Source of the DNA: Octopus vulgaris
Lineage: Eukaryota
DNA: 64,000 nt
NCBI GenBank assembly: GCA_951406725.2
Contig: OX597821.1
Span: 67,642,001-67,706,000 of the forward strand
Direction of reading: 5' to 3'
Shown piece by piece: positions 1-64,000 of the stretch (the stretch's first letter is position 1; every line of letters begins with the position of its first letter). The position numbers and the translations under genes are program-made. The notes beneath the pieces are model-generated. The model had not been told where the DNA came from. It was given only the letters and a program-made list of their open reading frames with translations, and did not search any database.

Positions 1-850
1 AAGTTAATTATAGATTTAAATTAATTTTGATTCGTTTTCACCAGGCAAACCGCCAAATATTTCTGTAGAAAATGGGTAACAGTCGACTGAATTGAACTAA
101 GTTCATTGTTGGCTTCCTTGTTATTGCTCCTAAAGCGACAGAGAGCATAAAAGATAAAATGTAATATTTGTAGGTATAAAACTTAGAGGAAAGCCAAATT
201 TTTTTTTCTCTCTCTCTCTCTGCAGTTCGGTTAATCAGAGACATACACACATATACACAGAGACTCTAACTATTGAGAAAAGTTGAAATTGACAGTTTAA
301 TGTTCATACCTTTTTCATTAGGGATGTAAGTTAAGTGTCTTTAACTTAGAGACCAAAATATCGGAAAGGAGCAAAGATTTCCCTCTGCAGCAATAGATAA
401 ATTACTACGTTGGTACGTACCAGCACGGTGACAGCGGTTGCTGTTTAGGTTAACTCTAAACATCAAATTCAATCAAGACGAACCTAGAACCCAGCAGCAA
501 TATTTTTACCGTTTTACTTGTTACAGTGACCATCGACCATATTATTTATTGTATCTTTCTTTCTACGACGGTGGTGTAACTGGATTTGCAGGAGCATATA
601 GGTTTCTTTATTAAGCTACGCAGAGCCGAACATTGAGGGGACAATACAATGTAGAATTTTTCTTTTCGAAACCGATCAATAGGGATCGAGAACGTTTTGG
701 ATAACAAAGTGTCGTTTTAACTGCTGAAATTCTCAAAAGGGTAAAAAATAAAACACTGACCAGATTTATCCGTGGAAAATAAAGCATGCGGGAAAAAAAA
801 AAACACGGAATAAAAAACCATGAGAGCAAAGTACAATTTGTCTTTTTGTT

Positions 851-1380
851 CTATAGATTCATACTCAAAATGGGTTCGTCATTCATGCATACTATCCTTG
901 CTACATTCACCAACCTTTTACTGAAATTTTCATTCAACAAAACTTTCCTCTCTACTCTCATCTTCCTTTTCAAGTAATGCTTGAAAATGTTGAGGACAGG
1001 TTGGCCAGGGTAGAAGGTATTTGTCTTTAAGCCTTTCAAGCGAGTCCGCCATACACATTCTTTCGCCATAGCCACCAGTACGATGAAAACTGCGTTGCCT
1101 TCCCGGTTCACGGAAGGTGGCGGGGCAATATTTACGATAGACTCGGCTGACAACCGGATGCGGCCCACATGTGACAGCAGCTGTTTGACATAGTTCCACA
1201 GGTCTGAAATATTTGGACATTGCATCTCGGACAGGTCCTTTTGGTGTTTCTTGATCCGTGTCTGCAGACCTTATCTCGAACGGACAATGCTCCTTAATAG
1301 CACTGCCAGGTCAGGGATCTCTGGAAATTGTCCATAGATCCTGGCCCGAAAGTGGTTTTGAAGTGTTATATCATAATCCA
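851..1380 (-). mobile_element. L1/Tx1-like LINE ORF2 C-terminal fragment (decayed)
   Basis: ORF 851-1225 reads QCPNISDLWNYV...LVAMAKECVWRTRLKG, resembling the zf-RVT/C-terminal region of L1/Tx1 ORF2. A homologous copy lies at 11.7-12.1 kb. Confidence 0.65.
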
Positions 1381-1489
1381 TTACCGGCCATATTTTGAAA
1401 AGTTAGAACTAACGAAATCAAACGTTTTACTTATTACGTTGTTGCCAAGTAAAAAGTATATTAGATAAATGAACATAAATAATTAGGTT

Positions 1490-1539
<50 letters not shown>

Positions 1540-1542
<3 letters not shown>

Positions 1543-2090
1543 CAAAACGCTCCCCGTCCAATGGACAGTGCTGAATCATATTTGCTGAATAAAAAGGAAT
1601 CAGTGTTTTCTTTTCATTAAAAAATAATTAAGCATGCCTTTATTTCAATAAAATTTTTGGTTTTGTTAAATGAAATTAAGGCAAAAAAAACAGCTTCTTG
1701 AGAAACCAAATAGTTTTTCCTTCCTTCATGCCAAGTTTGAAGAAAATATCTGTTTCGCATCTTACTTTTTTGGTCTCTTAAATATACTGCATATTTTTGG
1801 CATAATTTCAAGCCAGCCGGCTTTTTTGCGCCAGCTGCACGTGCATTTTTCTCGCGTACGCGTAGTATCGATTGCAACAGCTGATGTACTTGCGCGTACA
1901 AATGCACGTTCCCACGGCTTTATCGATCACATTCTCACCTGGAATCGATATATGTAATTTTTTCGAGACTTATACACGCCCTGATACCGTCGGTATCTAC
2001 ATAACAAATTTGGGCACAATCGGATGGAGGATGCCCGAGATCCTAGAAGACACACACAGACAGACAGAACTGATTTTATATAATAAATAT
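1540..2090. mobile_element. Non-autonomous Helitron-like/unknown repeat between (TA)n tracts
   Basis: Ends in aaatttgggcacaatcggatggagg...acagacagacagaac...tttatata, a layout typical of non-autonomous Helitron-like repeats. A similar ending occurs at ~2860-2890. Confidence 0.35.
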
Positions 2091-2251
2091 ATATATATAT
2101 TATAAAGTTTTTTTTCTGTAATGAGATAAAAAGCTAATGCTGTGTAGATTTTAGAACATTTATAAATACAGCTATTTCTAGGATATTTATGATATCCCTT
2201 CATCGGAGACGGTGTGAGAAGATAGTTAAGCAATAGTTAATTTAGAGAAGA

Positions 2252-2528
2252 TACGCCAGTCCATCGCAGCGTTACTCAAGAAACAGGAAGATAGAGTGAG
2301 AGAAAGTTGGGGCGAAAGAGTACAACAGGGGTCGCCACCACCCCCTGCCGGGGCCTCGTGGAGCTTTAGGTGTTTTCGCTCAATAAACACACACAACGCC
2401 CGGTCTGGGAATCGAAATCAGTAAGTACTAGGCTTACTAAGAATAAGTCCCTAGGGTCGATTTGCTCGACTAAAGGCAGGGCTGCAGCATGGTCACTGTC
2501 AAATGACTGAAACAAGTAACAGAGAGTA
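2252..2528. mobile_element. Partial SINE-B (minus, 2252-2418) joined to a SINE-A 3' tail (plus, 2419-2528)
   Basis: The first part matches the reverse complement of the SINE-B body. From taagtactaggcttac to gactgaaacaagtaa it matches the SINE-A tail. Confidence 0.8.
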
Positions 2529-2633
2529 AATATATATGGTGATTATCATTGTCTCGAACTCTGATCGTTCTCGCCACAGGACAATTTCCGGCCTAATAGA
2601 AAGACAGAAAGATAAATAGAGGAAAGAGAGAGA

Positions 2634-2682
<49 letters not shown>

Positions 2683-2883
2683 CGAGAGAGAGACAGAGAA
2701 AGAGAGAGAGATTGAAGGGTGTCGATTCTTTGAAAATTTTGGCAGTTTAGCTCTGGTCACACCATCATCATCATTATCATCACCATAGTTAAAGTGTGAA
2801 AGTGGACAAAACACCCACGCTTATAAATTAGATGGTGACTCAATTATGTTATGTGTGACAAACAGACAAAAAGACAGAAACTC

Positions 2884-2967
<84 letters not shown>

Positions 2968-3377
2968 TCCTATCTTGAACTTGTTATGAAAGAATTAACG
3001 ATCTAAAATCGTGTGCTGAAACTAATATTGTTATATTTGGAAGGTGTCGAATTATTAAGTTCTGTAGGGTAGACACTCTCACAAATTTTGTTGTTGTTTA
3101 AGGATTTTATTATTTATATGTTTTTAGCTACATTTTGTGTATTTTTCACTTTCACTTGAAAAGAAAAGCAAAAATTTCATAGGTGTTTTACGCTTGCTTT
3201 TAAACGCTTAAACTATGATTCTTCTCAAATTATGGATCAATCTCGTGGTTTTCCAAATCCGTTTCGTCCCTGCAAGTTAAATATTTGTTATAAGGATGAA
3301 ATACCCTTATAGTTCGTTTCTATAGTTCATTTTAAATATATATATATATATATGATGAAGCACTGGAAATATTTTCC

Positions 3378-3496
3378 TCGTATGACCATATCACGTTGAA
3401 AGCACCGATTCTCGTCCGATCACCGAAGTTAAGCAACGTCAAGCCTAGCTAGTACTTAGATGGGTGACCGCTTGGGAAACCTAGGTGCTGTAAGCA
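3378..3496 (+). rRNA. 5S rRNA: 5S rRNA gene copy, probably a pseudogene
   Basis: 119-nt match to metazoan 5S: gaccatatcacgttgaaagcacc...cgatcaccgaagttaagcaacg...agtacttagatgggtgaccgcttgggaaacctaggtgctgtaagc. Box A and box C are recognisable and CCTAG/CTAGG pair. A T6 terminator lies at 3504-3509. Helix I has about 3 mismatches at the 5' end. Confidence 0.9.
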
Positions 3497-3509
3497 TCAC
3501 ACATTTTTT

Positions 3510-3711
3510 GGCGTAGGAGTGGATGTCTGGTAAGTAGCTTGCTTACAAACCACATGGTTACGGGTTCAGTCCCACTGCGTGGTACGTTGGGCAAGTGTCT
3601 TCTACTAGAACCTCGGGCCGACCAAAGCCTTGTGAATGGATTTGGTAAACGGAAACTGAAAGAATCCCGTCATATATATGTATATATGTGCATATATGTG
3701 TATGTATATAT

Positions 3712-3751
<40 letters not shown>

Positions 3752-3962
3752 CTTTGTGTGTCTGTGTTTGTCCCCCCAAAATCGCTTGACAACCGATGGT
3801 GGTGTGTTTATGTCCCCGTAACTGAGCGGTTCGGCAAAAGCGAGCGACAGAACAAGTACTAGGCTTCCAAAGAATAAGCCCTAGGGTCGATCTGGTCGAC
3901 TAAAGGTGGTACTCCTGCATGGCCACAGTCCAATGATTGAAACAAGTAAAAGAGTAAAAGAG
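3510..3962 (+). mobile_element. SINE-A, full length (tRNA-derived head, internal TA/TG microsatellite, gtaaaaga-repeat tail)
   Basis: A-box-like tggatgtctggtaag, B-box-like gggttcagtccc, core ttgggcaagtgtc. About 10 related copies in the window. Confidence 0.9.
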
Positions 3963-4266
3963 AAAAAAAGTATTAAGATGAATTCAAGGGGAAGACACGT
4001 ATATACACTAACATATAAACACGCACATGCACAAACACGTATACACATACACATATATATATGTGTGTATTTTATGTGTGTTGTGTGTATGTGTGTGTGA
4101 GTTCATATAAACAAGGCTTACACATACAAAATAAAGTACAAAACACAAGTGAAAGTAGTATTTTTTCAACATTTTCTCTGTAGATTACTAAGTCTATCCC
4201 CAAGTGTGATGTAAACAAACTCTGAATTACAATTTCCACTGTAATCTGGTCATCAAATAAAGAAAT

Positions 4267-4330
<64 letters not shown>

Positions 4331-4402
4331 CTTATATATATATATATATACATATATATATTTATATATATATACACACACAAATATATATGAATACATA
4401 TA

Positions 4403-5352
<950 letters not shown>

Positions 5353-5974
5353 TCAGTTGCACTAACAAATATAAGTAGTGAGCATGCGCAAAAGAAAACC
5401 TCCGAGCGATTTTATCGATCTCTATATTTCGCTGAACAACGTTTAGGTCAGCAGAAACTAAAATTAATTTGCGAAAGAACATAACTAAATCCTATAGTAC
5501 AGTGCACTAGCCTCGTCTACACTTAGTCATATGTTGCTTTTAAACATTTATATACATCTAAAATCTGCAAATATCGTGATGTGAATGAGTCGATTTTCAA
5601 ATGATAATTGTTTTATCGATTCCAGAGTTATGCAATTGTATATCAATTTAAGCTTGAATCGCGAAGTCTGATAACCAATGAGATCCAGCTGAAGGTTATA
5701 TTCTGTCATAAGTATAAGCATACAAAGTTTATGCTGTTCCTATGCATAATACTACAACGTACCGTCATTTACTGCTAGATTTTTATGATGGTACTGCAAG
5801 TACAAAACTATTACCTTATAGAGGGTTATTTACATCTTCAATCAGTGTTTATCATTCACCTAATACGAAACACACCACTAACACGCATCCCACCTCGAAA
5901 TTAAAGCACAAACTTCTTTACCATGATAACCCAACCATCTTTTGTTCGAAGCTACTTGTGAATATAATCAGAGA

Positions 5975-6405
5975 AGCAAATAATTTGTGGAAAAAGGACA
6001 GTAAATTTAATCGATTTCGAAGATTTTCTAGTACTTAATTTTATCGACCCAGCCAATTAAAAGACATAGTTCGCCTCGTTGGGATTTTGGACTCAAACCA
6101 TAAAGAAAATTAACTAATTATTACTACATGTTTATTCGACGTTGCCATCCACTGCTTGGTCAATGATGTCATCTACTACTTTACTATATTATTACTATAA
6201 AATTTTGGCACAAGACCAGTATTTTGGGGAAGGACTAATTCGATTGCATGAACTGCAGTATTCAAATGGTACTTATTTTATCGTTCCTGAGATGATGAAA
6301 GGCAAAGTCGACTTCGGTGGATTGAACTTAGAACGTAAGGCCGGACGGAATACCGCTTAGCATTTTGCTCGGCATGCTAAGAATTCTGCCAGCTCGTAGC
6401 CTTAA
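5975..6405 (-). mobile_element. Two degenerate SINE-C copies
   Basis: aaggcaaagtcgacttcggtgga...gcttagcattttgctcggcatgctaagaattctgccagctcg matches the SINE-C copy at 18986-19210. Confidence 0.7.
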
Positions 6406-7228
6406 CTTTATTATATTATTAACAACAGAAAGTATTTATATTTGTTTTCCAATGTTTTCGATGTGAACTCATGTGTTGAAACAAAATTTGTTTTATCTCC
6501 GAAGGGTCATTATGCCAATAATAAACACACACACTGATTTATTTCATTTCTTTTACTAGTCAATTTGTTTAAATAATGGCTCAGTCTACCAATCAATCAG
6601 TTGTAATTGTTAAATTCCTTTCGCTACCTTCCGCAAACTCATCTATGATATGCATTCCATATTCACGGAATCTTTCAGCCCTCAAGCTGACTTAGAGTAA
6701 ATAAAAGTAAATTGAAGGGAATTTGTAAACCAAGCAGAATTCCCTATGCAGGTATATAATGCTACATTTTTGGCATAACCGATGAATTAATTGGAAACTG
6801 AAGAACAGAAAAACAGAACGCTGTTTAACTCGGTCTTACCGATGCCTCGGCCAGTTTGTCAAAACTTATGGAGGATATCAAAGGTTTTCACCACCACCAG
6901 CACTCACAAAAATCATCCTTCAGTTCAGTCTATTCACTTCGAGCATGACCACAGCCGCCAGGCTGAAACGATTAAAAGAGTAAAAGAGTAAATACCGTAT
7001 TTAATAAGAAAAAAAATACGTACGGGCATAGTGGATACTCCCAATTTCAGCAGTACATATTCTGGGGAAAGAGCGCCAGGGACAAAATTTGCTTATGAGA
7101 GACACAATTTCACTCAGAAATCATAGAGATATTTTGATATATTTTAAGGAGAAAAGAAAGTGTCTTATATACCATCAAATTCGCTATGTATGTAATATAA
7201 ATATGTATTTTTAATATATAGGGCACAA

Positions 7229-7605
7229 AAGGCGGTCGTTGAATCGTTGGCACGTCGGTCGCAACGCTTAGCAGTATTCCGTCTGTCTTTACGTCCTGAG
7301 TTCAAAATTCGCTGAGATTGGCTTTGCCTTTCAGACTTCCGAATCTATGAAATACGTACCAGTAGAGGACTGACGTCGATCTAATCGACTTAGCCCTTCA
7401 CGTGAAATTGCTGGCTTTATGCTAAAAGTTGAAGCCGATGTCTACTGTACATAAGGCGGTGAAATGGCAGAATCGTGAACAGGGTAGACAAAATGCTTAG
7501 TGGCATGCCGTTTGCCTTTAGGTTCTGAGTTCAGATTCCGCAGTCGATAAAATAAGTATTATTTTCCCCAAAATTACTGGTCTCTCACCAGAATTTGAAA
7601 CCAAT
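7229..7605 (+). mobile_element. Two tandem degenerate SINE-C copies
   Basis: Heads aaggcggtcgttgaatcgtt and aaggcggtgaaatggcagaatcg, each followed by a tgagttca B-box-like motif. Confidence 0.7.
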
Positions 7606-7735
7606 ATATGCTGTACATTATTAACCGTATTCTTTTATGCTAAGAATTTTCTTCCGATTATAAAACACCGGAAGTATTCGAAAGAAACGTTAGAATTAAA
7701 ATATGGCTGCAGGTTTGACTCATTTTCTTACTTAC

Positions 7736-7816
7736 CGGCGAAAGTAAGAACTTGATCATTTGAGTCAGATATCTTAACAAGATTGCTGACACGTGACAGT
7801 AGGTGTGACCATGTGA
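7736..7816 (-). other. Candidate exon (unverified)
   Basis: Minus-strand donor CCG|GTAAGT at 7736/7735, with a pyrimidine-rich ...ccacgttcTAG acceptor 81 nt upstream. Alternatively a first exon with ATG at 7759 (MIKFLLSP). Confidence 0.3.
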
Positions 7817-7954
7817 CTAGAACGTGGAGATAATTGAAGGATGAAGCATGATACACGACGAAGGTAAGTAGGGGGATATCCGGATGAGGAAGTGTTGTAT
7901 TGTGTTAAGTAGAGGTATTCGGGTGCTCGCAGCCGCAACAGCAGCATCACTGGT

Positions 7955-7974
7955 ATTATTATTATTATTATTAT

Positions 7975-8025
<51 letters not shown>

Positions 8026-8063
8026 CAGCAGCAGCAGCTGCTGCTGCTGCTGCTGCTGCAGCT

Positions 8064-8124
<61 letters not shown>

Positions 8125-8294
8125 GTGGTTGCAGCAGCAGCAGCAGCAACAGCAGTAGTAGTAGTAGTAGTAGTAGTAGTAGCAGCAGCAGTAGCAGCGG
8201 CATGGTCCGAGTTGAGTCACATCTTTGATGCATTGTGGTGAGAAATACATTTATAGACACGGGTGAATAAGAAAATGCACTACTGTTACTGTGG

Positions 8295-8331
<37 letters not shown>

Positions 8332-8372
8332 AACTACTACTACTAGTACTGCTGCTTCTGCTGCTGCTGCTA
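7955..8372. repeat. Compound trinucleotide repeats (ATT)(AGT)(AGC/GCT) and (ACT)
   Basis: Read directly from the sequence. Confidence 0.95.
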
Positions 8373-8569
8373 CTAACAAAGGTAATAAGCACAGCAAGGA
8401 CAAAGATTGAATTTCCGCGGCAAGGACGGCTACTATTCTATATACACATTTACAGATACACAAATACATACATATTTTACATACATACACACGTAAATGT
8501 GTTGTATTTCGAATGTTTGTGTGCCTATACGTGTGTGTATGCATATATATATGTATATATGTATATAAG

Positions 8570-8600
<31 letters not shown>

Positions 8601-8608
8601 GTGTATAC

Positions 8609-8677
<69 letters not shown>

Positions 8678-8917
8678 AGTACGTATGTATGTTTATTTTA
8701 TGTGTATTGTTCCTTCAGTCCTTCCCCTTTTACAAACATAAATATGGATCCTAATAAAATCATTCCAGTGATGTGACGGAAAAAACAATACTTTAAAAGT
8801 TAAGGCTGGATTCATAATCATTTCGATTCACGTACTTATAAAAACTCTACTTTGTGGCATATAAAGATAATATTAATATAATCATTATAATTATATTATT
8901 ATTTCTAATAAATAAGA

Positions 8918-8965
<48 letters not shown>

Positions 8966-9494
8966 TACAAAAATATACGAATACAGAAACCATTATCATT
9001 GTTATTTACTTTTGTTGTTGTGGTTGGTGTTGTTTTTATTGCCGTTGTTATTGTTGGAGAAAGAAAAAAGCTAAGAATGTATATTAATGTTGTTGTCATT
9101 ACTATTGCTGTTGTTTCTGGATCACAGAAGCTAATGTCATAGAAATGGCGCCAGCTTCCTCTCTGTATATCGACCTTTCACCTGAAATTTGAACAATTGC
9201 TAACTTCTGTGGCCCGACAACACATAATTATGAGACTGCTTGGAATGAGTTATACATATAAATATATATTTGTATGTATGTATGTATGTATGTATGCATG
9301 TATGTATGTGTGTATGTATGTATGTATGTATGTATGTATGTATGTATGTATGTATGTATGTATGTATGTATGTATGTATGAATGTATGTATGTGTGTATT
9401 TATAAATGCATGTATGTATGAACATAAGTATGTATATATATAATATACGCATATATATATATATGTATGTATACGTATGTATGCATGTATATAC

Positions 9495-9530
<36 letters not shown>

Positions 9531-9648
9531 TTATATATATATAAACATATATGTATATGTATGTATACAGGCGAGAGAGAATGGTGATGGAGAATGATGG
9601 AGAATTACATCTAGACGTTGTGCGCGTGCGTATGTGTGTGTACTTATT

Positions 9649-9689
<41 letters not shown>

Positions 9690-9704
9690 TTATGTATATA
9701 TATA

Positions 9705-9767
<63 letters not shown>

Positions 9768-10060
9768 ACACATATGTGTGCGCGTGTGCGTATGTCTGTG
9801 TCTGTGTGTGTCTGTGTATATATGTGCAGAAGTATATATGTATGCGTGTGCATGTCTGCCCATGTGCGTCAATGTCTTTGAGAGAGGCAATACGCAGAGA
9901 TAAATATAGCAACATTTTGAACCAAAAACAAAAGGAAAAGCTCTGATCTTGTTGCTTTGAAAGCTGTTGTTTGTTTCACAAAGATGTTTAAAACAATATT
10001 AAAAATACACCACCAGCGATATTTATTATTATAATAGCCACAAATATATATCTGCATTTA

Positions 10061-10114
<54 letters not shown>

Positions 10115-10115
<1 letters not shown>

Positions 10116-10194
10116 CATACCCAAGGCACACAGAGCTGCGCTCGGTAGTGAAGTGAAAGCACGCTAAAAAAAAAATTTAAAAAAAAACTACTGA
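10115..10194 (+). mobile_element. Extreme 3' fragment of an R4/Dong-like LINE in (TAA)n
   Basis: acatacccaaggcacacagagctgcgctcggtagtgaagtgaaagcacgcta is identical to the 3' UTR of the copy at 10817-11234. Confidence 0.85.
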
Positions 10195-10284
10195 ATAATA
10201 ATAATAACGACAACAACAAAAGCAACAACAACAACAACAATAATAATAATAATAATTTAATAATAATAATAATAATAATATTTC

Positions 10285-10674
10285 ACTCTTTTACTTGTTT
10301 CAGTCATTTGACTGTGGCCATGCTGGAGCACCGCCTTTTATTCGAGCAAATCGAACCCAGGACTCATTTTTTGTAAGCCTAGTACTTATTCTATCGGTTT
10401 CTTTTGCCGAACCCCTAAGTTAGGGGGACGTAAACACACCAGCATGGGTTGTCAAGCGATGTTGGTAGGGACAAACACAGACACACAAACACACACACAT
10501 ATACATATATACGCTGGGCTTCTTTCAGTTTTCGTCTACCAAATCCACTCACAAGGTTATGGTCGGGCCGAGGCTATAGTAAATGACACTTGCCCAAGGT
10601 GCCACGCAGTAGGACTGAACCCGGAACCATGTGGTTGATAAGCAAGCTACTTACCACACAACCACTCCTGCGCC

Positions 10675-10675
<1 letters not shown>
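10285..10675 (-). mobile_element. SINE-A, full length, inside an (AAT)n array
   Basis: Reverse complement of SINE-A head and tail. Confidence 0.9.
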
Positions 10676-10725
<50 letters not shown>

Positions 10726-10729
10726 TAAC

Positions 10730-10804
<75 letters not shown>

Positions 10805-10816
10805 AAGAAGAAGAAG

Positions 10817-11234
10817 AATATTCAGAGATCATGAAGAAGATCATGAAGAAGAAAAAATGCTTTCTAATTGATGTATCAATACCGGCAGATGACAACGTGT
10901 CTCTAAAAGAAATGGAGAAACTCTCAAAATACAAAGACCTGGAAATAGAGGTAACTAGAATGTGGAACCTGAAAACAGAAACAATTCCTATCATAGTAGG
11001 TGCATTAGGCATGATAAAAAAATATTCAGACAAATACATAACAAAAACACCAGGACTTACAAACACATATAACATACAGAAAATTGCACTACTAGGCACT
11101 GCACACATCCTACGCAGAACACTTTCCATGCAATAACCATCAGAGCATCACAACAAATCACAGCACATACCCAAGGCACACAGAGCTGCGCTCGGTAGTG
11201 AAGTGAAAGCACGCTATAAAAATAAAACTACTGA
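10817..11234 (+). mobile_element. 5'-truncated R4/Dong-like LINE (restriction-like endonuclease C-terminus plus 3' UTR)
   Basis: CFLIDVSIPADDNVSLKEMEKLSKYKDL...IPIIVGALG...QKIALLGTAHILRRTL are RLE-domain motifs of the R4 clade. The element is flanked by (TAA)n, the known Dong target. Confidence 0.9.
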
Positions 11235-11239
11235 ATAAA

Positions 11240-11290
<51 letters not shown>

Positions 11291-11329
11291 AAATAAATAA
11301 ATAAATAAATAAATTGATGCAGTACATTG

Positions 11330-11612
11330 CAGTACATGGCTGATTGGAAGTGCTACCATGTCTTGGTATAAATATGGGCTAAAGCAAATATTCCGCTCAA
11401 TACTATAGAATGCTAAGTGGGCTCCACCTCCAAGGTTATCCGCTGTTAATCTTGACATAAGGTCACCATGTCGTGCATATAAATCTGTGATGCATGTGCC
11501 TGGTGTACCATTTTCAGACTGATAGTCATGATGGGTATACTGGGCTTCGAATATTTTACCTCAGTGTCACTTCAATGGCATGCACTGCTCTCTCACTCAA
11601 TAATAATAATAA
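11330..11612 (+). mobile_element. Unclassified retroposon 3' end terminating in (TAA)n; second copy at ~12250-12453
   Basis: Both copies share atgtgcctggtgt...gatagtcatg(a/g)tgggtata...actcaataataat. Confidence 0.55.
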
Positions 11613-12140
11613 TTTGTTTATTAGCCACGGAAGGCTTACAGGGATAAATATATTAAGGACTGTATAGACGACACAGAGCGGCATAGTGTGGGTTTTAGCA
11701 CGAAAAAAGTCATGGAAGAAATAAAACAAATTAAAACAAATTAAATTGCCCAATGGGAGAGGGGCTTCCGAGGGTAACACATGGAGAAAGTTCACAAAAT
11801 CTTTTGTCACCTTGACCGTCAGGGTGTTCTCTCCCAGTCTTTCCTCTGCAATCTTTTGACCCATTCATCTGGTCGATCCTCACTTCTCGTACACACCTTT
11901 CAACAAACTGCTTGGAAGACACTTCTCTCTCCACCTTGATTTTCTTCTTTAAGTGAAACCTGTAACAGTTTATCAGGGTTTCGCCTGAAAGAAAAGTGCT
12001 GATCTTTAGCCCTTTTAGACGTGTCCACAACACGACCTGTTTCTTCATGGCCATCAGGCAGATAAAATCGGCTTGCTCTACCCAGCTAAAGGAAGGCAGC
12101 GCGACTATCTTCATGATGAACTCAGCTGATAAGAACATAT
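11613..12140 (-). mobile_element. L1/Tx1-like LINE 3' end with UTR
   Basis: FICLMAMKKQVVLWTRLKGLK is homologous to the 851-1225 ORF. The UTR ends tgtaagccttccgtggctaataaacaaat. Confidence 0.65.
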
Positions 12141-14478
12141 TAATAACATCACCTTTGGAAACACGGGTCTTTCGTTCATCATCATTAGAGAACCCTCATT
12201 CAAGAACCTACACAATCTGGGGAACATTCTAATTGGGACCTACTTGGAAGGTCATGGGCTGATATGAGCTCAACATGTGGTGAACATATGGTTGTGCTGA
12301 ATGTGCCTGGTGTGCTCTTATGAGATGGATAGTCATGGTGGGTATATTGGGTTTTGTACATTTGTACCACCAACATCACTTTTATGATGTGTGTGTGTGT
12401 GTGTGTGTATGTGTGTGTGTGTTTGCGTGTTCTCGCTTACTCAATAATAATAATACTTTATGGTCACAAGGGCGTGTCACATTGTATTAGCCTAAAGAAC
12501 ATATAAGACAATACAATGACTACAGTATAGTGAGGATTTATATATGCAATTGCAAAACGTAAAGCCAATGACAATTAACAAGAATATCATAGCAACGATA
12601 CTCTCTAAAAGGGTAACATTAATTCGAGCCGACTAAGGTATCCCACAGATCGCGAGTCAACCCGAGAAACTGGCGTACTATGACATCTGCTCTCTTCGCC
12701 CCACTCTCGGGCTGCAGGCGCATCTTTAGAGTAGGTTCGGTCACTCAGGTAAGTCTTGCTACATTCATCCATATTTTCAGAATTTTACTGAGGATGGATA
12801 GTCCCCTCCTACTCATTCCCATTTTTCCTTCTAATAAAACTAGATTTGTTTTTATAGTTATTACGGATTTTTTTCGATATTTTTTATTTACCTATGACCT
12901 GTTTAATGCATTTGTTTATTATTGCTTTTCTCAGCGTCAATATTTCTTCCGGAAATATGTGTGGAGATCATCATCAAAGGCTTTCTAGTAATTATCGATG
13001 ATGTGATCTGACTAAGCATATTCCTTATACAGTCTTCAGTTAGGGCAAAATGAGGTTTTTGCAATACCCCCTCAGCCCTTGTTGAAATTGGCATTAGTTT
13101 GCTTTTGTTTCTGATAGTTATTTATCATTTGCGTTGTAATCGCTAGTAGAAAGCAACTGTACGCATCACCCACTAGGAAAGGAATTGAATGATTCTAGAA
13201 TCTAGATAGTGTGTGCAAGGTAGATTTGTGTCGTCTGTCGCACTTAAATGGATACTGTTCTTAATACTCGTAGCTGAATGTGGATATGTCGGGAACCTCG
13301 AATTTTTACCACATAAGCGAAGGCACTTGAAATAATATTTTGAACAACATCGTGACAAACTTGAAAAGTACTATATACATTATAATCGTTGAAATAATAA
13401 GCTAGCCACAAAGCAAGAAAAATTTTAATCCCTGAAGAAAATCCAGCCCCTGATTACACAGAAGAACCAGAAAAATAAAGCGTCTGTCCTTAATTTATGT
13501 CAAAAATAATTTCGGCACGATTAGAAAAATCGTGTTTATGTACAGGCTGACATAATTTGTTCTGGAGCTACAACATTCCACTCATGTTGTGGTTCAACAG
13601 CGTTGAAAATAGCGTTGATTACACTTCAATGTTCCACGATCTTCTTTTAAAAGAAGATCTATTAATATCAAACGAAGCATTCTGCCAAATGGTGACTACA
13701 TCTTGTCACTTATGCTTCCTATATTAAAAAAAAAGACGAATGGAACGATTTTGATATTACCAAATGTATCTTTGATGTGTCTGATGGACATGAAATTGTT
13801 TCTATTCATATAACTGTCTCATTACACATGTTGGTTTATCCGTGCTCAACAAAAACCAGAGTCCGTCCAATGGTATTTTTTGGGTCTGAATAAGCTTTAC
13901 GGACTCATGACTTCTAAGACTGTGAGCATCATGCAGCAGAAATTCTAAAAGAAAATATATAAAGAAATAAAACTGAAAATAAATCTTTCCATGGACTGAA
14001 AAATTACCCTCCAAGTGATGAAAGTTACCATAAAATTCCAACAACAATAAAAACTGCATCCTGGTTATCGTAGATACGAATATCAATATCAACAGTATAT
14101 CACACTCAGCTGAATTTTGTATGATATATGATTTTGGTTATACACATTGCAGAAAATCCTTCTTCACAACGTTAAATGCATAGGAGGAGCCAAACACGAT
14201 TCCTTGCATTTTTAAAGACAGATGAGTAATTGTTCCCCATGGAACACAAACATTTTGGCAACGAAGCACTCTCAGAATATTTTTGCTGCAGAGTTACAGT
14301 TTCTACGTATTCATTTTGCAGAATGTCTGGAACTGATTTAGGATTAATTCTAAAGGGATTTAGAATGAGTTGATAATGTAATTCGCTAATATCAGGAAAA
14401 TAGAAATGTAATTCATCACACTGTGAAACAAAATAGTTCTGCGCTAACACATTGACTTCATTAATATTTACTACTACC

Positions 14479-14665
14479 AAGGCGGCGAGCTGACGGAATC
14501 GTTATCAAGCCGAGAAAAATGCGTAGTAGTATTTTCTCTGCCGAGATCAGTTGCCTTTCATTCTTTCGTGGTCGATAAAATATGCACCAGCTGTGTACTA
14601 GGGTCTAGTTAATTGACTACCTACAACCATCACCACCACGAATTTCAGGCCTTGTGCCAAATTTT
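14479..14665 (+). mobile_element. SINE-C with an internal deletion
   Basis: Head aaggcggcgagctgacggaatcgtt and body ttgcctttcattctttcgtggtcgataaa. Confidence 0.8.
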
Positions 14666-14747
14666 GAAATCAGTATCAGTTACTCCCTGTGATGTAATGT
14701 TTACACTTATTCTCTCAAAAATAACCTATGCAGCTTTTCATTTATTT

Positions 14748-15083
14748 CTTTTATTTATTTATTTATTTATTTATGCACCCTTTTCAAGCCTAGCCAGTCT
14801 CATAGGCCCGGTTTCTCCTTTTCTGTGGCGTATGTTTCCCCCCCCCCCCCAGCTGGACGGAACGCCAATCCATCGCAGCGTTACTCAAGAAACAAGACGA
14901 AAGAATGAGAGAAAGTTGGGGCGAAAGAGTACAACAGGGGTCACCACCACCCTCTGCCGGAGCCTCGTGGAGCTTTTACGTGTTTTCGCTCAATAAGCAC
15001 ACACAACGCACGGTCTGGGAATCGAAGCCGCGATCCTCCGACCGCGAGTCCGCTGCCCCAAGCACTGGGCCTTTGCGACTCCA
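14748..15083 (-). mobile_element. SINE-B, full length (tRNA head, V-domain-like core, TAAA tail)
   Basis: Core gcgatggattggcgttccgtccag resembles the V-SINE domain. 12-bp TSD tttcatttattt at 14736-14747 and 15085-15096. Confidence 0.9.
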
Positions 15084-15519
15084 ATTTCATTTATTTGGTT
15101 CAAGCTTTATTCTAAATGAATTTCATTTGTTGACGAAGTCTACGGCAATAACATGCTGCTTTAAAATGCCGTGTGGACTTTATTCTTCTAGGATACATAT
15201 TCAAATAGGTTAGCATTTCCACATTTTCATCTTTTGTCTAATTATTTATCTATCTTTTTAATTATTTATTTATGCATTTATATTTCTCTGGAGGATTATC
15301 TTCAAATTTGATTGATTTATTATCCATTCATAGAAACAAGCTTTTCAGCTCTTCTGCCAGCCATCAGCGCAACACGAGCTATCGTGTTATCCCATGGAAA
15401 TTATCACCTTTCTCTGTGAAGCAAAAATTTCTCTTCACAAGATTTAATTATTGATACAACAAACGTAACATACTTGCCTTTAGAATGTCTAAATTTCAGA
15501 AAATGAAGCCCACTTTCTC

Positions 15520-16090
<571 letters not shown>

Positions 16091-17441
16091 AAAGGAATGC
16101 CTATTCTATAATCGAGAACAGATCTCAGAGCTCTAGTGATTGCACAGGAAGCTTCATTTTCTCAAATTCTGTATTCTAGAGACAAGTGTATTTATGTTTG
16201 TTGTATCAATGTACGTGTAGATTTTACTATGCCTGAAGTTTGGTCGCAATATTTTAAATTTGTACCTCTTTCTAGGAAACCAACCTCACAAATTTAGAGT
16301 AAGCAGGAGACCCATCATTAGGTGATTCAGATTAGCACTTTTTGAGAATTACCTTCTTTTCCAAAGATACTAAATACCATTTTATGCCTTCTCTCGTTGT
16401 TTTACTTTCCATAGGTTAAGTAACCATGAATTCTTCTTTAAAGTTTAAATCCTCGGCGTATCTTAGAATACAAGCTACCAGGTGTGAAATTATATGTGAA
16501 GTTGCCAATTTAAAAAGTAAAGACACCCAACAGAACCTCTTTGATTTCCAAAGTTACCTTCAATTCTTCAGCAAAGTTTAGCATTCGACAGTCGAAGAGT
16601 ATTCAGTTGCTTTCCAGCATTTTCTTCCCACAAGTCTCTAGCATTATGTTTGCAGAAAATCAAGACCAAAGTCTCAGTGAGTTTCTTTTCCATTATATAT
16701 ATTTTTTGTAGGGTGAAAGGTGAAATTCTTGGGCCAACCGTGGCAGTTAGGAACGATGAAACAAGTTCAGATCAGTCATAGGTTACCTGATGATCAGCAC
16801 GTCTCATGCGGCCCATGCCTGTCTTAGCTCATTTCTGCTCCCAATATGATTCCTCTCTAGTAGATTGACCAAAATGTGTAGACGAAAAATACCGTTTCAG
16901 TAAGGTCGATTACATTGAATGCTTTAATCCCTCCTCATGTCACATTTAGTGGAAAGTAATTTTCTTCAAGTTATTTTTATAACAATGAAACCAAAGTTGT
17001 ACTTTATTTACGGTATAATGACCTAATTATATGGGTGATACATTAAATATTTTAGTAGTTAACTGGCTAAAAACACAACACTTTTGTATTGAAATTGATC
17101 TAGATGTGTTAAAATGACATTATTATTTAATAAACTTATAAAAAGTTTTGTTCTATATCAATCAACACTGTTTTCAGTTACATTATACAGAGACAGAGGT
17201 TCGACTACCCTTACATAAAATATAAGATGTTTTCTGGTAGGTGTCAAGATTGACGCCTTCTAGGCTGGAGCAAATTTGGCACGGAAAGCAGTCAATAACG
17301 AAACTAATGATGAAGGAATCCGCTATGCATTATACAGAGACGACGTAGGCTTACTAGATATGGTAGACACCTTTAGTTCATCGTGTTTGGTTCAAAATTT
17401 CGGTAGGGTTTACTGAACTTGCTTAACCCTTCAATACTCGG

Positions 17442-17471
<30 letters not shown>

Positions 17472-17477
<6 letters not shown>

Positions 17478-18010
17478 AAAGAAGGAAAATGCACACACTT
17501 TACATAGTTTTAATATATTTTATATTGTATTTATCGAGCGGTTTCGCTTTCGCTAATCATGACGTTGAAATTATTTCATATTTTCTTTAAAAGATCTTAA
17601 TCGATGTTGTGTGTGGAGAAGTTTGTAAACGAATGCTTCGACAAGTAAACAAATCACAAATCTAAGGAGAGGTAATTGGTGATCGTTATTATTGTGGACA
17701 GGGGAGGTAAATGTTCATCTTTCGAAGAGGGGATAAATAAATATATATATACACGAAAACTCGAAATCTAAAATAATGAGATGAAATATGTAGTGATAGG
17801 TATGTGATCCTGAATTAAAATATATACTTAGATCAAAGTAGGTTGTGCGTTCATATTTAGACATGTTCTCTGTTTTTCGATGAACAAATGTTCTTTATTT
17901 AAACGTTCTTGTAATTTCTGTTAGCTCTCTTTCCTCGTTTCAACACGCTGTGTATTTACAGTGAAAAATATTGTATGGTTAGACGATCTAAAGTCTATTT
18001 TTCATCATAT
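17472..18010 (-). mobile_element. Probable Penelope-like element 3' end
   Basis: The minus frame gives ERLNKEHLFIEKQRTCLN, a GIY-YIG C-terminal R..KE..FI...LN pattern. This is followed by a UTR with a degenerate hammerhead-like motif (17531-17649) that ends in (TA)n. Confidence 0.5.
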
Positions 18011-18075
18011 CATCACAGAATTTTTTTTCTTTTGCTCTTATTTATAATTATATATATACATATATACACACATGC

Positions 18076-18117
<42 letters not shown>

Positions 18118-18144
18118 ACACACGTATATATATATATATATGTA

Positions 18145-18428
18145 TTGATATCGTCGGCTCCGAGCATCGGGTTTGCCAGTTTCCCTCCAGTCTCCTCGGC
18201 AGATGCTTGTGTCGAATGTAACTTTGGAGGCCAAGTCGGTGGTGAAAGAGTCGCGGGTAGAATTTGTACAGGATGGTCGGTGCCGGTCGAACAATCTTGA
18301 AGATGCTCCTTTCTTCTCTTGCGTTTAATCTCCTCATTCTGTTGTCTGTTCTCCTCGTAGGAGCTGGCTCCATTGCGGATAGCAGTCCTCCAGTCTGTCC
18401 TATCCTGACAAATAATTTCTGACTTAAT
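18145..18428 (-). mobile_element. RTE-clade LINE 3' fragment
   Basis: Minus frames give QDRTDWRTAIRNGASSYEENR...KRKRRK and RLFHHRLGLQSYIR, typical of the RTE/BovB ORF C-terminus. Confidence 0.75.
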
Positions 18429-18893
18429 GCACCCTCATACCATGAGACACAAGAAGGGGCACGCATGTGTGCGAGTAAATATGCATGTGTGTGAGTATGT
18501 GTATATGTGTGGCAAGCAATATTTCCTAATTTATATGGAAGTTCAACGTAAGAACCTAAATATTTATAACATGTCTCAAAGCAAAGTTAAACTTACCACT
18601 CTTTATCTTTTCTTTAAACCTGATTGACCCAATCTTTTCTACCCACAGCATTCGTTCCTATACCTATCTATATATCTATCTGATACCGTGTATGTATCTC
18701 TAAGCATCAATATTTCAAGGGCAGACTATTGTTTAAAAATCTTAAAATGCCACTTAAGTTCTTGTCTCTACTGCTGAAAACCATACCCATTCGCTTCAAA
18801 TCTTCCCTGGACATTCTTTGTTTTGTGATCTGATGCTTTCAGTCTATGACCAGCTGATACAATGTCAAATCTATATATTCCAACTACTAAAGT

Positions 18894-20292
18894 TTGCGAT
18901 GGGTAAATTGTCGCAATATTATATTTAATTTTGCGCATGCACATTGTTTGTTTTTTCTTTTGTCGATTACACAATTGGGCATTCTCTTATTTCTTTACTG
19001 CCCACAAGGGGCTACACACAGAGAGGACAAACAAGGACAGACAAACGGATTAAGTCGATTATATTGACCCCAGTGAGTAACTGGTACTAATTTAATTGCT
19101 CCCGAAAGGATCAAAGGCAAAGTCGACATCGACGGAATTTGAGCTCAGAACGTAGCGGCAGACGAAATACTGCTAAGCATTTCGCCCGGCGTGTTAACGA
19201 TTCTGCCAGCAGTTGGACACTCTCTGTGAGCAATACAGCACCATGACGCATTTTACTCTGCCAGAAATTTGGAAACGACATGCTTTACGGCTTGGCATTC
19301 GCGCAGGAAGCTCGAATGCGAACATTTCAGAGTGTTTGGGTGTGAACCTGAAGACAGAACAGAGGTTTCGGAAAGAGTTGGATGAGTCTAGTGCTATTTA
19401 CGAAGGTTCAGCAGCTCGAAAAACTCACTCTCATCGTTGTGATAAGAAAAGAATTCGTGAATTTTTTTGGTGAAATCCAGGCCATGATTGACAACGATCC
19501 CTCCAAGTCAATCAGGCCAGTCGCCAGGGACATGAGGGTGTCTGAGTTTTTTTTTTTTTTATCAAGAAGTTAGTGCATGAAGGCTTTCGGTATTTCTCAT
19601 ACAAGATAAGAAAGGCTAATTTTTATCCCAAGCCATCAAGAAGAGGGGGAAAGACCGCGCTATGAAGCTTTTGAACAGACTCAAGCATCCCTTCCAACCG
19701 AACATGTATTGTTTCTTCTCAGAAAACCGAGAGTGATAAAAATCAAACATCCGGTCACCATCAAGGTGTTTGGTTCAATAGTGATGGCGATGTTATCCCT
19801 CCATTCATCTACCCACACGGCCTCAGTCTCAACACGGAACCCAGCATCAAGTGCTCCCTCGGTCAAGAGGGTGTCTGCTGGAATACCTTGTGTCTGCTAA
19901 CAGGACTCTTCACTATGCCACACAAGCAGGATAACGCAATCATGGCTGTCAGACATTTCTGCGTCAACCCCCCCCCCCCCGACATATGGCGAACTAGCTC
20001 CCTAGAATGCAACCCCTTTGGTTATTATGTGTGGAGCGCAGTTGACCGAGAGAGCAACAAAACTCCGCGTAACACCAAAGATGAGCTGAATGAAAGCAAG
20101 GATTATGGCAGCATTCTTAAACAAGGAGACCGCCCAGAGGAGTTGCAGGAAATTCTGAAGTCGTCTGGAGGCTCTAGTTAAAGCCAATGGAGATTTTGTG
20201 AATAAATTTACTCTTCAGCGTTTCAAGATATTTCTACGTAATTTTGGTAAATATACCTGTTAAAATGAAATGTCTGTGATATTTTCATTTTC
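18894..20292 (+). mobile_element. Decayed Tc1/mariner-superfamily (maT/DD37D-like) transposon interrupted by SINE-C
   Basis: WRTSSLECNPFGYYVWSAV is WPPxSPDLNPLDYxVW-like. The left end gcgatgggtaaattgtc matches the end of a second copy at 39440-40262. Confidence 0.8.
18986..19210 (-). mobile_element. SINE-C, best-preserved copy
   Basis: Minus strand gctggcagaatcgttaacacgccgggcgaaatgcttagc...tagccccttgtgggcagtaaagaaat. Decayed TSD aattgggcattctct / agttggacactctct. Confidence 0.85.
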
Positions 20293-20529
20293 TCACCTCC
20301 ATTGTATAACTCCAACTACAATGGATGAAACTGCTTATATAGGTTAATAAAAATATAAGTTAATGAAAATATTTTTCGTATTTTTAATTTGTCTAACATG
20401 ATTAATACAATTATTTCATGTTATGTATTTTTGCCCACTTTGAAATTTATAATTTCTACAAAAACTTGTAAAAAAACTGTTCACTCTATACATACGCACA
20501 CACACACGCACACACAAATACATACCTAC

Positions 20530-20575
<46 letters not shown>

Positions 20576-20597
20576 GGTGTGTAAGGATGGACATATA

Positions 20598-20648
<51 letters not shown>

Positions 20649-21400
20649 GTATATATAATTAAAACTCAGTTTCACGCCACTGGATCAAGAGTGAAAAGTA
20701 TATATTATGTGTGTGTCTGTGTGTCTGTGTGTCTGTATGTCTGTTTATTTGTTTGTGTGTGTCTATGCGTGCGTGCGTGTACTCCCAATCCCGTTAACTA
20801 TATATGCATACCCAGTGTTTACATTTGGCCCTGAGAAAAGAGCAGTTGAAGTGTTAAGTGAAATTTGGCAATCGAGGATCGAATCCACGCAATGCCTGCA
20901 TGAAGTCATTAGAAATACGTTGTGAAATAAAAAAATTATTTACTGTCATGGAAAAAGCGTAACTATAAAAATGCAGAATTATCAAAAAAGTATGTATGTA
21001 TAGAAATGTATGAAGGAAGTCTTTAATGTTTAAGATTCAAATTAACGAAGTGCAAAAATAATGTTTAGCAGTTCAAAACTGTGAGTAGTGAAATGCAGTA
21101 TTAGGTCGGCTGATCGTGAGAATCAAATACTGATCGCTTCGCTAAAACCTGCAGGTGGTATGGATTATTTCCCTTGGGTTGTTTAGATAGAATATTAATA
21201 ATATGTAGTAGATAGAAGGGTCCATTGGATGGGCCCTGTTATCGATTTCTTTCAACAATCTGAGTATGTCACGAAGTTTCCAGACATTAATTCAACTCAC
21301 GTGTCAAGTGTCATCGAAATCAATAAGACAATGTAGGAGGAGTTAGCTAACAACGCCACAAACACACCGATTTTCCCCATTTGTCGTAGATGTAAGTATG

Positions 21401-21461
<61 letters not shown>

Positions 21462-21492
21462 GCGTGCGTGTGCATGTATATATATATATATA

Positions 21493-21709
21493 CGAGGGAG
21501 TGCTGAAATGTTCCTGGCCTTGGGTAAAATAAGATACAGGAGGATAAGTTAATTTTTGTTTCATTCAAAATATTCTCCGCTCAGATCCACACACTTATTG
21601 CAGCGGTCTTTCAGTTTTCCTAAGCTCTGTGAAAGAACTCGGAAGGTTGGACCTCCAACCAATCTTTTCCAAGTAGCCTTAAAGCCAGGAATATTTCAAC
21701 ACCCCTTCG
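21493..21709. mobile_element. Mariner-type MITE
   Basis: TIRs cgagggagtgctgaaatgttcctggc / gccaggaatatttcaacaccccttcg, flanked by TA. Confidence 0.85.
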
Positions 21710-22274
21710 TATATATATACACACATAGTTCTTGTTTTGTTTTTATATTTAGTTTTATATACACATTCTCTATTGCATAGTTTTCAGGACATCCTGTTTA
21801 TTGGCTAGATATCGTAAGCCTGTTTCTTATTTGCTGGCCATGCAAACTCATTTTTAAAGTAATCGATCATTCAATAATTTTCAAAATGGAGGAAAAGATC
21901 AATCGTTTGTGGATATTTTCTCATTTATACTATCAGAGAGTCGAACCAACAATCTAGGAATCTTCTAACTAGTTTCATGAACTATTAAAAAAAAAAACAT
22001 CTTCAATCTTTTTCATTTATTCATTTCCTAATTCTTTCTCTGCTTCTTCGTATTCTTCTTCTATTTCTTCCTCTTTCTCCCCATCTTTATTTTTATTCAT
22101 TCTCTCTCCCTCCTTCTCCTTCGTCATCTTTTTCCCATCATTAATCCTTCGTTTTCTTAAAATCCACACGTTCTGTTCCGCATGCACACGCCCTCTTAAC
22201 ACCACACCCCCTCTGGCACACACATATGTTGAAATACACGTACACACACAAATACACACTCACTCACTCAATCA

Positions 22275-22315
<41 letters not shown>

Positions 22316-22470
22316 ACAGACGGACACGCGCGCGCCGCTTATATTTTCTCTCCTCCAATTTTTTCTATCGCAATTTCATTTCCGGATGGAACAATGTGAT
22401 GGAGACATCTTAAGGTGATGGCGATGAAAATATAACAAAAATAGTATTGATGATGACGATAATGATGATG

Positions 22471-22529
<59 letters not shown>

Positions 22530-22654
22530 AAAGACAACAAATTCGAAAAAATAGTTGGTAAAAAAATTAGATGACATGTGGAAGCGCAGAAAAATTAGGA
22601 GGGATGAGGGAGAATACGGTCATTGAAAGAGGAAGGCGAAGAGAAGACATTAAG

Positions 22655-22842
<188 letters not shown>

Positions 22843-23262
22843 GAAAATAAAAAGCTATATACCACTGGGTAATGGGGACAATGTTTTTATAAGGAGAGAA
22901 GATCGTGATTCCACGTAGGAAGTCTGAAATGAGACAGACGGATAGATATATTACTTTGGTGATTTATAGAAGTAGTAATCGAGACACATACGTACGGACA
23001 CATATATATCTAGATATATATTCAGATAGAGTGATAGTTTGGTAACAGGGTACCGATAGGAAGCGAGAAATAGAAACGTTAGTTTAAAAAATAAGTGATT
23101 ACTTATGACTGCAATATTCACATGCATGTGTGCGAATTGGTAAAACTACATATGCGTAGACAGAAGGGATTCAACAGATAATGCGGTGTATACGTATGTA
23201 TACAAGTATGAATGTGCGTGAACAAGACACGTTTATATATTTTATATACTTACATACATATG

Positions 23263-23296
<34 letters not shown>

Positions 23297-23326
23297 CGGA
23301 CAGGTGCACACACACATACACACACA

Positions 23327-23384
<58 letters not shown>

Positions 23385-23414
23385 AGCATATATGATATAA
23401 TATATGTATGTGTC

Positions 23415-23477
<63 letters not shown>

Positions 23478-23520
23478 ATATATATATAAGAGCATATATG
23501 ATATAATATATGTATGTGTC

Positions 23521-23567
<47 letters not shown>

Positions 23568-23596
23568 GTATACATATATATACATATACATATATA

Positions 23597-23632
<36 letters not shown>

Positions 23633-24258
23633 GTATTGATGTTAAAAGTACATATATGCCTCTTCAATCAAAATTAGAGTATATGCATGCACGTATGTAA
23701 TTATTTGTATATGTATTTATGTATATATGTATGTGTGCACATATATATACATATATATATATGTATGTTGTCTATCTATCTATCTGCCTACTCACACACA
23801 TATATATGTATGAATATATGTATATACATATCTATATATACAAACACGGATATATATTTATATATGCAGCTACACATATACTAACACATGTATAATTACT
23901 TCTTTTGTGGGTAGTAGTGCATGCGTTTTGTTCTCATATGTGTGTGTATATGCGTGTGTGAGGTGAATATAAATTTGTTTCATCGATAAGTTGTTACGTA
24001 AATATTTCTTCAACTTCATGCATAACCACCGAAAATAAAATAAAATAAATATGGAGAGCCGAGAAAAGTATAGCTTTTGGTCAAAATAGATAGCTTGACT
24101 TTTATCTTTGCCATATAGCATGGTTTCGCACATGCATATCTACGTTTAGTCACCATTCCCACTTAAAGTAATTATTTATGCATATATGCGTGTGTGTGTG
24201 TGTGTGTGTGCGTGTATTTGTTTATATATATATATATATATACATATGTATATGAATA

Positions 24259-25494
24259 TATTGTTCGTGCCAATTTATAGTAGCTTACATTTCTACTTAT
24301 TTTACAACACGGTTGAGTCCATAAAATAGGATTTGACTACACTTCCATTTAGAGCACAGTTTATGCTATCTTTTCGTAGAAGAAGGTTTATGTTCCTATA
24401 ACATGTGTTAATTCTGTAACCCTTTAAAATGGAAGATAAAAAAGTTCTTTTTCGGTACTTGATGCTTTTCTTTTTCCACAAAGGGAAAAATGCCTCACAA
24501 GAAACCAAAGAAATATGCGCAGTTTACGGTGATGTTTCTTTATCTGAAAGAGCTATACGGAAGTGATTCGCAAAGTTTCGAGCTGAAGATTGTAGCCTTA
24601 TTGACAAAGAGCGATCAGGCAGACCATCCACTACTGATGATGACCAAATCAAGTCATTAATTGAGAATAACCCACATTGCACAACCCGAGAATTGGCAGA
24701 AAGCGTCAATCTATCAAAATCCGTCGTTAATGAGCACCTGGTAAGTTTGGGTATACAAATCGCTACGATGTTTGGGTACCACATGAGTTGAGTGAGAAGA
24801 ACCTTTTAGATTGCATTTCCATCTGTGTTTGTTTTATAAACGGAATGAAAACGTGCCTTTTTAAAAGCAAATTGTGACGGGTGATGAGAAATGGATTATC
24901 TACCGAAATGTGCAGAGAAAGTAATCCTGGAGTAAGCGACATGAGCCACCTTAGCGACGCCAAAAGCGGGTCTACACCCTAAAAAATCTTGCTTTGTGTC
25001 TGGTGGGATTGGAAAGGAATTCTGTACTATGAGCTTATCTCAAGTAACCAGACAATTACTTCTGAGAAATATTGTACACAACTGGACGAGTTAAAAGCAG
25101 CAATTCCAGAGAAACGTCTAGAATTGGCCAGCAGGAAGGGTGTTGCTTTCCAACAAGACAATGCAGGGCAGCACGTTTCTTTGGGAACCAGACAAAAATT
25201 GCTGCAGCTCGGCTGGGATGTGTTTCCCCCAAACACCATATATTCACTAGATATTGCTCTTTCGGATTTCCACTTATTCAGGTCTCTGCAGAATAATCTT
25301 AAGGGTAAAAATTTCAATTCCTTGGATGACGTAAAATGATACCTCGAGGAATTCTTTACCATGAAACCACCTCAATTCTAGGAAAGTTAAGGGAAAATGT
25401 TTCATATTTCGTTGATAAAAAATGTAATGGCAAGTATTTATTGACCTTTTCCTTTTCTTTCAAAATCGGCACGAACTTCCCAGAAAAACCAATA
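24259..25494 (+). mobile_element. Near full-length mariner element with transposase pseudogene
   Basis: ATG at 24429. Motifs RSGRPST, IVTGDEKWI, LCVWWDWKGILYYEL, QQDNA and YSLDIALSDFHLF. Right TIR aaaatcggcacgaacttcccagaaaaaccaata; left TIR partly deleted. Stops and frameshifts present. Confidence 0.92.
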
Positions 25495-25544
25495 CATATA
25501 TATATGTATATATATATATATATAAATAAATGTGTGTATGTATG

Positions 25545-25603
<59 letters not shown>

Positions 25604-26170
25604 TATATATGTGTTTAAATGTGTATATGCGTCCATGCATATATATATCTCTTATGATAATATATATATATATATATACTTATATCTATAAATATATATA
25701 TATAGATAGATAGATTATATATTTATGCATATAGGTGTGTACGTGAATACATTTTGTATGTATGTTCGAAAAGCAAGGATGCGCACGCATCTATATTGAT
25801 TTGCATTGCATCATCCTTCAACTGATGTGTACATAAGCATACAAGGAAGCTCATACGATTTACTAGATGAACTATTGCATACATTAATCATATTATTTTA
25901 CGATGTAAATAGAAATATTTATGCGTATGACTTTAATTTACATATACACTTCGATGCAAATAGACACACATACACAAACACACACATGCACACACACACA
26001 CATATATATATATATACGTATTTTAAATTGTCGGATAAGATTTTATTATAAATCATTTTAGTTATTTATAAAAAGAAATTGAGATATCATACGTGTATGT
26101 GATTGCGTTTGTGTGTCCGTGTGAATGTGTGTGTGTGTGTGTGTGTGTGTGTCTCTGTGTGTGTGTGTGT

Positions 26171-26224
<54 letters not shown>

Positions 26225-26654
26225 GTGTGTGTGTGTGTAAAAGATGATCTATAGTAGTTATAAACTTTGTACTGATGCAGACTGCCACTCTGAACACTTT
26301 TCTAAAATATTCCAAATTAAGTAAACGTGTCCAACTAACATCACCACGTTTAATTAATGGTTACACTAAATAGCATGTTACATCTATCAACCCAAGTTAT
26401 GCAGCCAAATGAGTTCACTTGATTTATAGTACGGAGCTTAGTTCTATAAATCTTAGCTCTTTGATCCTAAAGAAGAGAAAAGGTGTTAGGGTTCGTTTAG
26501 GCTAGCTCTTGCTCCACACAGATTCTTACACTCTTCAAACTGCGGCGGTCGGAGAGTTTTTTTTTAATACTGGGTTGCCTCTTAAATAATATCCCGCGAC
26601 TCTAAAAGAAGAAAAGAACATTGAAAAATGTAGTTTACAGTGTTTTGTACAGTA

Positions 26655-27014
26655 GTGGCAGTATGGTAAGAAGTTTGTTTCCCAGCCACGTGGGCCGGAG
26701 TTTTCTATAATAGCTTCGCGCATAGAAGTGCCTTATGAGTGGATTTGCAAGACGGAAATTGAAGGAAACCTGTTATGTTTGTGAGGGTGTGTATGTATGT
26801 GTGTTTGTATATGTGAGTGTTGGTGTGTTTTCGTCTGTAAATTAGCTTTTTGGCAAAGGTAATTTATGTATGTATCAGGTGATGTATATCTCATTGAATA
26901 TGCATTCGGTGTTAAAAACAAGGACTGGTGGTGATTCATTCGACTAAAACTCTTAATGATGGTGTCACAGGAGGGCTGCAGTCCAATGACTGAAACAAGT
27001 AAAAGATAAAAGAT
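26655..27014 (+). mobile_element. Degenerate SINE-A
   Basis: gagtggatttgcaagacggaaattgaagg...aatgactgaaacaagtaaaagataaaag. Confidence 0.7.
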
Positions 27015-27627
27015 AGCAGAAAATTCTGGAAGCTCACGGCAGGAATTTGTTTAATCATGGCTGCCTCCTTGGACCTAAACAAGAACATGAGAGGAATACT
27101 TCTCGTCGCTTGTTCTCAATCGGGTTCCACACAAACCATGCAAGATTTTGTCGTCAAAATTTTTCTGCTATAAATTGGTTATAATCCTTCAATGTATTTT
27201 AACAATATTTCTTTACAATTTAATCATAGAAATACAATACAATCTTTTTAAAACATCGAATGGCTATGGAGATCCAACCGATTAAAATAAAAGTCAAAAG
27301 ATATATAGGTAAGAAATAGTAGAGAACCATTGTTCTACGTGATCGATCGACATTTTAGATTGACGTATTAATATCGTGAAAATGGAAAGAGACAGTGAAC
27401 AGTTCAGTCTTTGACATTCCTGAACGACAGACATGAAGGCAGTGGCTTACTAGGGGCTATATAATGACAACAGCAATAGCAATTAACTATGAGAATAACA
27501 ATTTACTCATCCAGCTTACGGCTAATTTGGACTTCGTTGTTGACCAGATGTCAGGCTGGTGAAAATATAGATTGTCTTTCTTAACCATTAACATAAAGGT
27601 AGCCCTCTCAACTCTCTCTCTCTCTCT

Positions 27628-27765
<138 letters not shown>

Positions 27766-27769
27766 ACTC

Positions 27770-28852
27770 AAGGCCAGTTAAAGGCAGTAGTGCGCCTCAA
27801 GGGACTCTTGGGTCCGCACCATTTATAATCTATACAAACGACCTTTCCGGCGTCGTAAAACACAGCAAAGTGAAAATATTTGCTGGTGACACTAACCTCC
27901 AGAAAATCATCAATGAATAAGAAGACCAAACTCAACTCCAGTCTGATGTACATGTGGTAAGTCAAAGGGCCAAAAAAAACAACAAAATGCAACTAAAGGA
28001 GAGAAAATTTGATCTGACGCATTTTGGAAAAATTACTTTGCTAAAATAACCATACTCCCTTCCTTTAGGGTAACCTCTCACACCATCTAATAATATCAGA
28101 GACCTAGCAGTAATTGTTGATAACAATCTCAGTTGGAGTGCCCACATCAACAATAAGGTCGATATAGCTCATAGGATGAGCTCCTGGATCTTAAGAACCT
28201 TCCGGTCCAGAGAACAAGGTGTTATCATTCCACTTTCCTCCTCCTCCTTTGTATGGCCACACCTCGAATACTACTGCCCCCTGTGGTCTCCCCATACAAA
28301 ACATCTGGAAAATTGAATCACAACAGATGGCATTCACTAATTAAATTAAGTGCATGACTGTTCTCGATTACTGGGACCGACTTAAAGCATTGAAACTCTA
28401 CTCTCTCCAGCGCTGCCGCGGGTGATACATGATTTGCACAATGATGAGGATATACCGCCAGCATTGACCAAACGACCTCAACATTAGCTTCAAAATTCAT
28501 CCAAGGCTAGGACAGCGGGCCATATGTGCTCTACACAATTCAGGATCACAACACATATATTCACTGCAACATTTCTTTTCCTCCTCTGGCCCTGCTCTAT
28601 CCAACATTGTTCCAAGACAGATCAAAGAGAAAAAGGATCCCATCACCTTTAATCGGAATCTGGACAAATTTCTTAAGGAATACCACATAAGCCACCTATA
28701 CCAAGATACAACTCGCTTATCAAGAACTCCCTAATCAAATGGACTATGATACCACAAAATTTGACTTTAAAAGATTAGGATAATCCTATCAGGTGGTGCT
28801 ATAAAGTTTGACATGGCCTGGACGAATCTTTCGTCGAAACATATCTAAGTTT
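27770..28852 (+). mobile_element. CR1/L2-group LINE 3' fragment (RT C-terminus plus 3' UTR)
   Basis: RDLAVIVDNNLSWSAHIN...WILRTFRSR...PHLEYYCPLWSPH, read from ~28100. Confidence 0.85.
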
Positions 28853-28969
28853 TTAATCATGTATATATGTATGTATATATGCATCTATATAATATATATA
28901 TGCGTGTGTGTGTGTGTGTGTATGTATATATATATATATATATATGCATGTTTATATATATATACATAC

Positions 28970-29018
<49 letters not shown>

Positions 29019-29020
<2 letters not shown>

Positions 29021-29183
29021 CGTAGGAATGGCTGTGTGGTAAGTAGCTTGCTTACCAACCACATGGTTCCGGGTACAGTCCCACTGCGTGGCACCTTGGG
29101 CAAGTGTCTTCTACTATAGCCTCGGGCCGACCAAAGCCTTGTGAGTGGATTTGGTAGACGGAAACGGAAAGAAGCCCGTCGTA

Positions 29184-29244
<61 letters not shown>

Positions 29245-29472
29245 ATGTGTATATGTTTGTGTTCTGTGTTTGTCCCCCCAACATCGCTTAACAACCGATG
29301 CTGGTGTGTTTACGTCCCCGTAACTTAGCGGTTCGGCAAAAGAGACCGATAGAATAAGTACTAGACTCACAAAGAATAAGTCCTGGGGTCGATTTGCTCG
29401 ATTAAAAAGGTGGTGCTTCAGCATGGCCACAGTCAAATGACTGAAACAAGTAAAAGAGTAAAAGAGTAAAGA

Positions 29473-29474
<2 letters not shown>
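29019..29474 (+). mobile_element. SINE-A, full length
   Basis: Complete head, internal microsatellite and tail. Confidence 0.92.
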
Positions 29475-29518
<44 letters not shown>

Positions 29519-29520
<2 letters not shown>

Positions 29521-30066
29521 CCAGCCGAAATTGCAAAGATAATCTGGAACTCGACAGAGGAAAGAAAACGCCGAATGACCCGTCCTTGTTTTCTTTGTAT
29601 CGTCTATCTGGATGTTTTTTGTCCCTTTTTTGTATCACCTAATTGTCTGGATGTTCTACGTTCTTGTCCCATTTTGTATCTTTTATACATAAAACATATA
29701 GCGGCGTACGTACGCTTTGGTCTCTTATATGGAAGTTTAACTTTATCTAAATCTTGTACGACTGTATTGTTTCTGTTATTCTTTCATCCTTTCTATCTGA
29801 CCTTTCACGCTTACTTCGTACATTCCACTCTTCGTTCTTTCGTTTCTCCTCTCTCAATTTTTCATTTCTTCTCTTCATGCTCACTTTCCCTCCTCTTTTC
29901 ATTAATAATTTTAAATTTTTAACTTTAAATTTAAATAATTTAAATTTTGAATTTTATATTTAATATATTTTGTATATTATATTAATTAATTTTATTTCTA
30001 TGTTTTGGTTATGTTTTTCACTGTTTGATTTGCCTAACAGTGGTTTTATCTCTAATTTAATTTATA

Positions 30067-30110
<44 letters not shown>

Positions 30111-30330
30111 CATATATAAATATATACACATCTATATATATATATATATATATATATGTAAATGTAAAAAAATACAAACTGGGACAAGAACGTGAAACAT
30201 TTAGAAGACGATACAAAAAACACGGACGGGACATTCGAAGCCTTCAATCTTCAGTCAAGAACCGGATCATCTTCGCAATTTCGGCTGATTAATCTTGAGA
30301 TTGCTCCGATCTGGCCAGCCCCAAAGGAAC
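29519..30330. mobile_element. Two inverted, diverged copies of a (TA)n-inserted repeat (29519-29690 plus; 30157-30330 minus)
   Basis: Shared cagccgaaattgc.aagat...cccgtcc.tgtttt...acgttcttgtccca.tttgtat. Confidence 0.6.
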
Positions 30331-30365
<35 letters not shown>

Positions 30366-30471
30366 AAATTTAGAGGATTGACCACTAAAAATGGACAGCC
30401 TAAATGCTAGATTTTGACGTCTATATCTAGCATTTAGGCTGTCCATTTTTAGTGGTCAATCCTCTAAATTT
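30366..30471. repeat. Perfect 47-bp inverted repeat with 12-nt spacer inside (TA)n
   Basis: Arms 30366-30412 and 30425-30471. Confidence 0.95.
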
Positions 30472-31127
30472 ATATATATATATATATCATATATCATATA
30501 TTCTACATATAAATAATATAAGATCAGCAGTTAAATATAGAACACTAGAGATCAGTGGTGGAGCATAGCGTCGGCAAGACAGTGTACATTTATTAGATGC
30601 AACGTTGAATGTCCGCTCGACCAAACCTCTAAACTTTTGTCGAATGTCAAACAGTAAACTATTAATAAAGGCATCGGTAATAAAAATAATAAACTTGACA
30701 CTGCCTATAAAGAATGAGCATGCCCAGAAGCATATTTTAGATCCTCTTTAATGGTAAAGAATATTGTTGAATCAGTATATAGTACATAATCTGTATGAGA
30801 TTGTGTGCAACATAACCAACATGTGCAATTTCAACACTGAGATATTTACGCACATACAAGAAAAATGTGCAATATATATATAAGTTTCCGTGTGTGTATG
30901 TGTGTGCGTTTGTGTTTGTGTGAGTGTGGTGTGTCTTTGTGTGTGTGCGTGTGTGTGTGTGTGTGTGCGTGTGTGTGTGAGAGTGTGTTTTTGTGTAAGG
31001 AAATGTGTTTATATATGTAAACACACATCTACTTGAACAGATAAAAGCAGGTATATTTATATCTATATCTATCTGTATATATATATAGACATACATGTAA
31101 ATAAATAAATATAATATATATATGTAT

Positions 31128-31214
<87 letters not shown>

Positions 31215-31893
31215 CAGGTGTGTGTGACTGTGTGTATGGTCTTTTTGCTATATACATAAATATATATATAAATACGCACACATTTCTCTCTATATATTTC
31301 TAGTTAAATTTGTGTGTGTGTGTGTGTATGTGTGTGTATGTGTATATGTGTGTGTCTGAATGCAGGTATACATATGTAATGTTAGAGTGTACTTAATAAG
31401 ATATATATTTTCATACAATTTTGATTGACTCGCCTTCGGTCTGTGAAAACCGGATTATATTGTGAAAGGCTCAAGGTTGTAGAAGCTTCACACTTCAATG
31501 AAATCTGTAATATCATTTAACCAAAGAATCAGTTTCTAAGATCCAAATGTGTGCTTTACTCCTTAAAGGGGAACCGATTAGTTATAAGCATGAATACACC
31601 AGTGCGAATATCCATGAGTTTCAATCTGCTTGAGCATACGTTAGTGCGTATGTAAGAGTTTGATTATGAGTGTGACTATGGCAGTGTCTACAAGGTGGGG
31701 TGTACGCGTGTGGGTAGGTGCGAAAGCGAGATATATTTCATATCGCTGTTCAAACAATGAATACAGAAATTCATCATGAAATTATACATATATATGTGGT
31801 TATGTGCGTATACGTTTATAGAAAGTGTTAACACAATGCACATAAACCTATGATATGCAAGCGCGCATGTATACACGTAAAGACGTTTGCATA

Positions 31894-31939
<46 letters not shown>

Positions 31940-32215
31940 CATATGTGTATGAATATATATGCATAAGCATATATGCCCATAAAAGAATACACACACACAC
32001 GTCTATATTAAGCATGCATATTACATCAGTCTAGTTAGTGTGTCAGTTATTACTGCAAATTGCTCCAGTGCAGATTAGAACACAAATCCATAATATAAAA
32101 CTAATTATAACTACATTCATATATATATATATATATATATGCATGTATATATGTATATACATATATATATACATATCTAATATATATATATATTTGTGTA
32201 TATATGTGTAACATA

Positions 32216-32284
<69 letters not shown>

Positions 32285-32625
32285 GTATGTATATACACAT
32301 ATATACATATATACATATACACATACATCAATATATATATATATATGCATATACGGTATGTATATATTGTGAAAGTGACGAATGTGAATATGTACTATTA
32401 ACGAGCTACATATGCCTGTGGGCGTGATTCTCTGTGTATGAATATATATGTATGTAAGTATATAGGTATGTATGCATGTATATATATATATATGTATATA
32501 TATATATACACATATATATATACATATATATATATGTGTATATATATATATATATACACACACTCACATGCATACATAATTACATACCTACAATCATACT
32601 TATATGTATATATGTATATACATAT

Positions 32626-32704
<79 letters not shown>

Positions 32705-32714
32705 CACATAAGCC

Positions 32715-32763
<49 letters not shown>

Positions 32764-32889
32764 GAAAAAGATAGAGAAACGAAAAGACAGAAGCGAGGCG
32801 TATGATATGAGCAGTTGCTGCAAGTAGATAGAGCAACACTTTGTTATTTTCATTTTCACCCTATGTAGTCAGACTTCTGAAGAAAATAT

Positions 32890-32928
32890 TACCCATAATG
32901 CCTCGTAGTCGTGCTGCCACCTGGTGAG
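32890..32928. promoter_or_regulatory. Adjacent ZNF143/Staf-like and CTCF-like motifs
   Basis: tacccataatgcctcg (32890-32905) and gtgctgccacctggtgag (32911-32928). Confidence 0.4.
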
Positions 32929-33163
32929 AGAGTGCGGATGTCATTACGAATATCTCATTCATCTTGTTTTGTTGTACTTCAAAAATATTTCAATAGTTTT
33001 CGTTAACAACGGAATTAAATTTGCCCTATCTGCATGGGAGACAAGCATATGGATATCTGCGAATTTTAATCGCGTTTAAATGAATGCGCGCACACATGCA
33101 TACGTGCAAGTACAAATGACAGCGTGTGCACGAATATATGTAATTAGTTATATGTGGTATATG

Positions 33164-33251
<88 letters not shown>

Positions 33252-33282
33252 CACATATACACACGTACATAAATACATACAT

Positions 33283-33362
<80 letters not shown>

Positions 33363-33406
33363 CGGTGCCCCAGCTCGTGAGCTGAAAGTAGAATCAATCA
33401 ATCAAT

Positions 33407-33453
<47 letters not shown>

Positions 33454-33653
33454 AAGACAGTAACTTCGAACTTTGACTTGCGATTCTTCGTCATATTTTC
33501 CGACCAAGATTATCAGGCCGGCATTTTGTTTTCAGTACCACCTCCCTTCTTGTAAAATTATAAGCATGTACTCCGCTAAAATTTACTAGGTAATCCATTA
33601 GTTCAATGTGGAATTATATATAATAAATAACTTTTTAATAAATATATACACGC

Positions 33654-33702
<49 letters not shown>

Positions 33703-33897
33703 CGTAAATTAATATGTGTGTATATGTATATCGTTGGCCATGATTCCCCTCATTGCTACTCAGAGTTTCTTTAAGCCTTCGATATCCTTGTATATGGTAT
33801 CTGGATCAATCGTATTGCACTTCGTTTTGGACGTGTGGGACCAACAAAAATGGTCTGTTTCACCACTAACTTAAAATATGATGGTACAAAGCAGTGC

Positions 33898-34284
33898 GTG
33901 GAGGCGCAATGGCCCAGTGGTTAGGGCAGCGGACTCGCGGTGTTAGGATCGCGGTTTCGATTCCCAGACCGGGTGTTGTGAGTGTTTATTGAGCGAAAAC
34001 ACCTAAAGCTCCACGAGGCTCCGACAGGGGATGGTGGTGATCCCTGCTGTACTCTTTCACCACAACTTTCTCTCACTCTTACTTCCTGTTTCTGTTGTAC
34101 CTGTATTTCAAAGGGCCGGCCTTGTCACTCTCTGTGTCACGCTGAATATCCCCGAGAACTACGTTAAGAGTGCACGTGTCTGTTGAGTACTCAGCTACTT
34201 ACACGTTAATTTTACGAGCAGGCTGTTCCGTTGATTCGGATCAACCGGAACCCTCATCGTCGTAACCGACGGAGTGCTTCCACC
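33898..34284 (+). mobile_element. SINE-B head with alternative 3' module (tail X)
   Basis: Perfect 12-bp TSD acaaagcagtgc at 33886-33897 and 34285-34296. Diverges from SINE-B after cttcctgtttct. Confidence 0.9.
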
Positions 34285-35177
34285 ACAAAGCAGTGCAAAA
34301 TTATATAGATATCATTGTAAATTATTTTGCATTTGTGTATAAGTTTATGTATGCATGTATGGTGTCGTTCATTTTGAGTGAAACCATACGCATAAATATT
34401 TATATATAATTAAATAAATGTATGTATATATATATTCATCTGTGTGTGTGGGTGTGAGTGTGTGTCTGGTTGTGAGTGTGGGGAGTGTACGGATACATGT
34501 ATGTAGACATGGGTGTCAGGCATTTTTTGGATAAACTTTCTTTTTGCCATATCTATCGTGTGTGCTACATATGGAAATCAATCATTGCTGATTCCTTTAG
34601 CATTTCAAAACATTCCCAACGTGATCATCGGAATAAAATAAGCATAATAGTGTATCGTTGCAGCATGTCGTAGTGCACCGCAAATGATCATGAGTAGTAG
34701 GATATTTTGATGTTCTAATTGCTTTGGATTGATTTATCGTTTTGTAATAGTAACCTCGCGGTTTCTGTTATACTTTATTTGATCTTTATTTATTAGCGAT
34801 AGAAGTAGAGTATCGTGATCTGGTGGTCTCAGCGCTGGAGATGGTGAGCATTCACCTCGCCGCGGGCGATGTAACCACGGGTGCATTCTGCACCAAAAGT
34901 CGATGTAAGTATTTCTCTCACGAGTATAATTTGTACGTGTAGGTCGTAATAAGCATAAAAGTGTGCTGTATGAAATTGCAAAATAAAAGTAAATAAATTT
35001 TGAGGATGAAAATCTCCATCTTCTAAATCGTTATAATTATGGTCCATGTATGTGTGTACGTGTGAGTTTGTGTGTGTGTGTGAGTGTGTTTGTGTGTACT
35101 TACGTATTTGTGTGTATACATATGTATATGTATGTATGTATATACATATAATGTGTGTGTGTGTTTGTGTGTGTGCA

Positions 35178-35446
35178 GAGGCGCAATGGTCCAGTGGTTA
35201 GGGCAGCGGACTCACGGTCGGAGGATCGCGGTTTCGATTCCCAAACCGAGGGCTATGAGTGTTTATTGAACGAAAACACCTAAAAGCTCCATGAGTCTCC
35301 GGCAGGGGGTGGTGGTGACCCCTGTTGTACACTTTCGCCACAACGTTCTCTCACTTCCTGTTTCTTGAGTAACGCTGCGATGGACTGGCGTCCCGTCCTG
35401 CTGGGGGGAACACATACGCCACAGAAACCAGGAAACCGGGCCCATC

Positions 35447-35447
<1 letters not shown>
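35178..35447 (+). mobile_element. SINE-B lacking its final tail, inside TG repeats
   Basis: Head gaggcgcaatggtccagtggttaggg and V-like gcgatggactggcgtcccgtcc. Confidence 0.9.
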
Positions 35448-35532
<85 letters not shown>

Positions 35533-35790
35533 GAGAATTTTACTTTAATGATTTGAACCCTGTACTTATTTTTTAAGCCCCGTCGGCATTCTATTTTGAT
35601 CTTTTGCTAAGTTACATGGAAGTAAATATGCCACCACCGTTTTCAAGCGATAATGGCAGACCAACAGACATAAAGACGTACACACATACATACACACGCA
35701 AATACATATATACATGCATGCATACATACATATACACATACACACACATTCATATATATATGTATATATGTATATAAATATACATACATA

Positions 35791-36002
35791 TTACGGAGAT
35801 GTACTTGCATAGCAAGTGACCTGATCAGAGATCGTGTGCTGGAACGAAAAAAATTGCAGCATGGAAGGTGTTTATAAGCCATTTAAGAAATAAAATCCGT
35901 TAGATTCACTTCAACATTTAAATTTAATTTGTGAAAAAATGTTCTTCGCTTTGAGACCTCGACCTGTTCACTGACAAAATTTCCGTGCTGCATCTCACGA
36001 TG
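35791..36002. mobile_element. Second copy of the 4606-4814 repeat family (not inverted)
   Basis: ttacggagatgtacttgcatagcaagt...gtgtttataagccatttaagaaa. Confidence 0.8.
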
Positions 36003-36015
36003 TTGTTGTATACAT

Positions 36016-36082
<67 letters not shown>

Positions 36083-36178
36083 GTTAATCCAAACAAGAAA
36101 ACACAGAAAAAAACACAGCAACGCGAGGACGTGGAACAATTAAAGTATTATTGACGCTCAGGAAAGAAGGGAAGGAGG

Positions 36179-36213
36179 GTTTAACGTTTCGAGCGGAGCT
36201 CTTCGTCGGAAAC
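36179..36213 (-). ncRNA. Minimal type-I hammerhead ribozyme-like motif within a PLE-like terminus (36083-36290)
   Basis: Minus strand GUUU-CCGACGA-A-GAGC(UCC)GCUC-GAA-ACGU-U-AAAC: stem I, core with U4C, stem II and a palindromic stem III. Confidence 0.65.
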
Positions 36214-36678
36214 AAAGGAGAAGGAAAGATCCCGAGAAGGGAAGACAGGGAAAAATTTCTTTTTTTTTGCTGGTGGTGCTCAAGAGATCACATATATATA
36301 CGGGGGGGTACTTTCAGTTTCCGTCAACCAAATCCATTCACAAAGCTATGGTAGAAGACTGAACCCAAGAACACATGGTTTGGATGCAAGCTTATTCATA
36401 CATACATATTTGATAACAGAAATAAAACAGAGTGACAAAAGTGGTATAGTTTGCTCTAGCACTAGATAATATAAGGAGAGCAAAATATAGTTTTCTTCTT
36501 CCCAGAATTCCTTAGAACAAAAATATAGAAAGAAACAAACAAACGAAACGAAAGGTGACGCCATTAACGTCATTTGTCATTAATCATAAGAGAAAATTAA
36601 AGCTAAAGATGACGAGAGCGATATATACCAATAAACAATAACAGTTGTTGTACCAAGAAATATTGTCAGGCGACACTG

Positions 36679-37118
36679 ATGTCAAAGGTCAGGACATTTA
36701 TGTTCTTTGTTTTAAGTGTTGATATATAGTTTAATTCTACGTTTGTCAGAAAGCAGTACTTTTATCGTCACGATGTCGTTTAAAAGACGTTTTTTTTTTA
36801 TTGTTTTTGTTTTTGTTTTTTCGCCTGTCGGCCATTTTGAAACGGCAAAGTATGATAATCACGTCACGTAAAAACCCTGCAGACATAGTAACATACATAA
36901 TTTTATCCCTCTAACACCCACAACGATGAGAAAAAAAAAAAAAAAAAATGATAAATAAGAAAATAGATACAACAGGAGAAAATAATGAAGTAAAGAAATA
37001 GTGAATGCGTTAAACAAACGGAAAAGGGAAAAACGTATAGAAATGCTGTTCCTTATAATATTATTTCACACTCAACGCTACGGAAGTATGTCTGCAGCTT
37101 AATTTATTACCGGAAGTA
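36679..37118. promoter_or_regulatory. Candidate enhancer/promoter motif cluster
   Basis: DR1 ATGTCA-A-AGGTCA, YY1-like cggccatttt, CRE-like tcacgtcacg, and two ETS cggaagt sites. Confidence 0.3.
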
Positions 37119-37409
37119 ATGACACAGTTCAATCCAAACATGTTAACATCGGGTTTATAACTAATGGCCTTTTCCGAACGTGGCGATATATATCTGTCGT
37201 GACGAGACGAAATATTATTTTAATGATCTATCTCTCTGCAGGGAAGTGTCGAATGGTGTTTATGCGCGTGTCAATCTCTCTGCCTACACATACATACATA
37301 CATACATACACACATGCATGAATATATATATTGATGGATGAATGTATGTATATATAAATATATGTATACACACACACACATACACACATACACACACACA
37401 TACACACAT

Positions 37410-37446
<37 letters not shown>

Positions 37447-37470
37447 CGTGCAAGCTTACATACACTCACT

Positions 37471-37505
<35 letters not shown>

Positions 37506-37681
37506 TGACATAAATCCATACGCATGTTCATACATACGTAGTATGCGCCTCTCTATTTATGTATGGTCTCGCCTGTCTGCTTGTCATATACTAATAGTTG
37601 GTGTCATGATATCCAACGAATGTTTATTTGATGCGTGTGCACATTTAAGCAGACAAAATATGTATATGTCTGTATGTATTT

Positions 37682-37752
<71 letters not shown>

Positions 37753-38658
37753 CAAACACGCGCGCACATGTATTTCTGTATGAAGCGCAAGGGAGAGAGA
37801 GGGAGAGAGCGGAAGAGAGAAAGTACGAGAGAGTGTATATCGATAAATATCTTGTGATGGCGGTTTGTGATGAAAGAGACAGTTCTGGAACCAAAATATT
37901 TTATACGCATGTAAATCTTGCAAGGTATTAAAAAACATTATATATAGATTGTCATAGATATATCACGTCACTAATTTGACCATTAAACCGTCTTTCAGTA
38001 ATGGTAAACACTATTCGTGTGAAGATTAGCAGGATGTCAATCAGTGATCAGTATAGAGACGACTAGCTATACCTATTCATCATCTGAACAATACATACAA
38101 TCATACATACATACATATATACATACATACATACATATATATGAACATGGCCGATCGTTGTATTCTTTCATGTCTTGAGGTTCACAACCAAATGCCTGGG
38201 TGGATTCCCGTGAAAAATGGCAAACCTGTGGAGAGGGGAGTATAGACTGGTATGCGGTTTGTATTTCTTCCTAGCCCGCATACTTACCGAGAAAATCGAC
38301 TAAAAATTTTCTAATGGAATTCCTGTTTGTTCTGCCATTAAAACAACCAGTTGCTAACACAACCGGCATATACCATTTCGCTAACAACAAGGGGAGTGTA
38401 GGATGACAGTCAGCCAAAACTTTTGCTATGCTGTCTATCTTCTTTCACCTCTTTGTGGGGTTAATTATCTTGATCTCTAGTTACAGTTTCTGATTCAAAC
38501 TACATAATAGGCAGAATTATCGGATTAAGACAGTAGGGTGTTTTGAGGGAGATTTGGCTGCTATTTCTACCAATTCTAGCTAGCATGTAGAGGTCTGAAC
38601 TTAACTTTTATTCACATATGCCTCACCGAAAACGATCCAGCCACATCATCAAAACAGA

Positions 38659-38685
38659 CCGGGTGAAACCGGGCTTAGCTGCTAG
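38659..38685 (+). mobile_element. Helitron 3' terminus
   Basis: GC hairpin ccgg-gtgaaa-ccgg about 9 nt upstream of CTAG, followed by T. Confidence 0.6.
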
Positions 38686-38688
38686 TAT

Positions 38689-38767
<79 letters not shown>

Positions 38768-38771
<4 letters not shown>

Positions 38772-39134
38772 CTCACAGCTGCACGCACATCTGCAATGTT
38801 TATCTCAGTTCCGCTGGTTGTCGGTCTCCCAGGACGTTCGTCAATATCGACATATTTTCGGCTATCTTGGAAACGTTTGAACCACTCGTACACTTCTGTG
38901 CGGTTCATACAGTCCTTTCCAAACACTTTCTGCAATTTTGTGTAGGCCTCTGACTATGTATCACCATGACAACTTTCTGTCATGGTAAATGCAACGATCA
39001 GGCGCTACACATCTTCCTTCCAAGCACTGATGTAAACAATAGGAGTAAGCTAGGACGTTAAAACATAGTGCACATAAACATGTTTTAGCTTCGTTACTAT
39101 GGCAACAGTCCTTATACTTTTTGATCAGACCTCG
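38768..39134 (-). mobile_element. Mariner 5' fragment (TIR plus HTH)
   Basis: TIR cgaggtctgatcaaaaagtataaggact after TA, and the translation VYEWFKRFQD...DERPGRPTT. Confidence 0.85.
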
Positions 39135-39198
<64 letters not shown>

Positions 39199-39258
39199 CA
39201 CACACATACAGACACACACACATATATACATATAAATATATATGTATGTATATATATA

Positions 39259-39318
<60 letters not shown>

Positions 39319-39439
39319 CGTATGTGTGTATGCTTGTGTGTCTGTGTTTGTCCACCCCCAACGACGCTTGACTACCGCTGCTGGTGTGTTTATGTCCCCG
39401 TAACTTAACGGTTCGGCAAAAGAGACCGATAGAGTGTGG

Positions 39440-40262
39440 TGAATAAACGACGCAAAGATGAAAATAATACTGACATCTCATTTTACAAAACTACATAACA
39501 GAATCTTGAAATACAAAAGAGTAAATTTATTCAATAAAACCGCCATTGGCTTGAACCACGGCCTCCAGACGACTTCGGAATCTCCTGCAACTCTTCTGGA
39601 TGGTCTCCTTCTTCAAGTTGGTGAATGCTGTCATAAAAGGTTATTGAGGTTATTCACTCAACTCCACCCACACATAATAATTAAAGGTGTTGCTGCTAGT
39701 TGGTCAAATGTTAGGGGGTGATGATGTCGCAGAAATTGTCTGACAGCCATGACTGGGTTCTCCTGCTTGTGTGACATGGTGCAGAGTCCTGCTGTCAGAT
39801 ATACGGTCTTCCAGCAGCCACCCTCTCGACGAAGGCAACACTACTTCCTCCAGGCACTTGATGTAAACCTCCGTGTTGAGTCTGAGGCCGTGTGAGAAGA
39901 TGAATGGAGGCATACCGTTGCCATCACTAGCCTCACTAGTGATCACTCCAAACACTATGATGTTGATTGGATATTTGATTTTTACCACGCTCGATACAAG
40001 TATTCGGGTTGCACTGTCCTCAGATAGATAGCCAAATACTCTGAAATGTTCCAATTCGAGCTTCCGGTACGAATGTCAAGCAGTACAATATGTCGTTTCC
40101 AAAAATTCTGGCAGAGTGAATTGCAACCTGGTGGTGTTTTTCTTACAGATTGTGCCCAGCCGACCGTACTATACCGTGTAGTCGACAAAATCGAAAACAA
40201 AACAATGCGCATGCAAGAAATTAAAGATATAGAATGGTGACAGTTTACCCATCGCGCCCTGC
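39440..40262 (-). mobile_element. Second, internally deleted copy of the Tc1/maT-like element
   Basis: KYPINIIVFGVITSE...PPFIFSHGLRLNTEVYIKCL, and terminal cagggcgcgatgggtaaactgtc. Confidence 0.8.
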
Positions 40263-40275
40263 ATGTATGTATATA

Positions 40276-40335
<60 letters not shown>

Positions 40336-40451
40336 ATAATATAATATAATATAATATAATATTATATATTTATACTATAAAATTGGATTTAATCCTAAAT
40401 CTAATTTTTCCCTGTAAGTTTGGATTTATTCCCTAATATTATTATTATTAA

Positions 40452-40500
<49 letters not shown>

Positions 40501-40539
40501 GTGTATATTTATGTATATGTATACGTATATATATGTATG

Positions 40540-40581
<42 letters not shown>

Positions 40582-40902
40582 TGTGAGCTTGCTTGTATAT
40601 ATTGTCTACTTAGTTCAGTATTTTGTACCCATTCCATCAGCCATACATCACTTTTGCCATGGGTAACCACTGTATGTGTTATTTCCGAAATAGACATATA
40701 AATACATGAAGCTGCTCTATGAAACGAAAACGTCTTTTGTTGAAATCATTAGCAAGAAACAATTATTAAAGGATGATGTACGAAAAGAATCACTGTTACA
40801 AGTCTGATGTAAATATATGTGCGCGCGCATACGTGTGTGTCTGTACGTGTGTGCGCATGTGTCTATCCATGGTTTCCTGGTCGGAACAATAATTTATTCA
40901 TC

Positions 40903-41531
40903 AAGCTGAGAACAAGACCCTTTGCCAATTGACTTTTGAGCAGATAATGTTTAAACAAGAGATGCGCTGGTAAGGAAGAAGACAAGGAAACGCAAGAGGA
41001 ATAACCAACGTTACAATAATCCACTGTCGAATAGAGATCAAACATTATATCGGAGTTGTTCAAGGAAAATTTAAAACCTGATATAGCAACCACTTTTAGA
41101 AACTTTAGATTTCGTGATAAGATGCATTGAACGACTTTAATCTGGCAACTTAAAGATGAAAGCACCACTTTCGACGTCAAATGGAAAATCCTCTCCAGGA
41201 CAAGACCCAATATTATCGGGTCCCCAAAAATATTCAGTATGTTCTTTTGAAAAAATGTATCTCTTAAAAATCTTGAAAGCCTCCAACGAATACCTACATT
41301 CCAGGAACGAGATATTTCCTGTATGACCACATTTCACGAAATACATTATGTCAAAATTTGAAAGTAGACCGCTGGACACTTAGCAAACTAGTAACATCTA
41401 GTTTACTTCTGCTTGACACCGAATTATTGTAACGCTGGTTATCTCCTTTATGTTTTCTGTCTTCTTCCTTTCCAGCATCTCTTGTTTAAACATATGTTCA
41501 AAAGACAACTGACGAATGGTCTTCTTCTCAA

Positions 41532-41534
<3 letters not shown>
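40903..41534 (+). mobile_element. Penelope-like element GIY-YIG endonuclease remnant flanked by ~115-bp inverted repeats
   Basis: Frameshifted translation HYIGVVQGKFKT*YSNH...TTLIWQLKD...VKWKIL...SVCSFEK...SRNEIFPV*PHFTKY. IR arms at 40903-41021 and 41422-41534. Confidence 0.8.
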
Positions 41535-41600
<66 letters not shown>

Positions 41601-41784
41601 CGATTTTGGATTTGGTTTGCAAGATTCTTTATATGAGTCAAAAGTATTGAAAAAGGTTGCAAAACGCAACGTAAATTTTAGGAAAATAACACCTTACATG
41701 ATAGAAGGAACAGTCAAAATCCAAACCACGACTGAGATTAATTTCGAAGGGGATGAAAAATAAAAACATTTTCAATAGTTACCA

Positions 41785-41854
41785 CTTGTACCTAGGTTTC
41801 GGACATTAATGAACAGATAAAATAATCTGTTTATCCGTGTCCTTCATTAGCAAG
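41785..41854 (-). ncRNA. Hammerhead ribozyme-like motif with long stem II (core mutated)
   Basis: Minus strand CUUG-CUAAUGA-A-GGACA...AACAGAU/AUCUGUU...UGUCC-GAAAC-CUAG-GUA-CAAG. Confidence 0.65.
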
Positions 41855-41922
41855 AGCCGCTAGATAACACAGAGACACACACGCACGCACGCACACATAC
41901 ACACACACACACATATTTATAT

Positions 41923-41959
<37 letters not shown>

Positions 41960-43764
41960 CACACGCATACATACATATATCTTTCGTTTGTTTATTTCTT
42001 ATTTGTTTTTTCTACTTCCTGTCATGTTTTGTCCCTTGTTCGTTGGCTCGCCATCCTTCAGCGGTTTCTTGCTCTCGTCAACACAAAAAGGGAAACCATA
42101 TTATCGCTGAAGGTGCGAAATTGCGTTTGATACCCTGACCAATAACTGATGAGGATTTGGTGACCTTCTGTCTCTGTTTTCCTTTCGTTTGTGCATTTAT
42201 TATATGTTTTTCCGTTATATACACTTCCTTCCCCTGCAGAAACAACACTGGACCCCCAAAAAATAAAACATTCCTTTCTACAGAAAAGTTTTAAATATAC
42301 GTTAGCACTTTTAATAAATTAATTCTTTTAACGGAATGATGAATATTCTAAAATTCTAAGTAAATTTAATATTATGTTACTAAGTTTTTATTAGTGATTA
42401 GTACAATTTTTTCAATATATTCCATTTCCTGTGAAACCATATTTGTATTCATTTAAATCCATTTATTTTTCAACAGAAACTTTTTTCTTTATCGTCAGAC
42501 TATCATCTGATTAAATAAAGTTCTCAACTGAAGCATAAACCTAGATTACTTCTCCCAATATTCTTCTAGTTGCTGAATGACTCTCAGTTTAGATAGTATC
42601 TTAAATTCTTATAATTTCAAACTATTAGATATTAATTTCTATAAGCAGAAAGTCAATTCTTAAAACTGCTTTACATTGATATTCGCAAATATAAGTAGCT
42701 CACAGATTGATAAATCTCGCCCAGAATGACGTTACGTGACTGATTAGTTAGTTACGGATATAAAGATAAGGGAGTTTAACATTGTATTACACTGGTGTCA
42801 GTTAGTTACATAGATGTGATTAAGAACATTTACTGTAAAAACAAACTTGAAGGATGATAGTAATTATTTTGTCTGGTAAATGTAACTAGTTTCCAATATT
42901 TGTGCGCTTCTATTCTTAATATATCTTGGGTGATTTCCGTTAAATCAAGTCCTAAGCATCCAACTATTCTACAACACAGAAAATATAAACAATCATACGC
43001 TGTATATTATATCATTTAAGGTAGGTTTGTGTAAGATACTGTTTCTGAATTACACAGTATTTGTGACAGGGCTGCTGTTGAAATGTAGGGAATACTAATT
43101 ACATCGCGTGCTGCGACACTGTGGTTGCGCAACAGCATTTGTCATATTAATCGTAGTGTGCATTATATTTATTCAAATATAATTTATGTAATACTAATTG
43201 CCAATACCTCCGTATGCAAGATACTTGCTACAACATGTTCAGGTTCCTTTTCATATGCTTGAAAACGGCAATAAAATCATGCTGTTGTCTCTGTTTGAGA
43301 CATGTCAGGTGTGCATATGAAACGACTGTGTGTACAGAGAAAGGACATTTGGAACATCGCCAGTTATTCTAAAGTGAGACAGGAGGATGAGAATTGATCG
43401 TGCAATAAAGAAAAGAAGGTTTATATTAGCACTTTGAACCACAATCATAAATATCTGAAATGTCTATGTTGATGATAAGCTATGATACACTAACAATTAT
43501 CAAAATGTAAAAGCAAATAAAATCCAAAAACAGCATTCAAATTTTGACGTTTAATTCAATAATTAGATTTTTCAGGGTTTTTCTTTTGTTGTTGTTGTTG
43601 TTATTCCTACAACAGTTCTTGTTGTAACTTAGTGTAGGAAACATAGTATCCATGGCGGTAACTTCATGACTGATTAAAACAAGAGTGGTAATTATCCTGA
43701 AATCGGAGTCCTGATCCGAATATATTCAACAGAATGGAATCTGTTAAAGAAGCATAAACAGCGA

Positions 43765-44170
43765 GGAGTAGGAGTGGCTGTGTGGTAAGTAGCTTGCTTA
43801 CCAACCACATACTTCCGGATTCAGTCCCACTGCGTGGCACCTTGGGTATGTGTCTTTTACTATAGCCTCAGGCCGACCAAAGCCTTGTGATTTGGTAGAC
43901 AGAAGCTGAAAGAAGCCCGTCGTATATATGTATATATGTTGTGTGTGTGTGTGTGTATGTATGTTTGTGTGTCTGTGTTTGTCCCCCCAACATCACTTGA
44001 CAACCGATGCTAGTGTGTTTACGTCCCCGTAACTTAGCGGTTAGGCAAAAGAGATCGATAGAATAAGTACTAGGCTTACAATGAATAAGTCCGGGGTCGA
44101 TTTGCTCGACTATTGACGGTACTCCAGCATGGCTACAGTCAAATGACTGAAACAAGTAAAAGAGTAAAGA
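43765..44170 (+). mobile_element. SINE-A, full length
   Basis: Head ggagtaggagtggctgtgtggtaag and tail gactgaaacaagtaaaagag. Confidence 0.9.
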
Positions 44171-44439
44171 CTAACGAATCCTTATACAACACATTGTAAC
44201 ATATTTTGTTTATTTGTATTTTTTAATGTTCATACATGCATTTTTTTGCCACTAAATTCAAAAATCACATTCATTTTGACGTAACATCGATTATTTATTT
44301 ATTCTTAATTTCGTATTTGCTCGTTATATTTGTAACTTTTCTCTACAGCGCTTTGTTGGTTCAATTTATTCTAGTATTATGAGGATAATTACACAACATT
44401 TAGTACTTTTTCATATATTGAAAGGTATGTAGGAAGTAT

Positions 44440-45250
44440 AATATTAGTTAGAACAAAAAGAAACAATAAAACTCTGCATTGTAAATCTAGGTGAGAGTGC
44501 AAAAAATGAACATTTAAAAGACATACGACAACCCATTTTCTTGAAGTTTTCAATAAGCTTTGCTACCAGCTGTTTGTAATTAGGATCCTTGTGATTTCCT
44601 GGAAATCCACGAACTACATCACGAAATGCACACCAAGCTTCTCTTTCAAATTTTGACATCGCTCTTTCCAGTTTCTTCGACTTTAACATTTCATTTACTT
44701 GGGGCCCAACAAATATGCCACCCTTGATCTTAGCCTCGGATAGCTTTGGAAACATAAGACAAATTTCTTGAAAAGAAATACACACATGCATGCATACATA
44801 CATACATACATACATACATATACACACATACATACATACATACATACATACATACATACATACATACATACATACATACATACATACATACATACATACA
44901 TACATACATACATACGTGAGTACTTGCATGCAAAGCGAGATAAACTTACTGCTCAAGCTTACGGAAGATAACTCAGTCCACCTGTATTGCTAACTCTGTT
45001 TAAAGGATATGTATGAATCACACGAGAGTTGCTGCAGAAATATATAATATATATTGAGGATGTTTCGCACACAGGCACCTGGTATTACATGAAAAAAAAA
45101 AAAGCCATTCGTTTAATTTCCAAAGATTCCCGTTGCAAACACTAGCGCAGATTCATTTGTTTTATTCTTCCCCTTTCACTGACATATCTCTTCTAATGCG
45201 CGTACTCCCGTGAATCAGTATTCTACAACTGGAACTTGCCGAATTCCATC
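44440..45250 (-). pseudogene. DNA transposase remnant, probably CMC/Chapaev3-like, split by (CATA)n
   Basis: FPKLSEAKIKGGIFVGPQV...EREAW.AF..VV.GF.GNHK..NY..LV...GCRMS. A possible upstream VP...YFC motif lies near 45040-45090. The family name is from recall. Confidence 0.7.
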
Positions 45251-45919
45251 GTACCCTACTCGATGAAATGCGCCTCATACTTTCGTCATCACTAATGTGT
45301 AATAATCTAACACCGACCAATCTTTCTATTAGTACTTACAACCCTGGATAGCACCATTTTACAGCAAGAATTTACCCGGGGGTATCAGCCGCTTGAAGTC
45401 GCCGGTGAACGTTAAGATTTTGACGCAAAAGTCATACCACACCACTAAGAGTTCTTTTCTTCTGTGATATGTATTTTCAAGAATAATATATTTAGATAAC
45501 ACGAAACCTAGCGACAACCCTTCTTAGTATACGAGGCGGAAATAAATGTTTCAAATACATTAAATACAAGATTCTTCAAACAATTACACCAGGTTTGGGA
45601 AAATGTATTTCTAAGGCGATAAATAGATCTACATCATCTAAACTTCAAAGCATGTACTTATTCTTCACAGAATTTTCTCTCAGCATTCTTCAGCTACATG
45701 AAAACATCAGTCTCTGACTATCTCACAGCATTGAAGATTACTGTTCTGTGGAAGAACATGGAAGAACATCAGAACATTCGAAAGTTGTCTTTGTGTCATA
45801 GAGTCTGGAAGTTGCCTGCAAGCACGTGTGTATAGTGAATATATATATATACATATACATACATATATGTATGTATATATATATATGTATATATGTATAT
45901 ACATATGTATATACATATG

Positions 45920-45987
<68 letters not shown>

Positions 45988-46187
45988 TATACACATACAC
46001 ACATAGATGAAAGAATGAACAGGTAGTTATGTACTTTTAGTGATTAGTATGGCCATTGATTAGTTCGTTTCTTCGAAGAGCATATACTAAGACAGATGCA
46101 TAAGTAGATAGATAGACAGATAGATAGATGAATGGATAAATAGATATATAGATAGACAGATACACAGATTGATAGACAAATACATAG

Positions 46188-46226
<39 letters not shown>

Positions 46227-46634
46227 TACATACACACATGCAAGCATGCATACATACATACATACATACATATACACATGCATATACACATGCATGCATA
46301 TTCATATATACATGCATTAAAAAAATATGGTAACCTGAGGGTATTCGTTTAGTGATCTACATCGGTATACAAAGATTCTCCAGCTATAGAAAGACTAGAG
46401 CTATCTATCATAACACGCAACCATTTCTACTGCCAATTAATTTAGATCATAATTCCAGACGAGGAAAATGTTATTCTAGAAAACAAAACAAAAATATAAA
46501 TAAATAAAAACAATAAACAAGAAAAAAGTTTAAGTCTTTTCAGAAAAATCCCTCCTTTTTATTTGGTCTCCGTTTTTCTTTGCTTTGTTTTCCTTTTGTT
46601 ACTTAGTATATTTTTCCTTATATTTTTAAATATA

Positions 46635-46665
<31 letters not shown>

Positions 46666-46666
46666 G

Positions 46667-46757
<91 letters not shown>

Positions 46758-46842
46758 TTATATATATATATATATATATATATTTTGTTTGTCTTTTCTT
46801 CTTATATCTTATATTTTTCTGTGTTGATATTTTCCTTACATT

Positions 46843-46940
<98 letters not shown>

Positions 46941-47023
46941 GATATATATATGTATATGTATATGTACATATACATATCCACATATATATATATAGATATA
47001 TATAGATATAGATATATATATAT

Positions 47024-47058
<35 letters not shown>

Positions 47059-47102
47059 TGTATATGTACATATACAAATGTATATATATACATACATATA
47101 TG

Positions 47103-47172
<70 letters not shown>

Positions 47173-47706
47173 AATACACACATTTATATATATATATACA
47201 TGTATACATATATATGTATATATGCATGCATACACATACATACACACACACACAAACACATTATATATATATGTATACTTCCATATACATCTAGTTCGTC
47301 TTATGATTTTGTGTTACGACACTGATATTTCTGTATTTCAAATTTTTTATTTCTACTAAGTTAATCTTAAATATAAACATTTGCCGCACGAAAGTGGGTG
47401 GGGCGTTAAAGGTGGACAATTGTTCACCCTCGATGTAGGGGAATTACACGGACAGCATTATGTTTTTCTTGCTTAGCGGAAGCATTATACGGGAAGAGAT
47501 TATAGGGCGTGGCGTCAAATTTACAAAGGATATATATATATATTAAGCAGAACAGAGGGAGAGACAGTGAATAAAATTGTGTTTATAAACTAAAGGGGCT
47601 GCCATAACGGTGGGACAAAGACTTGAAGGGGATATGCTATTGGTTTCTTTGCCGAATTGCCTTTGTTAATCGATGGGTGACAAAGACAAAAAGAACACAA
47701 ACGTGC

Positions 47707-47778
<72 letters not shown>

Positions 47779-47797
47779 TTATATATATATACACACA

Positions 47798-48040
47798 CAG
47801 TAATCCGTTGCCATCGTGGTCCACCTAACGCGGTTCAGCTAACGCAGTTTATTATTTACGCTTACGTTGATTGTTGATTCCTCCGCTGTGTTGTTTTGCA
47901 TTTATGATAAAATAAGCATATACAAATTATAGAAAAAATTTTTTTTTCAATATACAGTACAGTATTGTTTCTACTTGGCGGATATTCCCCTATCGCGAGC
48001 GGTTTGAAACCTAACAACCGCTATAGTCCAGGAATTACTG
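47798..48040. mobile_element. Tigger/pogo-like MITE
   Basis: Termini cagtaatcc... / ...ggaattactg with internal aacgcgg repeats. Confidence 0.55.
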
Positions 48041-48848
48041 AACATATATATATTTATACACAAATAATTAAATAACAACATGTTGAATATGTATAACCAT
48101 CATTATATATTTATTTGCTCATAATACACCACAATGGAACCCCGACCCGTCATATATTCTGGCATATTCTGGAATATGCCATATATCCTACGAAGATTGC
48201 AACGTACACTATTGATTTAGACCATAGGCTATTAATATACACATTAGGGTTAAATTCTCTGTACACTGGAATTGAACCTGAGCGTGTGTTATTATTGGCG
48301 TAATGATTCAGCCAAGACACAACAAAATTTGTTGCAAAACACGAATTTACATCAAGAATCTTGTAAACCAAATACAAAAACGAAGTAATATTTAATTTTT
48401 CTTTTTATTGACATGACCTCCATATAAGTCTAAATTTCTTAACAATCAATGACCCAAATGCACTTAAATATATGTAAGCAGCCATGATGCGCGGACAACA
48501 CTTGCTATGATAAGCATGAAACTCATTAAATTGTGAAGCATATTTCAAGTCCAACCGCATGTCTCTAACTTGGAATGGAATTATACTCTGCAAAGCACAC
48601 TTGCCCCACAGGCACCGCATGAAGTTAAAGTTAACTGCAGCCATGGCTGATTGTGGGTTTAAGACTTAGCTAGGCAGCCATGTGGCTCTACGTTCGAACT
48701 CAGTGCCCGCCCTTCGGATAGGTTGATCGGCAACTTGCTTTTTCAGTAGAATTTCGTAGAAAGAAACTGAGAGAATCCGATATGCGTATTTACTCGGGTG
48801 TGAGCTTGTGTGTGTGTGTATGTACCTGGATGCGTGATTGTGTGTGTC

Positions 48849-48912
<64 letters not shown>

Positions 48913-49475
48913 TGTGTGTGCATCAGTGTGTTGTGAGTGTGTATGTGTTCCATACAAACAAACGAGTTACGTACATGTCTTCTTGCTGTAGTTTTTGGGG
49001 ACTAACATTCCTGAAAACCTCGCGCCTTCATCCACGTCAACGTCGGGCAAATATACATACACCTGTTACAGGAGTGGTTGACACATTTGAATTTCATTGT
49101 ATAATCATCTTGTATGAATTGACAATTATCACTTCATTCATTTGTTATATAAGGGGAGAAAGCTTATTCAATAGTTTGTCCCTTTTCTTTTCTCTTGTGT
49201 CTGAGGAGAGTCATTCTCTTTTAGTGCCTTGTAATTTAACACACTCACCGGTAAAATTTCCACTCATTTACTTATTTATTTATCTAAAATTTTCGTTGCC
49301 CCTTGCAGCCTTTTCAATTATTGTTGACTCTGTCCATTATTCAAGCTGCGTTCTTTTTGTTTGTTTGTGCGCATGTGTGTGGGTCAGTGTGTGTGCGCAT
49401 ACACATGCATGTATGTATGTATACATGCATGTAAGTGTGTATGCATGTATGTGTGTGTGTTCATATGTGTGTGCA

Positions 49476-49805
49476 AAGTCGACATCGGTAGCATTTGAAC
49501 TCAGAACGGAAAGACGAACGAAATGCTGCTAAGCATTTTGCCCGGCATGCTAACCTTTCTGCCAGTTCTCCACCTTATTGCTGTTATTCTAATGGTTTCA
49601 TATTTTGGCACAAGGCCAGCAGTTTTGGAGGAGGGACCAAGGCGATTAAATCAATCCCAGTGTTCAATTGGTATTTATTTCATCGATCTCGAAAGAATGA
49701 AAGGGAAAGTCTACCCCGGTAGAATAGGAACTCAGAAAGTAGAGACGGGGGAACTGCCGCTAAGCAAATTGCCTTGCGTGCTAACGATTCTGCCAGCTGA
49801 CCTCC
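49476..49805 (-). mobile_element. Two degenerate SINE-C copies
   Basis: gctaagcattttgcccggcatgctaacc and gctaacgattctgccagct. Confidence 0.7.
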
Positions 49806-50129
49806 CTAAATTGACATCAGATTAGCCTTGATCAAAGAGATCAAAGCTCAAAGATGTTCTTACCATGAAGACTCTTCCTATATTTTAAACCTAACATAGT
49901 TTATCAAGTTTACCTCATCCACTTAGCTACAGACGTGATTTAATTGATATTTAAGCCACACACAAGTGTTGTTTGAAGAATATTTCACAGTTATTTCTGG
50001 CAGAACTGGAGAAGATGTGCCGATTCTCTCATTGGCTTAAGATCATAATTCTTCTCCAGCTGCGATTACCACTTCATTATTCATAGTTTCTCTCTTTCTA
50101 TGTCAAAAATCCGGAAATATTATCATAGA

Positions 50130-50395
50130 TAGGGCGGAGGAAGTAGGCGAGAAATCTGACCATGAGATTATGTGACGTTCATGATTTCGTCAAGTGAATT
50201 AATTGGAGAAGGGAAGGGAAGTAAATTAAACATTGCGACAGCAAATCGAAATCGAGTCACTGAGTCGGCAGACTGGAAGGTGACTTGTATGTCGCCGCAT
50301 GCCTCATTAGTAATGTGTAGTTTTGCAGAATAGTATTTCAGCATGGTTACCATGGCTACCACCATTCCTGTCGGAAGAACCAGTGAGTCATCGAA
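50130..50395. promoter_or_regulatory. Candidate regulatory cluster
   Basis: GC-box/ETS agggcggaggaagt, RFX X-box-like gttaccatggctac (50346-50359), and AP-1 tgagtca. Confidence 0.3.
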
Positions 50396-51117
50396 ACCTC
50401 CGATATCCAATGAAGCTACCGATATCTCCACCATTGCGCTAGTTCATATTGCAGACGAACGCTTTCACGTACAAGAAATACATAGAGATACGCACAGCCC
50501 AGTCACGTACAGATACACTATTCTCTAAGACACACGTAGAAAAGTATACACTTATTTACAGACATCCACACACACACACACTAACGCACACACATGCTCA
50601 CTCGCGCACACGCATGTTGGATAAGCACATTATAACTTGCAGACAAAATCTACAGAATTTAGCTGTTAACCAAATTGCTCAGTGGCAATGGAACTGAGCG
50701 CTACATTGGTAATACAGTCTCTATAGAATAGCAAATAGGTGTTAACAGTTTTAGAATATCAAAGACAGTTGTCTAATATCGAAAGTAATTCAATTTATTC
50801 CAGACTCACTCCTGTTCTTTACTAAATCTATTTAGATTTCACACCTTAATTGCTTTACTTAAATTCCGCTTTTCGTCGCGAAAACTAAAACACGAAAACA
50901 ACAACGACGACAGCAGCAGCAACGGCAGCAGCAGAAAAACAACAACAACAATAATAATAATAAAAGTAACGAAAAGAACAACAACAACAAGAACAATAGA
51001 CATTTTTTTCTTGTCTATAGAAATAGAAATAACATCCTGAAGAAAATGGAAGCACAGTAACTGCTACAGCTAATCCAGTTCTAAATATTTGGCATGTGTG
51101 TATATTTGTATGTACAA

Positions 51118-51175
<58 letters not shown>

Positions 51176-51341
51176 ATATATATATACACACATATATATA
51201 TACATATATATACATATATATGTGTGTATTTATATATATATATATATATGTGTGTATATATATACATGCATATTTAAAAGTATGTATATATACATGTTCG
51301 CATGAGTACATTCTTGCATGCTTAAAGGCATATATAATGCC

Positions 51342-51380
<39 letters not shown>

Positions 51381-51675
51381 ATACATATATATATATATAT
51401 ATATGCGTGTGTGTGTGTGTGTGCGTATGCAGACAGAGAGGGGAGGAAAAAGAGATCATACATAGGTGTGTGTGTGTGGATTCGCATAGTCCTTGTTAAT
51501 GGCGGGCCTCATCATAGGTATGGCGTCAAGGTTTCACTAAGCCAAATGTGTAATTTGTTTTCTATTTTACCCTGTAGCTTTTCCCCCTTTACTTCCGCTA
51601 ATTACACGTTTGTGGAAATACTGCAATGCTGCAAAATCTAATTCTCTCCGCCATTAATATACATATACATACGTA

Positions 51676-51722
<47 letters not shown>

Positions 51723-51742
51723 GTATGTATGTTTGCATGTAC

Positions 51743-51789
<47 letters not shown>

Positions 51790-52765
51790 AATATACATGA
51801 CAACTTGAGCTCATCAAAAGAGTTGTCTCTAATTAGTTTTGTTCCCGCGCTATGCTGTAATCATCTTTGTAAAATATATGCGCGCCATATGACTTTTTGA
51901 AGCATCTGTAATTCATCTGGTGTCTTAATGTTTCTTCATGAGAATCTTATAGTGGTTATATTGTTTGGTGGATTAGTAGAGTTGGTAGAGCGTCAACGAT
52001 AAGGCTTTGTGTTAATTAAATTTTTTGTGCACGTTCTGAGTCCCAACTATTTGTCCTTTGAAGGATCAATATACTTGATTATATTCATCTATAGAAAATT
52101 TCGTGGTCTTATATGAGAAAGCGTTATTCTAATGAAAACTAGTGATATAATGTATTAGTAACATTGTATTTAACTGATTCTATGAGGCGTATTTCCTACC
52201 CTTGATATAATACCTTTTTCTCCAATACACAAATTGCATCATGTGTATTTCTTTTAACATTTACAAAAAGCATTAACGTCAGCCGCTTGTTAACTACGAA
52301 CTTCATAAGACTGAGAATCCTTTTGCATGTGCTGGAAAGTCTCACATGATCCAGCTTTCACATCCATTCTTTTAGCTAAAAAGGAAAGAAAAGAATATAA
52401 GTACTATAATTCAGTAAAAACCTTCTATTAATTCTCGTTATGCTATCACATCAATTTCGTCGTTTTAATTTCGTCAGAGTCATATTATTATTTTTACGTG
52501 TTCAACTCGCTAATTCCTTCTCGTGTAAAGATATTTTTTGTTCGTCTAGAGATAGGTATCTGTTCAAATCTAATTAGAATCTGAATAGGTTTTATGTATA
52601 AGTTTCTAATAGCAAAAGTTTAGAAAAAATCCGCTAGCAATGATATATTATTCAGAATTTATAGAAAGAGATATTCCACAGGCACGCATTTCCCAGAAAT
52701 AATATATTACATGATATTATATTACATATTTGTGTGTGTATGCGTGCATGTGTATGTGCGTGTTT

Positions 52766-52810
<45 letters not shown>

Positions 52811-53371
52811 TATTGAATGTAACTGGTATTGTTCTGTGTTCATCATTTTGCTGAACTATGATAGGGAATTATGATTTACACAAAATGGCTTATAGCAAGT
52901 TTCCGTGTCGTTCTTTTGGCATATATTTTTTACTAAAATGCTTGTACTTATCATATAAAATTGAATCTTTTCAGGTTTCTATGTTGTGTGAAACTCTTGA
53001 GACTCTGTTTATTGATAATACTAGTTTCGAGATTTAGGAAAACACTATCTTTATGTTCTACATAATATACATTCTCGAAGTTGTAAATTGATATGCACTG
53101 ACAAAATAGAAACAATTCTCATTTTTTTTTTTCATAAAAAGCTTGTACTGTGGTTTAGCGTTCCGCTGAAAAGATGTCTGCTTCACCCAACAGATGTGCA
53201 TTCAATACAGAGCTGATCATATCTTAATATGTTGACATCTACATTCTTTGTGTCACCCGGTAGCTATCATTGCGCCGAATTGATGTAAAACATTTGCAAA
53301 CTGGGCTCATAAGACATCCCTATAAAAGAATTTCATTTGTTGATAGACAAAGTTTTTTTCTCGACTCCAAA

Positions 53372-53758
53372 TATTGGTTTCAAATTCTTGCACAAGGCCA
53401 GCAATTTCGGGAGAGAGGGTAAGTCGATTACATCGACTCCAGTGCTTAACTGCAATTTACTTTATCAACCCCGAAACTATAAATGGCAAACTCGACATTG
53501 GCGGAATTTAAACCCAGAACGTGAAAACGGACGAAATACCGCTCTTTTACTCTTTTACTCTTTCATTTGTTTCAGTCATTTGACTGTGACCATGCTGGAT
53601 CACTGCCTTAGGTCGAGCAAATCGACTCCAGGACTTATTCTTTGTAAACCTAGTACTTATTATATTGGTATCTCTTGCCGAACCGCTAATTTACGGGGAC
53701 GTAAACACACCAGCATCGGTTGTCAAGTGATGTTGGGGAGACAAACACAGAGACACAA

Positions 53759-53809
<51 letters not shown>

Positions 53810-54348
53810 TATATATATATATACAAATTGAGATAGGGGTTGTAAATGCAACCCTCTATGGGATAACATATATCCAATATACTGCTAGTGAAGTACCCAA
53901 CAAAGTTAATACATAAATGTTAAGAATTGTGATGCAATTAATTCATTTACTGTATTATATGGGCAAAGGTAAAATGTTTTACCACAAATTCATAATACAA
54001 AATAAGAAAATGGAGAAATACATCCACATCAAATATCAACTACCAGATAATACCCAATCACATACTTTATAAACCACTACATAAGAAACTTTAAGGTCAA
54101 ACATAATAATATAGAACAAAACAGTGTACATAAAGGAGTAATATGATACAATAAGTACAATATGTATAAGAGAATATAAATATAAATAAATATAAATATA
54201 AACTGCATCTTACAGCTGTTTACTGTTTTGTTCTATATTATTATGTTTGACCTTAAAGTTTCTTATGTAGTGGTTTAATAAAGTATGTGATTGGGTATTA
54301 TCTGGTAGTTGATATTTGATGTGGATGTATTTCTCCATTTTCTTATTT

Positions 54349-54398
<50 letters not shown>

Positions 54399-54610
54399 CA
54401 TATATACGACGGGCTTCTTTCAGTTTCCGTCTACCAAATCCACTCACAAGGCTTCGGTCAGCCCGAGGCTATAGTAGAAGACACTTGCCCAAGACGCCAC
54501 GCAGTGGGAATGAACCCGGAACCATGTGGTTGGTAAGCAAGCTACTTACCACACAGTCACTCCTACGCCTATGCGCTAAGCATTTTGTCCGGTGTGCTAA
54601 CGATTCTGCT
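53372..54610 (-). mobile_element. Three-level nest: SINE-C containing SINE-A (53543-54570) containing an inverted-repeat element (53825-54353)
   Basis: The SINE-C halves ...gaaataccgct | gctaagcattttg rejoin. The inner element has ~131-bp IR arms at 53995-54125 and 54222-54353. Confidence 0.85.
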
Positions 54611-55244
54611 TGCCAATTCGTCGCCTTAACAATACAAACAATATTGATTTCAAATTTTGGCACAAGTCCAGCATTTTCGAAAGCAATTCAAATTTTTAAT
54701 TTTGCCCTCATACTAATTATCCTGCCATCTCGCCGCCTTAACAGAACCCAAAATATAGGCAGCAACTTTAGCCATACGATCTTATTTACATTAAAAACAA
54801 AACTCTGCAAGAACAGCACCAACAACAACAGTACCTCTATATTGTTCCATATCACTCGATCTGCTTCAAACCGCAGTCAAATTTCTCTCGTACCATAACT
54901 AACCATCTTAAAAGAGGTGAATAAATAATGTTGCCCTTGTTCCACAAAGCCTGATACAGAGAGGAGATAGTCATGGCAAGAGGTGATAGTCATGCCACTG
55001 AACAAGTGTCTGCTGGTTCAGCGCTTATCTAGATTTTTCTCAACAACAAAATATAACCTTCCTTACTCTTACAATTAATTATTTCACTACAGCCATTAAC
55101 GGACCAACAGCAGTGAATCAACGAAGGAAACTTTGGTCAATTTCTTAGAAATGGCAGCCAAATCAGCCTCAAAATAGCTTATCAGCCTTTGTGAACGATT
55201 GATCACGTTTGATAATGTAGTCCTAGATATGCCAGAATATGAAA

Positions 55245-55560
55245 GAACGTAGTTTATTAGTCAGGGTATTTGGATCACGGTCGTGAGGTGGTGAGTTCGA
55301 TTCCTGATGGTATGTTGTGTCCTTGAGCAAGACACTTTATTTCACGTTGCTTCCTCTCAGTCGATTAGCAAAAATGTGTAGTATGTGTATTTCAAATAGT
55401 CAGCTTTGTCACAACTTGTGTCATGCTGAATCTCCTTGAGAAACTACGTTAAGGATATGCGTGTCAGTGGAGTGCTCAGCCACTTGCATGTTAATTTCAC
55501 GAGCAGGTTGTTCAGTTGATCGGATCAAATGGAACCTTCATCATAACCGATGGAGTTCCA
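55245..55560 (+). mobile_element. SINE-D: tRNA head, CORE-like gtgtccttgagcaagacacttta, tail X
   Basis: The tail matches the 34090-34280 module. A partial second copy lies at ~57828-58028. Confidence 0.75.
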
Positions 55561-55654
55561 GTTATTCCAGACCTAAAGATGACATTGTGACGGCATTGTC
55601 GTAGCTCGAACGGTTTTGGTGACCGAGCATATCAGTTTGAGTTTATCTGGGATT

Positions 55655-56285
55655 GTGGAGGCGCAATGGTCCAGTGGTTAGGGCAGCGGACTCGCGGTTG
55701 GAGGATCGCGGTTTCGATTCCCACATCGGGTGCTGTGTGTGTGTTTATTGAGCGAAAACACCTAAAAGCTCCACGAGGCTCCGCCAGGGGATGGTGGTGA
55801 CCCCTGTTGTACTCTTTCGCCACAACTTTCTCTCACTCTCCCTTCCTGTTTCTTGAGTAACGCTGCGATGGACTGGAGTCCCGTCTAGCTGGGGGGGGGG
55901 GCATAAGCCACAGAAACCGGGAAACCGGACCCATGAGCCTGGCTAGGCTTGAAAAGGGCGCATAAATAAAGGAAATATAAATGAAAAGCTGCATAGGTTA
56001 TTTTTGAGAGAATTAGTGTAAACATCACATCACAGGGAGTAACTGATACTGATTTCGAAATTTGGCACGAGGCCTGAAATTCGTGGTCGTGATGATGGTG
56101 GGTAGTCGATTAACTAGACCCTAGTACTCAGCTGGTGTATTTTTTATCGACCCCGAAAGAATGATAGGCAATTGAATTGGCGACCCGTCCAGCTTGGGGG
56201 AACACATACGCCACAGAAACCGGGAAACTGGGCCCATAAGCCTGGCTAGGCTTGATAAGGGCGACCTTTATCCGTTACGTTTACG
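55655..56285 (+). mobile_element. Composite insertion: SINE-B, transduced flank, second SINE-B tail
   Basis: Perfect TSD ttatctgggatt at 55643-55654 and 56286-56297. The middle segment matches the reverse complement of 14547-14747. Confidence 0.88.
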
Positions 56286-57020
56286 TTATCTGGGATTAAA
56301 CAAAAAGAAAAACTACTGCAGCTTAGTCTAGCTAACATCAGCACTAACGTGAACCCGTTACTGCCACCATGCCATCACAGGAAGCACTGCATTAACAATA
56401 GAACTCAATCAACAATGCTCTGTCAGCGCCACCACCGTCACAACTAGCAACCCCCACCGCCCTTCACCATCATCACCATTAACAACAACGCTACTACTTC
56501 ATCAATACCAGCATCGCTCAATAAACAATACCGACGCTAACAGTAACGAGAAGACCTTTTCATGAGCAACACTAATAAAAGCATAACTATAGCCACAACA
56601 GCATCGCTAACATCATCAGCATTGTCATCATTAACACAATCAAGACACCACCACCACCACCACCACCACCATCAACAACAACAACAGCAACAACGGTAAC
56701 GACAACAACACCAACAACGACAACACTATTGATATCATCGGCCAACATCAACATTATTATGATTAGTGCAGGTTGTAAAAACACAAGCTAGCAAGCAATA
56801 TACTGAAATCCACTCACATTCTAATATTTTCCAGCGTTTTATCGTTCCCCGGGGCTATTAACATAATTCGCTTTCTGCTCTGGCTTTTAATCCACCCCTG
56901 GGTACAATTTCAGCCTCAGACAGCTTCAATAATCAAAACAGGTATACTGCTTCGTTTGCTGAAATTGTCGTGGCGGAGGGAGATGTTGGGGACGTTGTTG
57001 GTTTTAGTTATTGCCGTTGA

Positions 57021-57055
<35 letters not shown>

Positions 57056-57209
57056 GTTTGTATTGTCTACTGTTGCTGTTGCTCTTGTTGTAGAAGTGGT
57101 GGTAGTGGTGGTGGTGGTGGTGATAATGGAGGTTGTTGTTGTTGTTGTTGCTGTTGAAGCAGCATTACAAAATTATATTCACTGATCTGATGTGTATTTT
57201 CTTTCGCAG

Positions 57210-57272
57210 ATAAATGACTTTTACGAACGTAAAATGGCAGTCAGGCGCTCTATAGAAAGGCGGTGTGGATGA
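57210..57272 (+). other. Candidate exon (unverified)
   Basis: Acceptor tattttctttcgcAG with upstream ctgat. The phase-0 frame reads INDFYERKMAVRRSIERRCG*. Confidence 0.25.
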
Positions 57273-58911
57273 TTACAAGAACTGGTGATCTGCCGGACTG
57301 GTAGCGCAGTACTGATAATCAAAAGTAAACGCGTATGCATTTATTTGCACAGAGATTCGCCAGTTGTACACACATATAATACATAGCAGCTTACACGAAC
57401 GCCATCATTCCTATACACATGAAACCTTATATAGGAAACCATAAATACAAATTAAATATAAATACACGTAAACCCAAAACTTTATGGACACCCACAGGTA
57501 CTCACATAGACAACAGAAAATACATATAAAGAGATACATATACACCAACAGACATAATAGACCCTACGCAACGGAAGGTTCACTACCCACTGGTTTGGTC
57601 TACTAGAAATAATAACCTAGTCTTACTAAAAAAACCCGCTCTTCTGGTGACGAAAAGATGTCAACTTGAAACAGCGAAGTCTTGGATTCTTTTTTGCCTT
57701 GTACAAAGGCACAGCTGGAATAATTTTGACGATAGGCCTCTCCAACCGTGACTAACGTGGAGACAACCTAAAATAATAAAGTAATGTATAGCTGTGAGTC
57801 AATATGTGTTTGAATATATGCGATAAAGCCGCGTGGCTTAGCTAGGGAATTCAACTCATGATCTTACAGCCGTGAGTTCGATTCTCGGCAAGGCATTGTG
57901 TCCTTGAGCAAGACAATTTATTTATCGATGCTCCAGTCTAGTCAGCTGGTAAAAAGGATTTGTATGTGTAATTCAAAGGCCCAGCATTGACACACTCTGT
58001 TTCACATTGAATCTCCTTGTTAACTACACTCTTATGATTCAGCCAGTTCGTCAACTTAGGATATGCTTAACTTAAAATACATAACCAAACACTTGTGTGA
58101 ATAAATACATGTTCACATAATTGTTAAAGTAATGAACTTGTGAAAAAAGGTTATATATAAATTTATATGCAAACGTTTAAAGCATTTACCGTCGCTTTGC
58201 AAAGAGACACCGTGGTTAATCACAGAACTCTCTGAGAAGAACAAAATGAAAAACGAATCGATTCTTTGTGCCTTCGATTTATAAGTTCGTCAGGAGCAAA
58301 TATGCCATTATTTATTATAATATACTAGATAAATGTTTTTGATATGGCTTCATTTTAAGTTTTATAGCAAATCGGTGAATAGGAATAAAGGCTTTCAGTT
58401 GAATGGTTAGTTATTCCGTTTAAGTGTTCTTTATTTGATGCAGCGAGTTGGTAATATCTGTTTCGGTAGGTGCATGCAAATAGAAGAGGATGCTAGATGG
58501 TAAGCCCATATTCGCACACAGATACACAAATACATGCATTCACAGGCAGACACATGCACACCACTCATACAGCAAATTATATACGGATCGATCGCTGTAT
58601 TTATGCTGCCACTGTGCGTGCACACGTGTGTGTATATGCGGCATGCCGTACTGACGTGCATAAAAGTAAGATTGCACCGCGAAACGGGAAGAAATGCTAA
58701 GATTTGCAAATTGAGTGTAGTAATTATGAAACGATATGCTGATTAACATTGATTACAGCAAGATTAGAAGCTATTATCTGTCAATATATGATGATAAATC
58801 CCGAAATTCCTGAAAAGACTGATAAGTAAATACAGACATATTAGCTATGTCCTTCTTACACAGCTCTGTCGCGTGTGTACATCTACACGGTAAACATGCA
58901 GTGTATCGGAA

Positions 58912-58944
<33 letters not shown>

Positions 58945-58958
58945 CATACATATACATT

Positions 58959-59016
<58 letters not shown>

Positions 59017-59075
59017 ATTGTATTGGCATCCTTTCTGTCTCGGGAGACAATGGAGTTACGCATGAAGTAGTGTAG

Positions 59076-59133
<58 letters not shown>

Positions 59134-59259
59134 ATATATATCCATATATTCATATATATCCATATATTCATACAAATGCATCTATATACACGCACGCAGA
59201 TATATATAAATGCAAATATATGTAATTATGTATGTATATACATGTGCATGTGAGTGTAT

Positions 59260-59307
<48 letters not shown>

Positions 59308-60769
59308 TGTCTATTATGTATATAGGTACACTCACATTTGCTGAAGTAATTGCATATTCTGTTTATAATAATGATCTAATTGTTCTAGATACTGTTATAC
59401 ATAGTGTCCCTGCTGCACTAACAGGCACCCGTACACAGACACACACACGCACACACATACATACATATATTCATACATTCTCAATTCATATATGCATAAT
59501 ACACGCATACACACAAGCTTGTATGTATATATAAGAGGGAGAGAGAAAGAAAGAGAGAGATATGAACGTATTCAGACGAATCAACAAAACGAGAATATTC
59601 GAGTGTCTGTGTATGTGTTTGTTGAAATCAGAATGTGTACGTGTATGCACATGATTGTGTACGTATGCTATGTATTTATACGTCCAGACGTTCGGCTTTC
59701 ATATTCAAAGCGGTTGGTTACTAGACAGATTATATAGAAGTTATTACGTTAATACACTTAATAAAGTGATTAAACTATATGTTGCAGTCTACTGCAGTTG
59801 CTATACAAACTACGCACTTTGTCTATTATATTGTTTAAAGATTGTGGTTTTAAAGTTGGTCTGAACGATTATGAGCCATTCTCACAATCATTCTGGCCTG
59901 GTATTGCCGATAAGCAACGATAATATCCGAAAATAGAAGTAGTTTTACGCCAATAAGCCAAACGTAACACTCTATAAACATGATACGCTGCATTATATTA
60001 GACAATTTCATATGTACAGTCTTCATGTTTTACATAACATAGATTGTTTCACAAATGTTAGGCTTCCTCTTCAAATTCTTATGGATTCACTAGTTGCTAA
60101 CCACCTGTAATAAAAAGCTCAAGTATATAGATGCACGATTATATTCACATACATATATGATGATTATCTCATCTTCTCAGATGATAGGCATTTCACATTC
60201 TGCCTGGTTGTTCTGACTTGCTTTCATCCCTGCATGTGCGCGGATATGACGTTTCACGTCGCGCATCCATCGCCACTGGTTTTTGAAAAATACGGAAAGG
60301 ATCAAGAAATGAAATGAATAGTGAGACAGCTTCACGTTATTGGATTAAAGTGACAAAAGGTTGTGCAACGCCTTTGCCATTTTTGACAAAGCCTGCGGAA
60401 GCAGCTCTTCCAGGTGAAAGGTACTCCGCCAAAACTTGTCAAAAGAGCAACAGTCGTCTTTCAATGACATTAAACAAATATATAACTCCCACGGAAAAAA
60501 ATCGACTCCAGAGGAATGAAAGGTAAATTTGACTTCGGCGGGATTTGATCTGATTGTGTAGAGCCTCGGTAACATGCAGTGAAGCAACGTATCCAACGTC
60601 CCTAATAGATCTGCCAATTCTGCCATACGTACACCGCCGTCGATTGGTACACTTTACATCGACTTCGATGAGAGTCAAATTTGACTTCAGCGAAATTTGA
60701 ACAAAGAACATTGGACAATATATACACGCATACATGCTCACATATATAACTATCCAACCCCCCATCCAT

Positions 60770-61200
60770 CCAACCATACATACATACATACATACATACA
60801 TACATACACACATACATACATACATGATGGCCGTTGACTCGGGACCGAGGAAGGCCATTGCTGACCTTTAGGAACATTGTGCGCTCCAGGACTAACATAT
60901 ATTTTACATTTGCGGCTCCTTTGGTGGCTAAAGAGCCCTTCTCTTGACAAGCATACACGACTGCAAACATTGTAAACCATACAAACATACATACATACAT
61001 TCTTACATACATACATACGTTCATACATGCATACATACATGCATGCATACACACATACATACATACATACATACATACATACATACATACATACATACAT
61101 ACATACATACATACATACATGCATGCATGCATGCATGCATGCATACATACATACATACATACATACATACATACATACATACATACATACATACATACGC
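60770..61200. repeat. (CATA)n/(CATG)n microsatellites
   Basis: Read directly. Similar (TA)n, (CA)n and (CATA)n fields occur at ~8.5-9.8, 23.2-23.9, 31.9-33.7, 45.8-47.3, 51.1-51.8 and 58.9-59.3 kb. Confidence 0.9.
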
Positions 61201-63658
61201 ATGTACACATCCATGTTTACATGCCTGCATACAATTTAGACAGCATTTAGGAGGAAGCTTTCTGGTGGGCGAATTGTTACTCGACAGCATATTTCAATCT
61301 CTAACATATTGTATAGTTTACCCTTTTAGAATACGGAATAGCAAACTACGAAGATGTCAACTTTACCTAAATCTATATCTATACAATGACTTCGGTTGCT
61401 TTCGTTTCAATAAATATGTTACACATCCAATACTATAAACACTGATACTATTCTTGAACCTAGGAAATGTTAGCTTCTGAAAATATTTTCTATTCACATT
61501 TCTGCTATCAACCAACATTTAACAAATCAAATTCATTTACAAACTTACTGCCATCCGCCAGGTATACTGCTGTAATCCTCTACGCAAACTTAAAATATCA
61601 TTATGCTGAGATCCACATTCCCTTGATAACAAACAAATGCAAAACTATCGGTAGACATTTTCCTGTGGGCTGACAGATAAATATAATTTCCACATTTCTA
61701 TAAGTTTCTATGTACATGAAAAGACGAAAATATTGATATTTCGAGTAAAGCATGTTGTATAAGAGAGAAAAAAAAATTTAATAGTGTCTCCGAACAAAAT
61801 ATTTAATCGAAACGTCTATATTCTCATTTATCTATAGCATACGATGGTATTCAAAGTGTACAGTAGCTAAGGCACGGCGACACATTTTCTGATTTACCCA
61901 CAGTGATCCTTGTTCAAATTATACCAAATATCATATTGTATTCCCATTATCGTTTAAGGATGGAAGATCTTGCTCATAAGTCTCTGATACCACTACTCTA
62001 GAAACTAAATATGGAATATGGACAGTAATCTTTTTTAAAACAAATTCCTAATTTAGGACACTTTTGGTCAAAAGCGTTCCTAAAGTGGCACCTAGTGTTG
62101 TTTGCATGTATATGTGAAATATTTTCTCTGGCTATTCTTTAAAACATGGTAGGGTGTTGTTTGAGTGAAACTTGACTGCTATTTTTAGAAACTAGAGCGT
62201 CCTTCTTGAGGTGCTCTAATGCAATAACGTAAATACAATTATCTCTATATATTTTATATATGGAAAAAAAATATATTTATTATTACTTTCCGTCTTTAAA
62301 AATGTCCTTTTTCATAAAATACTTAATTTATATGCCTCAGGCTCTATTATGCAGAAGATTTCTAAAAAGAATGAAACGAATTATTGCCGTACATGATTAT
62401 TACTGCCTAGAACTTTTAAGAACTTCATAATAAATAAGCACAAATATAATCAATAAATATGTGTGTTTTACGCATTTTTCTTATTTCTAAAATTCAAATT
62501 TCGATTTCTATGAAATTTTTTTTAAATTATTACAAATCTGCTAGGAGACACCACGTGAATAGTATTATTGTTTCGTTCAAATTTGAGATGAGAAATATGA
62601 TTGAGGAACGATTCATTTTTAGATTTAATATCTTATTGGGGAAGATAGACTAAATAATGCACTGAGAGTATTTAAGGTGAGAGAAAATATAGGAAGTAGG
62701 AGAAAAGAAAGGTGTAGTTATGAGCATATGCTTTTGACTAACCTCATGTCAACATTAGACCGAATGTATTCCAGATTGTCTGTAGCCTTGCGAGGACACC
62801 GTTTGTCGGACTGTATCTGTAATTAAAAAGATACATTCTGGTCACATTCGGAATCACACTCATACAGTCTGAGAATTACGTTACGGAAACATGCTTATGT
62901 AGAACGCTCAGCCGCAAAAGCTGAATCTTCATTCATGAATGAGGCACTCATTCAAGAATTTTCATTATCAAATGACAGGGATCCACTAACACAAGCATTC
63001 GGAAAACTGACAGCTATTTCTAGCTTGTCAAAAGCCAACGAAAAGCCTCCGTCGTTTGATTGACTGTTTGTTTTGTTTCGTTTTTTTTTTGTTTTTTTAT
63101 CCTTTGTCACTTAATGATATGATGGTAGTTATTGTATTCTATTTAAATTTCATTGTAAGTGGTCTTAAATTCTCTCTCTTCAAATGAAATATCTTTCCTA
63201 AAATAATAATGTTAGTGCTTAAAACAATTATTTCTTATAATTGTTCAGCTTAATTCAACTCATTAGGATTTAATGATACAGCAATTAAGTGAAAGTGATG
63301 AAAATATCGTGTAGAGGGAACTTATGCTGAAGATGTTTATATTTTGTCTCTTGTCCTTTGTATGATGCAACACAAAATGAATTTCTGGTGGGTCATATTA
63401 CAACGTTACCACGTGTAATTTATAAGGTATTTTATGCCATACATACATACATACATACATACATACATACATACATACATACATACATACATACATACAT
63501 ACACATACGCACACATACCCACAGAGACACGCACACTCATACACAGAGACACATACATATACTATTTCTAAGGGACTGGAATTAAATATACAGGATCTTA
63601 ATTATCCGAGTTTGCAATAATAAACACAAATACGTACATACATACATACATACATACA

Positions 63659-63717
<59 letters not shown>

Positions 63718-63791
63718 AAACAGTGCACTGAACACAAAAAGGATATTTATAGTTGAAAATGTTTCCAAAGATATATATATATATCTAATTT

Positions 63792-63834
<43 letters not shown>

Positions 63835-64000
63835 AGAAAAATTTGGTGCAGAACGTTTGCCCATCAATTGTGTTTCCGCTTTGTTCATAAGTTCAAAAAA
63901 CTGAAGTGTTAAACAAACCAAAAGTGCCAAAGTCGTTACAGATACGCACAGATGTTACAACAAACTGCAGAGGAGCCCGAAGTCTTTGACGTTTGTCTCA

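What the first reader, a model, noticed from the sequence alone, without database searches (positions are those of the whole stretch)
55643..56297. SINE-mediated 3' transduction with donor and daughter 41 kb apart
Seen: one perfect 12-bp TSD (ttatctgggatt) encloses a full SINE-B, then ~200 bp (about 55977-56175) matching the reverse complement of 14547-14747 (about 15 mismatches by hand count), then a second SINE-B 3' end and a short ttacg-like tail. The captured piece is non-SINE spacer plus an antisense SINE-C fragment. Both SINE-B copies share an expanded G run (11-13 versus about 6 in other copies) and an interrupted TAAA tail. The insert starts exactly at the SINE 5' end. Known: 3' transduction is typical of L1 and SVA and is limited for Pol III SINEs, and the captured flank contains T5 runs that should terminate Pol III. 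Inference: a read-through SINE transcript was rescued by RT template switching from another SINE tail, or by recombination, then inserted locally. This is a route by which tail-dependent SINEs capture flanking DNA and create new modular families.
Basis: partly seen in the sequence, partly recalled or inferred. Interest (0 to 1): 0.75.

Follow-up and report, generated by a model that had tools for sequence, protein, structure and literature searches.

The report
Repair copy mimicking SINE transduction
About 200 bases of DNA were copied 41 kb along a chromosome into the middle of a short jumping repeat, likely by DNA break repair and not through the repeat's RNA, so the site only looks like a jumping gene carrying its neighbour's DNA.

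Summary
The anatomy is real. A perfect 12-bp repeat encloses a SINE, ~200 bp that match only one other place (41 kb upstream, inverted, 92% identical), and a second SINE 3' end. The upstream locus is the source.

The reading as an RNA-borne 3' transduction is not supported. The family has two tail subfamilies with linked body markers. The daughter's 5' body is of the same type as its own last tail, not of the donor's type. Long G runs are common. The captured piece ends at no terminator and no tail. A retrotransposed copy would land this close about 3 times in 100,000.

Best reading (0.6): an ordinary SINE with its own target-site duplication was broken near position 185-230. Repair used the nearby inverted SINE as template and copied its 3' end plus flank (repair-mediated duplication, DDSA type). 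Main rival (0.22): the reverse transcriptase hopped onto local sequence during insertion; head-to-tail dimers inside one TSD keep this alive.

It is a single event, not a composite family. My look-ups of earlier scan notes found no such case.

The parts
55643..55654 (+). 5' copy of the 12-bp target-site duplication
   Evidence: only two occurrences in the window
55655..55840 (+). SINE-B 5' body of the ACGT-tail type (inferred host element); diagnostic A at 55822 and C at 55840
   Evidence: (lnLR +6.5 for ACGT type)
55841..55890 (+). Inferred zone of the switch from host to donor sequence (it could lie as late as the tail)
   Evidence: inference: after the last host-type marker and before the long G run
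55891..55976 (+). SINE-B 3' part with G11 run and interrupted TAAA tail; tail donor-derived, body likely donor-derived
55977..55986 (+). Copy of the donor's own 3' target-site duplication
55988..56045 (+). Captured unique spacer; 2 mismatches in 58 sites to the donor; contains the T5 at 56001
56046..56175 (+).
56170..56179 (+). Right junction: a 5-bp tandem repeat where donor flank and SINE-B consensus share a 4-bp motif (possible microhomology); no tail, no T run
56176..56285 (+). SINE-B 3' remainder (consensus about 215-303), short G run, ACGT-type tail (inferred rest of the host element)
56286..56297 (+). 3' copy of the 12-bp target-site duplication
   Evidence: a contig of organism C starts to match exactly at 56286
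14748..15083 (-). Donor SINE-B with TAAA tail, G13 run, diagnostic C at 14919
15085..15096 (-). Donor's own 12-bp target-site duplication, 5' copy (3' copy at 14736-14747)
14547..14747 (-). Donor flank that was copied; the SINE-C-like element runs on to about 14460

Best explanation
The site is a SINE of one subfamily, with its own target-site duplication, interrupted by a copy of the tail and ~200 bp of flank of a different SINE copy 41 kb away, most likely made at the DNA level by break repair. SHOWN: the source, the direction of copying, the chimeric make-up and that the tract is single-copy. INFERRED steps: (1) two young SINE-B copies inserted independently in inverted orientation, a TAAA-type at 15083 and an ACGT-type at 55655, each with a 12-bp TSD; (2) a break or stalled fork arose in the second copy near consensus position 185-230; (3) its left end paired with the nearby homologous SINE and primed synthesis through that copy's G run, tail, TSD and 200 bp of flank; (4) the new strand came off at 14547 and rejoined the right end at a short shared motif, leaving a 5-bp stutter. 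The TSD therefore belongs to the host insertion and did not arise with the captured DNA.
For: Subfamily markers in 56 tail-selected copies: A in 28 of 30 ACGT-tail copies versus C in 23 of 26 TAAA-tail copies; C in 25 of 30 versus T in 17 of 26. The daughter's three-site haplotype occurs in 22 of 30 ACGT and 0 of 26 TAAA copies, and the donor differs at two of the three sites. Genome-wide the daughter's body motif goes with an ACGT tail 192 times and a TAAA tail 29 times, although TAAA ends are the commoner (567 versus 235 exact matches). The last host-type marker (position 183) lies upstream of where the 3' remainder starts (about 215), as one break predicts. The G run is long in donor and first copy, short in the remainder. 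The right junction has no tail or T run. Proximity by chance is 2.9e-5. Only two loci hold the spacer. The SINE-C piece continues at the donor.
Against: No allele with the host SINE intact was seen, so the order host-then-capture is not shown. The daughter's first 3' part shares none of the donor's private changes outside the G run, so the left switch cannot be mapped; this fits an early event but also a capture at the moment of insertion. Flank and SINE-body divergences are not distinguishable (chi-square p = 0.28). Marker 183 lies in a slippery CT tract. 28 other copies combine this body with a TAAA tail, and the donor itself classifies only weakly (lnLR -0.94). The AU test does not reject sisterhood (p = 0.185). 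Pace et al. class only duplications under 5 kb confidently as repair products. Dimers inside one TSD suggest this family's reverse transcriptase can join templates.
Confidence: 0.6

Rival explanations
1. Capture during insertion. The partner LINE's reverse transcriptase began on an ACGT-type SINE RNA, hopped after about 90 nt onto local DNA or nascent RNA at the donor flank, copied through the donor's tail, then hopped back onto the SINE RNA by homology. The TSD formed in the same event.
For: Explains the same chimera and the apparent simultaneity of insertion and capture. Head-to-tail SINE dimers sit inside single direct repeats in this genome (L152, L155), as end-to-end template jumping would give (that mechanism for R2-type enzymes is recalled, not looked up).
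Against: Needs two switches and a local template in one event. All 6 dimers seen join a complete SINE head to a complete 3' end, whereas here an internal SINE position is joined to an internal flank position. No Pfam family passed its cut-off in 26 of 59 ORFs, so no host gene supplying a nascent RNA was found; short exons were not tested.
Confidence: 0.22
2. First reader's model. A read-through transcript of the donor was rescued by a template switch from another SINE's tail and inserted locally. The 5' body later came to look ACGT-type by gene conversion or two coincident changes.
For: The insert starts at the SINE 5' end. Donor tail, donor TSD and flank follow in the order of a read-through RNA. 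Long G run shared. Sisterhood not formally rejected. Copies with this body and a TAAA tail exist.
Against: Marker mismatch at 55822 and 55840. The RNA would have to pass a T5 and end at a site with no terminator. Proximity is unexplained (2.9e-5). A search of 118,489 full-length AluY confirmed no Pol III SINE transduction (bioRxiv 10.1101/2024.04.29.591526).
Confidence: 0.1
3. A member of a composite SINE family, a segmental duplication, a closer donor elsewhere, or an assembly artefact.
For: The genome search scores only the best candidates and skips very common words.
Against: The spacer has 2 matches among 2 candidates. Among 40 scored of 1806 candidates only self and donor cover it. Homology stops at the boundaries. 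The copies differ by 8% in the flank. Contigs of organisms B and D hold the 3' remainder joined to the TSD and right flank.
Confidence: 0.04

Closest known systems
Repair-mediated duplications (Pace, Sen, Batzer, Feschotte 2009, PMC2671141; parts 1-2 of 8 and searched passages read)
   Same: A transposable element interrupted by a single-copy 50-600 bp piece from the same chromosome; no poly(A/T) tail; microhomology or filler at the junction.
   Different: Donor is 41 kb away (their confident class is under 5 kb; surveyed in vertebrates only). The left junction appears primed by SINE-SINE homology, so the two TE halves overlap by about 90 bp and their +/-30 bp collinearity rule would have missed it. 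The pre-capture allele was not seen here.
Duplication-dependent strand annealing, DDSA (Fiston-Lavier 2007, seen only as described in PMC3276153; passages read)
   Same: Break inside a repeat, repaired from an ectopic copy of that repeat, copying its flank; short tandem repeats left as traces in the new copy.
   Different: Described for kilobase segmental duplications in Drosophila; here about 0.2-0.3 kb inside a SINE with an intact TSD.
3' transduction by L1 and SVA; tested for Alu (bioRxiv 10.1101/2024.04.29.591526, part 1 of 3 read; PMC9311842 listing only)
   Same: Element plus its 3' flank inside a TSD at a new site.
   Different: No new tail at the end of the flank; the 5' body is not of the donor's type; a second SINE 3' end closes the insert; the copy is local. 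That study confirmed no AluY transduction and cites two isolated reports.

Membership tests
3' transduction | Element and flank lie inside one TSD | tested here: met
3' transduction | The mobilised element is a copy of the source element | tested here: not met
   subfamily markers differ; together in 0 of 200 bootstrap trees, but AU p = 0.185
3' transduction | Flank ends at a terminator or tail | tested here: not met
   T5 is internal; no T run or tail at 14547/56175
Repair-mediated duplication / DDSA | Interrupted TE with an insert found at one other place | tested here: met
Repair-mediated duplication / DDSA | Donor close by on the same chromosome | tested here: inconclusive
   41 kb: far closer than chance but beyond the 5-kb class of PMC2671141
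Repair-mediated duplication / DDSA | No poly(A/T) tail; microhomology or filler at the junction | tested here: met
   no tail; 4-bp shared motif and 5-bp stutter (exact join ambiguous)
Repair-mediated duplication / DDSA | Homologous repeat at the priming end (DDSA) | tested here: met
   switch point only bracketed
Repair-mediated duplication / DDSA | Pre-capture allele with the TE uninterrupted | tested here: inconclusive
   contigs do not bridge the SINE
Composite SINE family | Many copies of the same composite | tested here: not met
tRNA-derived SINE (for SINE-B) | tRNA-related head with Pol III boxes | tested here: inconclusive
   no tRNA call and no meaningful Rfam match; short length, thousands of candidates, tails and TSDs fit a SINE; tRNA origin is recalled by resemblance

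The most novel reading that the evidence does not exclude
During insertion of a SINE, the partner LINE's reverse transcriptase left the SINE RNA, copied about 300 bases of chromosome 41 kb away, and returned to the RNA. Tail-dependent SINEs could then capture local DNA without any read-through transcript, in a genome where the same family also forms TSD-enclosed dimers.
Probability: 0.22. Interest if true: 0.6.

Novelty: new member of a known kind. Interest (0 to 1): 0.3.

Why it matters
It is a clean example of how a SINE-primed local duplication can pass for a Pol III SINE 3' transduction: TSD, full 5' end, donor tail and flank are all there. Subfamily markers separate the two readings. Such events would be missed by screens for interrupted elements that require collinear halves, and miscounted by transduction screens. 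It is one old, non-coding event with no sign of function or spread.

Tried and rejected
(1) Relatives' contigs (4 of 24 runs). In organisms B and D the spacer is covered by one contig with donor alleles only, while the 3' remainder and TSD are present; this could mean a host SINE without the insert. Rejected as evidence: the unique left flank (55576-55639) is also uncovered in those runs, contigs show presence only, and no same-species control was obtained. Organism C's contig that starts at 56286 has 117 unlaid letters upstream, but they were not shown to match the left flank, so an empty site is not proven. (2) A screen of 264 kb for other two-copy local duplications listed 9 pairs but failed to recover the focal pair, so it gives no background rate. 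(3) Paired SINE 3' ends at spacings 120-150 and 200-230 gave 0 matches; 265-295 gave 7, the focal locus and 6 head-to-tail dimers. Other spacings were not searched. (4) The left flank as a second captured piece: 1 match, itself. (5) The tree is star-like with 0 strongly supported branches (49 of 56 copies, 7 short ones dropped). (6) Rfam, ARAGORN and Pfam (26 of 59 ORFs) gave nothing above cut-off. (7) Paper searches showed no invertebrate SINE case in their listings; only listings were seen for most papers, no supplements were read, and subscription journals are not covered.

Full report
Setting. The window lies in a 2.8-Gb genome (G000, contig C8). The repeats resemble octopus SINEs; that label is recalled, and earlier scan notes use it too, but I did not test it.

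Observation. The 12-mer at 55643 recurs only at 56286 in the window. Between the copies lie a full SINE-B, a tract matching 14747-14547 on the minus strand with 15 mismatches, and a SINE-B 3' remainder with a short tail. The spacer query matched 2 of 2 candidates genome-wide, itself and the donor at 96%. A longer query across both junctions found no other locus covering the spacer among 40 scored of 1806 candidates. Homology does not extend past the boundaries.

Direction. The upstream SINE-B has its own 12-bp direct repeat (15085-15096 and 14736-14747), and the daughter carries most of its 3' copy and the interrupted tail. The SINE-C-like element continues past 14547 at the donor but is cut in the daughter. 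A 1177-bp contig of organism C matches only 55977-56172, starting at the donor's TSD, with about 490 other letters on each side. This fits a donor site without SINE-B; I did not check those letters. So the upstream locus is the source.

The two SINE-B copies are not a parent and its copy. Neither is among the other's 40 best scored hits. SINE-B has two common tails, TAAA-type (567 exact matches) and ACGT-type (235). I took the first 30 matches of each, chosen by tail only, and dropped 4 TAAA loci that lacked the 5' body. Position 165 is A in 28 of 30 ACGT copies and C in 23 of 26 TAAA copies. Position 183 is C in 25 of 30 versus T in 17 of 26. The daughter's 5' body has A and C; the donor has C and T. 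The daughter's three-site haplotype occurs in 22 of 30 ACGT and 0 of 26 TAAA copies. A four-column classifier, right for 55 of 56 copies left out in turn, gives the daughter lnLR +6.5 for ACGT and the donor -0.94. Genome-wide, the daughter's body motif is linked to an ACGT tail 192 times and to a TAAA tail 29 times, the focal locus included. The daughter's last tail is ACGT-type. So the 5' body matches the element's far end, not the donor.

Results against this. The tree is star-like: donor and daughter are together in 0 of 200 bootstrap trees, but forcing them together is not rejected (AU p = 0.185). Position 183 is in a CT tract, and 28 other copies join this body to a TAAA tail. The long G run, offered as a shared trait, occurs in 12 of 55 copies, so it is weak evidence. 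It still favours a donor origin for that stretch, because the 3' remainder has a short run.

Junctions. The right junction has no tail and no T run. The T5 at 56001 lies inside the captured tract. Donor flank and SINE-B consensus share a 4-bp motif at the join, and the daughter shows a 5-bp tandem repeat there; the exact join is ambiguous. The left switch lies after position 183 and probably before the G run. It cannot be mapped further, because the daughter shares none of the donor's private changes outside the G run.

Timing. Mismatches are 21 of 186 sites in the 5' body, 8 of 60 after the G run, 2 of 58 in the spacer and 13 of 130 in the SINE-C part; these are not distinguishable (p = 0.28). 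Family copies are about 6% from their consensus. At 56095 and 56097 organisms B and D carry the donor's letters on the donor-like contig, while organism C carries the daughter's (40 of 186 rows were shown). This suggests the copy predates the split of A, B and D. The capture therefore seems to have happened while both SINEs were young.

Mechanism. A retrotransposed copy would land within 41 kb with probability 2.9e-5, so the template was probably local. The simplest account is one break in a TSD-flanked ACGT-type SINE. The left end invaded the inverted neighbour by SINE homology, copied its 3' end, tail, TSD and 200 bp of flank, and rejoined the right end at a short motif. This predicts that host-type markers end upstream of where the remainder begins, which is what is seen (183 versus about 215). 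The steps are inferred; the intact host allele was not seen, and relatives' contigs were inconclusive. The main rival is a double template switch by the reverse transcriptase during insertion. It remains open because SINE dimers occur inside single direct repeats (L152, L155), but those join complete heads to complete 3' ends.

Comparison. Pace et al. 2009 (PMC2671141) describe 824 human repair-mediated duplications inside interrupted elements, with donors under 5 kb away and no poly(A/T) tails among 39 inspected. They note that more distant cases are often retrotransposed. The DDSA model, as described in PMC3276153, is repair of a break inside a repeat from an ectopic copy of that repeat, leaving short tandem repeats as traces. 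The locus works like these. It fails two defining tests of 3' transduction, a process not confirmed in a search of 118,489 AluY copies. Supplements were not read.

Verdict. A real, single, non-coding event, most likely a SINE-primed repair duplication that mimics transduction. No composite family was found in the searches run. New member of a known kind; interest 0.3.

Noticed in passing
L152, L155 (also L150, L151): Head-to-tail SINE dimers enclosed by one direct repeat (9 and 14 bp exact in L152, L155); L150 and L151 pair a related SINE with SINE-B in microsatellite flanks. Possible end-to-end template jumping or dimeric masters.
   Followed up: partly
L094, L108, L135, L142, L126, L086: In 6 of 60 tail-selected loci the 3' end of a related SINE (sharing part or all of SINE-B positions 199-307) directly abuts a SINE-B head.
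   Followed up: partly
L153, L154 (G000:C29, about 23.93 Mb): Tandem array of SINE-B units, some with an internal deletion.
   Followed up: no
window 33897-34283: A SINE sharing SINE-B positions 1-198 but with a different 3' half and its own 12-bp direct repeat; with the related SINE above, the family is modular around position 198.
   Followed up: partly
window 35175-35445: ACGT-type-bodied SINE-B lacking its last 30 or so bases, set between GT microsatellites.
   Followed up: no
window 38323-38597 and 53805-54081: Each has one close match within 135 kb (87% and 96%); may be low-copy repeats or local duplications, unverified.
   Followed up: no
window 14919-15000: The donor has a rare marker mix: four-A run as in ACGT copies, C and T as in TAAA copies (1 of 26 TAAA copies), suggesting an intermediate SINE-B sub-lineage.
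   Followed up: partly
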